DNA of 64,000 nucleotides from a virus (Duplodnaviria; Caudoviricetes). The DNA is taken from IMG/VR virus record IMGVR_UViG_2724679359_000002, positions 1 through 64,000 of that record. One strand, 5' to 3'. Under the pieces are notes generated by a model that searched no databases, was not told where the DNA came from, and was given only the letters and a program-made list of their open reading frames with translations. Each line of letters begins with the position of its first letter. Within the stretch, counting starts at the first letter, position 1. The position numbers and the translations under genes were made by a program. Positions 1 to 64,000 of this stretch are shown piece by piece.

Positions 1-216
1 TCAGAACATAACCACCTGGCCGCCGGTTTGTGGGTGAGGCATTACAGGGTTAATCTCGCCGGGCTTGGAGATTGAACGCATAAAACTTTCCATCGTCACA
101 AAGGTATGACCGCAATTCACATTGATGCACTGGTGATAGCGCTCTTTGGTTTCTGTGGTGATCTGGCTGCTGCTGCGGGTATGGGCTGCACTGTGGCATA
201 AGGGACAATTGAACAT
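1..216 (-). CDS. ogr: Ogr/Delta family zinc-finger late-gene activator
   Basis: CPLC...AAHTRSS...KERYHQCINVNCGHTF motif; located after D. Confidence 0.92.
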   Translation of the reverse strand: MFNCPLCHSAAHTRSSSQITTETKERYHQCINVNCGHTFVTMESFMRSISKPGEINPVMPHPQTGGQVVMF

Positions 217-290
217 GATCCGGACTCCGGCATCATCCCGGCTATGGCCGGTGTTAATGATAATTATGCGTTATTATTGATTAAAAATCA

Positions 291-1397
291 TCATTCCATA
301 TCCAAATCATCTATTTTCACCTCTAATTCCAGCGCGGTAGTAAAGCCGCTATCACTCACGGAATGGGTCACGGTGACCAGCGTCCAATCAGCCTCATCAA
401 TCTGCTTTTTGAATCCGATCACCTTAACCGGCACTTCTGGATAGAGATCTGCGCGTCCCTTGGCAAGCTGAATAGAGAATTTTGCCGCGCCACGTTGCAG
501 CCGTTCCCAATTCGATTTAGCTGCTCGCTGTGCATTGTGTTTGTTGGCGTAAGTGGTGCGCAAGGTCAGCACATTCTCATCAGTGCCGATCAAGTATTCG
601 CCCTGTTTCTCTTCCGGTTCTTTTGGCTTGGCGGTGGTTGTTGCTTTACTTTTGCGCTTACGCTTTACCTTTACCTCCGGTTTTTCGGTGGTGCGGGTAT
701 TAAGCCAGTTTGCCACCACACCGGTATAAGCGCCCCGGTCAGCCATACTAAATTGATGGCCATCGCCCAGGCTGCGGATAATCATCATCACCGGAATGGG
801 TTTACCGCTGGCGGTTTTTGCCTGGCCTTGGCGAATAAATAACAAGTTGCCATTTTTCACGGCGGCAATAGCACCGTATTGTTTTGCTAATCGGGTAATT
901 AAATTGCCGTCTGATTCATTGGTTTGGTCTATATGGTCGACGGTTAAATCAGACATGGTTTTATTTAATGTGGCCGTGAGTTTATTGCGCTCGGCAATTA
1001 TTTTAATCATCCCGCCAATGGTGGTTTTATGATAAGACTGGTCACGGCGAATATTGAGCGTTTCACGAAAATCAGCACTGCGGGCGCGAATAGTCAGCTT
1101 ATCCGGCGCGCCGCTGTGTTCTATTTCATCCACGGTGAACGTGCCTTTATCAATCAGCGCCGCCCCTTGCCAGCCTAGCGCCACTGCTATTTTAGCCCCG
1201 CGTCGGGGTAGCACTAATTGGCCGTCTGAATCATCCAGTTCTATATCAAGCTGATCCGCTTCAAAACCCCGGTTATCGGTCAGGGTTAAGGACATCAGGC
1301 GTTCTTTAATACCATCACTTTTATCTATTCCATCTACGGTAATAGAATAATCCGGCGCGTTATGGCCGTTATTTAACAGGCTATCTATCATCGTCAT
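291..1397 (-). CDS. D: P2 gpD tail/baseplate hub protein
   Basis: LTDNRGFEADQLDIELDD motif; synteny. Confidence 0.92.
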   Translation of the reverse strand: MTMIDSLLNNGHNAPDYSITVDGIDKSDGIKERLMSLTLTDNRGFEADQLDIELDDSDGQLVLPRRGAKIAVALGWQGAALIDKGTFTVDEIEHSGAPDKLTIRARSADFRETLNIRRDQSYHKTTIGGMIKIIAERNKLTATLNKTMSDLTVDHIDQTNESDGNLITRLAKQYGAIAAVKNGNLLFIRQGQAKTASGKPIPVMMIIRSLGDGHQFSMADRGAYTGVVANWLNTRTTEKPEVKVKRKRKSKATTTAKPKEPEEKQGEYLIGTDENVLTLRTTYANKHNAQRAAKSNWERLQRGAAKFSIQLAKGRADLYPEVPVKVIGFKKQIDEADWTLVTVTHSVSDSGFTTALELEVKIDDLDME

Positions 1398-1858
1398 GAT
1401 AATAATCCGCTGGCGGCATCAGAGACTTGAGAGGCGATATCGTCAAATTGCTGGGATAAATCACCAAACATCTCTTTTAATGATTCATCGGTACGTTTCA
1501 GTGTGAGGGTAAATTCAATTTTGCGTGCCGATCCGTCACTGAAAAATATACTTTTGGTACGGCTAAGACTCTCAATCACAAACATGCCGTGAATAGCACC
1601 GTTCCCCTCAATTAATGACCATGCCTTGCCGGTTTCAGCCATCAGTTGCAAGGCCATCAATGAGACCTTGCCGCCGGTCAATTCAGGGTATAACACGCCG
1701 GATAGGGTAATTGATTCTTCATCTGGCCCTAAAAACTGGCTTGACGGGCGTAAACCAATACGCGCATTGGACGGGTGACGCCATGCCATTTGATGCTGAA
1801 AATCTTGATAGGGGACGGTTTGCAGCATAAATACAAACATCCCTAACGCCATCATCAT
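1394..1858 (-). CDS. U: P2 gpU tail protein
   Basis: MMALGMFVF...ITLSGVLYPELTGG; synteny. Confidence 0.92.
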   Translation of the reverse strand: MMMALGMFVFMLQTVPYQDFQHQMAWRHPSNARIGLRPSSQFLGPDEESITLSGVLYPELTGGKVSLMALQLMAETGKAWSLIEGNGAIHGMFVIESLSRTKSIFFSDGSARKIEFTLTLKRTDESLKEMFGDLSQQFDDIASQVSDAASGLLS

Positions 1859-1869
1859 GTTATTACTCC

Positions 1870-4797
1870 TTAGTCGTCATGGTCTTGATAACTGCGGTTT
1901 GATTTACTTTGTGTCTGGCGCTGATAGGCCGCTAACTGGCGGGCTACCTCGCGCGCGATATCTTGCGCGTCATGTTGTGGTAGCGGGTAAATATTGATAA
2001 TGGGCGCACCAGTGCTGACTTGGTTTTGCTGTTGGTTGCCGGATTGGCCGTTATTGTGATTGCGGTACTGTGTCGCCGGTAAACTGTACGGATGAAGCGG
2101 GGCGGCGGCAGCTTGATAGCCACTGAATAACATGGACGCGGCAACCGCCATGGCGGCAGTATTGCGGCGGCCAGTGATGTGTGCCGGGCCGTTAATAATC
2201 TCCGGCCCATGCTCACCGACTACGCCAAATTTACCCAGCGGGATAGTGCCGCCGTTATCATATTCACCGGTATATTTCGCGGCGATATCAGCGGCACTGT
2301 TACCCTTTGGCGCGGGCTTCCATGTAATGCCGTAATTACCTGCGGCGGCAGCTACCGCCGGATTGCTCTGTGCCAGTTCGCGGGTTTTCTCGGAGCGCTG
2401 TTTCACCTCATCCAGTTTTTCCAGCACCCATTTAATAGATGAAATCAGTGCGTTAAGGGGGGTCATGGCAAAGCTGATACCATCGGCCAGAAATTTACCG
2501 AAAGATTTACCGGCATCGGCAGCGCTGTTTAAATCGGCGGTGGTGGATTGCACCGGCTCCAGTAATTTTTTAAACCAGTTCCACACGCTTTTAACTGCAT
2601 CGCCGATCCAGTCAAACACCGGCCCCAGCGGTTTCAATGCCTCTTTAATTGGGGCGGCGGCTTGCATAAAGCCATCCACTACACCGCCTAAAAACGCCTT
2701 AATCGGATTCCAATACTTGTAAATCAGCAAGCCCGCACCGGCGATGGCCGCACCAATCAGGCCGATAGGGCTGATTAAGATCCCGAACATGCCCCCTAAG
2801 CCGCCAAGAGCAAAGCGCAGGAATTTAAGCGGAGATTTAGCCAGCCAGCTAACGGCATTGCCCAACATTTTAAAACCGCTGATAGCGGATTTAACCGGAG
2901 AACGCACCACATTAACCAGACCATTACCCAGCCCTTTAAGGGTGGCAATCGCCGACTGACCGCCATTTTTAGACAGGGTAAGCAGTGAGCGGCTAAAGTT
3001 GCCGATCTGCTGGGCGGTTATCGGAGTAGTGCTCGCCAGTCTGGAGATACCAAACGACAGCTGCGGCAACAATCGGATGCCTAATACTGAGGTAGTAAAA
3101 CGCAGTAGGGCGAATGGCCCCAAAATACCGACAACGGCGATAGCCAATGCACCGAATGCGGCGGTCGCAATAGCGACAGCAGTACCCACCTGCACAATGC
3201 CAAGGCTGATTTTTGGATGGGCTTTGAGGAATTCGGCCACACCATGCATAAACTCGGTAATGCTTTTGGCTGTTGACCTAAGCCATGCGTCATTTTTCTC
3301 AAACAGTTCAACGCTGACGTTTTCCAAGGCGGCATGAATAATGGTCATATCGCCTTTCAGGTTGTCCAGCTTAGTCGCCGCTACGCGAGCCGCTTCGCCA
3401 TCATACTCACCGGGCTGACCACGCATCTTATCTAACGAGCCATTACCGGCGGCGTGCATTAACACACCAAAACCGGTGACAGCATATTGCCCGGCAATGT
3501 TTTTAAAGATAGCGCCGCGTTCAACGTTACCCATTTTGGCGGTTTTATCACTGATATCTTTGAGGATATCCACCAAATTGCGCATATTGCCGTTCTTATC
3601 GGCGGTCTTAACCCCTAAATCGCTGACCGCTTTAGAGTTACCAATGCGACTTAAAATACTGCGCATGGTGGTACCGGCCTGACTGCCCTGAATACCGGCG
3701 CTACCTAGCATGGCGGTAGACGCTGCGACTGTCTCCAAACTCTGCCCGTACTCCCGGCCAACGCCGCCGGAATACTTCATAGACTCGCCCAGCATCGGGA
3801 TATCCACGTTATTACGGGTGAATAACGCGGTGAGCACATCAGCCACCCGATCCATTTTCTCTGCCGGAATCCCCATCGCGGTTTGAATATTGGAAGCAAT
3901 ATCGGCGGTAGTACCGAGATCAATATCACCGGCTGCTGCCAAATTCAGCATACCCGGCATCGCGTCTAATACCTGTTTCGGGCTATAACCAGTACGACCA
4001 AGGAAATATTGCCCTTGTGCCACTTCCAGATCGGTAAATTTAGAAGAGAGCGGCAAGGTGCGGGCCTGATGGCGCATCGCCTGCATATCTGCTGAATTTT
4101 TATCAGGAATGCGGGTAACGGCCTGAGTTTTACTCATCATACCGTCAAATTCATAGCCAACATGCAGCGCTCCGGCTATCCCACGCCCCATGGCGCGGCC
4201 AGTTGAGAGCGAGGTGTAGCCCAATCCAGCGGCAATGGCTTTGCGCTGATTACTGCTATCGAAGCGGTTACGGGCAGCACTAAGGCGCTGTTGTTGCTGC
4301 GCTTGCTGATCTAACCGGCGCTGCTGTGCGGTCAGCGCGGCAGTGGTATTAGTAATATTGGCTTTAAGGGATCGCTGAGCCTGAGCTAATCGATTGGTGG
4401 CAATGCCGCTGCTTTGTAATGCGGTGCGCTGGGTATGTAGCGCGGTGCGTAAGTCATGGTATTTTTGTTTTAGTTTCGCAGCCTCTTCACTGGCGCGTTT
4501 AAACTCTCTGGCCTGTTTAGCGGTGGGGGCGGCACTGTTTTTTAATTCGGTGGCAAGCTGACGCGCTTTATCACGGGCAGCGGTCAGCGCCTGAGCGGCA
4601 CCATTAACCGCCGCTTTATTCTTGCGAAAGCCCTCAATATTAGCCGCCTGGCTATTGAGTTGCTTAAGCTCTTGTTTGGAATTTTTAATAGATTCGGCCA
4701 GCATCTTATTGCTGGCCAACATAGATTTAAATGGCTTGGTAACTTTATCAATGGCACTTAAAGAAACCTGCAAACGGAGGTTCTTGTCACTCATCAC
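1870..4797 (-). CDS. T: Tail tape measure protein (975 aa)
   Basis: Ala/Gly-rich helical protein with TP901-type core (GIQGSQAGTTMR, DNLKGD); synteny. Confidence 0.92.
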   Translation of the reverse strand: MMSDKNLRLQVSLSAIDKVTKPFKSMLASNKMLAESIKNSKQELKQLNSQAANIEGFRKNKAAVNGAAQALTAARDKARQLATELKNSAAPTAKQAREFKRASEEAAKLKQKYHDLRTALHTQRTALQSSGIATNRLAQAQRSLKANITNTTAALTAQQRRLDQQAQQQQRLSAARNRFDSSNQRKAIAAGLGYTSLSTGRAMGRGIAGALHVGYEFDGMMSKTQAVTRIPDKNSADMQAMRHQARTLPLSSKFTDLEVAQGQYFLGRTGYSPKQVLDAMPGMLNLAAAGDIDLGTTADIASNIQTAMGIPAEKMDRVADVLTALFTRNNVDIPMLGESMKYSGGVGREYGQSLETVAASTAMLGSAGIQGSQAGTTMRSILSRIGNSKAVSDLGVKTADKNGNMRNLVDILKDISDKTAKMGNVERGAIFKNIAGQYAVTGFGVLMHAAGNGSLDKMRGQPGEYDGEAARVAATKLDNLKGDMTIIHAALENVSVELFEKNDAWLRSTAKSITEFMHGVAEFLKAHPKISLGIVQVGTAVAIATAAFGALAIAVVGILGPFALLRFTTSVLGIRLLPQLSFGISRLASTTPITAQQIGNFSRSLLTLSKNGGQSAIATLKGLGNGLVNVVRSPVKSAISGFKMLGNAVSWLAKSPLKFLRFALGGLGGMFGILISPIGLIGAAIAGAGLLIYKYWNPIKAFLGGVVDGFMQAAAPIKEALKPLGPVFDWIGDAVKSVWNWFKKLLEPVQSTTADLNSAADAGKSFGKFLADGISFAMTPLNALISSIKWVLEKLDEVKQRSEKTRELAQSNPAVAAAAGNYGITWKPAPKGNSAADIAAKYTGEYDNGGTIPLGKFGVVGEHGPEIINGPAHITGRRNTAAMAVAASMLFSGYQAAAAPLHPYSLPATQYRNHNNGQSGNQQQNQVSTGAPIINIYPLPQHDAQDIAREVARQLAAYQRQTQSKSNRSYQDHDD

Positions 4798-4967
4798 TGC
4801 CCCCGTTACGGATAATGGCCTTATGTCGCCATGCTAAAAGCTCACCAATGGTCATGGGATCGGTAGCTGATGGCGGCCAATGGAATACCACCGCAATATC
4901 AGCCATCAAATCGTCAACCGTTAGGCATTCAGGAAATCGGACTTGACCGAGTTCGGCAAGAAAAAAA
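4787..4967 (-). CDS. gpE' extension reached by -1 programmed frameshift
   Basis: Minus-strand T7 run at 4961-4967; the -1 frame reads ...VDDLMADIAVVFHWPPS...WRHKA to a stop at 4787, as in P2 E+E'. Confidence 0.85.
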
Positions 4968-5232
4968 GCGCCAGTGCCTGAGACAGTGCGTAGATATCAG
5001 CCGGATCAAGATTGCTGATTTCTGGCACGGTCAGGTTCGGGGTAGTGATACGCGGTAGCACTCGTATCAGCGCGTCAACATCGGTATCTAACAGCGCTTG
5101 CAACTTGGCCCCGCGTAATGCGCCAGCGGTGGGTTTATTCACCGTGACTTCGGTGATGGTGGTATTACCCCGGATAATGGGGACGTCCAGTGTGATCACA
5201 TTAAATTGGGGTTCAGTCGTGTCTTTTTTCAT
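4921..5232 (-). CDS. E: Tail assembly chaperone gpE
   Basis: LIRVLPRITTP motif; between FII and T. Confidence 0.88.
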   Translation of the reverse strand: MKKDTTEPQFNVITLDVPIIRGNTTITEVTVNKPTAGALRGAKLQALLDTDVDALIRVLPRITTPNLTVPEISNLDPADIYALSQALALFFLPNSVKSDFLNA

Positions 5233-5264
5233 AATAATTATCCGATTAAAAGTTAGGAGGTTAA

Positions 5265-5370
5265 CCCGCGAGTGCGACGGGGCGACTGTTCCTACGGGCG
5301 CTCCGGCGGCCTAAGCCGCTACGACCCGAACGGAACATTTCCCCATCGATTGGGCTATCGCGACTCGTCA
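5265..5370. repeat. Structured palindromic intergenic insert (YPAL-like miniature element?)
   Basis: Nested inverted repeats TGTTCC/GGAACA, CGGG/CCCG and GCGGC-CTAA-GCCGC; absent from the equivalent spacer of prophage 2. Confidence 0.45.
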
Positions 5371-5392
5371 TCCACTCTCTGATGGAGGGATA

Positions 5393-5908
5393 TTACAGGC
5401 CAATATTGCGGCGGTGGGCTTCCAACATATCGACGCCGTTGACCATTTCGACCATATTCACAATATCGACCTCGATCAGCACTTCTCCGTCCCACGTCAA
5501 TTTGTAGTAGGTGTTTTTGGTGGAAATCTTGGTGGTGGTGTTATCACCTTGCTTGCTGTCACCGCCGTCAATTTCCTCATGACGGCCACGCATCACAATT
5601 TCTACCGCGTGAGTTTCACCGGTATCATCGCGCTGATAGGAGCCAGCAAAGCGCAGTAACACTCCATCGACCTTGGTGACGCCCCATTGCTTGTAGATCT
5701 CGGACTCAATACCGCCCAGCGTCCAGTCAACATCCAGCGCCCCGTCAGCCAGCCCCAAATCGACCTTAGCACTGCCGTTCATGCCGCCACCGCGAAACTC
5801 TTCAAATTTGCGGTTTAATTTTGGCAAGGTGATGGACTCAACCACCCCTTGATAGCTGTTCCCGTCATTGAATACATTCAGAAACTTAAGTTTGCGTGGT
5901 AATGCCAT
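5393..5908 (-). CDS. FII: Major tail tube protein
   Basis: MALPRKLK...RGGGMNG...LRFAGSYQRDDTGE. Confidence 0.95.
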   Translation of the reverse strand: MALPRKLKFLNVFNDGNSYQGVVESITLPKLNRKFEEFRGGGMNGSAKVDLGLADGALDVDWTLGGIESEIYKQWGVTKVDGVLLRFAGSYQRDDTGETHAVEIVMRGRHEEIDGGDSKQGDNTTTKISTKNTYYKLTWDGEVLIEVDIVNMVEMVNGVDMLEAHRRNIGL

Positions 5909-5919
5909 AATTAAGCTCC

Positions 5920-7095
5920 TTAGCTATTAACGGCGGCGGCGAAATTAGCCAGGTAACGATCGGTAATGCGCTGGCGCAGGGTTAAATCTTCCAGCGGCGG
6001 TACCGGTGTATAGTCGTAATCAATAAACAGGCGGCCCGCTTTGAGGGTGTCTTTATCGTTCACGCTGTCGTCATACCAGCAATCGCCATCAATCAGATAA
6101 CCCAATGATTTCAGCTCGCGCATTTTGGCGCGAATACCCTCAATAATGTCTTTTGCCAGTGACGGAGAGAGCGGCTTATCGTTAGCCCACATATGGGCCT
6201 CGGCCATGGTGTCAGCTAACACTTGAGCGGTACGGGTGTAGTTCTCAAAGGCAAACAACGGATCATCAGAACAAGAGCGGGAACCCCAGAAGCGATAGCC
6301 ATCTTTGCGGATCAGCGTGGTGACATCTTTGCTGTTGAGTAAATTGGCATCGGTGGCGCTGTTTTGCAGATCCCAGAATACATCAGCGCTAATGCCTGTG
6401 ACACCATTCACCCCGACGTTAGACAGCGTTTTATGCCAGCCAACATCATTATCAATTTTGGCGCGTAAGCCGAGGGCGCGGGCAGTGGCAAAGGCGGTAG
6501 TTTCGGCATTGGTGACCGTATCCCAACTGAGGAAATCCGGCCAAATCACCATGGCTTCCCGCTGGCTGAAATTATCACGGTAGATAATGGCCTCTTCTTT
6601 GGTTTTACAGCCATAGGCGCTGATGTAGGCAAAGGCTCGTAGGCTCTGAGCTATGGCAAGTAGTTCAGTAGCAACCGCTTTGGTGTCATGACCGGGCACC
6701 CCCAAGATGCGCGGTTTAACATCAAACTTACCCTGTGCCGCTAACAGCGCTTTCATGCCGGTATAGCGGCCATCTGGCGTGGAGCCGCCGATAATATTGG
6801 AGGTAGTTTCGGCTTCGGTTTCACCCTGAGCCACTCGGACAACAATAGTCACGGGCTTGGTTTGGTCGCTGATAGCATCCAGTGAATGGGCCAATGTGCC
6901 GGTTTCACCGGCCTTGCCGCTGGCGGCCAGCACATCGGTGAGTAATACCGGGGTATTGAGTGGAAACAGGGTGGCGTCAGCATCATCGGAGGTACAAACC
7001 ATCCCGACCACCGCCGTACTGACAGTGCGGATCGGGCGAGTGCCTTCGCTAATTTCAATGACGCGCACACCGTGGTGGTAATCGGTTGCAGACAT
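5920..7095 (-). CDS. FI: Major tail sheath protein
   Basis: [10 protein letters not shown]...[14 protein letters not shown]...[10 protein letters not shown]. Confidence 0.95.
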
Positions 7096-7166
7096 ACGGT
7101 TTTCTCCGGTTAAGCGTTCATTCGCTATGATGCCGGATAACTACGCGCGGGGCAGTGGGTGGGGGT

Positions 7167-7184
7167 TGTGTGAGGGGTGGCACA
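7167..7184 (-). promoter_or_regulatory. Ogr-dependent late promoter site (pF)
   Basis: TGT-N12-ACA upstream of FI. Confidence 0.8.
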
Positions 7185-7397
7185 AAAAAACAGATACACA
7201 GATTCAGCGATATTCTCCGCATAAAAACCGACTACATCACGAATATGAGCACTATGCAGTGTTTCGTGCTGTAGCCGGTTTTGGCGGTATAACCCTTATA
7301 TATCATTGTGTTTACGGATCAACTCCTACAGATTCAAGATTATTGTGGATAGGCTCACCGTCAATAAATCTATTTCAGTAGTGACCTATCTATTGTG

Positions 7398-7592
7398 TTA
7401 GAGGGCGAACGCTAATTCTAGCGGCTCCTCGCTATCCCGCAGATAAGTGCTGCGTAACGCATCAATTTGTTGCCACAAAATAAACGAAAGAATCTCTTTA
7501 GCATCGGCCCGATCTATGGTGACGATGGCGTAAATCAGCGCACGGCAGTGATCGATGAGTTCTTCTACTTCGCAGGGGGTGTCATCGAACAT
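7398..7592 (-). CDS. Hypothetical 64-aa helical protein downstream of the C4-like RNA
   Basis: GGAGG SD upstream; overlaps the stop of the 36-aa ORF. Confidence 0.65.
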   Translation of the reverse strand: MFDDTPCEVEELIDHCRALIYAIVTIDRADAKEILSFILWQQIDALRSTYLRDSEEPLELAFAL

Positions 7593-7692
7593 AGCGCACC
7601 TCCGGCAGCAGAGGGGCTGATGAAGAAACAGGTGTGGGAATAACTATGATATTGCTGGTAAATAATGATAGGCATTTAGTCGTCAAATCCAT
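7582..7692 (-). CDS. 36-aa small ORF (icd/kil-like position) under C4 control
   Basis: MDLTTKCLSLFTSNIIVIPTPVSSSAPLLPEVRYVR; its GAGAGG SD overlaps the b2-like target; not in the ORF track. Confidence 0.5.
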   Translation of the reverse strand: MDLTTKCLSLFTSNIIVIPTPVSSSAPLLPEVRYVR

Positions 7693-7754
7693 GATGACTA
7701 CCTCTCTGTATGAGTTTTTAAACTCACCACCTTGAGGTTCCAATCTCTTTATGG

Positions 7755-7834
7755 GTGGTGAACTGGGCAGGGTTGGAACTACCGGTCAACAGAGAATCCG
7801 GCGCATCTTGCGATGCCCCTGCCCAGCTCACCAT
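7755..7834 (-). ncRNA. C4/CI-type antisense RNA
   Basis: 16-bp closing stem GGTGAGCTGGGCAGGG/CCCTGCCCAGTTCACC, GCATC-GCAA-GATGC hairpin, CCGG hairpin with TCTCTGTTGA loop, GTTCCAA bulge; complementary TTGGAAC and CAACAG/ACAGAGA targets on both sides. Confidence 0.85.
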
Positions 7835-7967
7835 TGTTTTACAGATGTAGCTGTGCCTGCACATAATAACCGACTAGGCAGTCATGCGCCCTGTTGAAAA
7901 CGGGGTTCCAAACCCGACAGCGGATTTTGCCGCTGCGGCGTGACTATAGCCCAGCAAAGTTCTGCCG

Positions 7968-8140
7968 TGCAATCAGCTAGCATCACTTTAGGACAAACAT
8001 TTTTTGTGGAAAAATAGGGGGTTATCGTGGTGATGCGTTAAAGAATGGATGAGGCAACAAAGAGTAAGCAATAAAAAGGGAAAGGGGGAATAAACAGCGC
8101 AAACAGACGACGTTTAAGGCAACATCGCCTGTTAAAAATA
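7968..8140 (-). repeat. Terminator+promoter module, copy A
   Basis: Shares GCAATCA...CACTTTAGGACAAACATTTTTT and ACATCGCCYGTTAAAA blocks with 9086-9243. Confidence 0.75.
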
Positions 8141-8157
8141 GGGATTTAGCTAGCAAC

Positions 8158-8331
8158 TTAATGGCAAATTTGTGCCAGTTCTTTATCGCTTAGACCGGTC
8201 ATTTTCATTACTGTGGCACGGTCAAGACCATTGGCTAACATGGTACGGGCAATTTTCAGAGTGGCATTCTTCTCGCCCCTTGCTTCACCCCTTGTTTCAC
8301 CTTTTTGTTCCAGTTTTTGTGCAATTGTCAT
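8158..8331 (-). CDS. Internal in-frame small protein (RpnS-like antitoxin, 57 aa)
   Basis: GAGGAG SD 6 nt before an internal ATG (MTIAQKLEQ...), matching the described Rpn long/short architecture. Confidence 0.7.
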   Translation of the reverse strand: MTIAQKLEQKGETRGEARGEKNATLKIARTMLANGLDRATVMKMTGLSDKELAQICH

Positions 8332-9054
8332 CAGTGACTCCTCATGCTGCGGTAAGCGGTTGGCCAGGCTGCGGAGGAACGCTTCTGGGTCTGCCGTATC
8401 ACCAACCTGTATGATGTAATTTATCGCCGCTTTTAGTTGATCTTCTGTAGTGTAACCACTTGCTATCAGCATGACCAGTTGATCCGATAATTCGGATAGG
8501 TCACGTTGACGAATGTGTTTCTGCAACAGCTCCAGAATGGCGACATGCTTATGTGTCATGATTTCGTCATCGGGGATAACGGTCACATCAATCAACGGAA
8601 AGTTGCCGCCATATAGCTGTCCGGCAAGTGTGGGTACGCTGAACGCTTGTAACCAGCTCATGGGATACGGATACGGCGTGACCCTCCCATGATAGAACAA
8701 TATGGGAATGACCAGCGGCAACTGGTCGTTCCCCGCTTCCAAGTGGCTCTGCATGGCAGCAATAGCGTAGCGCATCAGGCGAAAAGCCATATGTTTATCA
8801 GGGGAACTTTGATGTTCAATGAGGGCGTAAACATAACCGTCCCCCGCAGTTGTTTTGAGCGAGTAGAGCACGTCCGAGTAGCAAGCGCGCAGGTTGTTTT
8901 CAATAAAACTGCCCGATTCCAGCCGTAAGGTGCTCAGGTCACAAAGTTGCCGCAATTCAGGCGGTAAATGGAACTCCAGCAGGTCACACGCCGTCGCGGG
9001 CTGGGTCATAAAATTCTTAAAAAGTGCATCATGGGGGGTAGGGGTCGTTTTCAT
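8158..9054 (-). CDS. Rpn/YhgA-family PD-(D/E)XK nuclease (long form, RpnL)
   Basis: TPHDALFK, SDVLYS, LIEHQS, MAFRLMRY, LPLVIPILFYHG motifs; C-terminal IARTMLANG...MTGLS. Confidence 0.93.
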   Translation of the reverse strand: MKTTPTPHDALFKNFMTQPATACDLLEFHLPPELRQLCDLSTLRLESGSFIENNLRACYSDVLYSLKTTAGDGYVYALIEHQSSPDKHMAFRLMRYAIAAMQSHLEAGNDQLPLVIPILFYHGRVTPYPYPMSWLQAFSVPTLAGQLYGGNFPLIDVTVIPDDEIMTHKHVAILELLQKHIRQRDLSELSDQLVMLIASGYTTEDQLKAAINYIIQVGDTADPEAFLRSLANRLPQHEESLMTIAQKLEQKGETRGEARGEKNATLKIARTMLANGLDRATVMKMTGLSDKELAQICH

Positions 9055-9085
9055 CGGGCGATAATAGTCATGGTGATCAGTGTGA

Positions 9086-9243
9086 GCAATCACTCCGCAC
9101 CACTTTAGGACAAACATTTTTTCTATTTAAAATAATGAGTTATCGATATGAATAAGAAAGAACAAACAATCACAGCGAGGAATAAATAAGGTACGAAAAA
9201 TAGCAGAAATAAGGCGACATCAACGCGACATCGCCCGTTAAAA
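9086..9243 (-). repeat. Terminator+promoter module, copy B
   Basis: Imperfect direct repeat of 7968-8140; its TTGCTC -35 starts a TTGCTC-N17-TATTAT promoter just before the rpn ATG. Confidence 0.75.
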
Positions 9244-9855
9244 TTATGGTTTTTCCGGCCAGTCAATCTCTGGCGCGGCGTTTGAGTCAATGCGCATTAG
9301 CGCGACGCGGTACTGTTTGAGTGCCGCCAATTGCTGAATATCAGTTGGTTGATTATCCATTGCAATGGCGTCGAGTAGGATGTTGATGTGCTCCGAAACC
9401 TGCTTTATCAGTGCGGTTTTCTGTTGGGCGGCGGTGGCGATATGGCGGGCTTTTAATGCCTGTTGATCGACTTCCCAGGCGGTTCCTGTCCATATATCAA
9501 ATTCATGCATTGGCTGAATCAGTGTTTTATTTTTGGGGATTGGCCCCAGTGCAAAAATGATGGATTCATTTTTTGTTTCAATGTCATACACCGTTTGATG
9601 GCGATGGTCTGCCACTGTCACCCACTGGTTAGCAGTTAAATCCCTGACCAATGCCATGCCGGTTTTAGGTTGAATGATGGGCGCGTCAGCCACCGAGTGA
9701 GCCGGTAAGCCGACGCCGAGCGGCAAGTACTCCATGCCCGCGCTGGCATATTCAAGACTCTCCGCATCATAGTGATAAAGCGTTACCCATCCCGCCTGGC
9801 TGGCGAGTTGATGGTCATCCAAGATGGCCTGTTGAACGGTAAAGTTATATTTCAT
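9244..9855 (-). CDS. G: Tail fibre assembly protein
   Basis: W.TVADHRHQTVY, FDIWTGTAW, YRVALMRID...IDWPEKP. Confidence 0.88.
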   Translation of the reverse strand: MKYNFTVQQAILDDHQLASQAGWVTLYHYDAESLEYASAGMEYLPLGVGLPAHSVADAPIIQPKTGMALVRDLTANQWVTVADHRHQTVYDIETKNESIIFALGPIPKNKTLIQPMHEFDIWTGTAWEVDQQALKARHIATAAQQKTALIKQVSEHINILLDAIAMDNQPTDIQQLAALKQYRVALMRIDSNAAPEIDWPEKP

Positions 9856-11402
9856 TAGATTGCCCTCAAAATATAGCAAAATGAGATGTTGCGTGGTCGG
9901 GTTTCGGCGGCGGTGCGCACCACGCGAGAGGCGTCAAAATCAAAGCTGCCACAATGGGTGATGTCGGTATGGTGCGGAGTATTGTCGTTGCCGACAGAGT
10001 GCGTTTTCGCGAAAGCACCAGTGAAATTGCTCTCTGCTGCGCTGCCGAGGCTTTCCGATACGCCACGGATGCCACCGGTGATATTTTGCAGTGCGTCGGC
10101 TTGCTCGCTTAACAGGGTACGACCCGTATCAATGCCGCGCCCGTCATCAAATCCGCGAATAAACTCGCCACGCAAATCGGGTAATTTTTTGTCTGGATAT
10201 AAGGTTGCCAGCGCGGGGTAGTGGTGGGCATAGAATGATGCGCCGTTACATTTTAAATATCCCGCCGGTGGCGTGGTACCTGGGTAGGGCAGTGGGATGC
10301 CTATGGGGGTTAATGCCTGGCTGCGGCTGGTGACGATATCTATCCATTCTCGCCATTGACCATAAGAGTGCAGGCGGTAAGCTATTTTTGCTGCGGTGTG
10401 GGTATTATTGGTGGAGAAAATAAATTGGTGGGCGGTTAACGCATCATTCTGAATATGCTGAATGGTCGCATCACTAAAGCCCTCGGGCTTATTGGGGGCG
10501 TATTGATTGACACAGTACATGCCGGTTTTTGTCAGCGCATTGATCCCCGCCGAGGCAATAATGCAGGGGCCACCCCAGCCAAAGGCCCCGACCGCCATGA
10601 GTTCATCGCGCTCATCACCCACATTCCGCGTCGCAGCAGAGCCGAGTTGCAGGTTAATTCGTGCGGCCTCTGTATCGTTAAGATCGAATAAATTTTTGCT
10701 GGCGAGAAGATATTGCGAATGAGGATAGGGGGTATCGAGATGGTTGCTCATCAATGCCACCGCAGCATTTACCGCTTTTTGTACCGCTTTGGGCGTGGCG
10801 GCTTCGGTCTCAATATGACTATCGATGTCGTTATTTAATCGCGTGAAACCTTTGGCGTATAAGCTGGCATCGGGATGGTTACATGAGTTTTCATGAGCAA
10901 TCATCAACTCATCGATATAGGTTTTGACCTCAATAGCTTTATCATCCGCATAGTTTCGCGCGGTCAGTACCGCTGATGGGATAATTTTCAGCATCACTGA
11001 CGCCGTGCTGCTAACCATGAATATCATACGAATCAGTTGGGTACGGCCACTGCCTTCCTGCATTTGTGGCTTATAGCTTTCCGGACAATTGGCGATGGCA
11101 ATTAACTCTCCGGCTTTATTCAGCAAGCCAATCTCCCGAATCCACCACCCGCCCTCAGTTTCAGAGATAATCTGCTCCGCAATAATCTGATGGGGATTGC
11201 TCGGGTCAATGGTCAGGGCATTAAGGGTGGCGCGGCGCTGTTCGTTCACCAGTTGGGTTTGTGCCGGGCTAGGGGTTGGCAGGGTGCCGCCGCCATCCCC
11301 AACCACCATGTGAGTTATCTCTAAACGGGTGCCGAGCGCGGTGGCGCTTGCCAGTCTGGCCGTGCCGATATGGGTTAATAAGGCAAAGTATTTATTCGTC
11401 AT
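9855..11402 (-). CDS. H: Tail fibre protein with collar domain
   Basis: P2 H N-terminus (GDGGG, GGWWIREIGL, EGSGRTQ), AATPKAV repeat, collar PIG...PDLRGEFIRG, ETRPRNI. Confidence 0.93.
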   Translation of the reverse strand: MTNKYFALLTHIGTARLASATALGTRLEITHMVVGDGGGTLPTPSPAQTQLVNEQRRATLNALTIDPSNPHQIIAEQIISETEGGWWIREIGLLNKAGELIAIANCPESYKPQMQEGSGRTQLIRMIFMVSSTASVMLKIIPSAVLTARNYADDKAIEVKTYIDELMIAHENSCNHPDASLYAKGFTRLNNDIDSHIETEAATPKAVQKAVNAAVALMSNHLDTPYPHSQYLLASKNLFDLNDTEAARINLQLGSAATRNVGDERDELMAVGAFGWGGPCIIASAGINALTKTGMYCVNQYAPNKPEGFSDATIQHIQNDALTAHQFIFSTNNTHTAAKIAYRLHSYGQWREWIDIVTSRSQALTPIGIPLPYPGTTPPAGYLKCNGASFYAHHYPALATLYPDKKLPDLRGEFIRGFDDGRGIDTGRTLLSEQADALQNITGGIRGVSESLGSAAESNFTGAFAKTHSVGNDNTPHHTDITHCGSFDFDASRVVRTAAETRPRNISFCYILRAI

Positions 11403-11940
11403 ATTGAGTCCATTCATAGGGGTAAATGGTCATTTCGTCGCAGTCATAACTGGCGGCACTGATGGGGATTGCTCCGTTAACAGCCAAATTAATCGACAGG
11501 CCATTCAGATGGCGACTGCACGGCTTGGCGTCGTCTATTAACCGCTCCAGTTCGGGATACATTTCCTCGGTAATACCGGTTTCCAGCACACCCACATCAA
11601 GGCGAAAGGTACCGGGCGTTTCGTTGGTTTTCCACCATTCGATCACCCGAATAAGGTAGCCGAGCGGCTCAACTACCCGACGAATTGCGCCAATGGTGCC
11701 TTTGTGTTTGTGGACGTACTGCGAGGACTTCACCACCGCGCGCTTGGTGGCTTGCGGCCAGTCCTCATCCCAGCGATCCACCGACCACGCCCAGGCTAAA
11801 TAAGGCAGCAATACCAGCGGGCAGGTATCGGCATTCCACAGCTTGCTTAATGGCACCTCAATATCCGCCATACGTGCACAGGCTTGTGCGGCGGCGATCT
11901 CCAACGTGGTAGAGCCAACCGGCAATAAGCGTTTATTCAT
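11392..11940 (-). CDS. I: Tail protein I
   Basis: LLPYLAWAWSVDRWD, HKHKGTIGAIRRVVEPLG. Confidence 0.93.
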   Translation of the reverse strand: MNKRLLPVGSTTLEIAAAQACARMADIEVPLSKLWNADTCPLVLLPYLAWAWSVDRWDEDWPQATKRAVVKSSQYVHKHKGTIGAIRRVVEPLGYLIRVIEWWKTNETPGTFRLDVGVLETGITEEMYPELERLIDDAKPCSRHLNGLSINLAVNGAIPISAASYDCDEMTIYPYEWTQYDE

Positions 11941-12841
11941 CAGAGCCGCCCACCGTCAAGGTATAACCGGTGCAGTGAGCGGCTTGCGTTCTATCCAGCA
12001 CCACATCCGCTAGCGGCGCGACCAACTCTACCCGCTGCACCCCCTCAACATGCAGCGCGGCGTAAATGGCAGATTGGCGAATATCGCGACCTAAGCGGCG
12101 TTGGGTGCTGATATAGGTGTTTAGCCTGGCTTCGGCTGCTGTACGAATGGGTTCGGTTTCTGGCCCCGGATAAAAATAGAGCGTGACGTCAATCTGGTAT
12201 TCCACGATAGCGGCAGAATTAACCGTTAACCGATCCGCCACTGGCCGCACGTTCTCATCGTTCAGCACGGTAAAAACTTTATCCAATAAATCTTGTGCGG
12301 CCACGCCGTTCCCCTCGCGAGAGAGCACAGTAACGGTAACGCAAGCGGGAGATGGACTAATGGCGGAGGCGTCAGCAATCCGGCCATCCGCACTGCGGGC
12401 GTGATATTCGTAAGCACCGGTTGGCCCGGCCACGCTCAAGCCCTCAAAAGCCTGCGGGATACGTACCCGGAAATCGTCGTCAGACTCCATCACTGCGGCA
12501 GTGGGGGGGATGGTGTCGGGATTGGCCGCTGTGATGGTCAACCGCGCAATACCATTGTTTGCGCCGAGGTGATCTAAATCACTGCCGATAGCATGAGCCA
12601 CCATCACCGCCTGCGCCCCCTCATTGACACGCTGACGCAACAGCAATTCACGGTAGGTACTCTCCTGCAACAGCTTCACAATGGGTTCCGACTCAAATGA
12701 CAACGTTAGGCGCACCGCGTCTTGTTGGTCAGCCGGATATAAGGCAATAAATGCCTCTTTGCGCACGGCAAACAGGCTGTCAAAATCCAGTGCTTCAATC
12801 ACCAGCGGGGCCGGTAACTGGCTTAAATCAATGATTGCCAC
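11933..12841 (-). CDS. J: Baseplate J protein
   Basis: IDLSQLPAP...EGLSVAGPTGAYEYHA...RPVADR. Confidence 0.93.
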   Translation of the reverse strand: MAIIDLSQLPAPLVIEALDFDSLFAVRKEAFIALYPADQQDAVRLTLSFESEPIVKLLQESTYRELLLRQRVNEGAQAVMVAHAIGSDLDHLGANNGIARLTITAANPDTIPPTAAVMESDDDFRVRIPQAFEGLSVAGPTGAYEYHARSADGRIADASAISPSPACVTVTVLSREGNGVAAQDLLDKVFTVLNDENVRPVADRLTVNSAAIVEYQIDVTLYFYPGPETEPIRTAAEARLNTYISTQRRLGRDIRQSAIYAALHVEGVQRVELVAPLADVVLDRTQAAHCTGYTLTVGGSDE

Positions 12842-13197
12842 TATTGGCCTCCTATTGGCACTGCCAAACTCAACCGGCTTTCGCTATCAGTGCGACTACC
12901 GGTTAAATCCACAATCATCTGGCCGTCAATCTGGGTGGTGATACTGATGGCATTTAAGGTCACGCGTGGCTCCCAGCGCATCACTGCGCCATACACCGCA
13001 GCCATCATTTTGAGACGCAGTGCGGGATTTTGTGGCTGGTCGATCAGGGTGGATAACAGTGAGCCATAATCACGGCGCATTACTCGCGTACCTTGCGGGG
13101 TGGTCAGAATGTCGCTGATTGACTGGCGAATATGGTCAATATCGTCGATGTGTAAACCGCTGTTGCGGTTCATGCCGCTATATTTATCGCTGGTCAT
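12841..13197 (-). CDS. W: Baseplate wedge protein W
   Basis: HIRQSISDILTTPQGTRVMRRDYGS, RWEPRV. Confidence 0.93.
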   Translation of the reverse strand: MTSDKYSGMNRNSGLHIDDIDHIRQSISDILTTPQGTRVMRRDYGSLLSTLIDQPQNPALRLKMMAAVYGAVMRWEPRVTLNAISITTQIDGQMIVDLTGSRTDSESRLSLAVPIGGQ

Positions 13198-13829
13198 TTA
13201 ACCCCCTGAGTCCAATCACCGCCGCGCTGCACGCCACCGTGGTGATGATCGTCAACCACCACACCATTAGATGAGAACTGGCCGCCGGAATGCTCAATAT
13301 CACCGCTCATTTTGCCGCCTTGCATCACTTGTAAGGTGGCGGTAGTTAGGTTATTGGTGCATTCCACTTCCGGTGTATCCAGTGTGATTTTGACCGAGGC
13401 AGTACAGGTAATATTGGGGGCGGTTACACTAACTGATTCACTGGCTTCAATCACTGCCGTGGCTATGCCGGTAATAGCCAGGTGGCTGGTTTCCGGTTCA
13501 TATTCAAAACGGGCACCATCAGGAAAAGTGATCACCATGGCGTCAGGCGATTGTGACGGCGCGGAATTAGCATCAGAAAAAATGGCAGGCAGCACAAAGC
13601 CGGTGGTGAGTTCACCGCCAATACTCAACACCATCACTTGTTCACCTTTGGACGGCGCAGACCAAAAACGTACCCGACCGGCGCGCAGAGTGAGCCAATT
13701 GAGCCAATCGGTTTCAAGGTTGCCTATTTTAACCCGGCACAGTCCGTTGGCGAGATCGACGTCTGAGACGATGCCAATGCGGATAATGTTAGCCAACAGG
13801 CGTTTAAGGCCAGCAATAAGGATATTCAT
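13194..13829 (-). CDS. V: Baseplate spike protein V
   Basis: TDWLNWLTLRAG, GEQV, C-terminal HxH iron-binding motif. Confidence 0.92.
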   Translation of the reverse strand: MNILIAGLKRLLANIIRIGIVSDVDLANGLCRVKIGNLETDWLNWLTLRAGRVRFWSAPSKGEQVMVLSIGGELTTGFVLPAIFSDANSAPSQSPDAMVITFPDGARFEYEPETSHLAITGIATAVIEASESVSVTAPNITCTASVKITLDTPEVECTNNLTTATLQVMQGGKMSGDIEHSGGQFSSNGVVVDDHHHGGVQRGGDWTQGVK

Positions 13830-13875
13830 GCGGTCAGTGTGCCGTCTACGGGCGCGCGCGGCATGTGATGGGTTT

Positions 13876-13893
13876 TGTGTGGGGGATGGCACA
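13876..13893 (-). promoter_or_regulatory. Ogr-dependent late promoter site (pV)
   Basis: TGT-N12-ACA upstream of V. Confidence 0.8.
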
Positions 13894-13962
13894 AGAGATG
13901 TATTTATATAGTAAACTGTGAAAGTTTATTACATTATCGTTTAAATAGAAGGAAGAATCGTA

Positions 13963-14883
13963 GTGGATAATTCTATTGATACCAAGATTTATAAATTAGA
14001 CAAAAAATATGCACGAGATGGTATCCCATTTCATCAACGGCCATTAAAGGCAGCAATGGATATTTTGGACATATCGTCAGTGATTGATGCTATTGAACAC
14101 CCCAAATTTAATTATATTATTAATAGATATGGAAAGATAATTCCTGAGACCGTAACTACATGGCCTGGAATGGGGACAGGAATAGTTGCGTCAATTGATC
14201 AAGTAAAAAAATTCACCGTAGGTGTAGCTTATGGTAATCCACGAATTGATATTTATCGTGGGTTGGGTTTCGACAGCGACGAAAAATGGTTTAGTTGGTG
14301 CAGAAAGGATATGAAAATTGCAGCTGAATCAGCTTTTGCATTTGTAGATATATTTGACTTTGTTTATGGCACCGATAGTCTTAGCCATGAAACTAATCCT
14401 GATGTAATAGCATTTTTGAACTTGGCGACTTCTAACCTAGAGCTTGTCGCTCATGCATTACCTAATACATATAATAGTGACACAGTCATACAACCAATTT
14501 GTATGACTGTGGAGTTGGTGCTTAAAGGAATATTAATTCATTTAGGTTTATCAATTGATGAAATAAAAAACCTTGGACATGATCATTTAGCCTTGTTTAA
14601 TAAATTAACATCTAAAGTTGAACATAGAGATGATGAACTAATCAAAACTATAATTAATCGCATCCCTGATTATGTCGACTCTCGCTATAGAGGGGCTGAA
14701 CTTACCCGTATACAAACAGTTAAACTCGCCCTCGGAGTTCAGTTTATTGCTGCATCGGCATTAAGACGTGTAACTCAATGTGATTTAGCATTACAAATGG
14801 AACAAGATGATTTCCCTGGGTATGCAATACGTCAAAAATTTGCAAACTCATTTTTAAAGGGGGCATGGCAGCCTAGCAACTAA
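13963..14883 (+). CDS. AT-rich moron protein with HEPN-like C-terminal domain
   Basis: VELVLKGIL...GHDHLAL...YVDSRY pattern resembles the HEPN E-x3-K / HD / RY motifs. Confidence 0.55.
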   Translation: MDNSIDTKIYKLDKKYARDGIPFHQRPLKAAMDILDISSVIDAIEHPKFNYIINRYGKIIPETVTTWPGMGTGIVASIDQVKKFTVGVAYGNPRIDIYRGLGFDSDEKWFSWCRKDMKIAAESAFAFVDIFDFVYGTDSLSHETNPDVIAFLNLATSNLELVAHALPNTYNSDTVIQPICMTVELVLKGILIHLGLSIDEIKNLGHDHLALFNKLTSKVEHRDDELIKTIINRIPDYVDSRYRGAELTRIQTVKLALGVQFIAASALRRVTQCDLALQMEQDDFPGYAIRQKFANSFLKGAWQPSN

Positions 14884-14951
14884 ATAGCTCTATATCATGT
14901 AAATGCTGATATCGCTTGCATTGCTCCATTTATTGGGGGTACATTAAATGC

Positions 14952-15224
14952 ATGGACATATCTTACGACCCAACCAAAAACGAAAAAAATATTGCTGAAC
15001 GTAAATTGTCCTTTGAGATGGCGCGTGATTTTGAAGTTGCCACCGCGCTAATTGTTGAGGATCTGCGTAAGGAATATCCAGAGCGGCGCTTTCAGGCACT
15101 GGGCTACATTGAAGAGCGGTTACATATGTTGGTATTCACACCACGTAACGGCAAGGTGCATGTTATCAGTCTGCGTAAGGCAAATTCCCGTGAGGTAAAG
15201 CGATATGAACAAAAAAATCAGTAA
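14952..15224 (+). CDS. brnT: BrnT family toxin (RNase)
   Basis: YDPTKNEKNIAERKLSFEMA, ERRFQALG, VFTPR, VISLRKANSRE. Confidence 0.9.
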   Translation: MDISYDPTKNEKNIAERKLSFEMARDFEVATALIVEDLRKEYPERRFQALGYIEERLHMLVFTPRNGKVHVISLRKANSREVKRYEQKNQ

Positions 15225-15495
15225 AGTCACTGTGACAGATAACCCTGAGTGGGGTGAGGCAGAGTTTGCCCGCGCACGTCCAGCCACCGAGGTATTTACC
15301 GAGTTGTTTGGTAAAGAGGGCGCGGAAAAGGTGATAAAAACCCGTGGTCGGCCAAAACTGGCAAATCCGAAAGAGCCGGTTAAGCTACGAATTGATCACG
15401 ATGTGGTAGACGCCTATCGGGCGCAGGGCGATGGATGGCAAACCAAAATGAACGAAGCGTTGCGCGATTACGCTAAAACTCATGGGATGCTGTGA
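15205..15495 (+). CDS. brnA: BrnA family antitoxin
   Basis: DNPEW, RGRPK, LRIDHDVVDAYRAQGDGWQTKMNEALR; overlaps brnT. Confidence 0.9.
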   Translation: MNKKISKVTVTDNPEWGEAEFARARPATEVFTELFGKEGAEKVIKTRGRPKLANPKEPVKLRIDHDVVDAYRAQGDGWQTKMNEALRDYAKTHGML

Positions 15496-15561
15496 TTTAT
15501 TAGGCGTTATTTTTCAATAACCAGTCAAAACTTACTCAGAGAAGCCGCTAAGAGGGACATT

Positions 15562-16623
15562 ATGGCAAGCTGCATTCCCCCCAAAGTTCCCGGATACTTA
15601 CAAAGAATTCGGGAACAATATAAGGAAAGTGAACCTATTATTTATAAAGTTCTTAGTCATGCAAAAATATTTGTTCGCGAAGATTACCATGTTGATCCTA
15701 ATTATGATGCTGTTGGTCATGATATCTGTCTTTTCTTGCCAATGGAGATATTGAGAGGCATACATATTTCTAAACAAGAAGAATATACAAATGTAATTAA
15801 AAACGACCTCAATCTTTTGACAAAATCTGTGCATGGTGAATGGATAGGCGAAGTTGCATTAGAACTGAATTCTGAGTTAGATCCTGAATATCAGCAAGCT
15901 ATCAGTATCAATGAAGTAGTCAACGAGGTGCTGAATCCTGATGAGTTATCCATTTGGAAGCCAAACTTAATTCGAGTTTTTATTAGCCATAGAGACAAAT
16001 ACAAGCGTGAAGCGCAAGAATTAGCAAATTCCTTAGAGGAGTACGGTTTCAGTTGTTTTGTTGCCCATGAGACTATCGAACCACTCAAAGAGTGGAGAAA
16101 TGAGATCGTTAACGGGCTGAAAACAATGGAAGTGATGTTGGTTTTACTAACGGATGATTTCAATGACAGTATCTGGACGTGCCAAGAGGTTGGCTATGCT
16201 CTCGGTGCAAATAAACCAGTTGTAACCCTAAAAGTTGGCAAAGTCGATCCTGCTGGATTTATTAGTCATTTACAAGCAGTAAAAGGGAGCCTCGACACTC
16301 CCACGCATAATGCCGAGTTGTTGAATATGCTTTTGGCTGACAGCATCGGTAAAGCAGAAAGAATACAACAAGCACTAATTTCTACATTCATAGCATCCCA
16401 GAGTTTTGATGAATCTAAGCATCGATTCAATCGTATGAATAAGAGCATCAAAAAACTTACGGAAGAAAATGTAAGCACCCTAGTGGATGGTTTCCGAAGA
16501 AATAGACAATTGAATCAGTGTATCTATCTAAATAATAACTACAACAGACTTAAAACTTTTATTGAACGGACAACAGGCAAGAACGTAATAACAAATGAAA
16601 ACGAAATAGTTTTATCTGATTAG
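15562..16623 (+). CDS. TIR-domain protein (candidate anti-phage NADase)
   Basis: VFISHR...FVAHETIEP..EWRNEI...SIWTCQEVGYA with the catalytic Glu; extra N- and C-terminal domains. Confidence 0.85.
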   Translation: MASCIPPKVPGYLQRIREQYKESEPIIYKVLSHAKIFVREDYHVDPNYDAVGHDICLFLPMEILRGIHISKQEEYTNVIKNDLNLLTKSVHGEWIGEVALELNSELDPEYQQAISINEVVNEVLNPDELSIWKPNLIRVFISHRDKYKREAQELANSLEEYGFSCFVAHETIEPLKEWRNEIVNGLKTMEVMLVLLTDDFNDSIWTCQEVGYALGANKPVVTLKVGKVDPAGFISHLQAVKGSLDTPTHNAELLNMLLADSIGKAERIQQALISTFIASQSFDESKHRFNRMNKSIKKLTEENVSTLVDGFRRNRQLNQCIYLNNNYNRLKTFIERTTGKNVITNENEIVLSD

Positions 16624-16661
16624 TTAAATGTCAATACTGAAACTAACTCCAGCATTTGAAA

Positions 16662-17108
16662 TTACTTCCCTATCCACTCCAACGCCAGATCCCCAATCCA
16701 TTCACTGTCGCCGTCAGTAAAGCCTAGCAACTGGCGGCGCTCGTATTTCACCGTTGGCCCGTTCTTTGTGACTTTATCCCGTAAGCCGTAGTGATGCACT
16801 CGCACCAGATTATTGACCTTACCGGTAAAGGTGACGGCGGCCTCATCGGCGTTGGATTCATTTTTGATATAACGGGCGGTGCGCAGCTTGGTAAACATCT
16901 TGCGCTTGATGCGGCCTTGTTTATCGCGGCGTTTCTTCTTGCGCGGCACAAAGGGCGATCCGTCTGGGTTTTGCTGCGACTGAATATGCTTTTGCTGCCG
17001 CTGGCGTAGCTCTTTGGCTACCTGACGCATAAACGCGCCACGTGCCTGTGGGGATAATTGCGCCAGTAAAATTGATAGGGTTTGGTCTAGCTCATGCAGG
17101 TCATTCAT
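16662..17108 (-). CDS. S: Tail completion protein S
   Basis: QQNPDGSPF.PRK, RKMFTKLR, VHHYG, RQLLGF. Confidence 0.9.
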   Translation of the reverse strand: MNDLHELDQTLSILLAQLSPQARGAFMRQVAKELRQRQQKHIQSQQNPDGSPFVPRKKKRRDKQGRIKRKMFTKLRTARYIKNESNADEAAVTFTGKVNNLVRVHHYGLRDKVTKNGPTVKYERRQLLGFTDGDSEWIGDLALEWIGK

Positions 17109-17572
17109 GCGACCCACTCCGCCACGGTTTTACCGTCAACATTCACTTTGTAACTTTTGACAAAATGCTCCGGTGGCACTGGCTCATCAAGATGGGTAAC
17201 GTTTAATGTTCCGTCCTGCTCTTTGACAATCACCCGCTCAGTGAGCTTGATATCAATACTGATATCGCGCAGTTTGTTATCAAGATAATCCGCTTCAAAG
17301 GTGAAGCAATCCTGACGCTTATCAGGATTTGCCATAATATCTGGCTGATGAGTGCGCAACCAATGCAGAATAGGGACAACAATCAAATCCATGCTCTCGG
17401 CGTAATCGGTCACCACCAGATTTAAGGTGTATTGATATTCAAAAGAGAGTGATGGGGCCAGCGTGGCAATAATCGCCCCTTTATCAATAAACACATGTAA
17501 GCAATCTGGATTTTGCTTGATATACGGCACCGCCTTTAAAATAGCGCTACGCAGCGAATCAGGCTTTAACAT
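17105..17572 (-). CDS. R: Tail completion protein R
   Basis: MLKPDSLR, SLSFEYQYTL, LTERVIV. Confidence 0.9.
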   Translation of the reverse strand: MLKPDSLRSAILKAVPYIKQNPDCLHVFIDKGAIIATLAPSLSFEYQYTLNLVVTDYAESMDLIVVPILHWLRTHQPDIMANPDKRQDCFTFEADYLDNKLRDISIDIKLTERVIVKEQDGTLNVTHLDEPVPPEHFVKSYKVNVDGKTVAEWVA

Positions 17573-17822
17573 TGACAGCCCCTTGCTGGCAAGTCAGCAC
17601 TGTATCAACTTGCGCCGCGCAAGCGTGTAAAGCCGCTTCCAACTGGTCAATGTCGTCGTTTAAATCACCGTTAGTGTGCGGTTCCGCTGCTGGAAATTGG
17701 CACTGCGCCACTCTCGGACAGCCATTGACGGTAATCTGCGGCCCCGGTGATGGCGGGGCGTCGGCGCAACCGGATAATATCATCAGGCAGGGGAGTATCA
17801 GCCCAGCGGCGTAAGGTTTCAT
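17559..17822 (-). CDS. lysC: o-spanin lipoprotein
   Basis: LSGC lipobox; CP...C...NGDL...C..QV; overlaps lysB. Confidence 0.82.
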   Translation of the reverse strand: MKPYAAGLILPCLMILSGCADAPPSPGPQITVNGCPRVAQCQFPAAEPHTNGDLNDDIDQLEAALHACAAQVDTVLTCQQGAVNVKA

Positions 17823-18096
17823 TTTCACGATATAACCTCTTGATTTGATTATTACGTTGCGCCAATAACTGATCTGTACTGGCAACCTGTTGGCGTAAAT
17901 GCGCCTGTGCCTGATTGTTGGCATTGGCGGTCAGCGCAAGGGCAATGAGTTGGTCGTTTTTACTGGACGAATCGGCCGCTTGTTGGTCAATCAATGTCTG
18001 ACGGGCCTCGGCTAACCGGTGGGTCTGTACGCCACTGATAACCAGTAACGCGCCGACAATCGGCCAGACCAACGATGCTGTATTGAAGATTGGCAT
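17671..18096 (-). CDS. lysB: i-spanin
   Basis: N-terminal TM segment, coiled coil, ENETLRRWADTPLPDDIIRL. Confidence 0.88.
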   Translation of the reverse strand: MPIFNTASLVWPIVGALLVISGVQTHRLAEARQTLIDQQAADSSSKNDQLIALALTANANNQAQAHLRQQVASTDQLLAQRNNQIKRLYRENETLRRWADTPLPDDIIRLRRRPAITGAADYRQWLSESGAVPISSSGTAH

Positions 18097-18100
18097 GGTG

Positions 18101-18496
18101 TCAGCCCGGATATTGACGGGCGGGCAATTGAAAATGCGGGCCGTCTTTAAAGGTTGTCCAGTTACCGCCCCATTCCACAGCGATCCCCAGCTCGGCGGCG
18201 GCCTGTTTCATTGCGTCAGCCATCGGATAAAAATACTTCCATTCCCAGCTCATCTTGCCATCAGGCAGCGGCACAATATCGACCGCATGGCCGGTTAAGT
18301 GGCGGCTGTTTAGGGTTTGGCTGGCTCCGGCCTTGACTAGTTCGCGCTGGCGCTCGATTGTGCGGCGGCCCTCGATCACTTTAAAATCAATCGGGGTCAA
18401 TTCCAGCGCGCGGCGCACCACTTTCACCAAATCAGGATGCACGCCGATCAGATTGGTTTCGCTGGTTTTGCCGAAAATAAATTTATTGCTTGGCAT
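18101..18496 (-). CDS. Endolysin, M15 family peptidase
   Basis: EGRRT..RQ, SRHLTGHAVD, WGGNW..FKDGPHFQL. Confidence 0.9.
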   Translation of the reverse strand: MPSNKFIFGKTSETNLIGVHPDLVKVVRRALELTPIDFKVIEGRRTIERQRELVKAGASQTLNSRHLTGHAVDIVPLPDGKMSWEWKYFYPMADAMKQAAAELGIAVEWGGNWTTFKDGPHFQLPARQYPG

Positions 18497-18869
18497 CAGT
18501 GGTTCCCGTCTTTTTGTTAACAATTTTAAATACCAGCTCGCGGATGGTCTGCAAGCCGATCAGCCCGATAAGACAACTGACAAATATCTCCACTTTCCCG
18601 GCGGCAACTTCGGTTAACGCGCCATTTAGCCAGGGAGTGGCATCAATCAGGTGGATTAGCATCGGGGAAATTACCGGGCCGATATTGACGCCGACCAGCC
18701 CACACACCACGCCCTCGCCAATGCCCTCACGCAACTTACCGCCGCCCCACACTACGCGGCGAAACGCCACAATAAAGGCGACGAGAAAGCCGTTTATCAC
18801 GGTTGAATGGGTAGAATAAAAGGCCAGTACCACCCCCACCCAACTTGGATCTTTTTCTGGCATTTTCAT
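18483..18869 (-). CDS. Holin, lambda S-like, with dual-start motif
   Basis: MKMPEK N-terminus, several TM segments, basic C-terminus; between X and the endolysin. Confidence 0.82.
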   Translation of the reverse strand: MKMPEKDPSWVGVVLAFYSTHSTVINGFLVAFIVAFRRVVWGGGKLREGIGEGVVCGLVGVNIGPVISPMLIHLIDATPWLNGALTEVAAGKVEIFVSCLIGLIGLQTIRELVFKIVNKKTGTTDAKQ

Positions 18870-18899
18870 GTCCGTTACCCCCTGTGGGGAATTGTGCAA

Positions 18900-19103
18900 T
18901 TAGTCCCAAAGTTGCAGGGTTTGCGTCGTTGTGGCGGCGCTGACTTCCGGCATTTCCACCGGAAAACCGTGCGGTAACACTGGCCCGATATCCGCTAAAC
19001 CCGGATTGGCCGCCAACACTTGTTCAGTCACGCCCTCGGTGCGGCCGTAGTAGCGCCAACACATGGCGTCAAGGGTGTCGTACTGCTGGGCCAGAATGCG
19101 CAT
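18900..19103 (-). CDS. X: Tail protein X
   Basis: DTLDAMCWRYYGRT...NPGLA...LQLWD. Confidence 0.93.
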   Translation of the reverse strand: MRILAQQYDTLDAMCWRYYGRTEGVTEQVLAANPGLADIGPVLPHGFPVEMPEVSAATTTQTLQLWD

Positions 19104-19594
19104 TAAATCAATTCCACTGTCATGCGGTTGATGGCCTGAATATCGTTAATTGCCCAGGCAGCATCACGGCGCAAATTATCAATGGTGGGTTCCAGTGAAT
19201 CGGCCCGCTTGCCGCCAGTGCCGGTAGTATCAAAGCCACGAAAACGATCAGTTAAACGGGCTTGCATCAGGCAAAACACCGCCGTGCGGTACAACTGAAT
19301 ACGGGTACTTTCCTCATTCAGTTTTTCCGCCGGTACCTCCGCCGCTGACCGATAACCCTGTTTTTGCTGGGTTAAGCGCCAGACTGTCAGCCGATCATTA
19401 ACTTCATTGATGGCAAACAGCGCCGCCTCAATAACGCGCGGCTGGGTGATGGTGCCGTCTTGACGTGATTCTTCGCGGTACTGATTCAGGTCGATATCCG
19501 GCCAGAAACCATCATTTTTGATAACGGCTTTTCCTGTTGGCTCCACCGGTTCTGGTGCCTCTTCTGTCTGATTGGTGTTGATGACGATTTCCAT
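19103..19594 (-). CDS. L: Head completion protein L
   Basis: NDGFWPDI, YRTAVF, RRDAAWAI. Confidence 0.88.
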   Translation of the reverse strand: MEIVINTNQTEEAPEPVEPTGKAVIKNDGFWPDIDLNQYREESRQDGTITQPRVIEAALFAINEVNDRLTVWRLTQQKQGYRSAAEVPAEKLNEESTRIQLYRTAVFCLMQARLTDRFRGFDTTGTGGKRADSLEPTIDNLRRDAAWAINDIQAINRMTVELI

Positions 19595-19693
19595 GCTGAC
19601 ACTCGCAAAATAAACGGGCGGTGGACACTGGCCTTGCCAGGGTAAAAAAATATCCTGACGCGGCTAGCGTGCCGCCCTCGCCGGGGCGTAGGG

Positions 19694-20350
19694 TTATGAG
19701 GCTGCTTTAATCAGCTTCTCAAGATTCTTGATATCGGTTTTCACACCGCTGTTATCGTCCAGTTGTAGCGCTGTTTTCAGGTTTGCCAGTGCGAGAACGC
19801 TGTCGCCGTCCTGACGCAGGGCATAACCAACAAACTTATGCAGCCGGGCGCAAACCATATCGGGCATATCCTGACCGGTTAAAATTTGCTGTGCGCGTAA
19901 TAACTGCTGAGTATCCAGCGGCTTTTGGTCGGTCAAGGTACGCTGTGCAATGGCGGCGACTTCCTCGGCAATCAGGCACGCGGTGGTGCGCTTAAAGCTA
20001 TCCGGCGTCACCAAATCATGCTTGATGGCATACTCCGCAATATCCAGAGCGCGGGTGATATCGCCCACATCCAGATGCCAAATCAACATACGCATCAGAA
20101 TGTCGTCCTGTTCGCCGCTATCTTTCGCCAGCACACCCGCCACCCACGGTTGATAAGTGGGCAACATGCCTTGTTTAACCTCGGCTTTGCGGGCTATTGA
20201 TTCAATACGGCCCAATTGGGCCATATCCTGTTGCAGCTTGAACAACAACAGCTCGTAGTTGCTGGCGTGGCTCAGGTTGGCCGCCTCGCTCAGTGAATCC
20301 GATTGCTGAGCCGCCACGAATAGCCGGTGGCGGCGAACGGGGTTAGTCAT
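19694..20350 (-). CDS. M: Terminase small subunit M
   Basis: QDDILM..LIWHLDVGD...ALDIAEYAI, GVKTDI. Confidence 0.9.
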   Translation of the reverse strand: MTNPVRRHRLFVAAQQSDSLSEAANLSHASNYELLLFKLQQDMAQLGRIESIARKAEVKQGMLPTYQPWVAGVLAKDSGEQDDILMRMLIWHLDVGDITRALDIAEYAIKHDLVTPDSFKRTTACLIAEEVAAIAQRTLTDQKPLDTQQLLRAQQILTGQDMPDMVCARLHKFVGYALRQDGDSVLALANLKTALQLDDNSGVKTDIKNLEKLIKAAS

Positions 20351-20355
20351 AGGAA

Positions 20356-21411
20356 TTAACCCTCTTTTGGCACGGAGAAATCACCGAATTCAATGTTTTC
20401 AATCAGCGCCACGCCGTCAAAATCTTCAACCACATAGGCTTCATTGACTGACTCATAGTTTTCAATGCGATCGCGTTTTGGATTGTCGATAATGTGGCGG
20501 CGGCGGGTGCCGTCTTGCCAATAAATAGACAGGTTATCCAGCCGGGTGATCAAGATGGCATTAGCCGGGAAAGAGGGCGCACGCACTGCGGGCAAACCGC
20601 CAATACGTTTTTGACTGATAATTAAATCAGCGGCCAGTGCTTCGGTGTTCGGCTGTTCCTGATTGACGATCGGGAAGTATTTATCCGCCAACAGTTGACG
20701 GCCAACAATCACCACCAGTTCAGTATCGTCCTGGTACCACGGCTGAATCAGCTCATCAGTGGCGGCCATCACCAGCGCGTCAAGATTATGGAAGTCGCCA
20801 CCCTTGCCGATGCGGATTTTTGGCGAAATGACACTGCCTTGCTCATCAACCACTTTATCCATCACCTGACCTGGCGCATCTTCACGAATGCCTTGTAGCC
20901 AGCCACGGCTTACATCTTCCAGTAGCTTATTAACGGTATGATCAGAGGTTTTTGCGCGGTGAGTACCGTTGAAACCAATCATGATGCGATCAAGTGCCTG
21001 ACGCTTCACAATGGCATCACGGATACGGGTTTGAAAATCAGGGAATTTAGCCCACATATCCAATTTGATATAAGCCAGTGCGGTATCAAAGTTAGTCTGA
21101 GTACAGTTGTATTTTGTCCCATCCAGACCGCTTGGATCGGAGGCTTCACGTTCTTGCTTCGAGGTGTCAGTAGTGCTGGCAATCGGGCGATCAATGCTTA
21201 AGCCAACCTTTTCACCCTCTTTTTCATCCACTGGATATATGTTGATTTTTGACAGAAAAACGCTGCTTTCCTGTTGTTTAGTTTCCAGTTTTTGCGCAAT
21301 AGATGGCTCAACGGTAAATTTCGCGCTGATATCCTCTTTATTGTCCAAATTGTTCAGTTTGGCGACTTGCTGCAAAAACTGGTTGTACTTAAATCGGGTG
21401 GTTTTTTTCAT
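20356..21411 (-). CDS. N: Major capsid protein N
   Basis: RQALDRIMIGFNG, IGGLPAV, DRIENYES. Confidence 0.95.
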   Translation of the reverse strand: MKKTTRFKYNQFLQQVAKLNNLDNKEDISAKFTVEPSIAQKLETKQQESSVFLSKINIYPVDEKEGEKVGLSIDRPIASTTDTSKQEREASDPSGLDGTKYNCTQTNFDTALAYIKLDMWAKFPDFQTRIRDAIVKRQALDRIMIGFNGTHRAKTSDHTVNKLLEDVSRGWLQGIREDAPGQVMDKVVDEQGSVISPKIRIGKGGDFHNLDALVMAATDELIQPWYQDDTELVVIVGRQLLADKYFPIVNQEQPNTEALAADLIISQKRIGGLPAVRAPSFPANAILITRLDNLSIYWQDGTRRRHIIDNPKRDRIENYESVNEAYVVEDFDGVALIENIEFGDFSVPKEG

Positions 21412-21447
21412 TTGAAATTAAATCCTTAGCATAGCAAGCAGAATGAC

Positions 21448-22260
21448 TTAGCAATCAGTCAGAATGGCACTGTCGCTACCGGTTGAGCGCTCGCGCTGGG
21501 AGAAGTTGCGATCTGTTTTACTGAGTGTGGTTTTAAGCTCGGCAAGCTCTTGATTCGTTGCATCACTGGCGATTTTCAGCTCAGAAAACTGCTGCTCCAG
21601 TGCGGTAAGGGCGCTAAATTTCCCCTCAACTTGTTGCGCGACCAATTCAACCGCCTGATGCACATCATTAAGACGTGCGTCATCACCGGTTTGCTTTTTA
21701 GTAAACATGGCTTTAATGGTGGTAAGCAGGTTGGTTTTCGATTCCTGCTCGGCTTCAAATTCCAGATTGATTTCGGTGGCTTCGGTAAAAATAGCGTCCG
21801 ACTGACTTTTGCGCGATGCCAGCGGGCTGTGTTCGATTTGTGCGCAGAATGTCAGCATTTCAGCCCCCAATGAGGCGGGGGTGTCAGTAAAACCAATGCC
21901 GGTCAAATAGGCTTTGCCGGTATCCGCGAATTTCTCAATATATTCAATGCTGGAGTAGACCTTTTGCCGCGCCTGACGCAGTTTCACCAAATCGTCAGTG
22001 GCATCGACCTGGACAAGCAGCGCTAATTTGCCTTTCAGTGGCCCGTCACTGATTTCTTCATATTTAACTGCCGCGATATCGCCATAGGCGCGAAACAGGC
22101 TATCGGGCAAAACACTCTTGATATGTTCCAGATTGGCACGCGAGCCACGGAATGCCGGGTTATAGCTTTCGGCCATTTCAATGATGTGTGCGCGGGGAAC
22201 ATGGCGGCCATCACTGGTGGCACCCTCCACCACGGCACGGAAAAACTTGGATATTGGCAT
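21448..22260 (-). CDS. O: Capsid scaffolding/protease O
   Basis: EGATSDGR, NLEH, QKVYSSIE, TDTPASLG, LTDC end. Confidence 0.92.
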   Translation of the reverse strand: MPISKFFRAVVEGATSDGRHVPRAHIIEMAESYNPAFRGSRANLEHIKSVLPDSLFRAYGDIAAVKYEEISDGPLKGKLALLVQVDATDDLVKLRQARQKVYSSIEYIEKFADTGKAYLTGIGFTDTPASLGAEMLTFCAQIEHSPLASRKSQSDAIFTEATEINLEFEAEQESKTNLLTTIKAMFTKKQTGDDARLNDVHQAVELVAQQVEGKFSALTALEQQFSELKIASDATNQELAELKTTLSKTDRNFSQRERSTGSDSAILTDC

Positions 22261-22336
22261 GTGATTGATTCCGGTTTGATTCGATAGTAGTGACCTATGT
22301 TGGCGACCGGCGGCAAACGGAACAATCAGGCGCTGT

Positions 22337-22354
22337 TGTGCCATGGCTGGCACA
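22337..22354. promoter_or_regulatory. Ogr site of the divergent pO/pP late promoters
   Basis: TGT-N12-ACA between O and P. Confidence 0.8.
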
Positions 22355-22428
22355 AGGTGTAATGCGGGATGGAGGCGGTGCGGATAGGTAGCCTTGCTGC
22401 AATTAAGCAATAAAACAGGCTATTTAAC

Positions 22429-24192
22429 ATGGAAAGCGTTGCTATCAATGCCGATTTAGACCCCCGCCGTCAAGCCATGTATCTGTATTGGCAAGGGCTG
22501 CGTATCGCCCGAATTGCGGAAATGATCGGTGAGAAAGCCGTCACGGTACACAGTTGGAAGCGCCGCGACAAGTGGGACGCGTACGGGCCATTGGATCAGA
22601 TGCAGCTGACCACGGCAGCGGAATATTGCCGCCTGATAATGAAGCCTGTCAAGGAGCCGAAAGACTACAAAGAGATTGATTTGCTGGGCCGACAAGCCGA
22701 GCGTCACGCTCGCATTGGTAAATACAATGATGGCGGCAACGAGGCCGATCTCAACCCCAATATTGAGAAGCGCAACAGCGGAACACGCAAGGCACCGCAG
22801 AAAAATATATTCAGTGAGGCGCAAGTTGCCAGGCTGAAAGATATTTTCAATGAATCCATGTTCGACTATCAGCGCAACTGGTATGAGGCTGGTTTATCGC
22901 CTGATTTCCGCATTCGTAACTTTTTAAAATCGCGCCAAGTCGGTGCAACCTACTTTTTCTCATGGGAAGCGCTGCTCGATGCGCTCGACACTGGCCGCAA
23001 CCAAATGTTTGTTTCGGCCTCAAAAGCGCAGGCGCACCAGTTTAAAAATTATATTGTGGCGGCGGCGCGTCAAGTGGATGTTGATTTGCGCGGTGAGGTA
23101 ATTATTTTGCCCAATGGCGCTGAAATGCACTTTCTCGGCACTAACGCCAGCACCGCACAGGGCCGCCCCGGCAATCTCTATCTGGATGAGTATTTTTGGA
23201 TACCCGGCTTTCAGAAGTTACGTCGTGCCGCATCGGGTATGGCCTCGCAGAAAAAGTATCGCGCTACCTATTTTTCCACCCCGTCCAGCACCTCACATGA
23301 GGCTTACCCGTTCTGGGCTGGCACCCTATTTAACAAAGGTAAAGCAAAAGATAAACGCATTGAAATTGATGTCAGCTACCCCCGATTGGCGGCTGGCCGG
23401 TTGTGTGAGGATAAGCAGTACCGGCAGATTGTCACTATTGAGGACGCACTGAAAGGCGGCTGCGACCTGTTTGATATTGATGAATTACGCAATGAAAACA
23501 GTGATGAAGATTTTGAAAACCTGTTTATGTGCGGCTTTATTGATGATAACGCCTCCACGTTCAAACTGGCCGAAATGCAGCGTTGCATGGTGGATAGCTG
23601 GGAAAAATGGACAGACGTCAAACTGCTGGCGCTACGCCCGTTTGGTGATAGGCCGGTGTGGATTGGCTACGACCCGGCCAGCACCGGTGATAGTGCCGGT
23701 TGTGCGGTGATTGCGCCGCCAGTGGTGGCGGGCGGTAAATTCAGGGTATTGGAGCGCCATCAGTGGAAAGGGATGGATTTTGCTGACCAGGCCAGCAATA
23801 TCAAAAAAATCACCGAGCGCTATAACGTCACTTACATCGGTATTGATGATACCGGGCTGGGCCGCTCCGTGACGCAATTAGTACGGCAATTCTTCCCGGC
23901 GGTTAACGCCATTCACTACAGCTTAGAAATGAAAGCTGACCTGATTTATAAGGCCAAAAATATTATTCATGGCGGCCGTCTGGAGTTTGACGCGGGCTGC
24001 ATTGATATTGCCACCGCGTTTATGTCTATCCGCAAAACCATGACCGCCACCGGCCGCAACGCCACTTTTGTCACTGACCGCTCAAAAGACGTCAGCCACG
24101 GTGATGTGGCCTGGGCCATTATGCACGCCTTATTCCATGAGCCTCTTGAGGGCATTAACAGCAATAACACCAGTGTGATGGAGATATATTAA
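22429..24192 (+). CDS. P: Terminase large (ATPase/nuclease) subunit
   Basis: KSRQVGAT Walker A, YLDE Walker B, FSTP, IGYDP nuclease motif. Confidence 0.95.
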   Translation: MESVAINADLDPRRQAMYLYWQGLRIARIAEMIGEKAVTVHSWKRRDKWDAYGPLDQMQLTTAAEYCRLIMKPVKEPKDYKEIDLLGRQAERHARIGKYNDGGNEADLNPNIEKRNSGTRKAPQKNIFSEAQVARLKDIFNESMFDYQRNWYEAGLSPDFRIRNFLKSRQVGATYFFSWEALLDALDTGRNQMFVSASKAQAHQFKNYIVAAARQVDVDLRGEVIILPNGAEMHFLGTNASTAQGRPGNLYLDEYFWIPGFQKLRRAASGMASQKKYRATYFSTPSSTSHEAYPFWAGTLFNKGKAKDKRIEIDVSYPRLAAGRLCEDKQYRQIVTIEDALKGGCDLFDIDELRNENSDEDFENLFMCGFIDDNASTFKLAEMQRCMVDSWEKWTDVKLLALRPFGDRPVWIGYDPASTGDSAGCAVIAPPVVAGGKFRVLERHQWKGMDFADQASNIKKITERYNVTYIGIDDTGLGRSVTQLVRQFFPAVNAIHYSLEMKADLIYKAKNIIHGGRLEFDAGCIDIATAFMSIRKTMTATGRNATFVTDRSKDVSHGDVAWAIMHALFHEPLEGINSNNTSVMEIY

Positions 24193-25232
24193 TGAGTAAA
24201 CGCAACAGGAAAAGCCGCCCGATCAAAGTAACAGCGGCCATAGCGGGCAATAGCACACCACAAGCCGAGACGTTTACGTTTGACGACCCGATCCCGATGA
24301 TGGATCAGCGCGATATTCTGGATTATCTGGAATGTGCAGTAATGGATCGCTGGTATGAGCCGCCGGTATCATTCAACGGTCTGGCTAAATCATTCCGCGC
24401 GGCGGTGCATCATAGCTCGCCTATCTATATGAAACGTAATGTACTGGTTAGCCTGTTTGAGCCGCACCGGCTGCTATCAAAGCAGGATTTTAGCCGCTAT
24501 GCGCTGGATTTTTTGGTGTTCGCCAACTCATTTTTAGAGGTCCGCTATAACCGGCTGGGTGGTATTATGAAACTGGTTCCCAGCCCGGCAAAATATACCC
24601 GCCGAGGCGTGGAGACTGACACCTATTGGTATGTCTCATCCTATGCCAACCCACACCCTTTTGAAGCAAACAGCGTTTTTCACCTGCTAGACCCGGATAT
24701 TAACCAAGAGATCTACGGCGTTCCTGAATATCTCGCCTCGCTAAATTCGACCTGGCTTAATGAAGCCGCAACGCTATTTCGCCGTAAATATTATCTGAAT
24801 GGTAGTCATGCCGGATTTATCCTGTATATGAACGACGCCGCCCACAAACAGGAGGATATCGACGCCTTACGCAAGGCGCTGAAAGAATCCAAAGGGCCGG
24901 GCAATTTCCGCAATCTGTTTATGTACGCCCCAGCCGGTAAAAAAGACGGGATACAGGTGATCCCATTAGCAGAAGTGGCGGCGAAAGATGAATTCGCCAG
25001 TATTAAGAATGTCACCCGCGACGACCAGCTCGCTATGCAGCGAGTACCACCGCAATTGATGGGTATTTTACCCAACAACACCGGCGGATTTGGTGATGTG
25101 GAAAAGGCCGCGCGAGTATTCGCCATTAACGAACTGGCCCCCTTGCAGGAGCGGCTGATGGAAATTAATGACTGGGTAGGGGAGGAGGTGGTGAGGTTCC
25201 GCCCCTATGATTTATTGGTTTCTGCGGGCTAA
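24192..25232 (+). CDS. Q: Portal protein
   Basis: WYEPP, QEIYGVPEY, FRRKYY.NG, RVPPQLMG. Confidence 0.95.
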   Translation: MSKRNRKSRPIKVTAAIAGNSTPQAETFTFDDPIPMMDQRDILDYLECAVMDRWYEPPVSFNGLAKSFRAAVHHSSPIYMKRNVLVSLFEPHRLLSKQDFSRYALDFLVFANSFLEVRYNRLGGIMKLVPSPAKYTRRGVETDTYWYVSSYANPHPFEANSVFHLLDPDINQEIYGVPEYLASLNSTWLNEAATLFRRKYYLNGSHAGFILYMNDAAHKQEDIDALRKALKESKGPGNFRNLFMYAPAGKKDGIQVIPLAEVAAKDEFASIKNVTRDDQLAMQRVPPQLMGILPNNTGGFGDVEKAARVFAINELAPLQERLMEINDWVGEEVVRFRPYDLLVSAG

Positions 25233-25919
25233 CTAGTTCGGGGATATTTCAGCACTATCTAGCTCTGTGCTGATAGATGATTCATTCTCGATAGGGCTGT
25301 GAAGTTCATTGGGCTGGTTGTTGAAGTGTTTAATGAAATTTTCAGCCATAGAGATACTATTTCCTATATATAAGCTCCAGAATGCGAGCGCAAGAAAAAG
25401 TAGTGATATAAATATCCAGACTATAATACGACCAAGTTCATTAATTAGAGTTGAGTTTGAATGGAAGATCTCAGGATTAGTTATTATTTCATTGCTGATT
25501 ATGAATGTATATGCCATTACCAGTACAGCGCAACAGAGAAGATATGAAATAAAATAACCTATCTTTTTTATATTTCTTTTGGTTTTAGATTCGAAACCAT
25601 CTGCATAGATAGCTAGGTTTTCATTGACTACATAGCAAACTTTTGAATGGCAATTAGCATGTTCAAAAAACAAGATAGATCTTGATGGATGGGTAGAATT
25701 TAATAGTAAACTAATTTCATCGAAAGTAGTATTTTGACATTTTGTTAGCCAGAAAAATAACTTTTCAACAAGATATTTATTACATGGTTTTTTTTCATAT
25801 TCAGCAATTAATTCGATGTCTAATTTGTATTTATCTTTCCACACTGTGTGTCGATAAACAACAAAAGGTACAATAGTTCCTACAAGTACGCCTAAAAGTG
25901 AAAGTAGTATTGATGCCAT
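25233..25919 (-). CDS. AT-rich membrane protein (about 3 TM), moron
   Basis: 228-aa ORF with one N-terminal and two C-terminal hydrophobic segments; convergent with Q. Confidence 0.75.
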   Translation of the reverse strand: MASILLSLLGVLVGTIVPFVVYRHTVWKDKYKLDIELIAEYEKKPCNKYLVEKLFFWLTKCQNTTFDEISLLLNSTHPSRSILFFEHANCHSKVCYVVNENLAIYADGFESKTKRNIKKIGYFISYLLCCAVLVMAYTFIISNEIITNPEIFHSNSTLINELGRIIVWIFISLLFLALAFWSLYIGNSISMAENFIKHFNNQPNELHSPIENESSISTELDSAEISPN

Positions 25920-26008
25920 TTTTCACATTCCTTTTAAAATAATAATTACCCAACATTTTATACTAAGTGTTCCCGAACTGCCTGTCACATCCCACGGATT
26001 TTACTTTC

Positions 26009-26022
26009 TGTGACATGTCACA
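26009..26022. promoter_or_regulatory. Perfect palindrome TGTGACATGTCACA with flanking TGTCAC half-sites
   Basis: Half-sites at 25983 and 26049; counterpart at 63106-63119. Confidence 0.55.
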
Positions 26023-26231
26023 AGGCTCTTGATTTTGTTTCTATGCCATGTCACGTTTTTAAAAGAGCAAGCCGCAACGACCACCTCGAAAATCTGTGAT
26101 AATTGCTCAAATTGTTTAGTAAGCTGACCACTACAGCCCTGCAAGTTCAAGACGCAACAATCCGCATTATTCTATTCACCTCTTAATCATTATCTAAGCC
26201 GTGCCAGCACTGGGTTTTTAACTACTTTCTA

Positions 26232-26290
26232 ACTGCATAAAAACTGAATATTTAGTCACGCAAAGCGCGGGCGGGGGGAGCGCACGGAAA
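26232..26290. other. cos-like packaging site of prophage 1
   Basis: Minus strand GCGCTCCCCCCGCCCGCGCTTTG...TTTTTATGCAG resembles the prophage 2 cos context CCCCGCC...GCGCGCTTTG...TTTTCATGCAC. Confidence 0.5.
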
Positions 26291-26738
26291 GAGGTGTGAG
26301 CGGTACTTCAATCCTCCTCATATATGCCCGAAATCACCCCCTGAATGCATGTGCGGCACCCTGCCTTTTTGGCTCGAAACGATTCGTTATGAGAAGGTGA
26401 AATAAAAACGCGCCTCTCTGTGTAGTGTAGAGGCGCTTTTGTGTGGGGTAATTTGGGGGGGGTAAATTAGATGTGATTTTTATTCTATTCAAATTGACGC
26501 ATATCTATTCATTTTCATATCTTATCCAATATTGCCGTGGTACACTATTAGCACCCGCTATAGGTTTTTTAACATCAGTTTCTTATAGTTTTGCGTCTAT
26601 ATACTCATGAGCTACAACGCTTAAAAGAAGCAGCTCAAACCTCTTTAGCCTCAAAAACACATTGTTATTGTGTGATTTATCTTCATCCTTGTGTAGCATG
26701 TACATAAAAATTGAATACTTAAAGGCTAAGACGGCAGA

Positions 26739-27605
26739 ATGCTATATAAATTTTTCACTTTAAATGATAATTCTCTATCCTCCTTATATAATTCTTCTCT
26801 CTGGTTTTCAAAGGTCTGCGATTTCAATGATCCGTTTGAGGGTCAGGTTAAAATAATAGATGGAGAATTGACAGATTCTAATATGGTTAAATTGATTAAA
26901 GCTATGAATTCATCAGGAGAGTTGAATAGGTTTCTGAATTTAAAAAACTCTAATGAAACATTAGATGTACTCGCAAAAATAATGATACTGAATAAAGGTG
27001 AAACACTTAAGAATGAAATTCTTAGAATAGCTAGGCATGCCTTTAATACTGTTGTTGAGAGCTACACAAATGGCGGAGCTTGCTGCTTTGTTTCTGATGG
27101 AAATCCATCTGACGATTCGCTAAGCCCTTTAACAAGTAGACTTATGTGGGGACATTACGGTAACGGCCTTCGTGGGTTTGCATTGAAATTTAGAGATGAC
27201 ATATTCTGTGATGTAAATAGCGAGCTAAAAAAAGAAATTATTTCTGGGCCATATAAAATAGATTATATAAATGATTATCCTGTTGTTAATTTAATTGAGT
27301 TATCTAACCAACTTTATGTCGAAAAAAACGAACTTAAGGTGTTTAAACACATCGGTAAGTTAACTTCATCTAAAAATAAAGACTGGGAGTATGAGCAAGA
27401 AGTTAGATATATCTCAATGGAGGGGAACAGGCTTTTCAAGTACAGTCCTGAGCATATTGAATTACTTTGCATTGGTGAAAAAATGCCTAATTATCAAGTT
27501 AAGTGTTTATTATCAATTGCAAAGGAATTAGGAATAAAGAAAATTTGCAGAACAACGCTATCAAATGATAGTTATACAATAGGATTAGATTACCAAATTT
27601 CTTAG
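26739..27605 (+). CDS. DUF2971-like protein
   Basis: LYKF, LWFS...FNDPFEG, LMWGHYG, K..DWEYEQEVR motifs; AT-rich. Confidence 0.8.
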   Translation: MLYKFFTLNDNSLSSLYNSSLWFSKVCDFNDPFEGQVKIIDGELTDSNMVKLIKAMNSSGELNRFLNLKNSNETLDVLAKIMILNKGETLKNEILRIARHAFNTVVESYTNGGACCFVSDGNPSDDSLSPLTSRLMWGHYGNGLRGFALKFRDDIFCDVNSELKKEIISGPYKIDYINDYPVVNLIELSNQLYVEKNELKVFKHIGKLTSSKNKDWEYEQEVRYISMEGNRLFKYSPEHIELLCIGEKMPNYQVKCLLSIAKELGIKKICRTTLSNDSYTIGLDYQIS

Positions 27606-27639
27606 ACACATTTTTAATTTACTTGGCTGCGGGTAAACT

Positions 27640-28587
27640 ATGACTATTACAGACTTCCTCATTATGAACCAAAATACTGATGCGATAGTTGAAGCTATCG
27701 AGTCACTTCGGCCTACAACCGACTATGCGAAAGATTATCTTTTTCCTGTAGCGTTAGCGTTCGGTTCAGCCTTTTTTGGGGGCTTATCTGCCGTATATAT
27801 CAACAAAATACAGGGTCTGCAAAGAATCGCCAGAGACAATCTTGTTACATCCATACAGGCCGTAGCTCTTGCTCAAGACTGTATCAGTCACTTGGTTTCT
27901 ATCAAGGCCAACTATATTGACATTGATAGCGATGAACCGCTAGCAAGAGCTATGGCTTTCGCTACGATAGTTACCAAGTTTGAGGATGTAACATTCAGCA
28001 CTAACGGTCTATATTTTATACGATCCATACCTACAGCAAACAAAACATGCTTCGAGTCTATCGCATGGAAAATCAAGCATCGCATCTTGAAGATGAAGGT
28101 CAAAACTCCATCCCCCGAAGAGCTGAGGAAAACATGGAGAAACAGCGTTAGAGTTGGCGCTATGTTCGGTAACTATAACGAGGCAATGGGCTTGCTTCGG
28201 TTCAGAAATGAATTGAGTGAACAAGTTAAAGAAAAGATTCCTCTTGATAGTAATGGATTAACGCTTGAAAAGTTCCAGATTATTCTTGGCCACAAACTTT
28301 GTGGCGGATATGTGGACATAACAGAATCTTCTATCGCACTTATAGACAATCTGATAGTTGAGTTTCATCACTTCCTGTTAGAGTTTCCCGCCATTGCTGC
28401 GAGTAATATTGAGTTAAGCAGGATCAGAGAGTGGGGAGGGATTCCAACCTATGAGAATAAGCAGGAATCATATTTGAAATGCTTGGAGCCTATAATCAAA
28501 CCAGATTTTTCAAAGTTTTCAACTTACACAGGAATGTCAGAACAAGATGCGAAAAAACGGTACATGTTCAAATCATGGTATGACTAA
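27640..28587 (+). CDS. Hypothetical protein with N-terminal TM segment
   Basis: 315-aa ORF with LFPVALAFGSAFFGGLSAVYI segment; 34 nt after the DUF2971-like gene. Confidence 0.75.
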   Translation: MTITDFLIMNQNTDAIVEAIESLRPTTDYAKDYLFPVALAFGSAFFGGLSAVYINKIQGLQRIARDNLVTSIQAVALAQDCISHLVSIKANYIDIDSDEPLARAMAFATIVTKFEDVTFSTNGLYFIRSIPTANKTCFESIAWKIKHRILKMKVKTPSPEELRKTWRNSVRVGAMFGNYNEAMGLLRFRNELSEQVKEKIPLDSNGLTLEKFQIILGHKLCGGYVDITESSIALIDNLIVEFHHFLLEFPAIAASNIELSRIREWGGIPTYENKQESYLKCLEPIIKPDFSKFSTYTGMSEQDAKKRYMFKSWYD

Positions 28588-28712
28588 AAGTGTTAGTTAT
28601 CGTGTGTAAAGGGCTACTAGATTGGATAATATGTATTAGCTCAAACATGGCCTGATAGCCGTCTATGAGCCACAACGAAAATATGTGGCTTTTTTACACA
28701 TTTATCAGTCAG

Positions 28713-29057
28713 CTAAATTGTATCCAACATCAGTTTCTTATACCCCAACGTCTGCCAACACTCCGTGTCCCCCTGCAAACAGCAACCAGCCTTATCACCC
28801 GGCAATGTGTCACCGCACCGCTTACAACTACCTTTCCTCAACTCATTAAGCTGCTTGTGTAGCAATTTATTGTCTTGGCGAAGCAAGCCGATCAAATACT
28901 CGGCCCGCTCATAAGGCCCGCGAGCAATGCGGCGCTGTTCGCAGCCCTCCAAAAGCATTGCCATTTCTGCGGTATCTATACGCAAAGTAAGCTCGGTGAT
29001 GCCTAACTCTTTATCGCGCTGGCGCTGGGCGCGTTTACGTTCGCTTACTGCTGTCAT
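28713..29057 (-). CDS. Phage DNA-binding (RHH-like) protein with Cys-rich C-terminus
   Basis: ERKRAQRQR...CKRCGD.LPG...CC...CW; clear homolog at 63115-63474. Confidence 0.8.
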   Translation of the reverse strand: MTAVSERKRAQRQRDKELGITELTLRIDTAEMAMLLEGCEQRRIARGPYERAEYLIGLLRQDNKLLHKQLNELRKGSCKRCGDTLPGDKAGCCLQGDTECWQTLGYKKLMLDTI

Positions 29058-29070
29058 AATCAGCCACCTT

Positions 29071-29391
29071 TTAAAATTTAATCCGTATAAATCGATTTGA
29101 ATACCAGCGCCCCAGGCCAATAATTTCTATTTTTGAGGTGAAATGTTTATAGCTTTCCTCGTCTTCTTTAAATGTTTTTAACGCCGCAATCCGGTGAAGC
29201 AATGCGATTTCTGCAAAAACATCGACAATGCCATTCTCATGAAATTTCAGGGTTTGGTTTTTAAAGTCGCCAAAGACTAACCGGGCCGCAAGGTAGCTAT
29301 TGACGAAACAAACAGCTCTAACTGCAACCATTTCAACTCTGCGGCGTTCCATTTCTTCATCAAATAAAAACTGAATATCTGCTTTGAGCAT
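29071..29391 (-). CDS. Hypothetical protein
   Basis: 106-aa ORF with GGAG SD in the early operon. Confidence 0.6.
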   Translation of the reverse strand: MLKADIQFLFDEEMERRRVEMVAVRAVCFVNSYLAARLVFGDFKNQTLKFHENGIVDVFAEIALLHRIAALKTFKEDEESYKHFTSKIEIIGLGRWYSNRFIRIKF

Positions 29392-29414
29392 TTCATTCTC
29401 CTAATAAGATATGG

Positions 29415-29645
29415 CTATTTTTTATATCCCTGCCCTTTTTCAGCCAGCCCACGGATTGCCGGGCGGGCCAATATGATCCTCTGGCAATCGTGAATGGCTC
29501 GGCAGAACTCGTCACGTTCACAAGGATGTTCAATCGAAAGCTGTAAATATTGATTCCATACATCGCCAAGCATTTGAGCAATTTGTTGCTCATCGGCTAA
29601 CAATGTGCAAATGGTGTCGGTGTAATTAATGCGGGTGACTTTCAC
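29415..29645 (-). CDS. Small helical phage protein
   Basis: 76 aa, overlaps the end of A; WNQYLQL..EHP.E.DEF..AIH..Q.II.AR. Confidence 0.7.
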   Translation of the reverse strand: MKVTRINYTDTICTLLADEQQIAQMLGDVWNQYLQLSIEHPCERDEFCRAIHDCQRIILARPAIRGLAEKGQGYKK

Positions 29646-32250
29646 GGTTTGCTCCCTCTCGTAATTTTGCCACGCGGCTCATGACGCTAAATACCCGCTG
29701 GGCGGTGGTTGGTTGGCACTGGTACAAACAATAATCCTCTCTTGCCCGCCAGTTCTGGCCGCCGATGGTCAACGTTGCGCCACAAGCCAGTGATTGCGCT
29801 TGCTGTTTGCTGATGGAAAGCCCGATTGACTCGGCAAAATCGCGGATTTTTGTTGTCACTGGTGCCAGTTGTACGGTTTTTTCTTGCCGCTGGACGGCCT
29901 TTTCGGCTGATACCTGGCGTGATAACTCCTCGGCTGGCGTCAATGGATTAGTTTTAATCGTTGCTACCGGCGCGTTTTTAATCCTGCGCAATAAGGCCCG
30001 GCGTTCTGCATCGGTGAGTGCGGTGAAATCGATTATTTTTTCTTCTAATATTCTGTCTATGGCCTCCTCCGGTTCGCGTATTTTTTGCTCTACCGGAGAG
30101 TTATTGACAGAACTCCAAGGGACGGCGGGGCCGTCCTGAAAAACATCAACCCCCACGGCAACGGCGGGTTTCGCCTTTTTACGGGCGACAATCTTCCAGC
30201 TTTTTAGACGGGTGCATATGCGCGACGCCTCGCCCAAAAGCGGGGAATAGATGCCGTAAATCTTCTCGGTGGTTTCGCCGTAGGCGTTGGGCTGCTCGTT
30301 GTCCTGATAGGCGATACGCACGGTGTATTCTTCGCGGGGGATTAAGACGCCACCCTGTTGCATGATGTAAGTAGCAAAACAACTGACATCAGCCGCCGAC
30401 ATAACCGCATCCATAGCCGGATCAAGTAATAGCTTTTTCCCTCGCATTGCAGCCACTTTCGCTGCAATGTCTGCGGGGTCAGTTTCTTCATCAATCAGGT
30501 GCTGTATGGCTAACTTAAATTCATCTGATTTAATCAGGTCATTGAGTAGCTTGTTATTCAGCTTGCGCAGCTCTCGCCAGACAGTCACCGGCGGGGTGCC
30601 TATTGGCTGATATTGGCGGATTCGGTGGCGTGATGCCCAGGCCATAGCAAAGCGGGCCGTCTCTTTCATCGGCTTGCCGGTTTCATTGTCTAATTCGCCA
30701 TCCAGCGCGTAACCATCAATATTTTTACTGATGTATTTAGCAATATAGGCGGTGGCGCTGCCTTTCTTCGGATCCAGCCGCTTGGCGGTAAACCGGGCGC
30801 TGGTGCGCTTACCTAATTCTGCACGATCCTCTTTTACGGCATAGGTGCGTATGATCTCAGTGATGGCGTGGCATTCTTGCGGTTTCATGAATAACAGTAA
30901 GTGCCAGTGCGGCGTACTGTCATGATGCGGCTCAGCGACACGAAAACCGTAGACGCGCAGATTTTCACGGCCCAGTTTGGAAGTAATGTTGCGCCATAAC
31001 TTGGTGAGATAGGCTTGCGCTTGTGGTGGCGTGGTGTAGTTCCATTTTGGGTTAGCGTGGCCGCTTTGGTTGTTAGCGTGATTTTTGGATGGGCAAGTAA
31101 TGGTATAGAACATGCCCACATCATCACGCGACTGAGCGACCAGTTCGATCCCTTTCATGCGCGCCATCAACTCATGGCGGCGAATAGTCGGATTACTGAT
31201 ACTGGCGTCCACCATTGCCTCTAAAGAAACGGTGTTGCCCTCATCATCAACTAATTCATGTCGCTTGAAGAATTCACGGTTGCGGCGCTTTTGCTCCATC
31301 CAGTCGGCCAGCGCTTCTTTGCTGATGTAAGGTGCGGCACGCTTATGGATCAAGCCAGCGGCGCGCAACTGGCTTTCTCGCCAATCATTACGCAGCCGCC
31401 ACAATTTACTCTCCCACCAATCCGCATTAATCAGTCGGGCAATAGCAGAATGATAAACTGCACGATCCACTGGTTCATCTGGTTGGTTGGGCTTCGGCCC
31501 CAGCTCGCGCCAGTGCGGTGGCTTGACCCGTAAAGATCGCACTTCAAGCGCAATATTGCGATAAATGGTTAATAACTCGGCATCAGATAAGGTGCGGGTT
31601 TCGTCGGTGGGTGTTGATACCTCAGTGCAAAACATTTCATTAATGCGGCCAGCAACATCATTCGCCAGCGACTTAACCCGGCGCTTGTTTAGCTCGGCAA
31701 GGTGGCTGTAAATCCCCTGAAAATAAGCCATTAACTCAGATTTGCGGCCCTTGCTCACTCCCTGATATTCGCGCACAGCATCCAGACGTAACAATGCATT
31801 CTTGCCGGTGCCGGTTAAGAATGCATTGGTATGTTTATCGCCATGGTTTTCACGTAACCATCTAATTTTATTTTGAAAGTGTGACTTAATAAAAATAGGC
31901 TGCTGATCAATGCGGGCCTCGACACCTTGCGGTGAATCAGCCCATTGCTGTTTCTCACGCAAATAGACTTGGCGCTCAAGCTCGGCGCGTTCCCTGCGCA
32001 TTTTAAGTAAGGTTTGATTAGGCTCGCGTAATTCGGTATATCCCAATGCATTCAGGCGTTTCACATAGCGAATAACCAGCGGGTGAGATTTTGGTTTTGC
32101 TACCACTGCGACCGGTGCTAAAGATTGGTAGCCACCAATGGCAGGGCGCGGGGCATTCCATGAGTGCTCCCATTCAATAGAAACATCACCGCTGCCCGGA
32201 TAAGGCAGCGGTGGTACTGGGGTGATGCGGCTTCGTGAATGCTCGGTCAT
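29626..32250 (-). CDS. A: Rolling-circle replication initiator gpA
   Basis: TITCPSK, EPHHDSTPHWHLL (HUH motif), YIAKYISKNIDG. Confidence 0.95.
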   Translation of the reverse strand: MTEHSRSRITPVPPLPYPGSGDVSIEWEHSWNAPRPAIGGYQSLAPVAVVAKPKSHPLVIRYVKRLNALGYTELREPNQTLLKMRRERAELERQVYLREKQQWADSPQGVEARIDQQPIFIKSHFQNKIRWLRENHGDKHTNAFLTGTGKNALLRLDAVREYQGVSKGRKSELMAYFQGIYSHLAELNKRRVKSLANDVAGRINEMFCTEVSTPTDETRTLSDAELLTIYRNIALEVRSLRVKPPHWRELGPKPNQPDEPVDRAVYHSAIARLINADWWESKLWRLRNDWRESQLRAAGLIHKRAAPYISKEALADWMEQKRRNREFFKRHELVDDEGNTVSLEAMVDASISNPTIRRHELMARMKGIELVAQSRDDVGMFYTITCPSKNHANNQSGHANPKWNYTTPPQAQAYLTKLWRNITSKLGRENLRVYGFRVAEPHHDSTPHWHLLLFMKPQECHAITEIIRTYAVKEDRAELGKRTSARFTAKRLDPKKGSATAYIAKYISKNIDGYALDGELDNETGKPMKETARFAMAWASRHRIRQYQPIGTPPVTVWRELRKLNNKLLNDLIKSDEFKLAIQHLIDEETDPADIAAKVAAMRGKKLLLDPAMDAVMSAADVSCFATYIMQQGGVLIPREEYTVRIAYQDNEQPNAYGETTEKIYGIYSPLLGEASRICTRLKSWKIVARKKAKPAVAVGVDVFQDGPAVPWSSVNNSPVEQKIREPEEAIDRILEEKIIDFTALTDAERRALLRRIKNAPVATIKTNPLTPAEELSRQVSAEKAVQRQEKTVQLAPVTTKIRDFAESIGLSISKQQAQSLACGATLTIGGQNWRAREDYCLYQCQPTTAQRVFSVMSRVAKLREGANRESHPH
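30100..30126 (-). other. P2-type replication origin inside A
   Basis: GCCGTCCCTTGGAGTTCTGTCAATAAC, a variant of the P2 ori GCGCCTCGGAGTCCTGTCAATAAC. Confidence 0.7.
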
Positions 32251-33404
32251 TCAGTGACGCCAGCCAGATCAATAGCTATCCACAGGGGCGTGGCTAAATA
32301 TGCCCTAATGAATGCTTCTGTCGTCGGAGCATTAATGGCGTTTCCGTAGGCGCGCAGTCGTCCCACGCGATTGGTAATCCCATCAACCAACGGGAATGTG
32401 CCGGATTCAGCTGGCCGCCACTTTCCATCCCTGCACAGGAGCCAGTCAGCATCTCGCCAGAAGCCATTAACCGCGCCGCCTGATGCAACGGAAGATGGTC
32501 TCGGCTCCCAATTGAATTGATCACTACTGTCGTGAGGCTTTCCTGAGTTCCTTTCTTGCCCGTGTTCCGGTTCTGATACCCCAGTCGGGCCTCTGTTGCT
32601 AACGGTGTCGGCCATCCCGCTAAAAGAACCTGCCCGTTCAATGTCATGCCGCCCTGCCTCAACGGCGGTGTCTTGCTGCCTTTCCCATTTCCCGCTGTTG
32701 GCGTTGTCCATCCCGACAAGGTAGCTGCTAGCGTTAAAGGCATTCCACCCTGCGCATAGGGCTTCGTTCGTTGGGCTGTATCGCAAGTCGGTGTCGGCCA
32801 GCCCGCTATGGCTGACGCATTCGCCAGCGTGTCCGTGAAATTCCCTTTCCGCATTTGTCTGCCCAACCCCGACACCCCCTTGTAATCTCTGGTCGTCGGT
32901 GTCGGCCACCCAGAAGAGGCGCTGCCTGATGTTCGGCGCACCGAAGCCCGCAGCGCAAAGATCGACCGCTGTTGGGGAGTAATTCGCACTTTCCAAGTCA
33001 GCTTGTACAAGGTCGAGCCATGTAAGGCCGTCTTTGCTTGCAACCTGCTCACCAAAAATTGTTGGTGGCCGGCGCTGTTGGATGAGGTGAAAGAATGCGG
33101 GCCACAGGTGCCGCTCATCATCAAACCCGCCGCCTTTGCCTGCCGCGCTGAAAGGCTGGCAAGGGCAAGAGCCTGTCCAAACTGGCTCGTCGTCAGGCCA
33201 TCCAGCTTGTCGCAAGGCATATGACCAGACGCCGATTCCTGCAAAGAAATGGCACTGAGTGAATTCTCGTAAGTCGTCGGGTTTGACATCTTCAATACTC
33301 CGCTCATCAACATAGCCGGGGGCAATATGACCGGCTTTAATAAGGTTTCTCAGCCACTGGGCTGCATAGGGATCAATCTCGTTGTAATAGGCGTTTGTGG
33401 TCAT
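32247..33404 (-). CDS. C5 cytosine DNA methyltransferase, catalytic (alpha) chain
   Basis: FFAGIG (motif I), GSCPCQPFS (IV), GEQV (VI), [10 protein letters not shown] (VIII), LRAYGNAI (X); no motif IX in this frame. Confidence 0.9.
32294..33325 (-). CDS. Nested +1-frame methyltransferase beta chain with motif IX and four TRD-like repeats
   Basis: 343 open codons inside the MTase gene; [14 protein letters not shown] (motif IX); GW(P/T)TP x4; candidate start 33289 with GGAG SD. Confidence 0.75.
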
Positions 33405-34219
33405 ATTGCCGCCCCCAAGGTCGCAATGATTTCACCTACAGCTTTACGACCATCGGCTTTACAACTGGCAGAGCGGGGGGCGGTGATGCTGTGAATATCG
33501 AAACTTTCGTAAAGATACCGGCCGTGTGGAGTATCGCTGTTCGATGCAATAACATGGCAACCCTGACCTGCGGTGATCGTGAGTATTTCCGACAACCAAA
33601 ATTGCTCATTAGAACCAAAGCCGCTGGTGTGGTAACTGGTAAAATCTGCGGTCGTGGATGTAGGGATATAGGGCGGATCGCAATAAACCACGTCGCCCGG
33701 CATGGTCATTGTTAATGCTTCGGAAAAATCACAGCATACAAACGTGGCCTTTTGGGCTTTTTCAGCGAAATAGCGGATCTCGGTTTCGGGGAAATAAGGC
33801 GCTTTATATCTTCCGTAGGGAACGTTGAATTCGCCTTTTTGGTTATAGCGGCAAATACCGCCATGGCAATGACGGTTTAAATATAAAAACATGGCGGCGT
33901 TGAATTCGTCGCTAAATTCACGCTCATTAAAAGATTGGCGATTAAAATAATAATCAGCCTCGTTGTTATCTAATCTGAAAAGCTCTTCCGCAAGAACAAT
34001 GACGGTTTTATAATCTTTTTGTAATTGCTGATAGAAATTAATTAAATCGCCGTTAATGTCAGCAATTAAATATTCGTCATAATCAGTATTCAGCATAATT
34101 GAGCATGACCCGGCGAACGGCTCTACCAGCCGTTTACCTGCGGGTAGATGCTGGCGCAAGATTGGCATAATACGGCCTTTGGAACCGGCCCATTTCAGCG
34201 GGGAGAAAATACGTTTCAT
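33401..34219 (-). CDS. dam: DNA adenine methylase
   Basis: LKWAGSK, EPFAGS, RYNQKGEFNVPYG, YCDPPY. Confidence 0.95.
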   Translation of the reverse strand: MKRIFSPLKWAGSKGRIMPILRQHLPAGKRLVEPFAGSCSIMLNTDYDEYLIADINGDLINFYQQLQKDYKTVIVLAEELFRLDNNEADYYFNRQSFNEREFSDEFNAAMFLYLNRHCHGGICRYNQKGEFNVPYGRYKAPYFPETEIRYFAEKAQKATFVCCDFSEALTMTMPGDVVYCDPPYIPTSTTADFTSYHTSGFGSNEQFWLSEILTITAGQGCHVIASNSDTPHGRYLYESFDIHSITAPRSASCKADGRKAVGEIIATLGAAI

Positions 34220-34854
34220 GATTTCACCCCCGCCATGGCACGGATAACACCTAGCGTTGTTTTGCAATCGGCAAGTGCGCGGTGCGGCGTTCCATCAATA
34301 ACAACGCCTTGTTGTTCGGCTGCATTACTCAGCCTTTGCCATTTAAATTTATTCCGCTTCTCATCCCGCTGGCCGTAATACTCAGCATAATTGCGCATGG
34401 CGCATTCGGCGTTAAGCTCAAGAGAACCAAAGCCGCAGCCGTTTATTCCCGCTGTTTGCAGAATTAACCGGACATCAAAATCAACGTTGTAAATAACTAG
34501 TATTCTGGTGTGGATGAGCGCCATGAGTTGCCAATGAATATCACGCCATGTTGGGGCGGCGGCGACCATTTCATTCGTAATACCATGAATCGCAGTTACC
34601 TCGGCTGGGATGGGATTGTGTGGCTTAACCAACGTATTGAGCAATACCTTACCGGTGCAATCGATAATGCATATTTCTATAATCTCGGCATCTTTGCCAA
34701 GGCCCGTGGTTTCGGTATCCAGAATAAGACAGTTATCTTTTAGCCATTTTTTGGCTCGGCGCTTTGCAATTAACTTGCAACACAACTTTCCGGCCTTATT
34801 AATGAGTCGGAAGAAAGAACAGATCAATGGAGGGAGCGAATTATTAGTATTCAA
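34216..34854 (-). CDS. DEDDh 3'-5' exonuclease
   Basis: ILDTETTG, IHGIT, YNVDFD, HRALADC. Confidence 0.92.
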   Translation of the reverse strand: MNTNNSLPPLICSFFRLINKAGKLCCKLIAKRRAKKWLKDNCLILDTETTGLGKDAEIIEICIIDCTGKVLLNTLVKPHNPIPAEVTAIHGITNEMVAAAPTWRDIHWQLMALIHTRILVIYNVDFDVRLILQTAGINGCGFGSLELNAECAMRNYAEYYGQRDEKRNKFKWQRLSNAAEQQGVVIDGTPHRALADCKTTLGVIRAMAGVKS

Positions 34855-35507
34855 AATGGGATACCTTCGTCAGAACCATCACGGTAACAATCTATAGAAT
34901 CAATTCCATCAAATGAGAGCATGACGTAGTTGGGTATAGCGAAATCACATGGAGTCACGTGCGTAACTTCAACTACAATACTCCGCCCTGAATATCCGGC
35001 GTTTAATTCCCACTCATTTAAAATTAAACAATCTCCGACAGAATAATCACGGTCATTCAGTCGCAATTCAGCTTTTTTATATCCGATGAATACGGCGTCG
35101 AAATACTCCGGGATTATTTTTAATGCATGAAATGCTGGTACCCCCCGCATATCCAACGCTTCCCTGTAGGCTGATTCGGTTTTACTAATGGCTGAAATAA
35201 CATTAATCACAGTCTGGTGTGCGTAATTAGTGGTGCAGCCTTTGCCGTGCGTTGTTGCTTCAATCGCCGCTACTATCGAATCCAAGTAGCCTGATACTTT
35301 CATTGCAGCACCGGAAACTATTTCCACCTGTTTTCTCAATGCATCTATAGTGACTGATTGTTTATTGATCGCGCGCTCTAGGTAGGCAAGATCAGCAAGG
35401 GCCTTATCTTTCTCCCCATGAGTAAGGCCATGCTCCGGACGTCTGTTAATAAAATTTCGTAAATATATAATTGCTGGAATGTCTGTATTTTCTTTCTGCT
35501 TTTCCAT
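34851..35507 (-). CDS. Protein with C-terminal ASCH/DUF3850-like domain
   Basis: HALKIIPEYFDAV..GYKKAELRLNDRDYSVGD.L.LNEW. Confidence 0.8.
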   Translation of the reverse strand: MEKQKENTDIPAIIYLRNFINRRPEHGLTHGEKDKALADLAYLERAINKQSVTIDALRKQVEIVSGAAMKVSGYLDSIVAAIEATTHGKGCTTNYAHQTVINVISAISKTESAYREALDMRGVPAFHALKIIPEYFDAVFIGYKKAELRLNDRDYSVGDCLILNEWELNAGYSGRSIVVEVTHVTPCDFAIPNYVMLSFDGIDSIDCYRDGSDEGIPF

Positions 35508-35589
35508 ATCACATCACCTTATTTTAGATAATAGGAATCCCGGCACGATAAATGCGCCATTTTTAATAGCCCGCTAAAACGCTATTTAT

Positions 35590-35898
35590 TTACAACAAGT
35601 CTTTCGGGATTGAATTTAAATCAACCCATAAATCTAAAGCTGCTTTACGCACTGCTTTTCTTTCGTGAAATTCCAATTCCCTGAATTTTCTATCATGGCT
35701 GTCTTTCTTTATCCCAGCCGCATAATAAATAATGCCTTTTGTTTTACCCTTGCTTAATAATTCCAGACGCCGTTCAAACTCTTCATCTGGATCCTTTTTA
35801 AACAATTCCTTTATGCGGTCTAAATGCCGTAAACCTACTTTCTGATTCCACTCCTGCATTGAAAGTGGTGACTCATCCGAATTAATTTGCTCCATCAT
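35590..35898 (-). CDS. Early phage protein (DUF5347-like)
   Basis: IYYAAGI..D.H...F.EL...ERKA pattern; GAGGTG SD. Confidence 0.6.
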   Translation of the reverse strand: MMEQINSDESPLSMQEWNQKVGLRHLDRIKELFKKDPDEEFERRLELLSKGKTKGIIYYAAGIKKDSHDRKFRELEFHERKAVRKAALDLWVDLNSIPKDLL

Positions 35899-35942
35899 TC
35901 ACCTCACGGTGTGACTTATCAGAAAAAATAAATTAAAGCCGG

Positions 35943-36203
35943 TTAGTGATGTAAAGGTTTGGGAATATCACCGCCATTACACTGAGTGACCAGTTGCTCT
36001 AATTCCTGAGCGCTATCTTGATCCCCGGATGCGTGCGCGGCACTTAACAAACCCTCCAGACCAACACTCAGACGAAAGGCATAATCATTCAGCGAAAACA
36101 TTCGCACCTCGTCGGCAACAGCGGAAGCGATGCGCATGTTTTCGGCCTTGAAGTGGTATTGCTGCAACAGGTCGTTAATTAATGTGGAATATGCTTGTTT
36201 CAT
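35943..36203 (-). CDS. Hypothetical early protein
   Basis: 86-aa ORF in the early operon. Confidence 0.6.
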   Translation of the reverse strand: MKQAYSTLINDLLQQYHFKAENMRIASAVADEVRMFSLNDYAFRLSVGLEGLLSAAHASGDQDSAQELEQLVTQCNGGDIPKPLHH

Positions 36204-36240
36204 TACCGCCCCTTAAATGTCCATTTATAAATAGAAACTA

Positions 36241-36522
36241 TCAGACTGCTTTTCCATCAAATTTTGTGCCGCAAAATGGACAATGCTTAATCACTATATA
36301 AACATCTGAATTGGTGATTCTTTGTTCATTGGTGCCGTCTTTTTTCTTGCGGTAATAACGGAAAATATAATTAAGAGAAACAGGGCAATAATCGCCACGG
36401 CTAAAGGAAAGCATTTCGCGGTCAAAGCGTGATTCGTCAACTTTACCGATTGAATCAGCGTTCTTTTCCCGTAATGCAGAGTCCGCTTTAGCGGCGACAT
36501 CGTTAAAACAAGTACAAGCCAT
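36241..36522 (-). CDS. Hypothetical Zn-binding protein
   Basis: N-terminal CxC and C-terminal HCPFCG; AAGGTG SD. Confidence 0.7.
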   Translation of the reverse strand: MACTCFNDVAAKADSALREKNADSIGKVDESRFDREMLSFSRGDYCPVSLNYIFRYYRKKKDGTNEQRITNSDVYIVIKHCPFCGTKFDGKAV

Positions 36523-36563
36523 TTAATTCACCTTAAATAAACGTGAGTGGAGCCTTGTCAAAA

Positions 36564-36716
36564 TTACTGACGTGCTTTGCGCTCTGCTGCTCTTTTGATA
36601 CTGGTGCGGCGGCGGTGATCGCGGATCACAGCGCGGGCAGACAAAACAGCAACCCAGATCAGAAACACCAGCACGGCCAATACACCGCTGGTCAATTCAA
36701 TTAGTTGCCCTGGCAT
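36564..36716 (-). CDS. Small single-TM protein (50 aa)
   Basis: MPGQLIELTSGVLAVLVFLIWVAVLSARAVIRDHRRRTSIKRAAERKARQ; GAGGTG SD; fills a gap in the operon; not in the ORF track. Confidence 0.65.
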   Translation of the reverse strand: MPGQLIELTSGVLAVLVFLIWVAVLSARAVIRDHRRRTSIKRAAERKARQ

Positions 36717-37015
36717 GTCGGCACCTCTTCATTAAACGGAGGAGGAAGCGCGCCAGATTCACGGAATTGCTGTGTTGCTGCATTTAGTTGGTGAAAAGTG
36801 GCCAATTCGTTTTCACGCAACTGCCATGCTATGGCGGTAATCATGCTCAAACCTGCCAATGTGTTGCTGGTGATGGCTTTCTTTTCACGTGCATGGAGAC
36901 TTGTTCTTAATGAATAAATGCCATCTTTCCCTACTTGGCGATTGATTAGCTCGGCCATATCAGCGCTGTGCGTTTGCAGTATGGCGTTAGCTATCTGTAG
37001 GCAAGGTGATTTCAT
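36701..37015 (-). CDS. Hypothetical early protein
   Basis: 104-aa ORF with ATGA overlap to the upstream gene. Confidence 0.65.
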   Translation of the reverse strand: MKSPCLQIANAILQTHSADMAELINRQVGKDGIYSLRTSLHAREKKAITSNTLAGLSMITAIAWQLRENELATFHQLNAATQQFRESGALPPPFNEEVPTCQGN

Positions 37016-37218
37016 GCTGCGGCTCCTGTCTCACGCTCGTCGTGTAACTGATCGATAAATCCGGTGGCGAGTGCTTGCGCGTCAAACAAGCCGAAAGACT
37101 GCTCACCCAAGAAAACCTCATACCGATTAAGTAAGTTAATGGCCGTTCTGCGACGAAAATTAATTACAAACCCGCGATAAATTGACGTGTTACGGCTGAT
37201 GGCGGTTAAGGTATGCAT
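37012..37218 (-). CDS. Hypothetical early protein (DUF4761-like)
   Basis: SRNT.IYRGF.I...R...N...RYEV....QSFG.FDA. Confidence 0.6.
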   Translation of the reverse strand: MHTLTAISRNTSIYRGFVINFRRRTAINLLNRYEVFLGEQSFGLFDAQALATGFIDQLHDERETGAAA

Positions 37219-37229
37219 TGTATTTTCCC

Positions 37230-37433
37230 CTAACTATTGGCAATGGCATCTTTCAACATAGCGACCAAGTTAACTTCAACTTTGTCTCCGGCTTTAATTT
37301 TCGGACGAATAATAATCCGGCCATCGCGCACCATTCCCCGGCAGGTAGCGAAAGGGATACCAGTCATTACGGCATATTCTTTCAGAGAGACATAGCCCGT
37401 GGGTACGGTGATATTAATGGTGACATTACCCAT
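37230..37433 (-). CDS. Cox/Apl-like excisionase-regulator
   Basis: YVSLKEYAVMTGIP...GRIII...K......VNL winged HTH; divergent from the repressor. Confidence 0.8.
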   Translation of the reverse strand: MGNVTINITVPTGYVSLKEYAVMTGIPFATCRGMVRDGRIIIRPKIKAGDKVEVNLVAMLKDAIANS

Positions 37434-37445
37434 AATTTCCCCTTA

Positions 37446-37637
37446 TCAATCAGCCTGAATAGCAGCGATCCCGCGCAAGTAAACCAGGCGGGCCATACTG
37501 GAAATTGAACGACTTTCTTTTGCTGCAAGTGCTTCTAATTCAGAGCGTTCACCATCAGATAAACGCATGGGGGTAGGATTTTTTGAGGCGATTCCTTTCG
37601 GTAATCGCGAGCGTTGATCATGTTCGACTTGTTTCAT
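37446..37637 (-). CDS. Ribbon-helix-helix regulator
   Basis: PMRLSDGERSELEALAAKESRSISSMAR; first gene of the early operon. Confidence 0.7.
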   Translation of the reverse strand: MKQVEHDQRSRLPKGIASKNPTPMRLSDGERSELEALAAKESRSISSMARLVYLRGIAAIQAD

Positions 37638-37697
37638 AATGATATATTGTGATCCACTAAGTTCCTGTACAACACAATTTAAGGAAGTATTGTTCCT

Positions 37698-38066
37698 ATG
37701 TCAAATAAAAAAGAGGAATTATTATTCCTAATTGGCGCGCGACTGCGTGAAGAAAGGGAAAAAACGGGTGAAAGCCAAGAGGCTATGGCGACAAATTTTG
37801 GTGTTTCAACCAGAACATGGGGTAAATACGAGAGAGGGGAAACTGTACCTGATGCAGCCACACTCGCATTGTTGAATGCTCAGTATGGTTTAGACGTCAT
37901 GTATATACTGACTGGGAAACGAACCCCTCCAGATACTATCTCTACAGAAGAGCTGAAATTAGTAGAGAATTACCGAGCAATGGATGACTCGGCAAGGCTA
38001 AATATACAGGCGGTTGGCGATGCGTTCGCGCAATCGAAGCCGAATAAATTAGCTAACAATAAATAG
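37698..38066 (+). CDS. XRE-HTH immunity repressor
   Basis: IGARLREER...SQ..MA..FGVS..TW.KYERGE..PD...DVMYILTG. Confidence 0.9.
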   Translation: MSNKKEELLFLIGARLREEREKTGESQEAMATNFGVSTRTWGKYERGETVPDAATLALLNAQYGLDVMYILTGKRTPPDTISTEELKLVENYRAMDDSARLNIQAVGDAFAQSKPNKLANNK

Positions 38067-38106
38067 TGAATAAGCATTATTTTTACGAATATGGAGATTT
38101 TTTATA

Positions 38107-38646
38107 ATGAATCTAATCAATAAGTTAATTTTTGCATCCACTGTGATTTTTTCCAGTATCGTCTATGCCGATGGTCCGACAAAATTCCCATCTGTTCCAG
38201 ATATGGTTCAACAGTTTAATGATTTTTCTACTGACAATGGCACTTTTAAAGTAATTTCAAAAAAACCTCTTCATATCCAATTATCTCCAGAAGTATTTCC
38301 GAATGATCTAAAAATAGTGATTTCTGAACAAACAGAAAGAGCAGCGATCTATGGCATATATCGTAGCTTCATTCACACGGGTGTAGATAAAATCACCGTA
38401 ACTGCCATGCCTAAAATTTATAGTAAAAATGATTATTTGATTGCAGATAAAGTGACTATTACAAAAACTCGGGCACAAGCATTAAAAGATATTCAGAAAT
38501 TTATACCCGTTACTGATTTTTCTGAACTCACTATATCTGATGAGTATGGACATGATGAGACGTCTAAAGAATACAAGCAGATTTATTATAATGATCAGGG
38601 CGGAGCTGGCCTTAATGAATTTTTTAAATATATATCTAAAAAATAA
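38107..38646 (+). CDS. Exported protein between repressor and integrase
   Basis: Signal-peptide-like N-terminus ending VYA; AT-rich. Confidence 0.75.
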   Translation: MNLINKLIFASTVIFSSIVYADGPTKFPSVPDMVQQFNDFSTDNGTFKVISKKPLHIQLSPEVFPNDLKIVISEQTERAAIYGIYRSFIHTGVDKITVTAMPKIYSKNDYLIADKVTITKTRAQALKDIQKFIPVTDFSELTISDEYGHDETSKEYKQIYYNDQGGAGLNEFFKYISKK

Positions 38647-38661
38647 ATAGGGGCATTAATT

Positions 38662-39669
38662 TTGGCTGTTCGTAAATTAACCACTGGCAAATGGATTTGT
38701 GAGTGTTATCCCAATGGACGGCGTGGTGAACGGCTTCGCAAGCAGTTTGCCACTAAGGGTGAGGCTCTCTCATTTGAGCGCCGCATGATGCAGAAAGATC
38801 AGGTTGTTGAGGCTTCGGTTGGTAATACATTGAAACTCAGCAATTTGGTTAGTCGTTGGTACGAGATGCACGGGCAAACTCTAACATCGGGCGAAACCCG
38901 AAAGGTAAAGTTAGAGGCTATCTGTGAACGGTTGGGTGACCCACTTGTCACGGATTTTGATAAGAATGCTTTTGCTGTTTATCGGGAACAGCGGCTTAAC
39001 GGTAAATGGCAAGCTAAGGGCAGGGCGGCTCCGAAACAAGCAACGGTTAACCGTGAATATTCTTATCTTCGGGCGGTATTTTCCGAGTTAAAACGGCTAG
39101 GGGAGTGGGAGGGTGATAATCCTCTGGATGGCTTACGCCAATTTAAAGAGGGTGATCAGGAGCTGGCATTTCTCTATCCTGACGATATAAAGCGGCTATT
39201 GGCTGCTTGTGACGAGTCGGAAAATAAAGACCTGGGTAATGTGGTTCGCTTATGCCTGGCTACCGGTGCAAGATGGAGTGAGGCACAAGGGCTTTCTCAG
39301 TCTCAACTTATGCCGAATCGTGTCACATTTACTCAGACTAAAAGTAAGCGTAATCGTACAGTTCCCATATCCAAACGTTTATATGACCGCTTGCCTAAAC
39401 GGCGCGGGCCAATGTTTTCATCCTGTTATGATGCTTTCAAAAATGCACTAAAAAGGGCGGGGATAGAACTGCCTAAAGGACAGCGTACTCACGTACTGCG
39501 GCACACATTTGCCAGCCACTTTATGATGGGGGGCGGCAACATTCTGGTACTGCAACAAATCCTTGGTCACAGCACTATCGTGATGACTATGCGTTACTCA
39601 CATTTCGCCCCGGATCATCTGGATGCAGCACTAACATTAAATCCCTATGACAAGCTCGAAAATGACTAA
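38662..39669 (+). CDS. int: Tyrosine integrase
   Basis: TGARWSE, HVLRHTFASH, ILGHS, MRYSH catalytic residues. Confidence 0.96.
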   Translation: MAVRKLTTGKWICECYPNGRRGERLRKQFATKGEALSFERRMMQKDQVVEASVGNTLKLSNLVSRWYEMHGQTLTSGETRKVKLEAICERLGDPLVTDFDKNAFAVYREQRLNGKWQAKGRAAPKQATVNREYSYLRAVFSELKRLGEWEGDNPLDGLRQFKEGDQELAFLYPDDIKRLLAACDESENKDLGNVVRLCLATGARWSEAQGLSQSQLMPNRVTFTQTKSKRNRTVPISKRLYDRLPKRRGPMFSSCYDAFKNALKRAGIELPKGQRTHVLRHTFASHFMMGGGNILVLQQILGHSTIVMTMRYSHFAPDHLDAALTLNPYDKLEND

Positions 39670-39776
39670 TTTTTAATGGCGGCGCAAACTAACCCTGCGC
39701 AAATATAGCCAAACATACTCACAATTAACCAATTGATATAACTTAACTTTATGTTTTCATTGGTTATGTTTTATTT

Positions 39777-39830
39777 TTTAAAATCCCTCGGCTTATGGCT
39801 GTGCGGGTTCAAGTCCCGCCCCGGGCACCA
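39777..39830 (+). tRNA. 3' half of tRNA-Leu(UAA), serving as att core (not an intact tRNA)
   Basis: TTTAAAATCCCTCGG...GGGTTCAAGTCCCGCCCCGGGCACCA contains anticodon loop, variable arm, T arm and CCA; the 5' half is absent. Confidence 0.9.
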
Positions 39831-39874
39831 TGGAAAATAGTATAAGTAAAACAAAGTAGTATGAGTATGTCGTT

Positions 39875-39897
39875 AACCGCCGTGAGGCGGTTTTTTT
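39875..39897 (+). terminator. Rho-independent terminator after the att core
   Basis: AACCGCC-GTGA-GGCGGTT followed by a T tract. Confidence 0.85.
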
Positions 39898-39915
39898 GTG
39901 CCTGAGATTTGGTAA

Positions 39916-39958
39916 GTGGCAGCAGAGTGACTACAAAATGACTACATTGTGTCTACGG
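39916..39958. repeat. Putative integrase arm-type sites
   Basis: Direct repeats GTGACTACA / ATGACTACA / GTGTCTACG near att. Confidence 0.5.
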
Positions 39959-40049
39959 CACTTTTCTCACCTTAAAAGCTGCACCCCGCAGCAAGCACGA
40001 TAAACCGCCAGTTATCCCCAATAAGATACGAATTACACAGAATTTTGAT

Positions 40050-40078
40050 ATAAAAAAACCTGCAATTCGCAGGCTTCT
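40050..40078 (-). terminator. Terminator after ogr
   Basis: Minus strand GCCTGC-GAATT-GCAGGT followed by a T tract. Confidence 0.75.
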
Positions 40079-40082
40079 TCAA

Positions 40083-40298
40083 TTACATCCACAACACGCC
40101 TTGATTCCCTTTAGGGTGGGGCGGTACAGCATTAATTATTCCCGGTTCCATTATCGTTTCAACGATAGTTTCATGGGTCTTAAAGGTTTTACCGCAATTA
40201 ATATTGGTGCACTGGTGATAGCGTTCTTTCGTTTCGTCACTAAGGTAACGGCTGGATCTCGCGTGTGCTGCAAATTTACAACGTGGGCAATGCATCAT
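40083..40298 (-). CDS. ogr: Ogr/Delta family late activator
   Basis: CPRC..AAHARSSR...KERYHQCTNINCG.TF. Confidence 0.93.
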   Translation of the reverse strand: MMHCPRCKFAAHARSSRYLSDETKERYHQCTNINCGKTFKTHETIVETIMEPGIINAVPPHPKGNQGVLWM

Positions 40299-40389
40299 AT
40301 TTACCTCCGAAACTGCATATTCAGTAATTATGCTGATCTTATCACCAGTATTCGCATTTGTGAAATAAATATCAATTAGTTGAATGTGG

Positions 40390-41556
40390 TTACTCTAAGG
40401 CCTCATAAGTGACATCCGACAACAACACTTCGAGAGATAACTGGGTGGTGTAGCCGCTGTTACTCAGGCTGTGCGTTACCTTGCTGATTATCCAGCTCTG
40501 TTGGTCTATCACCGATTTAAAACCATTGACCGCAACAGGGGTTTCAGGAAATAAATCAGCGCGGCCCATGGCTAAGGTGATAGAAAACTCCGCAACACCG
40601 CGCTGTAACTTCTCCCATTTAGATTGAGCGGCGCGCATAGCGGCTTTTTGCGTGGCGTAAACTGTCGTGATAGCAAAAACGTTATCTTCTGACCCCACCA
40701 GATAATCCCCTTGTTTTTCCTCCACCGGCTTTTTCACTGCGGCCGCTTTGGTGCGGGTCGGTTTGGCTTTGGGGTGTTCCAGTGCGCGGAGCTGCTTAAA
40801 CTTTGGCTTACGCTGCAACTTAACCTTTTTCGGCTTGGCCGGTTTGGGGTCTTTGGTGTGTAACCAACTGGCACTGACACCGGTATACGCGCCCCGGTCA
40901 GCAATACTAAAGCTGTGCTGGTCGCCATCTTGCCGGGTGATCGTCATCTGCGGAATGGGTTTCCCGCTGGCCGTGACACCACTGCCCGGCTTGATAAATA
41001 ACAATCGCCCAGCTTTGACGGCGGCTACCGCGCCATTCAGTGAAGCTAACCGGGTGATAAATTTGGCGTCAGTCTCTTGGGTCTGGTCGATATGAGAAAT
41101 AGCGATATCCGCCAGACCGTCAGCCAGCATCGCTTTCAGGTTGTTGCGCTCGGCCACTTGCGCCACCACTTTACCCAGTGTTGTCTCATGATAAGAGACT
41201 TCTCGCCGGGCATTGAGTGAGCCGCGAAAATCCGCACTGCGGGCGCGAATGGTCAGCGTGTCCGGCGCGCCATGGTGTTCGACCTCATCCACGGTAAAAT
41301 CACCTTTACCAATCAGGCTCGCCCCTTTCCAGCCCAAGAACACCGACAGCACCGCGCCCCGCTCTGGCATGGCGAGCTGGCCGTCAGCGTCATCAAGTTC
41401 GATATCAAGCTGGTCAGCCTCAAAGCCGCGGTTATCGGTCAGACTCATAGATAACAGCCGGTCACGAATATTCTGCGTAATATCTTTCTGGTTTATGGTC
41501 AGCATAAAGTCCGGGGCCATATCCGCACCCGCCGGTAGTGCCATGCCGGTCATCAT
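40390..41556 (-). CDS. D: gpD tail protein
   Basis: LTDNRGFEADQLDIELDD. Confidence 0.92.
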   Translation of the reverse strand: MMTGMALPAGADMAPDFMLTINQKDITQNIRDRLLSMSLTDNRGFEADQLDIELDDADGQLAMPERGAVLSVFLGWKGASLIGKGDFTVDEVEHHGAPDTLTIRARSADFRGSLNARREVSYHETTLGKVVAQVAERNNLKAMLADGLADIAISHIDQTQETDAKFITRLASLNGAVAAVKAGRLLFIKPGSGVTASGKPIPQMTITRQDGDQHSFSIADRGAYTGVSASWLHTKDPKPAKPKKVKLQRKPKFKQLRALEHPKAKPTRTKAAAVKKPVEEKQGDYLVGSEDNVFAITTVYATQKAAMRAAQSKWEKLQRGVAEFSITLAMGRADLFPETPVAVNGFKSVIDQQSWIISKVTHSLSNSGYTTQLSLEVLLSDVTYEALE

Positions 41557-42038
41557 GAGAATAATCCCCCGATAGCGGCCTGCGCTTTGCCGGTAATTTC
41601 TGTTGCCTTACCCAGTAACTCGTCAGCCTGTTGTTGCAGGTCGCCGAACATGGCCGTTAACGACTCATCCACCCGCAACAGATTGAGGGTGAATTCAATG
41701 CGCCGTGCGCTACCGTCTTCAAAAAACACACTGCGGGTCAGGCTCAGGCTTTCAACCACAAACATCCCGTAAATCATGCCACTGCCCTCAATCAGCGGCC
41801 ACGCTTTGCCTTGGTCAGCCATGACTTCCAGCGCCAGCAGCGAGATACGGCCACCCGTCAACTCTGGCAACAACACGCCAGATAAGGTGATTTTCTCACT
41901 GTCGACACCAAGAAATTGCGCAGCCGGGCGCAGGCCCACCCGGCTGTTAGTGGGCCAGCGGTAATCAATATTGCGCCCCATGCTTTGGTAAGGGGTGGTC
42001 TGTAACATAAAGACAAATAAACCCAGTGATAACATCAT
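41553..42038 (-). CDS. U: gpU tail protein
   Basis: ITLSGVLLPELTGG. Confidence 0.92.
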   Translation of the reverse strand: MMLSLGLFVFMLQTTPYQSMGRNIDYRWPTNSRVGLRPAAQFLGVDSEKITLSGVLLPELTGGRISLLALEVMADQGKAWPLIEGSGMIYGMFVVESLSLTRSVFFEDGSARRIEFTLNLLRVDESLTAMFGDLQQQADELLGKATEITGKAQAAIGGLFS

Positions 42039-42040
42039 GA

Positions 42041-44470
42041 TTAATTCTCCATTTGGCCGCGCTGACGGACGCGCTTATCCCGTTCGTTCTTTGCCAGCGC
42101 ATCGGTCATCATTCGCTCGGCATCTTGTCGGCTCATGCCTGGCGGGATAGTTATCTTGATATCGTTAGTGGTCACACTGCTATCAACGATAGTGGTGCCA
42201 GCATTCGCAGTCACCGGCTGATAACCGCCATATAACACGCCGCCACTGGGTGAGTATCCGCCCGCGTAAGGGTTATCTTTCGGGACTTTATCGGCCAGCC
42301 CGTCAGACTTGGTGTCGATAATGCCGAGTTTTTCCAGCACCCAGTCAATGCCACTGCGCAGAGCATTCAGCGCGTTCATCGGCAGACTGAGCGCCGCCGC
42401 CAGACCCTCACCAAATAACTTGCCCGCATTGGTGGCTACGTCCAAGGTTTCTTGCGTGGCTTTCACCGGTTTAATCAGGTCAGCGAACCAGTTCGAAAGC
42501 TGTTTCACCTTGTCACTAAACCAGTTAAACACCGGTTTAAGCGGCTCAAAAGCGGCACTGATTGGCCCCATGGCCGCAGTAAAGCCCTCGGCCACACCCG
42601 CAATAAAGGCGCTGATAGGTTCCCAGTATTTACGGATAAGCAGACCACCGGCCACAATGGCCGCGACCACTGCCACTATTGGCCATGTCAGCGCCGTGAG
42701 TGCGGCAGCAATGGTTCCGGCCATCAATGAAAAGCCGGTACTCAACAGACTGGCCCCGGCCAATAGCAGGTTAAACCCGGCCATGACCGGCCATGCCATC
42801 AGCCCCAGCGCACCCAACCCGGCGACCAGTGCCAGCGCTCCGCCGGTCACTTTGGTAATAGTGGCGACCAGCTCCGGGTTTTTCTTGGCCCACACCGCGA
42901 CATTGACCAGCCAGTCTGTCGCGGTCACGGTCAGTTGGCGCAGTGCAGAGTCCTGTTTCTCAAACACTTCAATCTCTAAGTCTTCCCATGCCGAACTCAG
43001 GTTTTTCAGGTCGCCGTCGAGGTTGTCCATTCTGACCGTGGCGATAGATTGCGCGGTGCCATCAGCATTTTTTAGCTTACTTTGCTTCTCCGCCAGCTTG
43101 CCGTTACCGGCTGCGGCCACCAGTTTCACCGCGCCTTTCATCGCTTCATCACCAAAGATCACTTTCAGGTATTCGGCTTGCTGTGCGGTGCCTAACTTGT
43201 TCTTTTTAAACGAGCGGTCAATATCTTTGAGGATTTTCTCCACCGGCAACATATTGCCTTTGCCGTCGCGGGTGGTTATCCCCAGTTCGCGCAAGGCTTC
43301 CGGTGCTTTGCCGATAGGAGCCTGTAAGCGGCTAAATACCGCACTGGTACTGGTACCGGCCATACTGCCTTTTATGCCGTTATCGGCCAGAACACCGAGT
43401 AGCGCGGTAGTGTCTTCGATGCTGGCCCCGGCGGCCTCGGCAATCGGGGCGACATATTTCATCGCCTCGCCCAGCTCTAACAGGTTGGTGTTTGAACTGG
43501 TGAAGCCTTTCGCCATCACGTCCGACACGCGTTGAATCTGGTCTAATGGCAGGTTAAACGCCGATTGCATGTTAGTGACAATATCGGCCGCCTCGGCAAT
43601 ATCCACACCGGATGCCAGCGACAGGTTAACCGTCGGTTCAGTGGCGGCCAGAATGGCGTCAGCGTCATAGCCTGAGCGGGCCAGCGTGTCTTGGGTTCGT
43701 GCCACATCGGTTGGAGAAAAGGCGGTTGAGCCGCCAATGTCACGCGCCTGCTGACGAATGGCGGCCAGCTTGGTGTCGTTTTTATCCAGCCCCAAAATCG
43801 CCTGAGTGCCGGACATCTGGCTGTCGAACTCGATACCCGGCGCAATCAGTTTCGCCGCGCCGTACAGCCCGGCGGTGGCTATGCCCAGACTGGCCGCGCT
43901 GGTATTACGCACCGCACTGGTGGCGGCTTTGCCTTTCTGGTAACGGTTGCTAATACGGTTGAGCTGTTCCTGTTTCATACTCAGGCGTTGCAGCTCTTGC
44001 CGTTGGCGACTCAGGGCGACAGTCGCCTCGGCGGCACTGCTGCGTAACCGGCGCTGTTCACTGCTCAGGTTTTTGGTCGCTATGCCGTCAGCGTTGAGCG
44101 CATCGCGCTGGCGCTGTACCGATGTACGCAACCCGTTGTACTTGGTTTGCAGTTCAGCCGCTGCGCGCTTGGCTCCCTCCATCAGCCGGGCTTGTTGGGC
44201 GGTGGGTTTCTCAGTGTTTTTAAACGCAATCGCCAGCGCCGCCGCGTCTTCTTTGGCTTTTTTTAATGCCTGCCCGGTGACCGCCAGTTGGGCGCTGGCC
44301 TTGCGGAAACCGTCAATTTTCGCCGCCTGCGCATCAAGGGATTTGATGCTGCTTTGCGTATTGCGAATGTCGCCAGTGAGAGATTTACTGGCGGTTTGAA
44401 TGGCTTTAAACGGGCGGGTAGCTTGGTCTACGGCTTTGAGCAATACCTGTAACTGTAAGCTCTTACTCAT
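42041..44470 (-). CDS. T: Tape measure protein (809 aa)
   Basis: LKAVDQATRPF, GIKGSMAGT, DNLDGDLK. Confidence 0.92.
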   Translation of the reverse strand: MSKSLQLQVLLKAVDQATRPFKAIQTASKSLTGDIRNTQSSIKSLDAQAAKIDGFRKASAQLAVTGQALKKAKEDAAALAIAFKNTEKPTAQQARLMEGAKRAAAELQTKYNGLRTSVQRQRDALNADGIATKNLSSEQRRLRSSAAEATVALSRQRQELQRLSMKQEQLNRISNRYQKGKAATSAVRNTSAASLGIATAGLYGAAKLIAPGIEFDSQMSGTQAILGLDKNDTKLAAIRQQARDIGGSTAFSPTDVARTQDTLARSGYDADAILAATEPTVNLSLASGVDIAEAADIVTNMQSAFNLPLDQIQRVSDVMAKGFTSSNTNLLELGEAMKYVAPIAEAAGASIEDTTALLGVLADNGIKGSMAGTSTSAVFSRLQAPIGKAPEALRELGITTRDGKGNMLPVEKILKDIDRSFKKNKLGTAQQAEYLKVIFGDEAMKGAVKLVAAAGNGKLAEKQSKLKNADGTAQSIATVRMDNLDGDLKNLSSAWEDLEIEVFEKQDSALRQLTVTATDWLVNVAVWAKKNPELVATITKVTGGALALVAGLGALGLMAWPVMAGFNLLLAGASLLSTGFSLMAGTIAAALTALTWPIVAVVAAIVAGGLLIRKYWEPISAFIAGVAEGFTAAMGPISAAFEPLKPVFNWFSDKVKQLSNWFADLIKPVKATQETLDVATNAGKLFGEGLAAALSLPMNALNALRSGIDWVLEKLGIIDTKSDGLADKVPKDNPYAGGYSPSGGVLYGGYQPVTANAGTTIVDSSVTTNDIKITIPPGMSRQDAERMMTDALAKNERDKRVRQRGQMEN

Positions 44471-44645
44471 GGTTTACGGCTCCACTTCGTAGCAGGGCTT
44501 TATGACGCCAGCGCACCAGCTCGGTGAGGCTCAACCCCCAAAGCTCCGACGGCGGCCAGTGAAAAATGGCGGCAATATCCGCCATCAGGTCATCCACTTC
44601 CAGTTTCGGGTCGAGCGTTACACCCCCCGTTTCGGTGATAAAAAA
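44463..44645 (-). CDS. gpE' -1 frameshift extension
   Basis: T6 run at 44640-44645; the -1 frame reads VDDLMADIAAIFHWPPSE...WRHKA. Confidence 0.85.
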   Translation of the reverse strand, partial: FFITETGGVTLDPKLEVDDLMADIAAIFHWPPSELWGLSLTELVRWRHKALLRSGAVNHE

Positions 44646-44929
44646 CCAACCACCTTACCGGCCAGCGCCACTAAATCGGGTAACTCCAGACGGTTGCATT
44701 CTGCGGCGGTCAGTGTCGGTGAGGTGATACGGGGCAACACAATAATCAGCGCATCGACATCAGCATTGGCTACATCAAGCAGCCTCACCCCGCGCAACGA
44801 CCCAGCATTGGGGCGGTAAACTTCAATTTCAGTAATCAGGCTATCGCCGCGTTTTAATGGGGTATCCAGTACCACCACATTCTCGTTAATCTCGGCGACA
44901 GGTTCAGTTTTAGCAGTCACTTTTTTCAT
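44618..44929 (-). CDS. E: Tail assembly chaperone gpE
   Basis: PNAGSLRGV, VLPRITSPTL. Confidence 0.9.
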   Translation of the reverse strand: MKKVTAKTEPVAEINENVVVLDTPLKRGDSLITEIEVYRPNAGSLRGVRLLDVANADVDALIIVLPRITSPTLTAAECNRLELPDLVALAGKVVGFLSPKRGV

Positions 44930-44984
44930 GGTTTTTTCCAGTTCAGTCAGGGAGGGCCAGCGGATTAACACTGGCCGTCAGGGG

Positions 44985-45500
44985 TTAGCGGCCAATGGCC
45001 TTGCGTTGGGCTTCCAGCAGGTCTACGCCGTTAACCATTTCAATCAGGTTAACCACGTCAATCTCCATCACTACCTTGCCGTCAATGGTCAGCTTGTAAT
45101 AAGTACACTGGGTGGATACCTTGGTTTCGGTGTCTTCCCCTTGTTTGGATTCGCCACCATCAATCTCTTTATGACGGCCACGGATTTCGACCTCTACCGC
45201 AGTGACCTCGCCAGTGTCATCACGCTGATAAGCCCCGGCAAAACGCAGCGGAACCGCGTCAACTTTGGGCGTCCCCCATTGCTGCAATACCAGCTCGTCA
45301 ATGCCGCCCATCGACCACTCCATGGAAAGCGCATCGTCATCCAGACCCAAATCAATCGGCGCAACACCATTCATCCCACCGCCTCGGTAGTTCTCCAGCT
45401 TGCGGGTGAGTTTCGGCAGGGTGATTGAGGACACGATCCCCATGTAATCCCGGCCATCGTTAAACAGGTTCATCAATTTCAGCTTACGTGGCAGTGCCAT
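44985..45500 (-). CDS. FII: Tail tube protein
   Basis: MALPRKLK motif; paralog of 5393-5908. Confidence 0.95.
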   Translation of the reverse strand: MALPRKLKLMNLFNDGRDYMGIVSSITLPKLTRKLENYRGGGMNGVAPIDLGLDDDALSMEWSMGGIDELVLQQWGTPKVDAVPLRFAGAYQRDDTGEVTAVEVEIRGRHKEIDGGESKQGEDTETKVSTQCTYYKLTIDGKVVMEIDVVNLIEMVNGVDLLEAQRKAIGR

Positions 45501-45513
45501 AAGTCAGGTTTCC

Positions 45514-46683
45514 TTAGCTGTTGACGGCAGCGGCAAAGTTCACCAGATATTTATCGGTGATACGCTGGCGCAGGGTTAAATCTTCCAGTGGTGGCACTGG
45601 GGTGTAGTCGTAATCGATAAACAGCTTGCCCGCTTTCAGGGTGTCTTTATCGTTGGCGCTGTCGTCATACCAGCAACTGCCGTCAATAATCAGCCCGGCA
45701 GATTTCATTTCGCGGAATTTGGCATTGATGCTGCCAATCATGTCTTTAACCAGCGTCGGGTGCATCGGGCGGTCAATCGCCCACAACTGCGCCTCGGCCA
45801 TGGTGTCAGCCAGAATTTGTGCGGTGCGGGTGTAGTTCTCAAAGGCGAATAGCGGGTCATCAGAACAGGTGCGCGAACCCCAAAACTTGAAGCCGTCTTT
45901 ACGGATGAGCGTGGTGACGCAGGCTTGGTTTAGCAGGTCGGCGTCTGTGCCAACGGTTTGCAAATCCCAGTAGACGCTGGCAGAGATACCGGTCACGCCA
46001 TTCACCCCAACATTAGATAGGGTTTTATGCCAGCCCGTCTCTTGGTCAATCTTGGCGCGCAGACCCAGCGCGCGGGCAGTGGCATAAGCAATATCAGTGC
46101 TGTTGGCGGTGGTGTTCCAGTTCAGGAAGTCCGGCCAAATCAACATCAGCTCGCGCTGGCTGAAATTGTCACGGTACAAAATGGCTTCGGAAAGGGTCTT
46201 GCAACCGTAGGCGCTGATATAGCCAAAGGCGCGCAACTGCTGGCAGATACTCGCCAGTGCGGTAGACACCTGCTGATTATCCAGCCCCGGCACACCCAAA
46301 ATACGCGGGCGCACACCGGTGACAGACTGCGCATCTAACAGCGCTTTCATGCCGGTGTAGCGGCCGTTCTCGTCAGCGCCGCCGATAATATTGGAGGTAG
46401 TTTCAGCCTCATCTTTACCGCTAGCCACCCGCACCACAATGGTAACCGGGCGGGCTTGTTCCGCAATCGCCAGCAATGACGCGGCCAGCGTGCCTTTTTT
46501 TCCGGCTTTGCCAGCGGCGGCCAGCACATTGGTAATCAGTACCGGGGTATCGAGAGGAAAGGTTGCCGCGTCGGCATCCTCGGCGGTGCAGACCATGCCG
46601 ACAATGGCGGTGGAAATAGTGGAAATGACGCGCGTCCCCTCGTTGATTTCGATGACACGGACGCCGTGATGGTAATCACTCAT
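45514..46683 (-). CDS. FI: Tail sheath protein
   Basis: [10 protein letters not shown]; paralog of 5920-7095. Confidence 0.95.
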   Translation of the reverse strand: MSDYHHGVRVIEINEGTRVISTISTAIVGMVCTAEDADAATFPLDTPVLITNVLAAAGKAGKKGTLAASLLAIAEQARPVTIVVRVASGKDEAETTSNIIGGADENGRYTGMKALLDAQSVTGVRPRILGVPGLDNQQVSTALASICQQLRAFGYISAYGCKTLSEAILYRDNFSQRELMLIWPDFLNWNTTANSTDIAYATARALGLRAKIDQETGWHKTLSNVGVNGVTGISASVYWDLQTVGTDADLLNQACVTTLIRKDGFKFWGSRTCSDDPLFAFENYTRTAQILADTMAEAQLWAIDRPMHPTLVKDMIGSINAKFREMKSAGLIIDGSCWYDDSANDKDTLKAGKLFIDYDYTPVPPLEDLTLRQRITDKYLVNFAAAVNS

Positions 46684-46755
46684 AGATTAACTCTCTGTTG
46701 GTTGAGGGTGAGAGTATGGTGACGGGTTAGCGCGTGGGGGGCGATTGATAGGGGA

Positions 46756-46773
46756 TGTGTGGTGGATGGCACA
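46756..46773 (-). promoter_or_regulatory. Ogr-dependent late promoter site (pF)
   Basis: TGT-N12-ACA. Confidence 0.8.
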
Positions 46774-46829
46774 ATATAATTTTGAGGTTTATGGCCGCCA
46801 ACTGGCGCGGCCAATGAATCGTTACATTA

Positions 46830-47012
46830 TCATTCCGGCACAGGTAACCCATGGCGGGAGGATTCAGGAATAGCGTCATAAAACTCGGCCCATAATGGAT
46901 CGTTTGATTCAATTTCACCTAAAAAATCATGAGTTTCTGTGTCTTGCGGCCCTGAAAAGTAACTGACTATCTTTGTTTTTTTCTTATCTGAAAACTGAAC
47001 GTTAATCATCAT
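46830..47012 (-). CDS. Small tail-fibre-associated protein (60 aa)
   Basis: Directly after H with GAGGA SD; VQFSD....IVSYF..PQD...DP.W..FY. Confidence 0.7.
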   Translation of the reverse strand: MMINVQFSDKKKTKIVSYFSGPQDTETHDFLGEIESNDPLWAEFYDAIPESSRHGLPVPE

Positions 47013-47018
47013 ATATCC

Positions 47019-48449
47019 TCAGAATGTATAGCCAACAATGTCAATTGTGACTGAAGAGGTTGAAAGGTTTGATCCACACTCGTAATAAATGACGCCGGGC
47101 GTTGATATTTCTGCGACTAAAGTTGATACCAGATTTGTTGATGTGCCGTTTGATGCATTTCGCCCCAATCTGCCAGATGAGGCGTACAGTGACGATGAAA
47201 GATTGCCCGATGCACCACCGGAAGACATTGAGACAATTGCAGTGACTGATTTTGCATTGAGTGACACTAAGCTCGTAACAGATAGCGCCGTTACCGCGCC
47301 CACCATCGCTGTTGAAGTAAGAGCATTTGTTTGAATACCGGAAAATACCCTATCACGTAGAAATCCAGCAACAAACTTACTACCATCAACTCGCCATACA
47401 CTCACCAGCGCTGATGCGGTGTAATTGGCGGGCATAGCTCCAGCGCAAATTTCAGGCATTGCGGCCGATGTTGCATTAATAGCGAGCAATGCTGACGCAT
47501 TGTTGATTGGATTATAAATTGCGTATAAAGCAACAAATCCGGCCGCCGGTACAGCGCCAGTATTCATGCCTCCCGCACCAGATTTTGCAAGATTGATTAC
47601 ATTATTAAAATTCGCAAGCTTGTACTGTTCCCCACCAATCGCCGTCTGAACAATCAATTCATCTGCGGTGAAAGTGGCTGTTGCTGATGCTGCTGTAACA
47701 CTCATTCGAGCATTGCACGCCGCGCCAACCACGCCGGTTAATTGCGACATCTGCAAATATTGAGAGTGTGGGTTTTCTGCTTTGCCATGGTCATCCACTG
47801 CTTTGGTTGCTGCGTCGGCGACTGTTTTAACCGCTTTCGGCGTAGCGGCTAATACTTCGCTATCACTGGTTGTGGCGCTGCTTAATTTCACAAAGCCTTT
47901 TTCGGTCTTGCTGGCATCGGGATGATTGCGTGATTTTACATGTTCAGCCAACAGGTCATCAGCATAGGCTTTAACCTCAATCACCCTATCATCCACGTAT
48001 TTACGCGTCGCCAATACCACCGACGGGTCGATTTTCAACGTAACCGCCGCCGTGCTGCTGACAATCAAAATCACCCGAATGGTTTGGGTGCGGCCGCTGC
48101 CCTCTTGCAGTTGCGGTTTATAGGTTTCGGCGCAGTTGGCAATGGCAATCAAATCACCGTCTTTATCCAACAAGCCAATCTCCCGAATCCACCACCCGCC
48201 CTCGGTTTCAGGGATAACCTGTTCCGCAATAATCTGGCTGGTGTTGACTGGGTCAACGGTCAGCATATTAAGAGCCGCCCGGCGTTGCTCGTTCACCAGT
48301 TGGGTTTGTGCTGGGTTCGGCGTTGGCAGGGTTCCGCCACCATCCCCGACCGCCATGTGGGTAATCTCTAAGCGGGTGCCGAGGGCGGTGGCGTTCGCCA
48401 GCTTGGCCGCGCCGATGTTGGTCAGTAAAGCAAAAAATTTTGCGGTCAT
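47019..48449 (-). CDS. H: Tail fibre protein
   Basis: P2 H N-terminus; Ser/Thr/Ala-rich beta-type C-terminus unrelated to the prophage 1 fibre. Confidence 0.92.
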   Translation of the reverse strand: MTAKFFALLTNIGAAKLANATALGTRLEITHMAVGDGGGTLPTPNPAQTQLVNEQRRAALNMLTVDPVNTSQIIAEQVIPETEGGWWIREIGLLDKDGDLIAIANCAETYKPQLQEGSGRTQTIRVILIVSSTAAVTLKIDPSVVLATRKYVDDRVIEVKAYADDLLAEHVKSRNHPDASKTEKGFVKLSSATTSDSEVLAATPKAVKTVADAATKAVDDHGKAENPHSQYLQMSQLTGVVGAACNARMSVTAASATATFTADELIVQTAIGGEQYKLANFNNVINLAKSGAGGMNTGAVPAAGFVALYAIYNPINNASALLAINATSAAMPEICAGAMPANYTASALVSVWRVDGSKFVAGFLRDRVFSGIQTNALTSTAMVGAVTALSVTSLVSLNAKSVTAIVSMSSGGASGNLSSSLYASSGRLGRNASNGTSTNLVSTLVAEISTPGVIYYECGSNLSTSSVTIDIVGYTF

Positions 48450-49054
48450 GGGTTCACTCTCAGGTTATCAATAATATGGACGGCGGCGCTGGCATAATCC
48501 TCGCCGGTCACGGTTATAGTTTCAGGTAAATAGGGGTAAATGGTCAGCTCATCACCGCTGTAACTGGCGGCGGCGATATGCAGCGGGCCACGGCTGTCGA
48601 GATTGATGGACAGGCCGACTAAATGGCGGCTGCATGGCTTGGCGTCGTCTATCAGTCGCTCAAGCTCTTGATACATTTCTTCGGTAATACCGGTTTCTAA
48701 TACACCCACATCAAGGCGAAAGGTGCCGGGGGTTTCGTTGGTCTTCCACCATTCAATCACCTTGATGAGATAGCCCAGCGGCTCGACCACGCGACGAATC
48801 GCGCCGATGGTGCCTTTGTGTTTGTGGACGTACTGCGAGGACTTCACCACCGCGCGCTTAGTGGCTTCCGGCCATTTCTCATCCCAGCGGTCAACCGACC
48901 ACGCCCACGCCAGATAGGGCAACAGGGACAACGGGCAAGTGTCGGCGTTCCACAGCTGGCGGATCGGAACAGGGGTGTTTTCCAGTTCGGCGCAGGCGCT
49001 CGCGGCGGCCACTTCCAGCACCGACGAACCGACAGGCAGTAAACGGTCAGTCAT
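48446..49054 (-). CDS. I: Tail protein I
   Basis: LLPYLAWAWSVDRWD. Confidence 0.93.
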   Translation of the reverse strand: MTDRLLPVGSSVLEVAAASACAELENTPVPIRQLWNADTCPLSLLPYLAWAWSVDRWDEKWPEATKRAVVKSSQYVHKHKGTIGAIRRVVEPLGYLIKVIEWWKTNETPGTFRLDVGVLETGITEEMYQELERLIDDAKPCSRHLVGLSINLDSRGPLHIAAASYSGDELTIYPYLPETITVTGEDYASAAVHIIDNLRVNP

Positions 49055-49955
49055 CCGTACCCCCGACAGTGATAGTGCTGCCGGTGCAATACGCGGCTTG
49101 GGTTTTATCCAGCACCACGTCGGCCAATGGGGCATTAATCACCGCCCGTTGGACGCCCTCAACATGCAGCGCTGCATACAGCGCCGACAGGCGAATATCG
49201 CGGCCGAGGCGGCGCTGTGTGGTGACAAAGGCGGTCAGTTTTTTCTCGGCGGCCACGCGCACCGGTTCCGCCTCTGGCCCCGGATGCAGATAGAGCACCG
49301 CGTCAATCTCATAATCTTCAATCCGGGCGGATTGCACCGTCACCCGGTCAGCCACTGGCCGCGTGTTCTCATCATTCAGCGCGGCTTCCACCACCGCCAG
49401 CAGTTCGGCCGAGGCTTCGCCATTACCTTCACGCGATAGCACCGTGACCGTGACACAGGCGGGTGTCGGACTAATGGCCGAGGCATCGGCCACCCGGCCG
49501 TCGGCACTTTTGGCGTGATACTCATATGCACCGGTTGGCCCCGCCACACTCAAGCCCTCAAAGGCTTGCGGGATACGCACACGGAAATCACTGTCAGATT
49601 CCATCACCGCCTCAATCGGAGGAATGGCGGTGAGGTCTGCTGGGGTAATCACCAGCCGCGCAACGTTGTTATTCGCGCCGAGCTGGTCTAAATCGCTGCC
49701 GACGGCATAAGCCACCATCACCGCGCGGGCCGCATCATTGACACGCTGGCGTAATATCACCTCGCGGTAAGTGTTTTCCTGCAATAGCTTGACCAGCGGC
49801 TCCGATTCCAGCGAAAGGGTGCGGGCCACGGCGGCGCGCTGTTCTTCTGGATACAGAGAAATCAGCGTGGCTTTGCGTTCCGCCAACAGGGTTTCATAAT
49901 CCAGTTCTTCCACCACAAAAGGCGGGGGTAACAGGCTCAGGTCAATGGTTGCCAT
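49047..49955 (-). CDS. J: Baseplate J protein
   Basis: EGLSVAGPTGAYEYHA. Confidence 0.93.
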   Translation of the reverse strand: MATIDLSLLPPPFVVEELDYETLLAERKATLISLYPEEQRAAVARTLSLESEPLVKLLQENTYREVILRQRVNDAARAVMVAYAVGSDLDQLGANNNVARLVITPADLTAIPPIEAVMESDSDFRVRIPQAFEGLSVAGPTGAYEYHAKSADGRVADASAISPTPACVTVTVLSREGNGEASAELLAVVEAALNDENTRPVADRVTVQSARIEDYEIDAVLYLHPGPEAEPVRVAAEKKLTAFVTTQRRLGRDIRLSALYAALHVEGVQRAVINAPLADVVLDKTQAAYCTGSTITVGGTDD

Positions 49956-49959
49956 AGGG

Positions 49960-50310
49960 TTAGCTCACAGGAATGGTGAATGAGAGTGGGGCCGCGCTAT
50001 CGGTGCGGGTGCCGGTGATATCGACCACCATTTTGCCGTCAAAGGTGGTTTCAAAGGTGATATCCGTCAGCTTGACCCTCGGCTCCCAGCGCAAAATGGC
50101 ACTGTAACTGGCGGCCATAATTTGCAGGCGCAGGGCCGGATTTTGTGGCTGGTCAATCAGCTCCGAGAGCAGCGAACCATAAGCGCGACGCATCACCCGC
50201 GAACCGACGGGCGTAATCAGAATGTCGGCGATGGACTGGCTGATATGGTCAGCATCGGTAATGGTCTGCCCGGCGTTGCGGCTCATGCCGAGGTATTTGG
50301 CCGTTGTCAT
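49960..50310 (-). CDS. W: Baseplate W protein
   Basis: HISQSIADILITPVGSRVMRR. Confidence 0.93.
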   Translation of the reverse strand: MTTAKYLGMSRNAGQTITDADHISQSIADILITPVGSRVMRRAYGSLLSELIDQPQNPALRLQIMAASYSAILRWEPRVKLTDITFETTFDGKMVVDITGTRTDSAAPLSFTIPVS

Positions 50311-50948
50311 TTAATCCCCTCCGTATAGCTGCCACCGCGCTGCACTCCGCCGTGGTCATGCTTATCAACCACTACGCCATTGGATGAAAGTTTCCCGCCG
50401 GTATGCGTGATATTGCCGCTCATCTTGCCGCCTTGGGTCACATTCAAGGTGGCGGTGGTCAGGTTGTTGGTGCATTCCACTTCGGGTGTATCCAGCAGGA
50501 TTTTGACCGAGGCGGCACAGGTGATATTGGGGGCAGTGGCGTTTATCGATTCACTGGCATTGATAACCGCTGTTTTGATGCCATCCGCCAGCAATTCGCC
50601 ACTATCAGGTTCATAGTGCAACGTGGCACCGTCAGGAAAGGCGAGATACAGACCATTCGCCGAGGCCGACGGGGGCGGGAAGTCATCAGAGAAAATGCCC
50701 GGCAGCACAAAGGCGGTATCCAGCTCACCACCGAGAGACAATATCAATACTTGCTCACCCTCGGACGGTGCCCACCATGATCGCGATTGACCGGCGCGCA
50801 ACGTCAGCCAGTTAAGCCAGCCGGTGGTATTGTCTCCCGTCGCCACGCGGCACAGGGCTTGGTCGAGATCGACCTCGGCCACCGTACCAATGCGGATAAG
50901 GTTGCGCAGCAGGCGCAGAATTTCAGTTATTTGGGTTTGAGTGTTCAT
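50307..50948 (-). CDS. V: Baseplate spike V
   Basis: WLNWLTLRAG, HDH motif. Confidence 0.93.
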   Translation of the reverse strand: MNTQTQITEILRLLRNLIRIGTVAEVDLDQALCRVATGDNTTGWLNWLTLRAGQSRSWWAPSEGEQVLILSLGGELDTAFVLPGIFSDDFPPPSASANGLYLAFPDGATLHYEPDSGELLADGIKTAVINASESINATAPNITCAASVKILLDTPEVECTNNLTTATLNVTQGGKMSGNITHTGGKLSSNGVVVDKHDHGGVQRGGSYTEGIK

Positions 50949-51149
50949 GCAGAAAGGATGCCGCCGAATGGGTCAGGCGGCAATTTGTGCGGGTTTGTTC
51001 ATCGACAGGACAACAGAAGTAATTCATTACAACGGGTAATCAACAAATACAGACACTGTTACTTTATTAGCGAAGCTGACTGTGTATTCGTGGGTATTGA
51101 TTTTAAAAAGGTTTAGCCGTATCTCTTCTCAAACCGATACTGCCGGACT

Positions 51150-51578
51150 TTAAAAGGCAGTTATATGCTTGTCGATTGACATAAATATGAATCCAAGCAC
51201 CAGAAAAATAAACCCTAGGTTATTGAGAATAAGATAGTATCTCATCCATCCTGTAAGTTCTTTGGGCAGTTGTTTGATAAACTCATAGCATTTTGGCGAG
51301 AAATACTTACGTGCTTTCCCATTTATTCTTTTTTCATTGGCGGTTAAAAGGAAATGAAAAAACAGTACAACTTGACTACTTCCTAAAAAACCAGAAAAGG
51401 TCAAATAATTATATAGAGCAGGCATGAAAAGACCTTCCGATCTATACAATGATATTATTTTGTTGTATTTTTCCTTGTTTACACTGTAATAAATGAACGA
51501 AACCAACCATTCTAGGATAAATAACAGGGCAAATGTAATTGCAATATGTTGTATCGTTATTCTCATTACTAGTACCAT
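51150..51578 (-). CDS. Membrane protein, putative immunity protein
   Basis: About 3 TM segments, AT-rich, immediately downstream of the effector-like gene. Confidence 0.7.
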   Translation of the reverse strand: MVLVMRITIQHIAITFALLFILEWLVSFIYYSVNKEKYNKIISLYRSEGLFMPALYNYLTFSGFLGSSQVVLFFHFLLTANEKRINGKARKYFSPKCYEFIKQLPKELTGWMRYYLILNNLGFIFLVLGFIFMSIDKHITAF

Positions 51579-51586
51579 TAATATAA

Positions 51587-52564
51587 TTAGTTAACTAATA
51601 CATCACCCAATTTATTACCAATTTCTCCGCCCAGCCACCCACCCGCCGCCGAACCTACGATCACGCAAGCAATACCGCCAGCACCTGCTGTGGCAATACC
51701 CGCCGCCACGCAGACACCCCCCATAATGCTAGCACCTAACAGGCCACCGCGAATAGCTAACCCTGTACTCAAGCCAAATTTAGTATATTCTTTTACTGCC
51801 ACTTTCGAGCATTCACTTTCTCGCCCGGTAGTGCACGCATCATAAACCGTATTGGTGGTATTTAATCCACCAATACCAATAGCGACCCATCCACCAACTT
51901 TCATCCATTTAACTATCTTGGCGCTTCTTTCTATGGTGGAAGAATAACCTTTAATAGCGCCAACGCCTGCTGTATTCCATTCATGGACTATTGATTTACT
52001 TGATAATTGCAATGTACGCTTTAAATTTGAATGTTCAGGAATAGCTAAACTGACTTTAGATAATTTAGTCAGGATGCCGTTTAGGCTAAGAAGTAACATT
52101 CTGCGCTCTTGTAAGAATGCCTGAGTGTTGAGTTTGCCGTGAAGCATATATTGACGCTGATAAAGTAATTCTATCTGTTTCATTTGCCTATTGATTTCAA
52201 CGAAATACTTCTCACCCGCATCTGCCGCAAACCCGACTAAACCGCCACCATAACTTGTTAGAGCATCAATAGCACCGTGGTTTTTTTGCAAAAAGTTGGC
52301 TTCATTGTGATCCATATCCGCCATAGCGCGATTTACTTGCTGCTTTGCTTGATTCATAGCTTGCAATGCATAAGGTGGATTGTAAGACAGGGGGTCGGCA
52401 ATTATCAGTATCTGGCCCGCTTTCAACCACTGTGTATCGGCATTGAGTGCCATAAAATATCGAGCAGCATCACTATCGGTATTATTGAATAGCAAACTGA
52501 CTTGAAAATTAAGCGTACCTGATTGTTGTACAATGCAGTAACCCGGAGATACATTCCTTTCCAT
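51587..52564 (-). CDS. Putative membrane-targeting toxin/effector with glycine-zipper C-terminus
   Basis: N-terminal PGYCIV...F.ALN...LKAGQILIIADP; C-terminal GxxxG-rich hydrophobic helices. Confidence 0.6.
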   Translation of the reverse strand: MERNVSPGYCIVQQSGTLNFQVSLLFNNTDSDAARYFMALNADTQWLKAGQILIIADPLSYNPPYALQAMNQAKQQVNRAMADMDHNEANFLQKNHGAIDALTSYGGGLVGFAADAGEKYFVEINRQMKQIELLYQRQYMLHGKLNTQAFLQERRMLLLSLNGILTKLSKVSLAIPEHSNLKRTLQLSSKSIVHEWNTAGVGAIKGYSSTIERSAKIVKWMKVGGWVAIGIGGLNTTNTVYDACTTGRESECSKVAVKEYTKFGLSTGLAIRGGLLGASIMGGVCVAAGIATAGAGGIACVIVGSAAGGWLGGEIGNKLGDVLVN

Positions 52565-52742
52565 ATGACCCTCTTTCACGATCCTGTAAAAATAACTTTG
52601 TTTACAAAAAACTTGAGGTTAATTTACATTAACTCTCAATTAACATTCAATTAATTAATGCGATTTATAAAAATTAGCGGGAGGTTAAATATAAGACGTT
52701 TCTTATTTTTGTACTTTATTGATATATGGTTCACTAGGATAA

Positions 52743-53198
52743 TTAAAAATTATCTCTATATATATCAAGTAAAACACTTTCCACAATGGCAATATCTTGC
52801 TGACTGAAACCCAGCAACGGCCGCTCGTCATACTGCACATCTTTGCTGTGCACGTTCGGGCGGTCACGCAGGCCAAAATGATGCACTGCCGCCATTCGTT
52901 CCACGCGCCCGGCAAACTCGACCACCGCCTCATCGGGGCTACTGTTGGCTTTCATATAGCGCGCGGTGCGTAACTTGGCGAACATTTCACGCTTAATCCG
53001 GCCTTTGGGTTTACGCAGCGGTTGAGATTTACGGGCGGCATACGGGGTGCCGTCTGGCGCTTGCTGGCGTTTAATGCGTTGCTGCTGACTGGCGCGCAGG
53101 CGTTTAGCAACCGTCACCGCCAGCGCTTTGCGGGCTTTGGGCGTCAGACTGGCAATCAGTCCGGCCAGCGCATCGTCAAAGGGTTTCAGCTCATTCAT
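52743..53198 (-). CDS. S: Tail completion protein S
   Basis: QQAPDGTPYAARK, REMFAKLRTAR. Confidence 0.9.
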   Translation of the reverse strand: MNELKPFDDALAGLIASLTPKARKALAVTVAKRLRASQQQRIKRQQAPDGTPYAARKSQPLRKPKGRIKREMFAKLRTARYMKANSSPDEAVVEFAGRVERMAAVHHFGLRDRPNVHSKDVQYDERPLLGFSQQDIAIVESVLLDIYRDNF

Positions 53199-53650
53199 TG
53201 GATCACTTCGCCGTTAAAGTAAATTGCTGTTGGCCGTGTTGCTGCTCCCGGCCAAGTCGGCTCCAGCGCATGGTTAACATGCAGTGCACCGTCTACCTCT
53301 TTCACAATGGCCCGCTCAGTCAGTTGCAAGTCGATACGGATATCACTCAGCACATCGCTCATCACATCGACCTTATGAATAAAGCCGGTGCGGCGCTTTT
53401 CTTCTGTCGCCATGATGTCCGGTTGATGCTCCCGCAGCCATGCCAGTATCGGCACAAAGAGATAATCAACATCATCGGGGAAATCCTCAATAAACAGCGT
53501 CAGCGTATATTGATTTTCAAAAGAGAGCGACGGGGCCAGCGTCGAGACAATGCGCCCGCCATCAACAAACATTTTCAGCCGCTCCGGGTTAGTCTGGAAC
53601 AGTTGCAGACTGTCGGTTAAGGCTTGGCGTAACAGTTTGGGTTTTAACAT
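53195..53650 (-). CDS. R: Tail completion protein R
   Basis: MLKPKLLR, SLSFENQYTL, LTERAIV. Confidence 0.9.
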   Translation of the reverse strand: MLKPKLLRQALTDSLQLFQTNPERLKMFVDGGRIVSTLAPSLSFENQYTLTLFIEDFPDDVDYLFVPILAWLREHQPDIMATEEKRRTGFIHKVDVMSDVLSDIRIDLQLTERAIVKEVDGALHVNHALEPTWPGAATRPTAIYFNGEVIQ

Positions 53651-53903
53651 GGTGTTGTTCCTGACACTGTTTAACAGCTTCCACTTGCAGCCCACAGGCC
53701 ACCAGTGCGGTTTCTAACTGGCGGATATCGGCACTTAAATCACCGTTAACCGCCGGTGTGCTGCCCGGCAGCGGGCAACTGCTCACCGTCGGACAGCCAA
53801 CGTAAATAATCGTTGGGGCTGGCGAACGCGGGGCGCTGGTGCAGCCGGATAACATCAGCAGGCAAAGCAGTAGCGAACCAATCACGCAAGACTTTATTTT
53901 CAT
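53589..53903 (-). CDS. lysC: o-spanin
   Basis: LSGC lipobox, NGDLSADI. Confidence 0.85.
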   Translation of the reverse strand: MKIKSCVIGSLLLCLLMLSGCTSAPRSPAPTIIYVGCPTVSSCPLPGSTPAVNGDLSADIRQLETALVACGLQVEAVKQCQEQHHVKTQTVTPSLNRQSATVPD

Positions 53904-54162
53904 TGAGTAACCTTTGAATTTTCTGTTCACGAGATAATGACAAGGTGCTGGCGTGGCTCAGTGATTGCCGTAATGCCCGCTCATTGTCTGCCTGTTGCCG
54001 GGCCTCATCTTGCAAGCGGGTGATCGCGTTGTCCCGGCTCTCAATCCCGGCCGATAAAGTGCCAATAATTCGGTTAGCGCTGTCGATATCGTGGTTCAGG
54101 CGGTTGGCATACCACCCCAGTGCAACCAGTAACGCGACTATCACCATCATTGCTATGCGCAT
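53746..54162 (-). CDS. lysB: i-spanin
   Basis: TM plus coiled coil, LRDWFATALPADVIRL. Confidence 0.88.
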   Translation of the reverse strand: MRIAMMVIVALLVALGWYANRLNHDIDSANRIIGTLSAGIESRDNAITRLQDEARQQADNERALRQSLSHASTLSLSREQKIQRLLNENKVLRDWFATALPADVIRLHQRPAFASPNDYLRWLSDGEQLPAAGQHTGG

Positions 54163-54163
54163 C

Positions 54164-54670
54164 TCAGACCCCACTCAGGCAGTGTGTTTGTTCGGTGGTG
54201 CGGCGACGCTCTAACCCTTTGGTTTTCACGCCATTGACATACACCCAGCGCGGCAACTGATTGCAGGCGCTGCGCCAGTCGCCCTTGTTGACATAAAAGG
54301 CCAGTGTCGAGCGACAGGCCGCGCCGGTGCCGACGTTAAAGGCAAACGACACTACCGCGTCATACACCGGTTGCGGCATAACAAGCGGCATACACACCGC
54401 TATTGCCCGCTCAACCCGCTGCACGTCAGCCACCAGATTGACCGCCACCTGTCGCTCACTGATAACACTGCCCGGCTTCACTCCGGCGGTGTGACCGATG
54501 CCATTTGTCCAGACGTTGGCGCTGCATTGGTAGGCGTTGAGCTGGCAGCCCTCATAATCGGCAATCAGTTTTAGCCCGGCGGCCGATGTTTTTAAGGTTT
54601 GGTAGTTTGGCAAGGTGGCGGCCAGTGCCAGAATGACCCCGACCAGACAGCGCTTAACGATTGAGTTCAT
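54164..54670 (-). CDS. Lysozyme (GH24), probably SAR-type
   Basis: YEGC...Y.C...WT.GIGHT, FAFNVG, GLERRR; hydrophobic N-terminus. Confidence 0.92.
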   Translation of the reverse strand: MNSIVKRCLVGVILALAATLPNYQTLKTSAAGLKLIADYEGCQLNAYQCSANVWTNGIGHTAGVKPGSVISERQVAVNLVADVQRVERAIAVCMPLVMPQPVYDAVVSFAFNVGTGAACRSTLAFYVNKGDWRSACNQLPRWVYVNGVKTKGLERRRTTEQTHCLSGV

Positions 54671-54863
54671 CGAACACCTCCCGCCTGATAACCACTTCTT
54701 TCAGCAAGAAATAGCTCTTGCGCCGGTAGTACCAGTTGATAAGACAGGTGGCAGCAGCGGCCACCGCCGCAACATAAAACGCGATATCTTGCGGACTCAG
54801 TGCGCCAATAAACGCCAACAGTAGCGCAAAAACATAGGCTACCGCAGAGCTGAATTTCTCCAT
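54654..54863 (-). CDS. Holin
   Basis: Two TM segments, NWYYRRK; between X and the lysozyme. Confidence 0.85.
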   Translation of the reverse strand: MEKFSSAVAYVFALLLAFIGALSPQDIAFYVAAVAAAATCLINWYYRRKSYFLLKEVVIRREVFDELNR

Positions 54864-54865
54864 TT

Positions 54866-55069
54866 TCAATCCCATAATTGAACGGTTTCACGTTGGGCCG
54901 CCGGTGCCATGTCGGGCAACTCCACCGGATAACCATGGGGCAGAATGGCCCCCAGTTCCGACAGCCCCGGATTCGCGTCATAGACTTGCTCAACCACCTC
55001 TTGTGTGCGGCCGTAATAGCGCCAGCACAGTGCGTCGAGCGTGTCGCCTTGCAACGCGTTGACCTGCAT
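54866..55069 (-). CDS. X: Tail protein X
   Basis: GDTLDALCWRYYGRT...VQLWD. Confidence 0.93.
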   Translation of the reverse strand: MQVNALQGDTLDALCWRYYGRTQEVVEQVYDANPGLSELGAILPHGYPVELPDMAPAAQRETVQLWD

Positions 55070-55542
55070 CAGATAAGGCCAATAATGTTGTGCGGCTTAC
55101 CGGCAATGTTGCGAATGCTAATTCGCGCGTCACGCCACAACTCATCAACGGTACTTTCAATGGCCTCCGCGCGTTTATCACCGCGCGCACTGGCGTCATA
55201 GCCGCGATAACGCTCGGCCAACAGTGCAGCCGTAATGGCACAGACCGCGCGCTGGTACTCGGCCAACTGGATGCTCTCGCCGTCCAGTTGCTCGGCCTGC
55301 ACCTCGGCCAGTGTTTTAAAGCCTGCCGCCATCTGGTCACGGCGGTACTCGTACAGTTCGGCGTTAACCTCGGCAATAGCGCTTTTGATGGTGAAGCGCA
55401 GGCGCTCGGCGGTGACTGTTCCCTCAAGGCGCAACAGCTCGCGCAGCTTTATCGGGTCAACCGCAGGCCAGAAAAAGGTATTTTCAATCACCGGTTCGGC
55501 CGTTTTGTCAGGCCGTGGCGCGGGGATAACAACAGTGGTCAT
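55069..55542 (-). CDS. L: Head completion protein L
   Basis: NTFFWPAVD, ERYRGYDAS, LWRDAR. Confidence 0.92.
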   Translation of the reverse strand: MTTVVIPAPRPDKTAEPVIENTFFWPAVDPIKLRELLRLEGTVTAERLRFTIKSAIAEVNAELYEYRRDQMAAGFKTLAEVQAEQLDGESIQLAEYQRAVCAITAALLAERYRGYDASARGDKRAEAIESTVDELWRDARISIRNIAGKPHNIIGLI

Positions 55543-55641
55543 GGCAACCTCAATAGCAGAATGGGTGGGCGGTGGACGATGGCGTTAACAAGGTAAACCC
55601 TGTTGCGGCCATCGTGCCGCCCGGCTCGGGGAGCGTTCGGT

Positions 55642-56301
55642 TTAGCGGCTGGCGGCGTTCTTTAATTTCACGGCCAGTCGCTCAATGTCTTTTTTGACGC
55701 CACAACCGGTATGCAGTTGGAGTGCGCGGTGAAGATGGGACAGGGCCAACTCGCCCCGACCACTGTCACGCAGCACATAACCGGTGATTTTGTGCAGTTT
55801 GGCCCGCACTTGATCGGGCATGTCTTCATCTTCCATCAGCTCAATGGTTTGCAGCAGAGGCTCAATATCAATCGGCTTACCGGTGGCATAGGCGCGCGCC
55901 GCAGCGTCCGCGACTTCCTCGGCAATCAGGTAGGCGGTAGAGCGGGTAAAGCGGTCAGTTGGCACTAGCTGATAACGCAGGGCATAACGGGCGATATCCA
56001 GTGCACCGGGGATATCCCCGGCATCCAGCCGCCAAATCATGATGGTCATGACAATGGCGTCCTGCGCGCCTTTCCCCTCACTCAACACGCCAGAGATCCA
56101 CGGCAGGTAGTCCGGCAATAACTGCCGCTTCAGCTCGGCTTTGCGCTCTTGTGAACGCACCTGTTTCAGCTTGCGCTTATCTTCATTGAGCTTGAGCAAC
56201 ATCAACTCGTAGCCGGTGGCGTGGCGCAGCGGGTTATCCCGCAGTTGTGAGGCAGTAATAGCCGACTGCCTCAGAAAGTGGCGGCGCGCAGGACTGGTCA
56301 T
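55642..56301 (-). CDS. M: Terminase small subunit M
   Basis: MTSPARRH, WRLDAGDI.GAL, GVKKDIERL. Confidence 0.93.
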   Translation of the reverse strand: MTSPARRHFLRQSAITASQLRDNPLRHATGYELMLLKLNEDKRKLKQVRSQERKAELKRQLLPDYLPWISGVLSEGKGAQDAIVMTIMIWRLDAGDIPGALDIARYALRYQLVPTDRFTRSTAYLIAEEVADAAARAYATGKPIDIEPLLQTIELMEDEDMPDQVRAKLHKITGYVLRDSGRGELALSHLHRALQLHTGCGVKKDIERLAVKLKNAASR

Positions 56302-56304
56302 GGC

Positions 56305-57534
56305 TTATTTGCTCCCTTTGGCGGCCGGTGCTTCTTCTGTGGTTTCCGGGGGAGTCTCAGTAGCGGTTTCCGCTGTGACATCCTCCGGGTTCGACGCCAC
56401 TTTCACCGCTGCCATGATCGCGGCGGCAAGACCGTCATAGTTTGGGGCTTCCGATACCATCAATGCGGCCGCAGCCGGTGCCGAGGCGATGTCTTTTTTC
56501 GCCGGTAAGATTTCGATGTTTTCCACCAGACAGCCACAGGCGTAATCTTCCACCACATAATCCTGTTTAATGGATTCGTAGTTTTCGATACGGTCTCGCT
56601 TGGCGTTCTCATCAATATGGCGGCGGTGTGAGTCTTCCAGCCAGTAAATAGACAGGTTATCGAGGCGGGTGATAAAGAACGCGTTAGCCGGGAAGAACGG
56701 CACACGGACAGCCGGTAAATTGCCGATACGCTTCTGGCTGATAATCAGGTCAGCGGCGAGGGTTTCGCTGTTTTCCTGCTCCTTGTTGACGATAGGGAAA
56801 TATTTATCCTGCATCAACTGACGGCCAGTGATAACCACCAGTTCAGGGTCTTCCTGATGCCATTCAGCAATCATGGTATTGGTAGCATCCATCACCAGCG
56901 CATCCAAGTTGGCATAATCGCCACCATGGCCGACACGGATTTTTTCCGATACTACCGTGCCATCTTCGCCAACGACTTTGCTCATCACGCGGATTGGCGC
57001 GTTGAGGCGGTATTTTTGCAACCAACCCGGCGCGATATCCTGCAACAGTGGGTTTAGTGCGCGGTTGGATGTCTTGGCGCGGTGGGTACCATTGAAGCCC
57101 GCCATAATGCGGTCAAGAGCCTGCCGCTTGATAATGGCGTCGCGTAAACGGGTCTGGAAGTCCTGATAACGCGCCCACAGGTCGAGGGTGTTATAGCGAA
57201 TGTGGAAATCGTAGTTCACCTGTTCACAGAAATATTTCTCACTGTCCAGTGAGGCAAATTCGGCAGTTTCGCGTTCGTCGCCGCCGTCAGTATCGGTGGT
57301 GCTGGCAACCGAACCATTGACGCCAAGGCCGACCTTTTCGGCGGTCAGCTCGGCGACTGGCACAATATTGATGCGGCTCAGAAATTCTGAGGACTCTTGC
57401 ACGCGGGTCATGATGGTTTGCGTAACGGAGGGTTCAACGCTGAATTTTTTATTCAGGTCGCCAGTTTCTACCCCGTTCAGCTCGGCTTGACGGGTTAGAT
57501 AGGCATTAAATTTAAAACGGGTTGCTGGGCGCAT
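56305..57534 (-). CDS. N: Major capsid protein N with extended C-terminus (409 aa)
   Basis: RQALDRIMAGFNG, DRIENYES; Ala/Thr/Glu/Pro-rich tail. Confidence 0.95.
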   Translation of the reverse strand: MRPATRFKFNAYLTRQAELNGVETGDLNKKFSVEPSVTQTIMTRVQESSEFLSRINIVPVAELTAEKVGLGVNGSVASTTDTDGGDERETAEFASLDSEKYFCEQVNYDFHIRYNTLDLWARYQDFQTRLRDAIIKRQALDRIMAGFNGTHRAKTSNRALNPLLQDIAPGWLQKYRLNAPIRVMSKVVGEDGTVVSEKIRVGHGGDYANLDALVMDATNTMIAEWHQEDPELVVITGRQLMQDKYFPIVNKEQENSETLAADLIISQKRIGNLPAVRVPFFPANAFFITRLDNLSIYWLEDSHRRHIDENAKRDRIENYESIKQDYVVEDYACGCLVENIEILPAKKDIASAPAAAALMVSEAPNYDGLAAAIMAAVKVASNPEDVTAETATETPPETTEEAPAAKGSK

Positions 57535-57610
57535 AATAATCCTGATTCAGTTAAATAACGTGTTAATGAAATAGCAAGCGGGCCGCACAACCGGCGGCCA
57601 GTGATCCCGA

Positions 57611-58465
57611 TTAGCAGTCGGTCAATACATCGTTCTGGTTGTTGCCGCCGGTGGATTCCGGGCGTTTGGTCTGGCTAAAGTTTTCAGTGATAGAAAGTTT
57701 GGTTTCTAGCGACGTAACCCCTTGTTTTCCCTTTTCAATGCTCTGTTTCAGCTCCACCACTTGGTCTGCAAATTGCTTCTCAATGGTCGTAAAGCGGGCT
57801 TCAATGGTTTCTTCCTGCTCCTGCACATGCACTGCCACGGCATTCACCGCCTCATGCACATCATTAAAACGGGCGTCGTCGGTTGCTTGCTTGCGGCTGA
57901 ATACTGACTTCACCATGTTGAGTAAGGTGACACCCGGCTCGGCCACGTCTTCAAATTCCAGTTGCACTTCAACTGCCGCCGAGAAAAAGTTATCCGGGTT
58001 GGATTTACGCGAGGCCAGTGGGTTGTGTTTGGCTTTGACGCTGAACTCTAAAATTTCCGTGCCAAGACTATTAGGGTCATCGGTCACCGCCAGACCGACC
58101 AGATAGGCTTTACCGCTGTTGGCAAAGTTCGGACTAATCTCCATCGAGGTGTAAACTTTTTGGCGGCTTTTATTCAGTAGTACCAGTTCGTCTGTTGGGT
58201 TGATTTGGGCAAAAAGTGCGCGCTTACCCTTCAGTGCTGAATCATCTTCAATAGTTTCAGCTTTCAGACCAACGACATCGCCATAACGGCGGAATGAGCT
58301 GTCAGGTGACACACTTCTTATGTGTTCCAGATTGATGCGGCAACCGTAGACGCGCGGGTCAAAGGTTTCGGCCATTTGGTTGATATCGTTAACGTCAATC
58401 ACTCGCCCGTCGCAGGTATCACCCTCAACGCCGATACGAAAATACTTAGAAACTTTCTTAGCCAT
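57611..58465 (-). CDS. O: Capsid scaffold O
   Basis: FRIGVEGDTCDGR, QKVYTSME, LTDC. Confidence 0.93.
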   Translation of the reverse strand: MAKKVSKYFRIGVEGDTCDGRVIDVNDINQMAETFDPRVYGCRINLEHIRSVSPDSSFRRYGDVVGLKAETIEDDSALKGKRALFAQINPTDELVLLNKSRQKVYTSMEISPNFANSGKAYLVGLAVTDDPNSLGTEILEFSVKAKHNPLASRKSNPDNFFSAAVEVQLEFEDVAEPGVTLLNMVKSVFSRKQATDDARFNDVHEAVNAVAVHVQEQEETIEARFTTIEKQFADQVVELKQSIEKGKQGVTSLETKLSITENFSQTKRPESTGGNNQNDVLTDC

Positions 58466-58550
58466 GAGCGGCTCCATTCAGTGTGATTATGGTTATTCGG
58501 TTCGGGGCTTAGTTTCCTGATGTAAGGCGGCAGCAACAACGAAAGCCAGT

Positions 58551-58568
58551 TGTGACGGGGCTGGCACA
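58551..58568. promoter_or_regulatory. Ogr site of pO/pP
   Basis: TGT-N12-ACA. Confidence 0.8.
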
Positions 58569-58615
58569 ACAGCGAGGACGCGCAGAGGGTCGGGCTGGTC
58601 GCGTAGCCTAATGGC

Positions 58616-60388
58616 ATGAATACGACACCGAGCACCATCATCAGCGACCCACGGCGACAGGCGGCCTTGCTTTACTGGCAGGGCTTCTCTGTGCGCCAAA
58701 TCGCAGACCAGCTAGCCCTTAAATCGCCGACTGTGCAGAGCTGGAAGAAGCGCGACGGGTGGGATGCGATTGCGCCCATTTCCCGCGTGGAAACCAGCAT
58801 GGAAGCGCGGTTGATTCAACTCATCATGAAAGACGCCAAAGAGGGGCGGGACTTTAAAGAGATTGACCTGTTAGGCCGTCAGATTGAACGGCTGGCGCGG
58901 GTGAACCGCTACAGCCAGACCGGCAGCGAAGCTGATTTAAATCCGAACGTAGCGAACCGCAACAAAGGGGAGCGCAAGCCCCCGGATAAAAACCTGTTCA
59001 GTGAATCCGCGATTGAAAAACTGGAATCTATTTTTCACGAAAATATCTTTGATTATCAGCGCAACTGGTTTGATGCCGGGCTACAACACCGTATCCGCAA
59101 TATCCTGAAATCGCGCCAGATTGGCGCAACGTTCTTCTTTGCCCGCGAAGCGCTATTGGATGCCATCACCACCGGGCGTAATCAGATTTTCTTATCTGCC
59201 AGTAAAGCACAGGCGCATGTGTTCAAAAGCTACATTATCGACTTTGCCCGCATGGTTGACGTTGACCTGAAAGGTGACCCGATGGTGCTACCCAACGGGG
59301 CGCGCCTGTTCTTTCTCGGCACGAACGTGCGCACCGCGCAGAGCTACACCGGCAATCTCTATCTTGACGAGTATTTCTGGATACCCAAGTTTCAGGAACT
59401 ACGCAAAGTCGCCAGCGGCATGTCATTACACAAAAAATGGCGTACCACCTATTTCTCCACGCCGTCGAGTCTGGCGCACAGCGCCTATCCGTTCTGGTCT
59501 GGTGAGTTGTTCAATAAAGGCCGCCGCAATAAATCCGACCATATTCAACTGGATTTAAGCCACAGCCATTTAGCCCGTGGTGCGCTGTGTGCTGATGGTC
59601 AGTGGCGGCAGATTGTCACGGTTGAAGATGCACTGGCGGGCGGCTGTAACCTGTTTGACCTCAACCAGCTCTCACTGGAATACGGCCCGTCAGAATATCA
59701 AAACCTGTTGATGTGCGAGTTTGTCGATGACCAGGCGTCAGTGTTCCCGTTCGCCGAGTTGCAGGCTTGCATGGTCGACAGTTTGGAAGAGTGGGAAGAC
59801 TACAACCCGTATTCGTTGCGGCCGTTTGGGCATCGCCCGGTGTGGATTGGTTACGACCCGTCCGAGGCCAACGGCGGCGACAGTGCCGGGTGTGCGGTGA
59901 TCGCGCCGCCAATGGTGCCGGGCGGCAAGTTCCGCGTATTGGAGCGCCACCAGTGGAAAGGGATGGATTTTGAAGCGCAGGCCAAACATATCGAAGAGCT
60001 GACGCAGAAGTATTGTGTGGAATATATCGGTATCGATGCGACTACCGTCGGCCAAGGCGTTTTCCAGTTGGTGCGCCAGTTCTTCCCGGCAGCAAGGGAA
60101 ATCAAATACACCCCTGAAATCAAAACCGCCATGGTGCTGAAAGCCAAGCACACCATTAATAACGGCCGTCTGGAATATGACACTGGCCACACCGATATCA
60201 CCCAGTCATTTATGGCCATTCGCAAGACTATGACCGCCAGCGGCAAGAGTTCGACTTATGTTGCCAGCCGCAGTGAAGAAGCCAGCCACGCCGATGTGGC
60301 GTGGGCGATTATGCACGCCCTGTTAAATGAACCCCTTACCGCGACATATGGCGGTCACAGCCCTAACTTCTTGGAGTTTTACGGATGA
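58616..60388 (+). CDS. P: Terminase large subunit
   Basis: KSRQIGAT, YLDEY, FSTPSS, IGYDP. Confidence 0.95.
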   Translation: MNTTPSTIISDPRRQAALLYWQGFSVRQIADQLALKSPTVQSWKKRDGWDAIAPISRVETSMEARLIQLIMKDAKEGRDFKEIDLLGRQIERLARVNRYSQTGSEADLNPNVANRNKGERKPPDKNLFSESAIEKLESIFHENIFDYQRNWFDAGLQHRIRNILKSRQIGATFFFAREALLDAITTGRNQIFLSASKAQAHVFKSYIIDFARMVDVDLKGDPMVLPNGARLFFLGTNVRTAQSYTGNLYLDEYFWIPKFQELRKVASGMSLHKKWRTTYFSTPSSLAHSAYPFWSGELFNKGRRNKSDHIQLDLSHSHLARGALCADGQWRQIVTVEDALAGGCNLFDLNQLSLEYGPSEYQNLLMCEFVDDQASVFPFAELQACMVDSLEEWEDYNPYSLRPFGHRPVWIGYDPSEANGGDSAGCAVIAPPMVPGGKFRVLERHQWKGMDFEAQAKHIEELTQKYCVEYIGIDATTVGQGVFQLVRQFFPAAREIKYTPEIKTAMVLKAKHTINNGRLEYDTGHTDITQSFMAIRKTMTASGKSSTYVASRSEEASHADVAWAIMHALLNEPLTATYGGHSPNFLEFYG

Positions 60389-61149
60389 AATCAATGACTT
60401 TTACTGCTGGTCAAGTTGACGGCCTGCGCGAACATTTCGAAAACGCGGCCTTTGACTATCAAAAGACGTGGTATCGGGTGGGGCAGACCGGCGTAGCCCG
60501 AAATATCACCAAGTCGCGCCAGATTGGGGTCGACTGGCTTTTTGCTTTTGAAGCGTTACTGGATTCCCTCACCACCGGGCGCAATCAGCATTTTTTAACC
60601 TGCACCAGACCAAGCGCCTTGAATACCCGCGCTTATATTGCCGAGTTCTGTCGGGTCGTTGGGGTAAACGTGAACCCATGTTCGCTGAATAATATTCTGT
60701 TAGGTAATGGCGCACTTATCGCCTTTCACGGTGAAAACAGTCACGCCGCTGCTCATGCCGGGAATGTGTACCTGGGTGAATATGCATGGGCTAAAAACCC
60801 ACGTTCAATACTGCTCATGGCTAAGGGGATGGCAATGCACAAAAATCATCGTTTAACACTCTATACCACGCCCTCCCGCTCACATACCGCGTTCAAGATT
60901 TGGAACGGCTCACTGGGCCATCCACGAAAAGTCGCACCGGTGATACACACCGATAACGGCGTTTTTTGTGCTGATGGCGTATTCCGTCAATCGGTTACGG
61001 CTGATGATGCTACTCAGCAAGGCGGCATGTTATGGGGAAAAAATTGGGATAAAGATTGGCTGAAAAAACACATGACGGCGGATGATTTCAAGCTCTTATA
61101 TTTGTGCGACTGGTCACAAGCGGCAAACAATGCAGAGGAAGTAAAATGA
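60385..61149 (+). CDS. Terminase ATPase-domain paralog with degenerate Walker motifs
   Basis: FDYQ..W, KSRQIGVD, GNVYLGEY, YTTPS, LCDW align to the gpP ATPase domain; ATGA overlap with P, stop overlaps the Q start. Confidence 0.85.
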   Translation: MKSMTFTAGQVDGLREHFENAAFDYQKTWYRVGQTGVARNITKSRQIGVDWLFAFEALLDSLTTGRNQHFLTCTRPSALNTRAYIAEFCRVVGVNVNPCSLNNILLGNGALIAFHGENSHAAAHAGNVYLGEYAWAKNPRSILLMAKGMAMHKNHRLTLYTTPSRSHTAFKIWNGSLGHPRKVAPVIHTDNGVFCADGVFRQSVTADDATQQGGMLWGKNWDKDWLKKHMTADDFKLLYLCDWSQAANNAEEVK

Positions 61150-62183
61150 GTAAGCGCAAAGGCCGCAAGGCATTAAGTCGCCCGGCAACTAATCACACCG
61201 CCAGCCAACAGCAGCCGGTGGAGGCTTTCACCTTTGGCGAACCCTCCGCCGTTCTCGACAAGCGGGAAATACTGGATTACATCGAATGCACCGGCAACGG
61301 TAAATGGTATGACCCGCCGATTAGCTTTGACGGGCTGGCGCGCAGTTTCCGGGCGGCGGTGCATCACAGCTCACCGCTGTATGTGAAACGCAACATACTG
61401 GCAAGCACATTTATCCCGCATGCAATGCTCAGTCAGCAAGCCTTTAGCCGCTATGCGCTGGATTATCTGGTGTTCGGCAATGCGTTTTTAGAGGTGCGCC
61501 GTAACCAACTGGGCGCACCACTGCGCCTCGACCCCAGCCCGGCCAAGTACACCCGCCGGGGACTTGAAAAAGATTGCTATTGGTTTGTCCAGAACTGGAA
61601 AGATGAACACCTGTTCGAAGCCGGGAGCGTTTTTCACCTGATAGAACCGGATATCAATCAGGAGCTTTACGGCCTGCCGGAATATCTCAGCGGCTTAAAT
61701 TCGGCTTGGCTCAATGAAGCGGCCACGCTGTTCCGTCGCAAGTATTACCAGAATGGCGCTCACGCGGGATACATCCTGTATATGACTGACGCCGCGCAAA
61801 GTAGCAGCGATATTGAGGCAATGCGTAAAGCGATGCGCGACACCAAAGGGTTAGGCAATTTTCGCAACCTGTTTATGTACGCGCCCAACGGTAAAAAAGA
61901 CGGCATCCAGATTTTACCGTTGAGCGAAGTCGCCACCAAAGATGACTTTTTTAATATCAAGAACGCCACCCGCGACGACCTGCTTAGTGTTCACCGGGTG
62001 CCGCCGCAGATGATGGGGATTATTCCCAACAATACCGGCGGATTCGGTGACGTGGCGAAAGCCTCACAAGTGTTTGTCCGTAACGAGTTAACGCCGTTGC
62101 AAGAACGATTGAAAGAGGTGAATGACTGGATAGGGCAAGAGGTGATCCGGTTCAAGCCTTATGAACTGATAAGTGAGGAATAA
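61146..62183 (+). CDS. Q: Portal protein
   Basis: WYDPP, QELYGLPEY, HRVPPQMMG. Confidence 0.95.
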   Translation: MSKRKGRKALSRPATNHTASQQQPVEAFTFGEPSAVLDKREILDYIECTGNGKWYDPPISFDGLARSFRAAVHHSSPLYVKRNILASTFIPHAMLSQQAFSRYALDYLVFGNAFLEVRRNQLGAPLRLDPSPAKYTRRGLEKDCYWFVQNWKDEHLFEAGSVFHLIEPDINQELYGLPEYLSGLNSAWLNEAATLFRRKYYQNGAHAGYILYMTDAAQSSSDIEAMRKAMRDTKGLGNFRNLFMYAPNGKKDGIQILPLSEVATKDDFFNIKNATRDDLLSVHRVPPQMMGIIPNNTGGFGDVAKASQVFVRNELTPLQERLKEVNDWIGQEVIRFKPYELISEE

Positions 62184-62184
62184 A

Positions 62185-62364
62185 ATGGGACGTAAAGCGC
62201 CAACACCACCGCCATATAAACCCGGCGACACAGTGAAGAGGCCCGCGCCACCGCCGCAGCCGCCCAAAAAATGCGAGTGTACAGGCTGCTATCGTCGGCG
62301 AATGGGATTAGGCGGATATCAGCCGCATAGCTGCGGTGTGAGTATTGCGGTTTCAAATAGTTAA
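62185..62364 (+). CDS. Small Pro-rich, Cys-containing protein
   Basis: GAGGA SD; PTPPP, PAPPPQPP, CECTGC; lies before the operon terminator. Confidence 0.5.
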   Translation: MGRKAPTPPPYKPGDTVKRPAPPPQPPKKCECTGCYRRRMGLGGYQPHSCGVSIAVSNS

Positions 62365-62384
62365 TTGATATTTTTGAACATCAT

Positions 62385-62409
62385 AGCCGCCGAACCGGGC
62401 GGCTTTTTC
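62385..62409 (+). terminator. Terminator of the P-Q operon
   Basis: AGCCGCC-GAACCG-GGCGGCT followed by TTTT. Confidence 0.8.
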
Positions 62410-62571
62410 ATGCCTGAAAAGTAGCGATTCCAACCCCACGTGCCATACGCCACCAGACGCCCATCACGCCCTCACACCCCATGAACACGCATTGACTCCC
62501 GACTCAACCGAACGCAGCACCACGGCCCGCTCAAGATCGATAAATAAGGGTATCAAAACCCTTTGCGCGCA

Positions 62572-62590
62572 ATGCTATCCCCGCCACGCC
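62572..62590. other. cos site (19-nt cohesive end)
   Basis: Reverse complement GGCGTGGCGGGGATAGCAT closely matches the P2/186 cos. Confidence 0.85.
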
Positions 62591-62724
62591 TGCGCGCTTT
62601 GCAGGTCGCTTTTCATGCACTTGCATGATCCATTGAGATCCGCGCCGGAACTGGGGCTAGCTGGGATTTTCTGGCTCAGGTTCATCATGCAAAATCATGC
62701 ACTATATGCATGCAGTGCTAAAAA

Positions 62725-62910
62725 TCAGCGCAAAGAATGTAAACAGGACTCCCCTGCCCCGTCTAAATAGATATTTTTTGCTTCTACAACTAATTCAGAT
62801 ATCCACACCAGTGCCACTTCCCGGTCTCTATTTTTCATCTCATCACCGGCTGACATTCTAGCTATGAGGTCTATACGTTCAAGCAAAACTAGCCCATCTA
62901 AATCCATCAC
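62725..62910 (-). CDS. Tum(A)-like antirepressor
   Basis: LLERIDLIARM...DREVALVWISEL resembles the phage 186 Tum N-terminus; SOS box upstream. Confidence 0.72.
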   Translation of the reverse strand: MMDLDGLVLLERIDLIARMSAGDEMKNRDREVALVWISELVVEAKNIYLDGAGESCLHSLR

Positions 62911-62935
62911 TTAATAATCTCCCAGCACTTATGCA

Positions 62936-62955
62936 TACTGTGTTTATATACAGTA
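62936..62955. promoter_or_regulatory. LexA (SOS) box
   Basis: TACTGTGTTTATATACAGTA = CTG-N10-CAG consensus. Confidence 0.9.
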
Positions 62956-63105
62956 TACTATGCACTTTTTAAGAAAACTTCTATATAAATATATGGTTTT
63001 ACTTAAGTAAAAAATCTTAGATTAAAAAGCATCCTGTTGAACAACAAACCTTTTATGCATAAAAGCAGTGAACACAGTGCGTCACACTACATATTTAATT
63101 TTCAG

Positions 63106-63119
63106 TGTGACGCGTCACA
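63106..63119. promoter_or_regulatory. Perfect palindrome TGTGACGCGTCACA
   Basis: Overlaps the stop of the RHH/Cys gene; extra half-site near 63080; counterpart at 26009. Confidence 0.55.
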
Positions 63120-63474
63120 ACGGTTTAATTTCGCTAATCAATAGACTGTTGATACCTTTGGTCTGCCAGCAAGCCGCCTCACCCCGCAAACAACATCCAT
63201 TTGGATCGCCCGGCAAGGTATCGCCACATTTTCCGCAACGTTGTTTACCCAGTTCGGCCAGTTGCTCTTTTAGTCGCTGGTTATCTTGCCGAATAAGTAG
63301 CGCGATATATTCTGGTAAATCATAGGCAGGCCGGAACAGACGCCGGGCGGCCATACCCTCGGTCAGCATGGCGTGTTCTTCTGGCTCAAGCCGGGCGCGA
63401 ATTTCATTGATACCGGCGGATTTATCACGCTGGCGCTGTGCCTGTTTGCGGGTAGTGGCGTCGGTTTTAGTCAT
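63115..63474 (-). CDS. RHH-like/Cys-rich phage protein
   Basis: Homolog of 28713-29057 (RKQAQRQRDK...CGKCGDTLPG...CC...CWQT). Confidence 0.8.
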   Translation of the reverse strand: MTKTDATTRKQAQRQRDKSAGINEIRARLEPEEHAMLTEGMAARRLFRPAYDLPEYIALLIRQDNQRLKEQLAELGKQRCGKCGDTLPGDPNGCCLRGEAACWQTKGINSLLISEIKPL

Positions 63475-63493
63475 GGTTTCTCTCTCAGGTAGA

Positions 63494-64000
63494 TTAATCA
63501 TCGAATTCCGGCCAGTCGGACAAGGCCGGATATTGAATAACAGTGTCATCGAACGTCATTGAAGCCCCACGGGCTAACGATTCCAGCTCCCAGCGCTGGA
63601 CGCTGATATCTTTCAGCAGTAAATCATTGCGAATTTGGGAGATGCGCTGGCGTTCTTCGCGGGTTAAGCGGGCAGATGGCGCAATAATTCGGCCCTTGGT
63701 GGGGTCATAACTGCGTTGTATCTTGCTTATCGTTGGCTGTTTCTCTTTAACGCGGGCCACAATCGCCCTCACGGCGGCAGTGTCCGACCAGTCAATAACG
63801 GCGTCCGGTGGGTATTCCATCGCCACCACAGGCGTTTCAGCCTGCCCGCTGGGGTCATTTGGCGCTTGGGTGTTTTCACCTAACCCACAGTTATTGACAG
63901 GACTCCGAGGCGCGCCAGAGGCGCTTTTCAAAGTCAAAAGCTCAACGTCAACGGCACCAGCAACGATGCGCCATTGGGTTGTGCGGGTTTCATGAATATG
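63494..64000 (-). CDS. A: C-terminal part of replication protein gpA (truncated by the window edge)
   Basis: Open to the window edge; APRSPVNNC segment and WELESLARGA tail typical of P2 A. Confidence 0.88.
   Translation of the reverse strand, partial: HIHETRTTQWRIVAGAVDVELLTLKSASGAPRSPVNNCGLGENTQAPNDPSGQAETPVVAMEYPPDAVIDWSDTAAVRAIVARVKEKQPTISKIQRSYDPTKGRIIAPSARLTREERQRISQIRNDLLLKDISVQRWELESLARGASMTFDDTVIQYPALSDWPEFDD
63890..63914 (-). other. P2-type replication origin
   Basis: GCGCCTCGGAGTCCTGTCAATAAC. Confidence 0.85.

Follow-up and report, generated by a model that had tools for sequence, protein, structure and literature searches.

The locus examined here raises a simple question: why does a phage cytosine methylase gene hold a second, long open reading frame inside itself, and what are the four similar repeats in that inner frame for? 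The window, by which we mean the whole 64,000-nucleotide stretch that was analysed, belongs to an IMG/VR provirus record of 72,397 bases. Its gene order places the repeats inside the early/replication operon of a P2-like provirus, in which an RNase_T-type exonuclease and a D12 Dam methylase are followed by the gene A/B locus and then by the replication protein GPA. A sequence-only reading of the window had taken the repeats for tandem target-recognition domains (TRDs) of a C5 methylase, hidden in the alternative frame. Gene B lies wholly inside gene A (33289-32294 within 33404-32247), both on the minus strand, with B in the +1 frame of A. The two genes and the proposed start signal of the inner one are as follows:

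32247 to 33404, minus strand: gene A, the C5 DNA methyltransferase catalytic chain of 385 amino acids (open reading frame, PF00145, phrog_363).
32294 to 33289, minus strand: gene B (P0132), a nested +1-frame gene of 331 amino acids plus stop, the proposed DNA-recognition chain (open reading frame, PHROGs, relatives).
33298 to 33301, minus strand: GGAG, a Shine-Dalgarno-like site 8 nt 5' of the B ATG (33289-33287), lying in Arg-Ser codons of A (sequence).

Pfam PF00145 matches gene A with 52.6 bits against a curated cut-off of 22 (E = 6.3e-14), which places it in the family, the match being limited to residues 77-177 and to profile positions 66-169 of 324. Gene A also matches phrog_363 (E = 2.4e-90), and the A-family profile matches M.HhaI across motifs IV-VIII (E = 2.6e-15). 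Foldseek, run with the AF2 model of A, returned M.HhaI as the top match (E = 1.4e-8). Motifs I, IV, VI and VIII were located in the N part from the family alignment and the M.HhaI match, and the chain closes with a motif-X-like GNAI end; this motif X (YGNAI) was identified by eye and is under A-frame selection. The AF2 model is confident for the N part (pLDDT 75-90) and for a C-terminal helix, and falls below 50 for residues 174-314. Pfam and NCBIfam matches to A are confined to its N half, and no model in either collection matches over 174-314.

In one-chain C5 methylases, the small domain holds the variable region together with motif IX and makes the base-specific contacts. Given the low pLDDT of residues 174-314 and their lack of A-frame constraint, a folded TRD with motif IX on the same chain was not found in A. 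The stretch in its place is a spacer:

32448 to 32909, minus strand: spacer of A, residues 166-319, the main-frame reading of the cassettes (AF2, codon-position variation, openness).

For the comparison of frames, 80 viral loci were fetched by main-frame (A) homology only, and two phage records were added. The +1 frame runs without a stop for 265-428 amino acids in the window and 75 of these loci, the +2 frame for only 36-118, and in six further loci, outside that 75-locus count, both frames are open as well. The sole broken locus of the 82 is that of Pseudomonas phage PACT201 (L002), which is disrupted in both frames and was excluded from the selection tests as broken. In the other 81 the wholly nested, same-strand layout is kept. 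The openness is far from what the partner frame alone would produce. Of 40 non-redundant genes, 2.1 were expected to keep A open over the cassette region when B codons were permuted, and all 40 do; with A codons resampled synonymously, B was expected to be open over its first 85 codons in 11.4 genes, and it is open in 39 of the 40.

Counted from a TTG, the B open reading frame covers 32294..33325 (343 amino acids, minus strand, +1 of A). The conserved start lies further in. Its ATG is formed within Asp-Val codons of A (GAT GTN), about 115 nt downstream of the A start. Both GGAG and ATG are present in 63 of 73 distinct genes; three genes have the ATG only, and in the seven genes without both signals GGAG and ATG are absent together. 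The Arg-Ser pair over the GGAG is coded NGG AGY in 63 of the 73 genes, a spelling that just 4 of the 36 possible codon pairs yield, and in these 63 genes the B start signals are maintained through synonymous choice in A. Since the GGAG/ATG start is conserved, we assigned gene B to 33289-32294, with 331 amino acids.

Relatives of B are abundant. Among 8000 scored candidates, 7457 match at E<=1e-3, and the family comprises 20,969 representative clusters at E<=1e-3, or 8,096 at E<=1e-30. In PHROGs, B matches phrog_31772 (E = 3e-39) and phrog_1008 (E = 7.5e-34), both labelled DNA methyltransferase; no Pfam domain appears in the B relatives among the 120 matches listed. Annotation of the two frames differs between records: one Xanthomonas phage record has both annotated, and the RefSeq E. 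coli and plasmid matches that we saw annotate only the methylase.

Which frame selection acts on was read from variation by codon position in 27 independent pairs of 80-98.5% identity. In the N part, position 3 of A is the most variable (0.116 vs 0.052 and 0.024). In the cassette region it is position 3 of B (0.166 vs 0.071 and 0.047), and there changes that are silent in A and alter B are depleted 0.49-fold, while changes that are silent in B and alter A are enriched 2.10-fold. In the C part, constraint acts on both frames (0.064, 0.018, 0.065). A further 39 pairs at 70-80% identity gave the identical codon-position pattern. Precisely where the cassettes lie, selection passes from the methylase frame to frame B, and a sliding map along gene A resolves the alternation further:

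A residues 4-87: A-like variation.
A residues 88-123: mixed.
A residues 124-147: B-like; this segment overlaps the B helix-hairpin core.
A residues 154-165, motif VIII: A-like.
A residues 166-319, spacer and cassettes: B-like.
A residues 320-331: both frames.
A residues 326-349: B-like, with the strongest B-frame constraint.
A residues 347-373, GNAI motif X: A-like.

In the same map the N-terminal 45-50 residues of B are unconstrained. Taken together, the openness, the frame-switching selection and the conserved start argue that B is a real coding frame, and we infer that it is translated. Two parts of the sequence-only reading are borne out by these data, namely that the repeats are coding in the alternative frame and that the overlapping frame tolerates them as linker: the A spacer is weakly constrained and predicted disordered, yet it is kept open in every non-redundant gene checked.

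The repeats themselves begin with GWPTPT, GWPTPT, GWTTPT and GWPTPL in B. Their Trp residues stand at 140, 176, 206 and 238 by the TTG count, and at 128, 164, 194 and 226 if the conserved ATG at 33289 is taken as the start; neighbouring units are 36, 30 and 32 residues apart, or 108, 90 and 96 nt. Translation confirmed all of this as first described. The array extends over 32480-32911 on the minus strand, which is the same region as the span of 32520-32915 originally proposed and reaches slightly beyond it. The four cassettes and the anchor at the start of the last one are:

32804 to 32911, minus strand: cassette 1, type F, B residues 127-162 (relatives 63-70% identical in the body).
32714 to 32803, minus strand: cassette 2, type U, B residues 163-192 (relatives 52-56% identical).
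32618 to 32713, minus strand: cassette 3, type O, with GWTTP and a diverged DNA anchor, B residues 193-224 (relatives 42-50% identical).
32480 to 32617, minus strand: cassette 4, type B, the longer terminal type, B residues 225-270 (relatives 78-80% identical).
32605 to 32617, plus strand: DNA anchor GTGTCGGCCANCC, start of cassette 4 (exact-match scan).

The array therefore reads F-U-O-B, four different types, each of which has relatives elsewhere in other company and at other positions. The nearest relatives of cassette 1 stand at positions 1 of 2, 1 of 3 and 3 of 5, those of cassette 2 at position 3 of 4 or 3 of 6 in other architectures, and those of cassette 3 at positions 1, 2 or 3. At the DNA level, exactly three copies of GTGTCGGCCANCC occur in the 64-kb window (32605-32617, 32791-32803 and 32899-32911), all of them in the cassette region, and the anchors read ADT/DN in the main frame, as had been noted. 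The anchor of the third unit has diverged. Allowing up to two mismatches gave 10 matches vs 4.48 expected, a number reached in 1 of 100 shuffles, so that only the exact copies are telling. Tandem Repeats Finder reported no DNA tandem repeat over 32300-33100, and the four cassette bodies share only 5-31% mutual identity. We therefore regard the array as a short-motif repeat with different bodies, and not as the product of a recent duplication.

Across relatives, 613 cassettes were cut at W.TP anchors in 187 of 191 distinct B proteins; the other four, in which we found no anchor or C motif, were left out, and 25 regex matches that fell within the N part (type E) were discarded as pseudo-units. 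The consensus cassette has a G-W-P-T-P-x-(A/T)-x-D-x-(K/R)-G-G start, a variable Gly-rich basic middle and a (T/N)-L-x-x-A-A-x-(L/M)-(A/S) end, with a median length of 36 residues. The types are discrete, forming 141 clusters at the chosen threshold (69 of them singletons), and they are arranged in 142 architectures among the 187 proteins. One to seven cassettes are found per protein (in 8, 40, 65, 48, 20, 4 and 2 proteins, respectively), and one 627-residue relative has about eleven, counted by eye. An invariant module number among homologues had been named in advance as an outcome that would speak against the sequence-only reading; number, order and identity all vary, so that this objection does not arise.

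The variation follows rules. The same type occurs twice in one protein in just 2 of the 187. Type A comes first in 49 of its 51 occurrences, type B is last in all 45, type I is also last, and the types other than A, B and I take varied positions. Five gene pairs differ by one whole cassette between flanks that are 99.4-100% identical in the N part and 97.1-100% in the C part: L017/L031 (AHI/AHLI), L015/L029 (AHKS/AKS), L026/L034 (AKYC/AKC), L065/L076 (AKC/AYC) and L046/L053 (AH/AI). These units are discrete cassettes that are gained, lost and swapped between genes.

Two stronger versions of this exchange fared less well. Recent horizontal transfer of cassettes between distant backbones was rejected: in 1,627 same-type pairs the cassette identity tracks that of the backbone and is slightly lower (0.809 vs 0.831, for example), and the conservation of same-type cassettes is similar to that of the catalytic N part. 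Their divergence keeps pace with that of the backbone, which marks them as old, conserved units and not recent imports. Free shuffling of the order is weakly supported, with 17 of 213 type pairs found in both orders. The mostly colinear order, together with the lack of any excess similarity within types, points to cassette gain and loss rather than free shuffling. Of the proposed recombination-shuffled array, the gain, loss and swap of whole units with 99-100% identical flanks is thus retained, and the free shuffling is not.

The remaining parts of B are the following:

32930 to 33082, minus strand: B residues 70-120, a helix and beta-hairpin core (AF2 pLDDT 79-90, near-invariant columns).
32297 to 32479, minus strand: C part of B, residues 271-331 (near-invariant columns, B-frame constraint).
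32357 to 32410, minus strand: motif-IX-like stretch in the C part of B, directly before motif X (likeness by eye only).

AF2 is confident for B only over residues 70-120, and the cassettes reach a pLDDT of about 50, with a short helix in each. The bases of the B core also encode the folded A residues of about 108-158, so that, according to the two AF2 models, about 150 nt encode confidently predicted folded segments in both frames.

Searches for the ancestry of B gave little. PF00145 matched none of 80 B members in Pfam, and NCBIfam gave no match for B. In hhalign, the B profile scored a probability of 0.15 against M.SPBetaI (locus L085), the template being a single sequence. PDB sequence searches returned nothing for B alone and only a chance match for its profile (E = 1.2). 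When the B model was compared with 48,161 chains by VIA-align, no Z exceeded 3.9; this top value fell on a 50-residue helix-hairpin, and we treated it as meaningless. The ESM Atlas contained no usable match for B among named clusters. Among the longer B-like matches, 4 of 11 are joined in frame to other domains (PF01555, PF12705/PF10926 and PF00476), which could mean that B serves more than C5 methylases or could reflect gene-calling read-through. One of them, P0123, joins a B-like part to a PF01555 methylase; its LNP..W motif ahead of PF01555 was seen in 0 of 80 related viral loci, so this fusion is either rare or a gene-calling read-through.

Our leading explanation, which we hold tentatively, is a two-chain methylase with B as its recognition chain and the cassettes as exchangeable heads that read DNA. 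Frame A would give the catalytic large-domain chain, with motifs I-VIII, a long spacer and the motif-X-like end, and frame B, from its own GGAG/ATG, would give a partner chain made up of the unconstrained N-terminal residues, the helix-hairpin core, and the cassette array with the motif-IX-like C end. B would dock on A via its core and C end and thereby provide the small domain. Each cassette, built from a GWPTPxAxD start, a variable basic Gly-rich loop and a (T/N)LxxxAxLA end, would act as a separate exchangeable DNA-reading head in the TRD slot. The set of targets would then be determined by the cassettes present, and gain or loss at the conserved anchors would retune the enzyme. On the sequence evidence the cassettes are probably DNA-reading units, and we infer from the same evidence the binding of A to B, the contact of cassettes with DNA and a target of its own for each cassette.

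Two observations lead to this explanation. The constrained segments, taken across both frames, follow the order of a one-chain enzyme, with I-VIII on A, the variable region and the IX-like stretch on B, and X again on A, and a two-chain enzyme of comparable layout is known. As described in the sections of PMC2836561 and PMC3404938 that deal with it, M.EcoHK31I of E. coli (target YGGCCR) is a C5 methylase of two chains: the alpha gene contains, in a different reading frame, the entire gene of the beta chain, which carries motif IX. In the account of PMC3404938, the small domain, consisting of the variable region and motif IX, makes all the specific DNA contacts, and the TRD of M.EcoHK31I is placed in alpha, not beta, as a prediction. 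The segment order together with this precedent favours two chains with B as the recognition chain.

Going by those accounts, the parallels are several. In both systems a small chain lies inside the large-chain gene in another frame, here in nearly every related locus, and the large chain has motifs I-VIII and X, of which A has I, IV, VI, VIII and the X found by eye. The first residues of the M.EcoHK31I small chain are described as dispensable, and the first 45-50 of B are unconstrained. The M.EcoHK31I small chain carries motif IX, while the stretch in B is motif-IX-like by eye and found no support from Pfam or hhalign. M.EcoHK31I is described as needing both chains for methylation, as the two-chain explanation would predict for A and B. 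Unlike M.EcoHK31I, with its TRD predicted in alpha and its one target, the VIII-X region here is read in the nested frame and holds 1-7 cassettes. The comparison is one of layout and motif order. Another two-chain C5 methyltransferase, M.AquI (CYCGRG), is split within the variable region according to PMC3404938, where its small chain is given the distal variable region with motifs IX and X; in our locus the catalytic chain keeps motif X, and gene B lies entirely within gene A.

The other relevant comparison is with M.SPRI, M.Phi3TI, M.H2I and M.SPBetaI, the multispecific C5 methyltransferases of temperate Bacillus phages, which, as presented in PMC8936443, have their recognition units in frame on one chain, each with a measured target. 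Like these enzymes, our locus has several small tandem units between the catalytic motifs and motif IX, and their number and kind vary among relatives. Unlike them, the cassettes are encoded in a nested second chain with its own start, are smaller, and share the GWPTP start. The likeness would be one of function and layout only. On this point the parallel drawn by the sequence-only reading is not supported: the Bacillus phage enzymes have their TRDs on a single polypeptide, flanked by motifs VIII and IX, and the units here lie in a separate nested protein. Overall, its interpretation is partly supported. A literature search of article texts found no paper on the nested gene or the cassette array of this phage family and no methylome data for cassette targets; the part of the Edwardsiella phage eiAU paper concerning the methylase gives it as a prediction only (PMC3025963). 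In our comparison, the nested two-chain layout is already known from M.EcoHK31I, and the cassette array in the nested chain appears to be the new part.

How far the individual cassettes choose targets is a separate matter. It is plausible to predict that specificity resides in each unit, and in its fullest form each cassette would be an independent miniature target-recognition domain that makes the methylase multispecific, its repertoire being rewritten by gain, loss and swap of single cassettes at the GWPTP anchors. We regard this full form as possible, if somewhat doubtful. Alternatively, B could be the methylase partner while its cassettes have no individual targets and either act jointly or serve as generic basic DNA-binding or spacer arms; a single specificity could then be set by the last cassette, the C part of B or the conserved hairpin of A, for example. 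We consider this rather unlikely, and several observations agree with it: the nearly fixed first and last types, the mostly colinear order, the frame motif and basic, Gly-rich composition common to all cassettes, their low pLDDT, and the one specificity of M.EcoHK31I. The fixed end types A, B and I and the mostly fixed order also count against our leading explanation, as they fit a partly structural role, and so do the low cassette pLDDT and the lack of detectable similarity of B to a C5-methylase TRD or motif IX. The predicted location of the M.EcoHK31I TRD in alpha and the B-like chains joined to other domains weigh in the same direction. Generic arms, on the other hand, do not readily explain why the cassettes form discrete types conserved as well as the catalytic domain, or why a type is so seldom duplicated within a protein when duplication would be an easy route to added arms. 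Independent heads are favoured over generic arms by this near-absence of duplicated types, by the gain and loss of single cassettes in otherwise identical genes, and by the proteins in which one cassette suffices (8 of 187).

It is improbable that B is an independent protein, with a DNA-binding, regulatory or counter-defence role, that merely shares the DNA of a methylase working alone. Such a protein would agree with the lack of detectable homology of B to methylase parts and with the four longer matches joined to unrelated domains. Against this, the place in A where a TRD and motif IX would be expected is neither folded nor conserved, the constrained segments of B and A interleave in the one-chain order of VIII, variable region, IX-like and X, and M.EcoHK31I provides a precedent for a nested partner. 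Ribosomal frameshifting from A to B after motif VIII, and perhaps back, would give a one-chain enzyme with an in-frame cassette array. We hold this to be very improbable: splicing the alternating constrained frames does give the canonical I-VIII, variable region, IX and X, but both frames are open end to end although the unused parts would need no openness, B has its own conserved GGAG/ATG, B-frame constraint acts on B upstream of motif VIII, and no slippery run was seen by eye at the junction. That frame B is untranslated, with its openness and motifs being by-products of methylase-frame or DNA constraints, can practically be dismissed: the methylase-only RefSeq annotation agrees with it, but the variation over the cassettes and the C part has the third-position character of frame B, stop avoidance is far above the controls, and the start signals are conserved.

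The locus offers a clean example of long dual coding on one strand, with selection alternating between the frames along 1.1 kb. If the two-chain explanation is true, single-gene annotation is routinely wrong for a very large family of phage and prophage cytosine methylases, and it misses the part that selects the DNA target. The array of cassettes would then be a compact natural system for changing methylation specificity, with relevance to phage escape from restriction, to methylome prediction and to the engineering of targeted methylases. If each cassette indeed has a target of its own, these phages would carry a combinatorial anti-restriction device that is written in a shadow frame of the gene for its own catalytic subunit, and many thousands of phage and prophage genes would hold such a device.

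Outside the window, the nested frame of gene B, the proposed DNA-recognition chain lying in the +1 frame of gene A (the C5 DNA methyltransferase catalytic chain), has been recorded as a gene before. In Xanthomonas phage PhiXhv-18 (PV764600.1), the record carries two overlapping frames, each annotated as 'DNA methyltransferase'; the nested gene is already called by at least one annotation pipeline.

Overlapping-frame proteins in the PhiXhv-18 record
1496-2488, XYR92585.1 and XYR92586.1, as annotated in the record

Exceptions to the usual layout occur among the 82 related loci that we compared. The sole broken gene was found in Pseudomonas phage PACT201 (PP931175.1, about 1500-2750), where frames A and B are both interrupted in several places; the features given for this region in the record are a short 'DNA methyltransferase' and an antisense hypothetical protein. 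The usual start of B is missing from seven of the 73 distinct genes, with GGAG and ATG both absent, and at five loci (L006, L010, L011, L047 and L071) frame B meets no stop codon within gene A. In such genes, B must start, and perhaps end, differently.

Several chains resembling the gene B product are joined to other domains. The 877-aa protein P0123 carries two tandem B-like units, each with [15 protein letters not shown] at its end, and then continues in the same frame into an N4/N6 methylase of family PF01555. This N-terminal B-like extension was found in none of 80 related PF01555 loci. P0123 represents a rare fusion or else a read-through. The B-like chains of P0127, P0129 and P0130 also run in frame into further domains, namely a Cys/His-rich HNH-like tail (recognized by eye), PF12705/PF10926 and PF00476 DNA polymerase A; here the stop codon of the nested gene may have been lost, so that the frame continues into the next gene.

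Within the window, about 150 nt at 32930-33082 encode segments that are confidently predicted by AF2 to be folded in both frames, with pLDDT values of 71-90 for A residues ~108-158, one block at 56 excepted, and of 79-90 for B residues 70-120.

Gene A itself is joined to both of its neighbors by short overlaps, according to the ORF coordinates.

Gene junctions around gene A
33401-33404, minus strand, ATGA-type overlap of 4 nt between the Dam gene stop and the gene A start
32247-32250, minus strand, ATGA-type overlap of 4 nt between the gene A stop and the GPA gene start

These two flanking overlaps suggest that translation is coupled along the series from exonuclease through Dam and C5 methylase to replication protein A.

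Follow-up and report, generated by a model that had tools for sequence, protein, structure and literature searches.

The open reading frame at 60385..61149 (+) of the window, by which we mean the whole 64,000-nucleotide stretch of viral DNA analyzed here, encodes a protein of 254 aa that, judged from its sequence, is the Yersinia-phage branch of the already annotated gene W family of coliphage 186. The ORF call, homology searches, Pfam, and fold comparison identify it as a W-type terminase paralog consisting of the ATPase domain only. We think it probable, if well short of certain, that W is a late-operon accessory of DNA packaging that is coupled to its neighbors; this is the best explanation of its homology, its fold, its fixed position in the operon, its separate and old lineage, the purifying selection acting on it, and its conserved, remodeled nucleotide site. 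Within its phage group W is nothing unusual, its annotation going back to the 186 genome, and the use of this check lies in averting its misreading as a new decoy, the role that the first-pass annotation had suggested for it.

The W reading frame, its operon and its family

W starts with an ATG that overlaps the TGA of the upstream gene in an ATGA at 60385-60388. That gene (58616..60388, +) encodes gpP, the large terminase of 590 aa, with HTH, ATPase, and RNaseH-like nuclease domains and the canonical motifs KSRQIGAT and LYLDE. At the other end, the W TGA overlaps the ATG of gpQ, the portal protein (61146..62183, +; 345 aa counted from the ATG at 61146), in a second ATGA at 61146-61149, confirming the earlier description of an intact 254-aa ORF that overlaps both P and Q. 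GGAG lies 9-12 nt upstream of the W start and GAGGA lies 7-11 nt upstream of the Q start; a terminator-like hairpin with a T run follows 3' of Q (62385..62404, +), at the same position as tW in phage 186. No sigma-70-like promoter was found in 58300-62700, leaving W without a promoter of its own, and the opposite strand within 60385-61149 holds no ORF of at least 50 aa. The best explanation of this arrangement is that W is translationally coupled to P and Q within the late P-Q operon. A P-W fusion made through frameshifting was considered and rejected; the ATGA overlap with its Shine-Dalgarno sequence fits ordinary coupling. We also rejected a horizontally acquired moron, given that a promoter is absent, the operon position is fixed, and the GC content of W (0.49-0.51) is close to that of P and Q (0.52-0.58).

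Related prophage contigs, 90-95% alike, span P-W-Q in RNA-library runs; these are assembled contigs, which by themselves are no proof of transcription, and DNA carry-over is possible. One raw-read run gave zero reads on W and probably comes from a sample without this prophage.

The similarity of W to gpP is restricted to the ATPase domain, as had been claimed. BLASTP aligns W 6-243 with P 128-369 at 36% identity (249 columns; E 1e-45). Pfam finds Terminase_6N only on W (E 3.6e-17); on gpP it finds Terminase_5/HTH, Terminase_6N, and Terminase_6C, the last with E 1.2e-43. By Pfam, then, W has no Terminase_6C match and does not have the C-terminal RNaseH-like nuclease domain expected of a functional large terminase (TerL). 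An NCBIfam search returned no model for W, and the ESM Atlas yielded only more clusters of ATPase-only proteins under the name "terminase family", 235-263 aa in length. Across the full record of 72,397 bases there are just three matches to W, namely W itself and both gpP genes. The second gpP gene belongs to prophage 1, where P (22429..24192) directly abuts Q (24192..25232) with no W between them, bearing out the reported absence of W from this prophage; the Q proteins of prophage 1 and prophage 2 are 65% identical.

In the GenBank entry for phage 186 (U32222), Orf12, the P2 P homolog, and Orf2, the P2 Q homolog, flank a protein of 248 aa labeled "W protein; similar to Orf12"; the annotation assigns it to the p12 late operon, which is B-dependent and terminated by tW. 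The orf2 of PSP3 is annotated "similar to 186 W". In a tblastn search, window W matches 186 W with 44.3% identity over residues 1-244 of 254 (96% of its length; E 6e-53), and phrog_3746 matches it with E 1.3e-112. It also has the size expected of the family, about 225-260 aa with a terminase ATPase domain only. Like window W, the 186 and PSP3 proteins are ATPase-domain-only, lie between P and Q homologs with overlaps at both start and stop, and fall on the same side of the tree split between W and P. Gene W was reportedly found to be essential in 186, and required for head or plaque formation, in work attributed to Hocking and Egan (1982) and Portelli and colleagues (1998). Copies in the Yersinia phages vB_YenM_56.17 and 201.16 are 88.6% and 85.8% identical to window W and are found between P and Q. 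Both phages are described as inducible and plaque-forming (PMC9224151); working phages therefore carry W.

Phage 186 belongs to one of the best-studied phage groups, yet our search of the open-access full-text literature found no paper on the molecular function of its W, and none describing P2-like phages with a second terminase of the ATPase-only kind.

Fold and nucleotide site

The AlphaFold2 model of W (pLDDT 86, pTM 0.85) resembles large-terminase ATPase domains. Its best Foldseek matches are the ATPase domains of T4 gp17 (E 1.4e-6, TMq 0.67) and of other large terminases; the Avs3-bound terminase chain 8dgc_E is also among the matches (E 1.3e-4). A profile search of PDB sequences with W gave no match.

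W shares with the gpP ATPase domain its fold and the order of its motifs: Q motif, P-loop, Walker B strand, and coupling motif. The first of these, FDYQ at residues 23-26 (60451..60462, +), corresponds to the adenine-binding Q motif, a name from work on T4 gp17. The Walker A-like KSRQIGVD spans residues 43-50 (60511..60534, +), with Asp at position 50 where gpP has Thr. In the Walker B-like VYLGE at residues 128-132 (60766..60780, +), Gly131 stands in place of the Walker B Asp and the catalytic Glu132 is retained. Further downstream, YTTPS at residues 160-164 (60862..60876, +), which corresponds to the coupling (C) motif of terminases, lies where the gene is most constrained (residues 106-165). 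The alignment thus agrees with the first reading that W retains FDYQ and KSRQIG and that GVD replaces GAT and YLGE replaces YLDE. W differs from gpP in having no N-terminal HTH and no nuclease domain, in the replacement of the Thr of Walker A and the Asp of Walker B, and in a dN/dS that is eight to ten times higher; with Asp50 and Gly131, it departs from the canonical pattern of a functional large terminase, Ser/Thr in Walker A and Asp in Walker B.

These substitutions had been read as a sign that W is inactive. That is not established, because the changed Walker residues recur as a conserved pair and the other nucleotide-site residues are kept in relatives that are only 25-44% identical. Within the W-like clade, the Walker A change of Thr to Asp is always paired with a Walker B change of Asp to Ser, Gly, Pro, or Ala. 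Across 15 representatives that are 25-44% identical, Q26, R45, and G48 never vary, and conservation of K43 and E132 is 90% or higher; Q26 is invariant across the W family. Of the 88 long representatives, 82 have the canonical combination [T/S]-D-E, whereas W has Asp50 and Gly131; some of the 62 short representatives may be gene fragments. The 186-type W proteins also retain canonical Walker motifs, so that 186 W reads KSRQIGAT and VYLDE where window W reads KSRQIGVD and VYLGE. On this comparison of sequences, the "broken" Walker motifs of W are a conserved alternative state. The paired change at the Mg2+ site in a large branch of W turns the vague label "pseudo-enzyme" into a simple biochemical question.

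One answer would be that W proteins of the "GAD...[S/G/P/A]E" type are live enzymes in which the metal-binding carboxylate has moved from Walker B to the position of the Walker A Thr, an alternative P-loop chemistry preserved among relatives of only 25-44% identity, so that the accessory ATPase stays functional yet is invisible to terminase-sensing immunity, or is a competitor that does not activate it. Since Avs2 and Avs3 sense the ATP bound by the terminase together with its Mg2+ shell, such a redesign of the site could evade or compete with this recognition. We consider this possibility unlikely, though worth stating.

Lineage, distribution and selection

The first-pass annotation described W as inserted between P and Q, and here our results disagree with it. 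Of 165 loci, 145 show the gene order P-W-Q and 3 show P-Q-W; most of the others either run into a contig end or come from P2-like contigs without W. The 165 include at least 18 contigs taken twice, hold 125 distinct W-like ORF DNA sequences, and were chosen in part by a GAD-class search pattern, which biases class frequencies among them. Of the 145 P-W-Q loci, 70 have a 4-nt overlap between the W start and the P stop, and 68 have a 1-nt overlap. In a phylogenetic tree, a single branch with SH-aLRT 99 parts all 23 W proteins from all 16 gpP ATPase domains, including those of Burkholderia, Ralstonia, and Aeromonas phages. A larger tree of representatives, built after 29 of 151 rows had been removed for having fewer than 180 filled columns, places window W in a clade of 17 with support 98. 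A recent tandem duplication of the adjacent gpP is rejected, since W is at least as far from its own gpP as from distant ones. W is an old, separate lineage with a fixed place in the P-Q operon, already annotated as gene W of 186; it is neither a recent insertion nor a decaying duplicate.

Of about 489 phage records that match, with GenBank/RefSeq duplicates counted, only 17 carry W. P2, prophage 1 of the window, and most P2-like phages package DNA without it, showing that W is not generally needed by the packaging machinery. The gpP sequences of W-bearing and W-less phages are interleaved on the tree, which argues against W making up for a visible defect in gpP.

Purifying selection acts on W, though less strongly than on P and Q. 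Sequence pairs from the Yersinia clade give a dN/dS of 0.244 for W, compared with 0.032 for P and 0.024 for Q, with similar dS (253 pairs; 5 of 28 sequences were left out for an incomplete or odd-length P or Q, and L039 had been removed earlier for its duplication). The corresponding values in the 186-type clade are 0.149, 0.042, and 0.040 (693 of 1326 pairs). At the protein level, W thus evolves 4-10 times faster than P and Q. These are pairwise Nei-Gojobori counts and sliding windows, which are blind to single positively selected sites and ignore recombination. The core of the protein, residues 106-165, has a pN/pS of 0.07-0.14 in sliding windows, and no window over W exceeds 1.

The reading frame itself is well preserved. 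In the Yersinia clade, W is intact in 27 of 28 loci and in the window, and the one exception (L039) carries an in-frame internal duplication; in the group with 40-50% identity, it is intact in 57 of 58 loci, the last being cut by a contig end. The sole frameshifted copy that we saw (L015) comes from a prophage with a portal gene that is also broken. These counts, together with the dN/dS of 0.24, bear out the earlier view that W is diverged yet unbroken and maintained; neutral decay or frameshifts across its homologs, which had been named as the pattern that would speak against a maintained gene, are not what we find.

We also considered that W might be a functionless remnant of a gpP tandem duplication that has not yet decayed. 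Constraint on the W protein is indeed relaxed compared to P and Q, a W that is 99% identical to window W (L016) has Ala in place of the catalytic Glu, L039 is duplicated internally, and most P2-like phages are missing the gene. Against this stand the dN/dS of 0.15-0.24, the intact frames in both groups, the association of the only frameshift with a broken portal gene, and the age and diversity of a family whose motifs are conserved at 25-44% identity. A remnant is therefore already disfavored, and we regard it as extremely improbable.

Between the window and L016, dS is 0.006 for W, 0.17 for P, and 0.33 for Q. The near identity of W where P and Q differ suggests that the gene can be exchanged as a cassette.

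Possible roles of W in packaging and immunity

In the reading that we favor, that of a packaging accessory, W would be co-produced with the terminase and the portal and would help the DNA-packaging machinery either as an accessory subunit or as a factor in its assembly. It would contact gpP, the portal, or both, most likely through surfaces of its ATPase domain, with the constrained core at residues 106-165 as the putative contact surface. W may possibly still bind nucleotide.

We have no evidence that W is an immune decoy, a dominant-negative protein, or a defense or counter-defense gene, and PADLOC models matched it with 0 families at E values up to 0.1. ATPase-only subunits without the usual Mg-binding residues are a classic poison-subunit design, and W of the window matches it. 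As a dominant-negative weapon, W would enter terminase rings and poison the packaging motor of rival P2-like phages or P4-like satellites; the window does contain two tandem P2-like prophages, with W in one only. However, W is expressed only with the late genes of its own phage, so that its own gpP would be poisoned first, and the ATPase domains of the two gpP proteins in the window are about equally far from W (39% identity each). The sequence gives no pointer to selectivity, and since 186-type W proteins keep canonical Walker motifs, the poison design is not a trait of the family. We judge a weapon to be quite improbable.

A decoy or anti-defense protein would mimic the terminase ATPase fold and absorb or block sensing by Avs1-3 or Upx while the real terminase goes unnoticed. 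W has this fold, with the Avs3-bound chain among its structural matches; it is produced simultaneously with gpP from a common operon, and it evolves faster than its neighbors. The authors of a preprint on Avs2 also propose that non-terminase activators of Avs2 might be anti-defense proteins (bioRxiv 10.64898/2026.04.30.721860). The same preprint reports, however, that binding of the terminase ATPase domain by Avs2 leads to oligomerization and toxicity, and that the isolated ATPase domains of five terminases, as well as T4 vs.8, all activated EcAvs2. Given that binding of an ATPase domain activates Avs2, a W that bound the sensor would be a liability unless it blocked assembly. In addition, the sliding windows give no pN/pS above 1, W is fixed in a structural operon and not in a cargo hotspot, it has no promoter of its own, and the open-access full-text literature yielded no paper on a terminase decoy. 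We therefore hold this role to be very unlikely.

By the preprint's description, T4 vs.8 resembles W in that it is a stand-alone phage protein homologous to the ATPase domain of its own phage's terminase; it differs in keeping both Walker motifs, in coming from T4-like phages, and in being toxic with EcAvs2 (bioRxiv 10.64898/2026.04.30.721860). Because stand-alone terminase-like ATPases can trigger Avs2, W paralogs could be liabilities, escapes, or inhibitors in terminase-sensing immunity.

W between the terminase and portal genes

In prophage 2, one of the two P2-like prophages of the window, the head genes M, N and O lie on the minus strand, and the plus strand carries the large terminase gene P (58616-60388), a 254-aa ORF that we call W (60385-61149), and the portal gene Q (61146-62183), in a P2-like layout. 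The start codon of W and the stop codon of P share the sequence ATGA, as do the stop codon of W and the start codon of Q; a Shine-Dalgarno sequence precedes both the W start and the Q start. W is a late-operon gene, probably made together with the terminase and the portal. It aligns with residues 128-369 of the 590-aa gpP (36% identity, E 1e-45), and Pfam finds Terminase_6N and nothing else in it; gpP has HTH, ATPase and nuclease domains. P and Q abut in prophage 1, with no W between them, and the entire 72.4-kb record holds three terminase-ATPase matches, W and two gpP. These results bear out in full the observation, made in the first-pass annotation, that an ORF covering only the ATPase domain overlaps P and Q and is absent from prophage 1. 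Both head modules of the record (72,397 bases) are P2-like: the second, with gpP at 58616, has W, and the first, with gpP at 22429, some 36 kb away and in the same orientation, does not. The two portals share 65% identity.

A tblastn search with the window W over 50,697 phage records gave matches in 488, mostly to gpP of P2-like phages at less than 60% identity. Two Yersinia enterocolitica phages have the same additional gene (88.6% and 85.8% identical), and 186, Midge, EtG, PSP3, SI22, SW9 and BIS20 carry W at 42-47% identity, gpP being the second match in each record. The ORF had been taken for an unusual insertion; this is wrong, because the gene is already annotated, being the same gene as 186 gene W, PSP3 orf2 and Yersinia phage gp20. 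The 186 record calls it 'W protein; similar to Orf12' and places it between Orf12 (the P2 P homolog) and Orf2 (the P2 Q homolog); the late promoter p12, activated by B, precedes it, and the terminator tW follows it. The annotation of PSP3 orf2 reads 'similar to 186 W', and in vB_YenM_56.17 W is gp20, labelled 'terminase large subunit', with gp21 (P) on one side and gp19 (Q) on the other. A search with 186 W matched 489 phage records, 13 of them at 90% identity or more; together with four Yersinia records, this makes about 17 phage records with W, GenBank/RefSeq duplicates counted in. W is a minority feature among sequenced P2-like phages, and Q directly follows P, without W, in P2, KL3, RSY1, LPM4 and a Klebsiella phage.

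Spread, gene order and age of W

A search of 5.8 billion proteins returned 34 clusters of 139-445 aa, with identities to the window W of 85-92% for clusters from Yersinia and 41-47% for those from Hafnia, Enterobacter, Pectobacterium and Edwardsiella; two clusters are at 35-36%. Two IMG/VR scans and one reference-genome scan yielded 165 analysable loci (at least 18 contigs are present twice), 145 of which read P-W-Q; of these, 70 have a 4-nt and 68 a 1-nt overlap between the gpP stop and the W start. The other loci read W-Q (seven, six of them ending at a contig edge), P-Q (four, including L015, where W is frameshifted), P-Q-W (three), P-W-Q with a broken Q (two, one contig fetched twice) and P alone at a contig end (two); in two more, a broken or cut gpP scored as extra 'W' pieces. 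The seventh W-Q locus, L077:1-4000, has no gpP match in the 4 kb upstream of an intact 186-type W and Q. In the P-Q-W sub-clade (L045, L047 and L048, e.g. L048:1164-4738), a 245-aa W with canonical GAT/YLDE motifs lies 40 nt after the portal gene. In L015:4107-4754, from a Candidatus Symbiopectobacterium genome, W is in pieces of 99 and 107 aa; the portal and gpP are truncated as well, and the entire prophage is decaying.

A tree branch with SH-aLRT 99 splits all 23 W proteins from all 16 gpP ATPase domains, a set that takes in Burkholderia, Ralstonia and Aeromonas phages. W and gpP are 36-40% identical throughout, whether the gpP is that of the same phage or a distant one. W is therefore not a recent duplicate of its neighbour. 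On the tree, the gpP sequences of W-bearing and W-less phages are intermixed, 186 lying beside P2 and L089 beside a Klebsiella phage, which implies that W was lost or transferred repeatedly.

A profile searched exhaustively against 1.84 billion representatives gave 555 relatives (E up to 1e-3); among the best 150, 62 are at most 300 aa long. The ESM Atlas also holds many 235-263-aa clusters with Terminase_6N alone. Stand-alone terminase-ATPase proteins thus form a large class, some of the short entries possibly being fragments.

The nucleotide site

The motifs of the window's copy had been read correctly: FDYQ and KSRQIG are retained, GAT has become GVD, and YLDE has become YLGE. The 186 and Pectobacterium types of W have the canonical K[SA]RQIGAT and Y[LVI]DE, and the Yersinia type has GAD and YLGE, with exceptions at residue 49 (Val in the window, L007 and L016) and residue 50 (Asn in L024, Lys in L039 and L040). 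Further P/Q-flanked types combine GAD with Y[VL]PE (L089, L090) or YFAE (L091). The commonest form in the targeted IMG/VR loci, where the scan was aimed at the GAD class and class frequencies are thereby biased, is 241 aa long, reads GAD and YVSE, and is P/Q-flanked without exception.

Among the best 150 of the 555 relatives, 82 of 88 long proteins have [T/S]-D-E at the three Walker positions, and in 18 of the 62 short ones Asp takes the place of the Walker A Thr. All 18 Asp-class proteins lack the Walker B Asp and have Ser (13), Pro (3), Ala (1) or Gly (1) there; short proteins with a Walker A Thr or Ser have the Walker B Asp in 30 cases and lack it in 7. The 16 Asp-class rows retained in a 122-representative tree fall in one clade of 17 (support 98), which also holds the 186/Pectobacterium-type representative; this placement suggests that the Asp-class changes may be one old, kept remodelling rather than repeated convergence. 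Across 15 Asp-class representatives, aligned at 25-44% identity to the first, Asp50, Gln26 (of FDYQ), Arg45 and Gly48 are invariant, and conservation is 90% or more at Lys43 and the catalytic Glu. The Walker changes represent a conserved state rather than decay, and the window's copy adds one more to the W branch with a conserved variant nucleotide site.

P-loop NTPases bind Mg2+ directly through the Walker A Ser/Thr and via water through the Walker B Asp. Asp at the Walker A site together with a small Walker B residue would be chemically coherent as a relocated Mg2+ ligand. The label 'apparently inactive' in the first-pass annotation is a question rather than a finding; the sequence would fit hydrolysis, binding alone, or neither. 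The GAD/YLGE version works in viable phages, because its carriers vB_YenM_56.17 and vB_YenM_201.16 form plaques; PMC9224151 describes both as temperate, inducible, plaque-forming isolates.

AlphaFold2, given 32 family members, models W confidently (mean pLDDT 86, pTM 0.85). Foldseek matches the model to the ATPase domain of T4 gp17 (2o0h with E 1.4e-6 and TMq 0.67; 3cpe with TMq 0.69), to the D6E and P74-26 large terminases, and to 8dgc_E, the PhiV-1 terminase chain of an Avs3 complex (E 1.3e-4). W folds like a terminase ATPase and its nucleotide site is conserved; the DNA-recognition and nuclease parts are absent.

Selection on W and its probable role

An intact 254-aa W is found in the window and in 27 of 28 Yersinia-clade loci. 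In the 28th (L039:4001-5128), W is 375 aa long with an in-frame internal repeat of residues ~61-183 (tblastn pieces 1-183 and 61-254), and the flanking P and Q are 99% identical to the window's; the repeat could be a genuine tandem duplication or an assembly artefact. Nei-Gojobori estimates for this clade (253 pairs, 23 sequences) give dN 0.061, dS 0.249 and a ratio of 0.244 for W, 0.009, 0.270 and 0.032 for P, and 0.008, 0.336 and 0.024 for Q. In the 186-type and Pectobacterium-type loci, where W is intact in 57 of 58, the ratios are 0.149 for W, 0.042 for P and 0.040 for Q, over the 693 of 1326 pairs with dS of 0.05-0.8 in all three genes. W is clearly under purifying selection, which maintains it in working phages, in agreement with the first-pass annotation; the constraint is 4-10 times weaker than on P and Q, and weaker still in the altered-Walker clade. 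Within W, pN/pS is 0.07-0.14 at residues 106-165 (the Walker B strand, the next helix and the YTTPS motif) and 0.26-0.38 in the N-terminal third and at residues 196-240; over 30-codon windows the maximum is 0.38, and no diversifying selection is seen.

The W of L016:4001-4765 is 99% identical to the window's and reads NVYLGAYA, with the catalytic Glu132 changed to Ala. Between the two loci, dS is 0.006 in W, 0.17 in P and 0.33 in Q; a near-identical W between differing P and Q genes means that W alleles are exchanged by recombination, with breakpoints flanking W. This loss of the Glu and the exchange of alleles cut against a tight functional role.

We infer that W serves the packaging machinery as an accessory and would touch gpP, the portal or both, with its highly constrained core as the candidate interface; nucleotide binding would serve as a switch, not a motor. 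Gene W of 186 was reportedly identified through conditional-lethal mutants in which no heads are made, and such mutants would fit a packaging accessory. P2 and many relatives do without W, so its role may be conditional.

It is very improbable that W acts as a decoy against terminase-sensing immunity, as first proposed. Nothing in its sequence speaks for this: W matches no defence model, has no promoter of its own and no cargo-like composition, and shows no sign of diversifying selection at the resolution available. Moreover, W bound to an Avs2-type sensor would be expected to trigger the sensor, not blind it, because a preprint reports that isolated ATPase domains from five terminases activate EcAvs2, as does T4 vs.8, a stand-alone T4 terminase ATPase-domain homolog with both Walker motifs that is toxic with EcAvs2 (bioRxiv 10.64898/2026.04.30.721860). 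In the same preprint, EcAvs2 touches the gamma-phosphate of the ATP bound to the terminase as well as the hydration shell of the Mg2+, and the authors suggest that such activators possibly began as anti-defence proteins, which leaves a small probability for the decoy idea. More interesting than a decoy, and testable, is the unlikely idea that the Asp-class redesign of the Mg2+ site hides a terminase-like accessory ATPase from sensors reading that site.

Just past the post-Q terminator, the window is AT-rich at 62700-63300 (GC 0.36-0.39 versus about 0.53 in the head genes), and two minus-strand ORFs lie beyond Q at 63115-63549 and 63494-63937. In P2-like phages, the region beyond Q is a frequent site of cargo genes. 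In the Klebsiella phage ST15-OXA48phi14.1 (L100:4955-5723), a gene adjoining the portal is annotated as a TIR domain-containing protein and is probably defence cargo of the hotspot next to Q.
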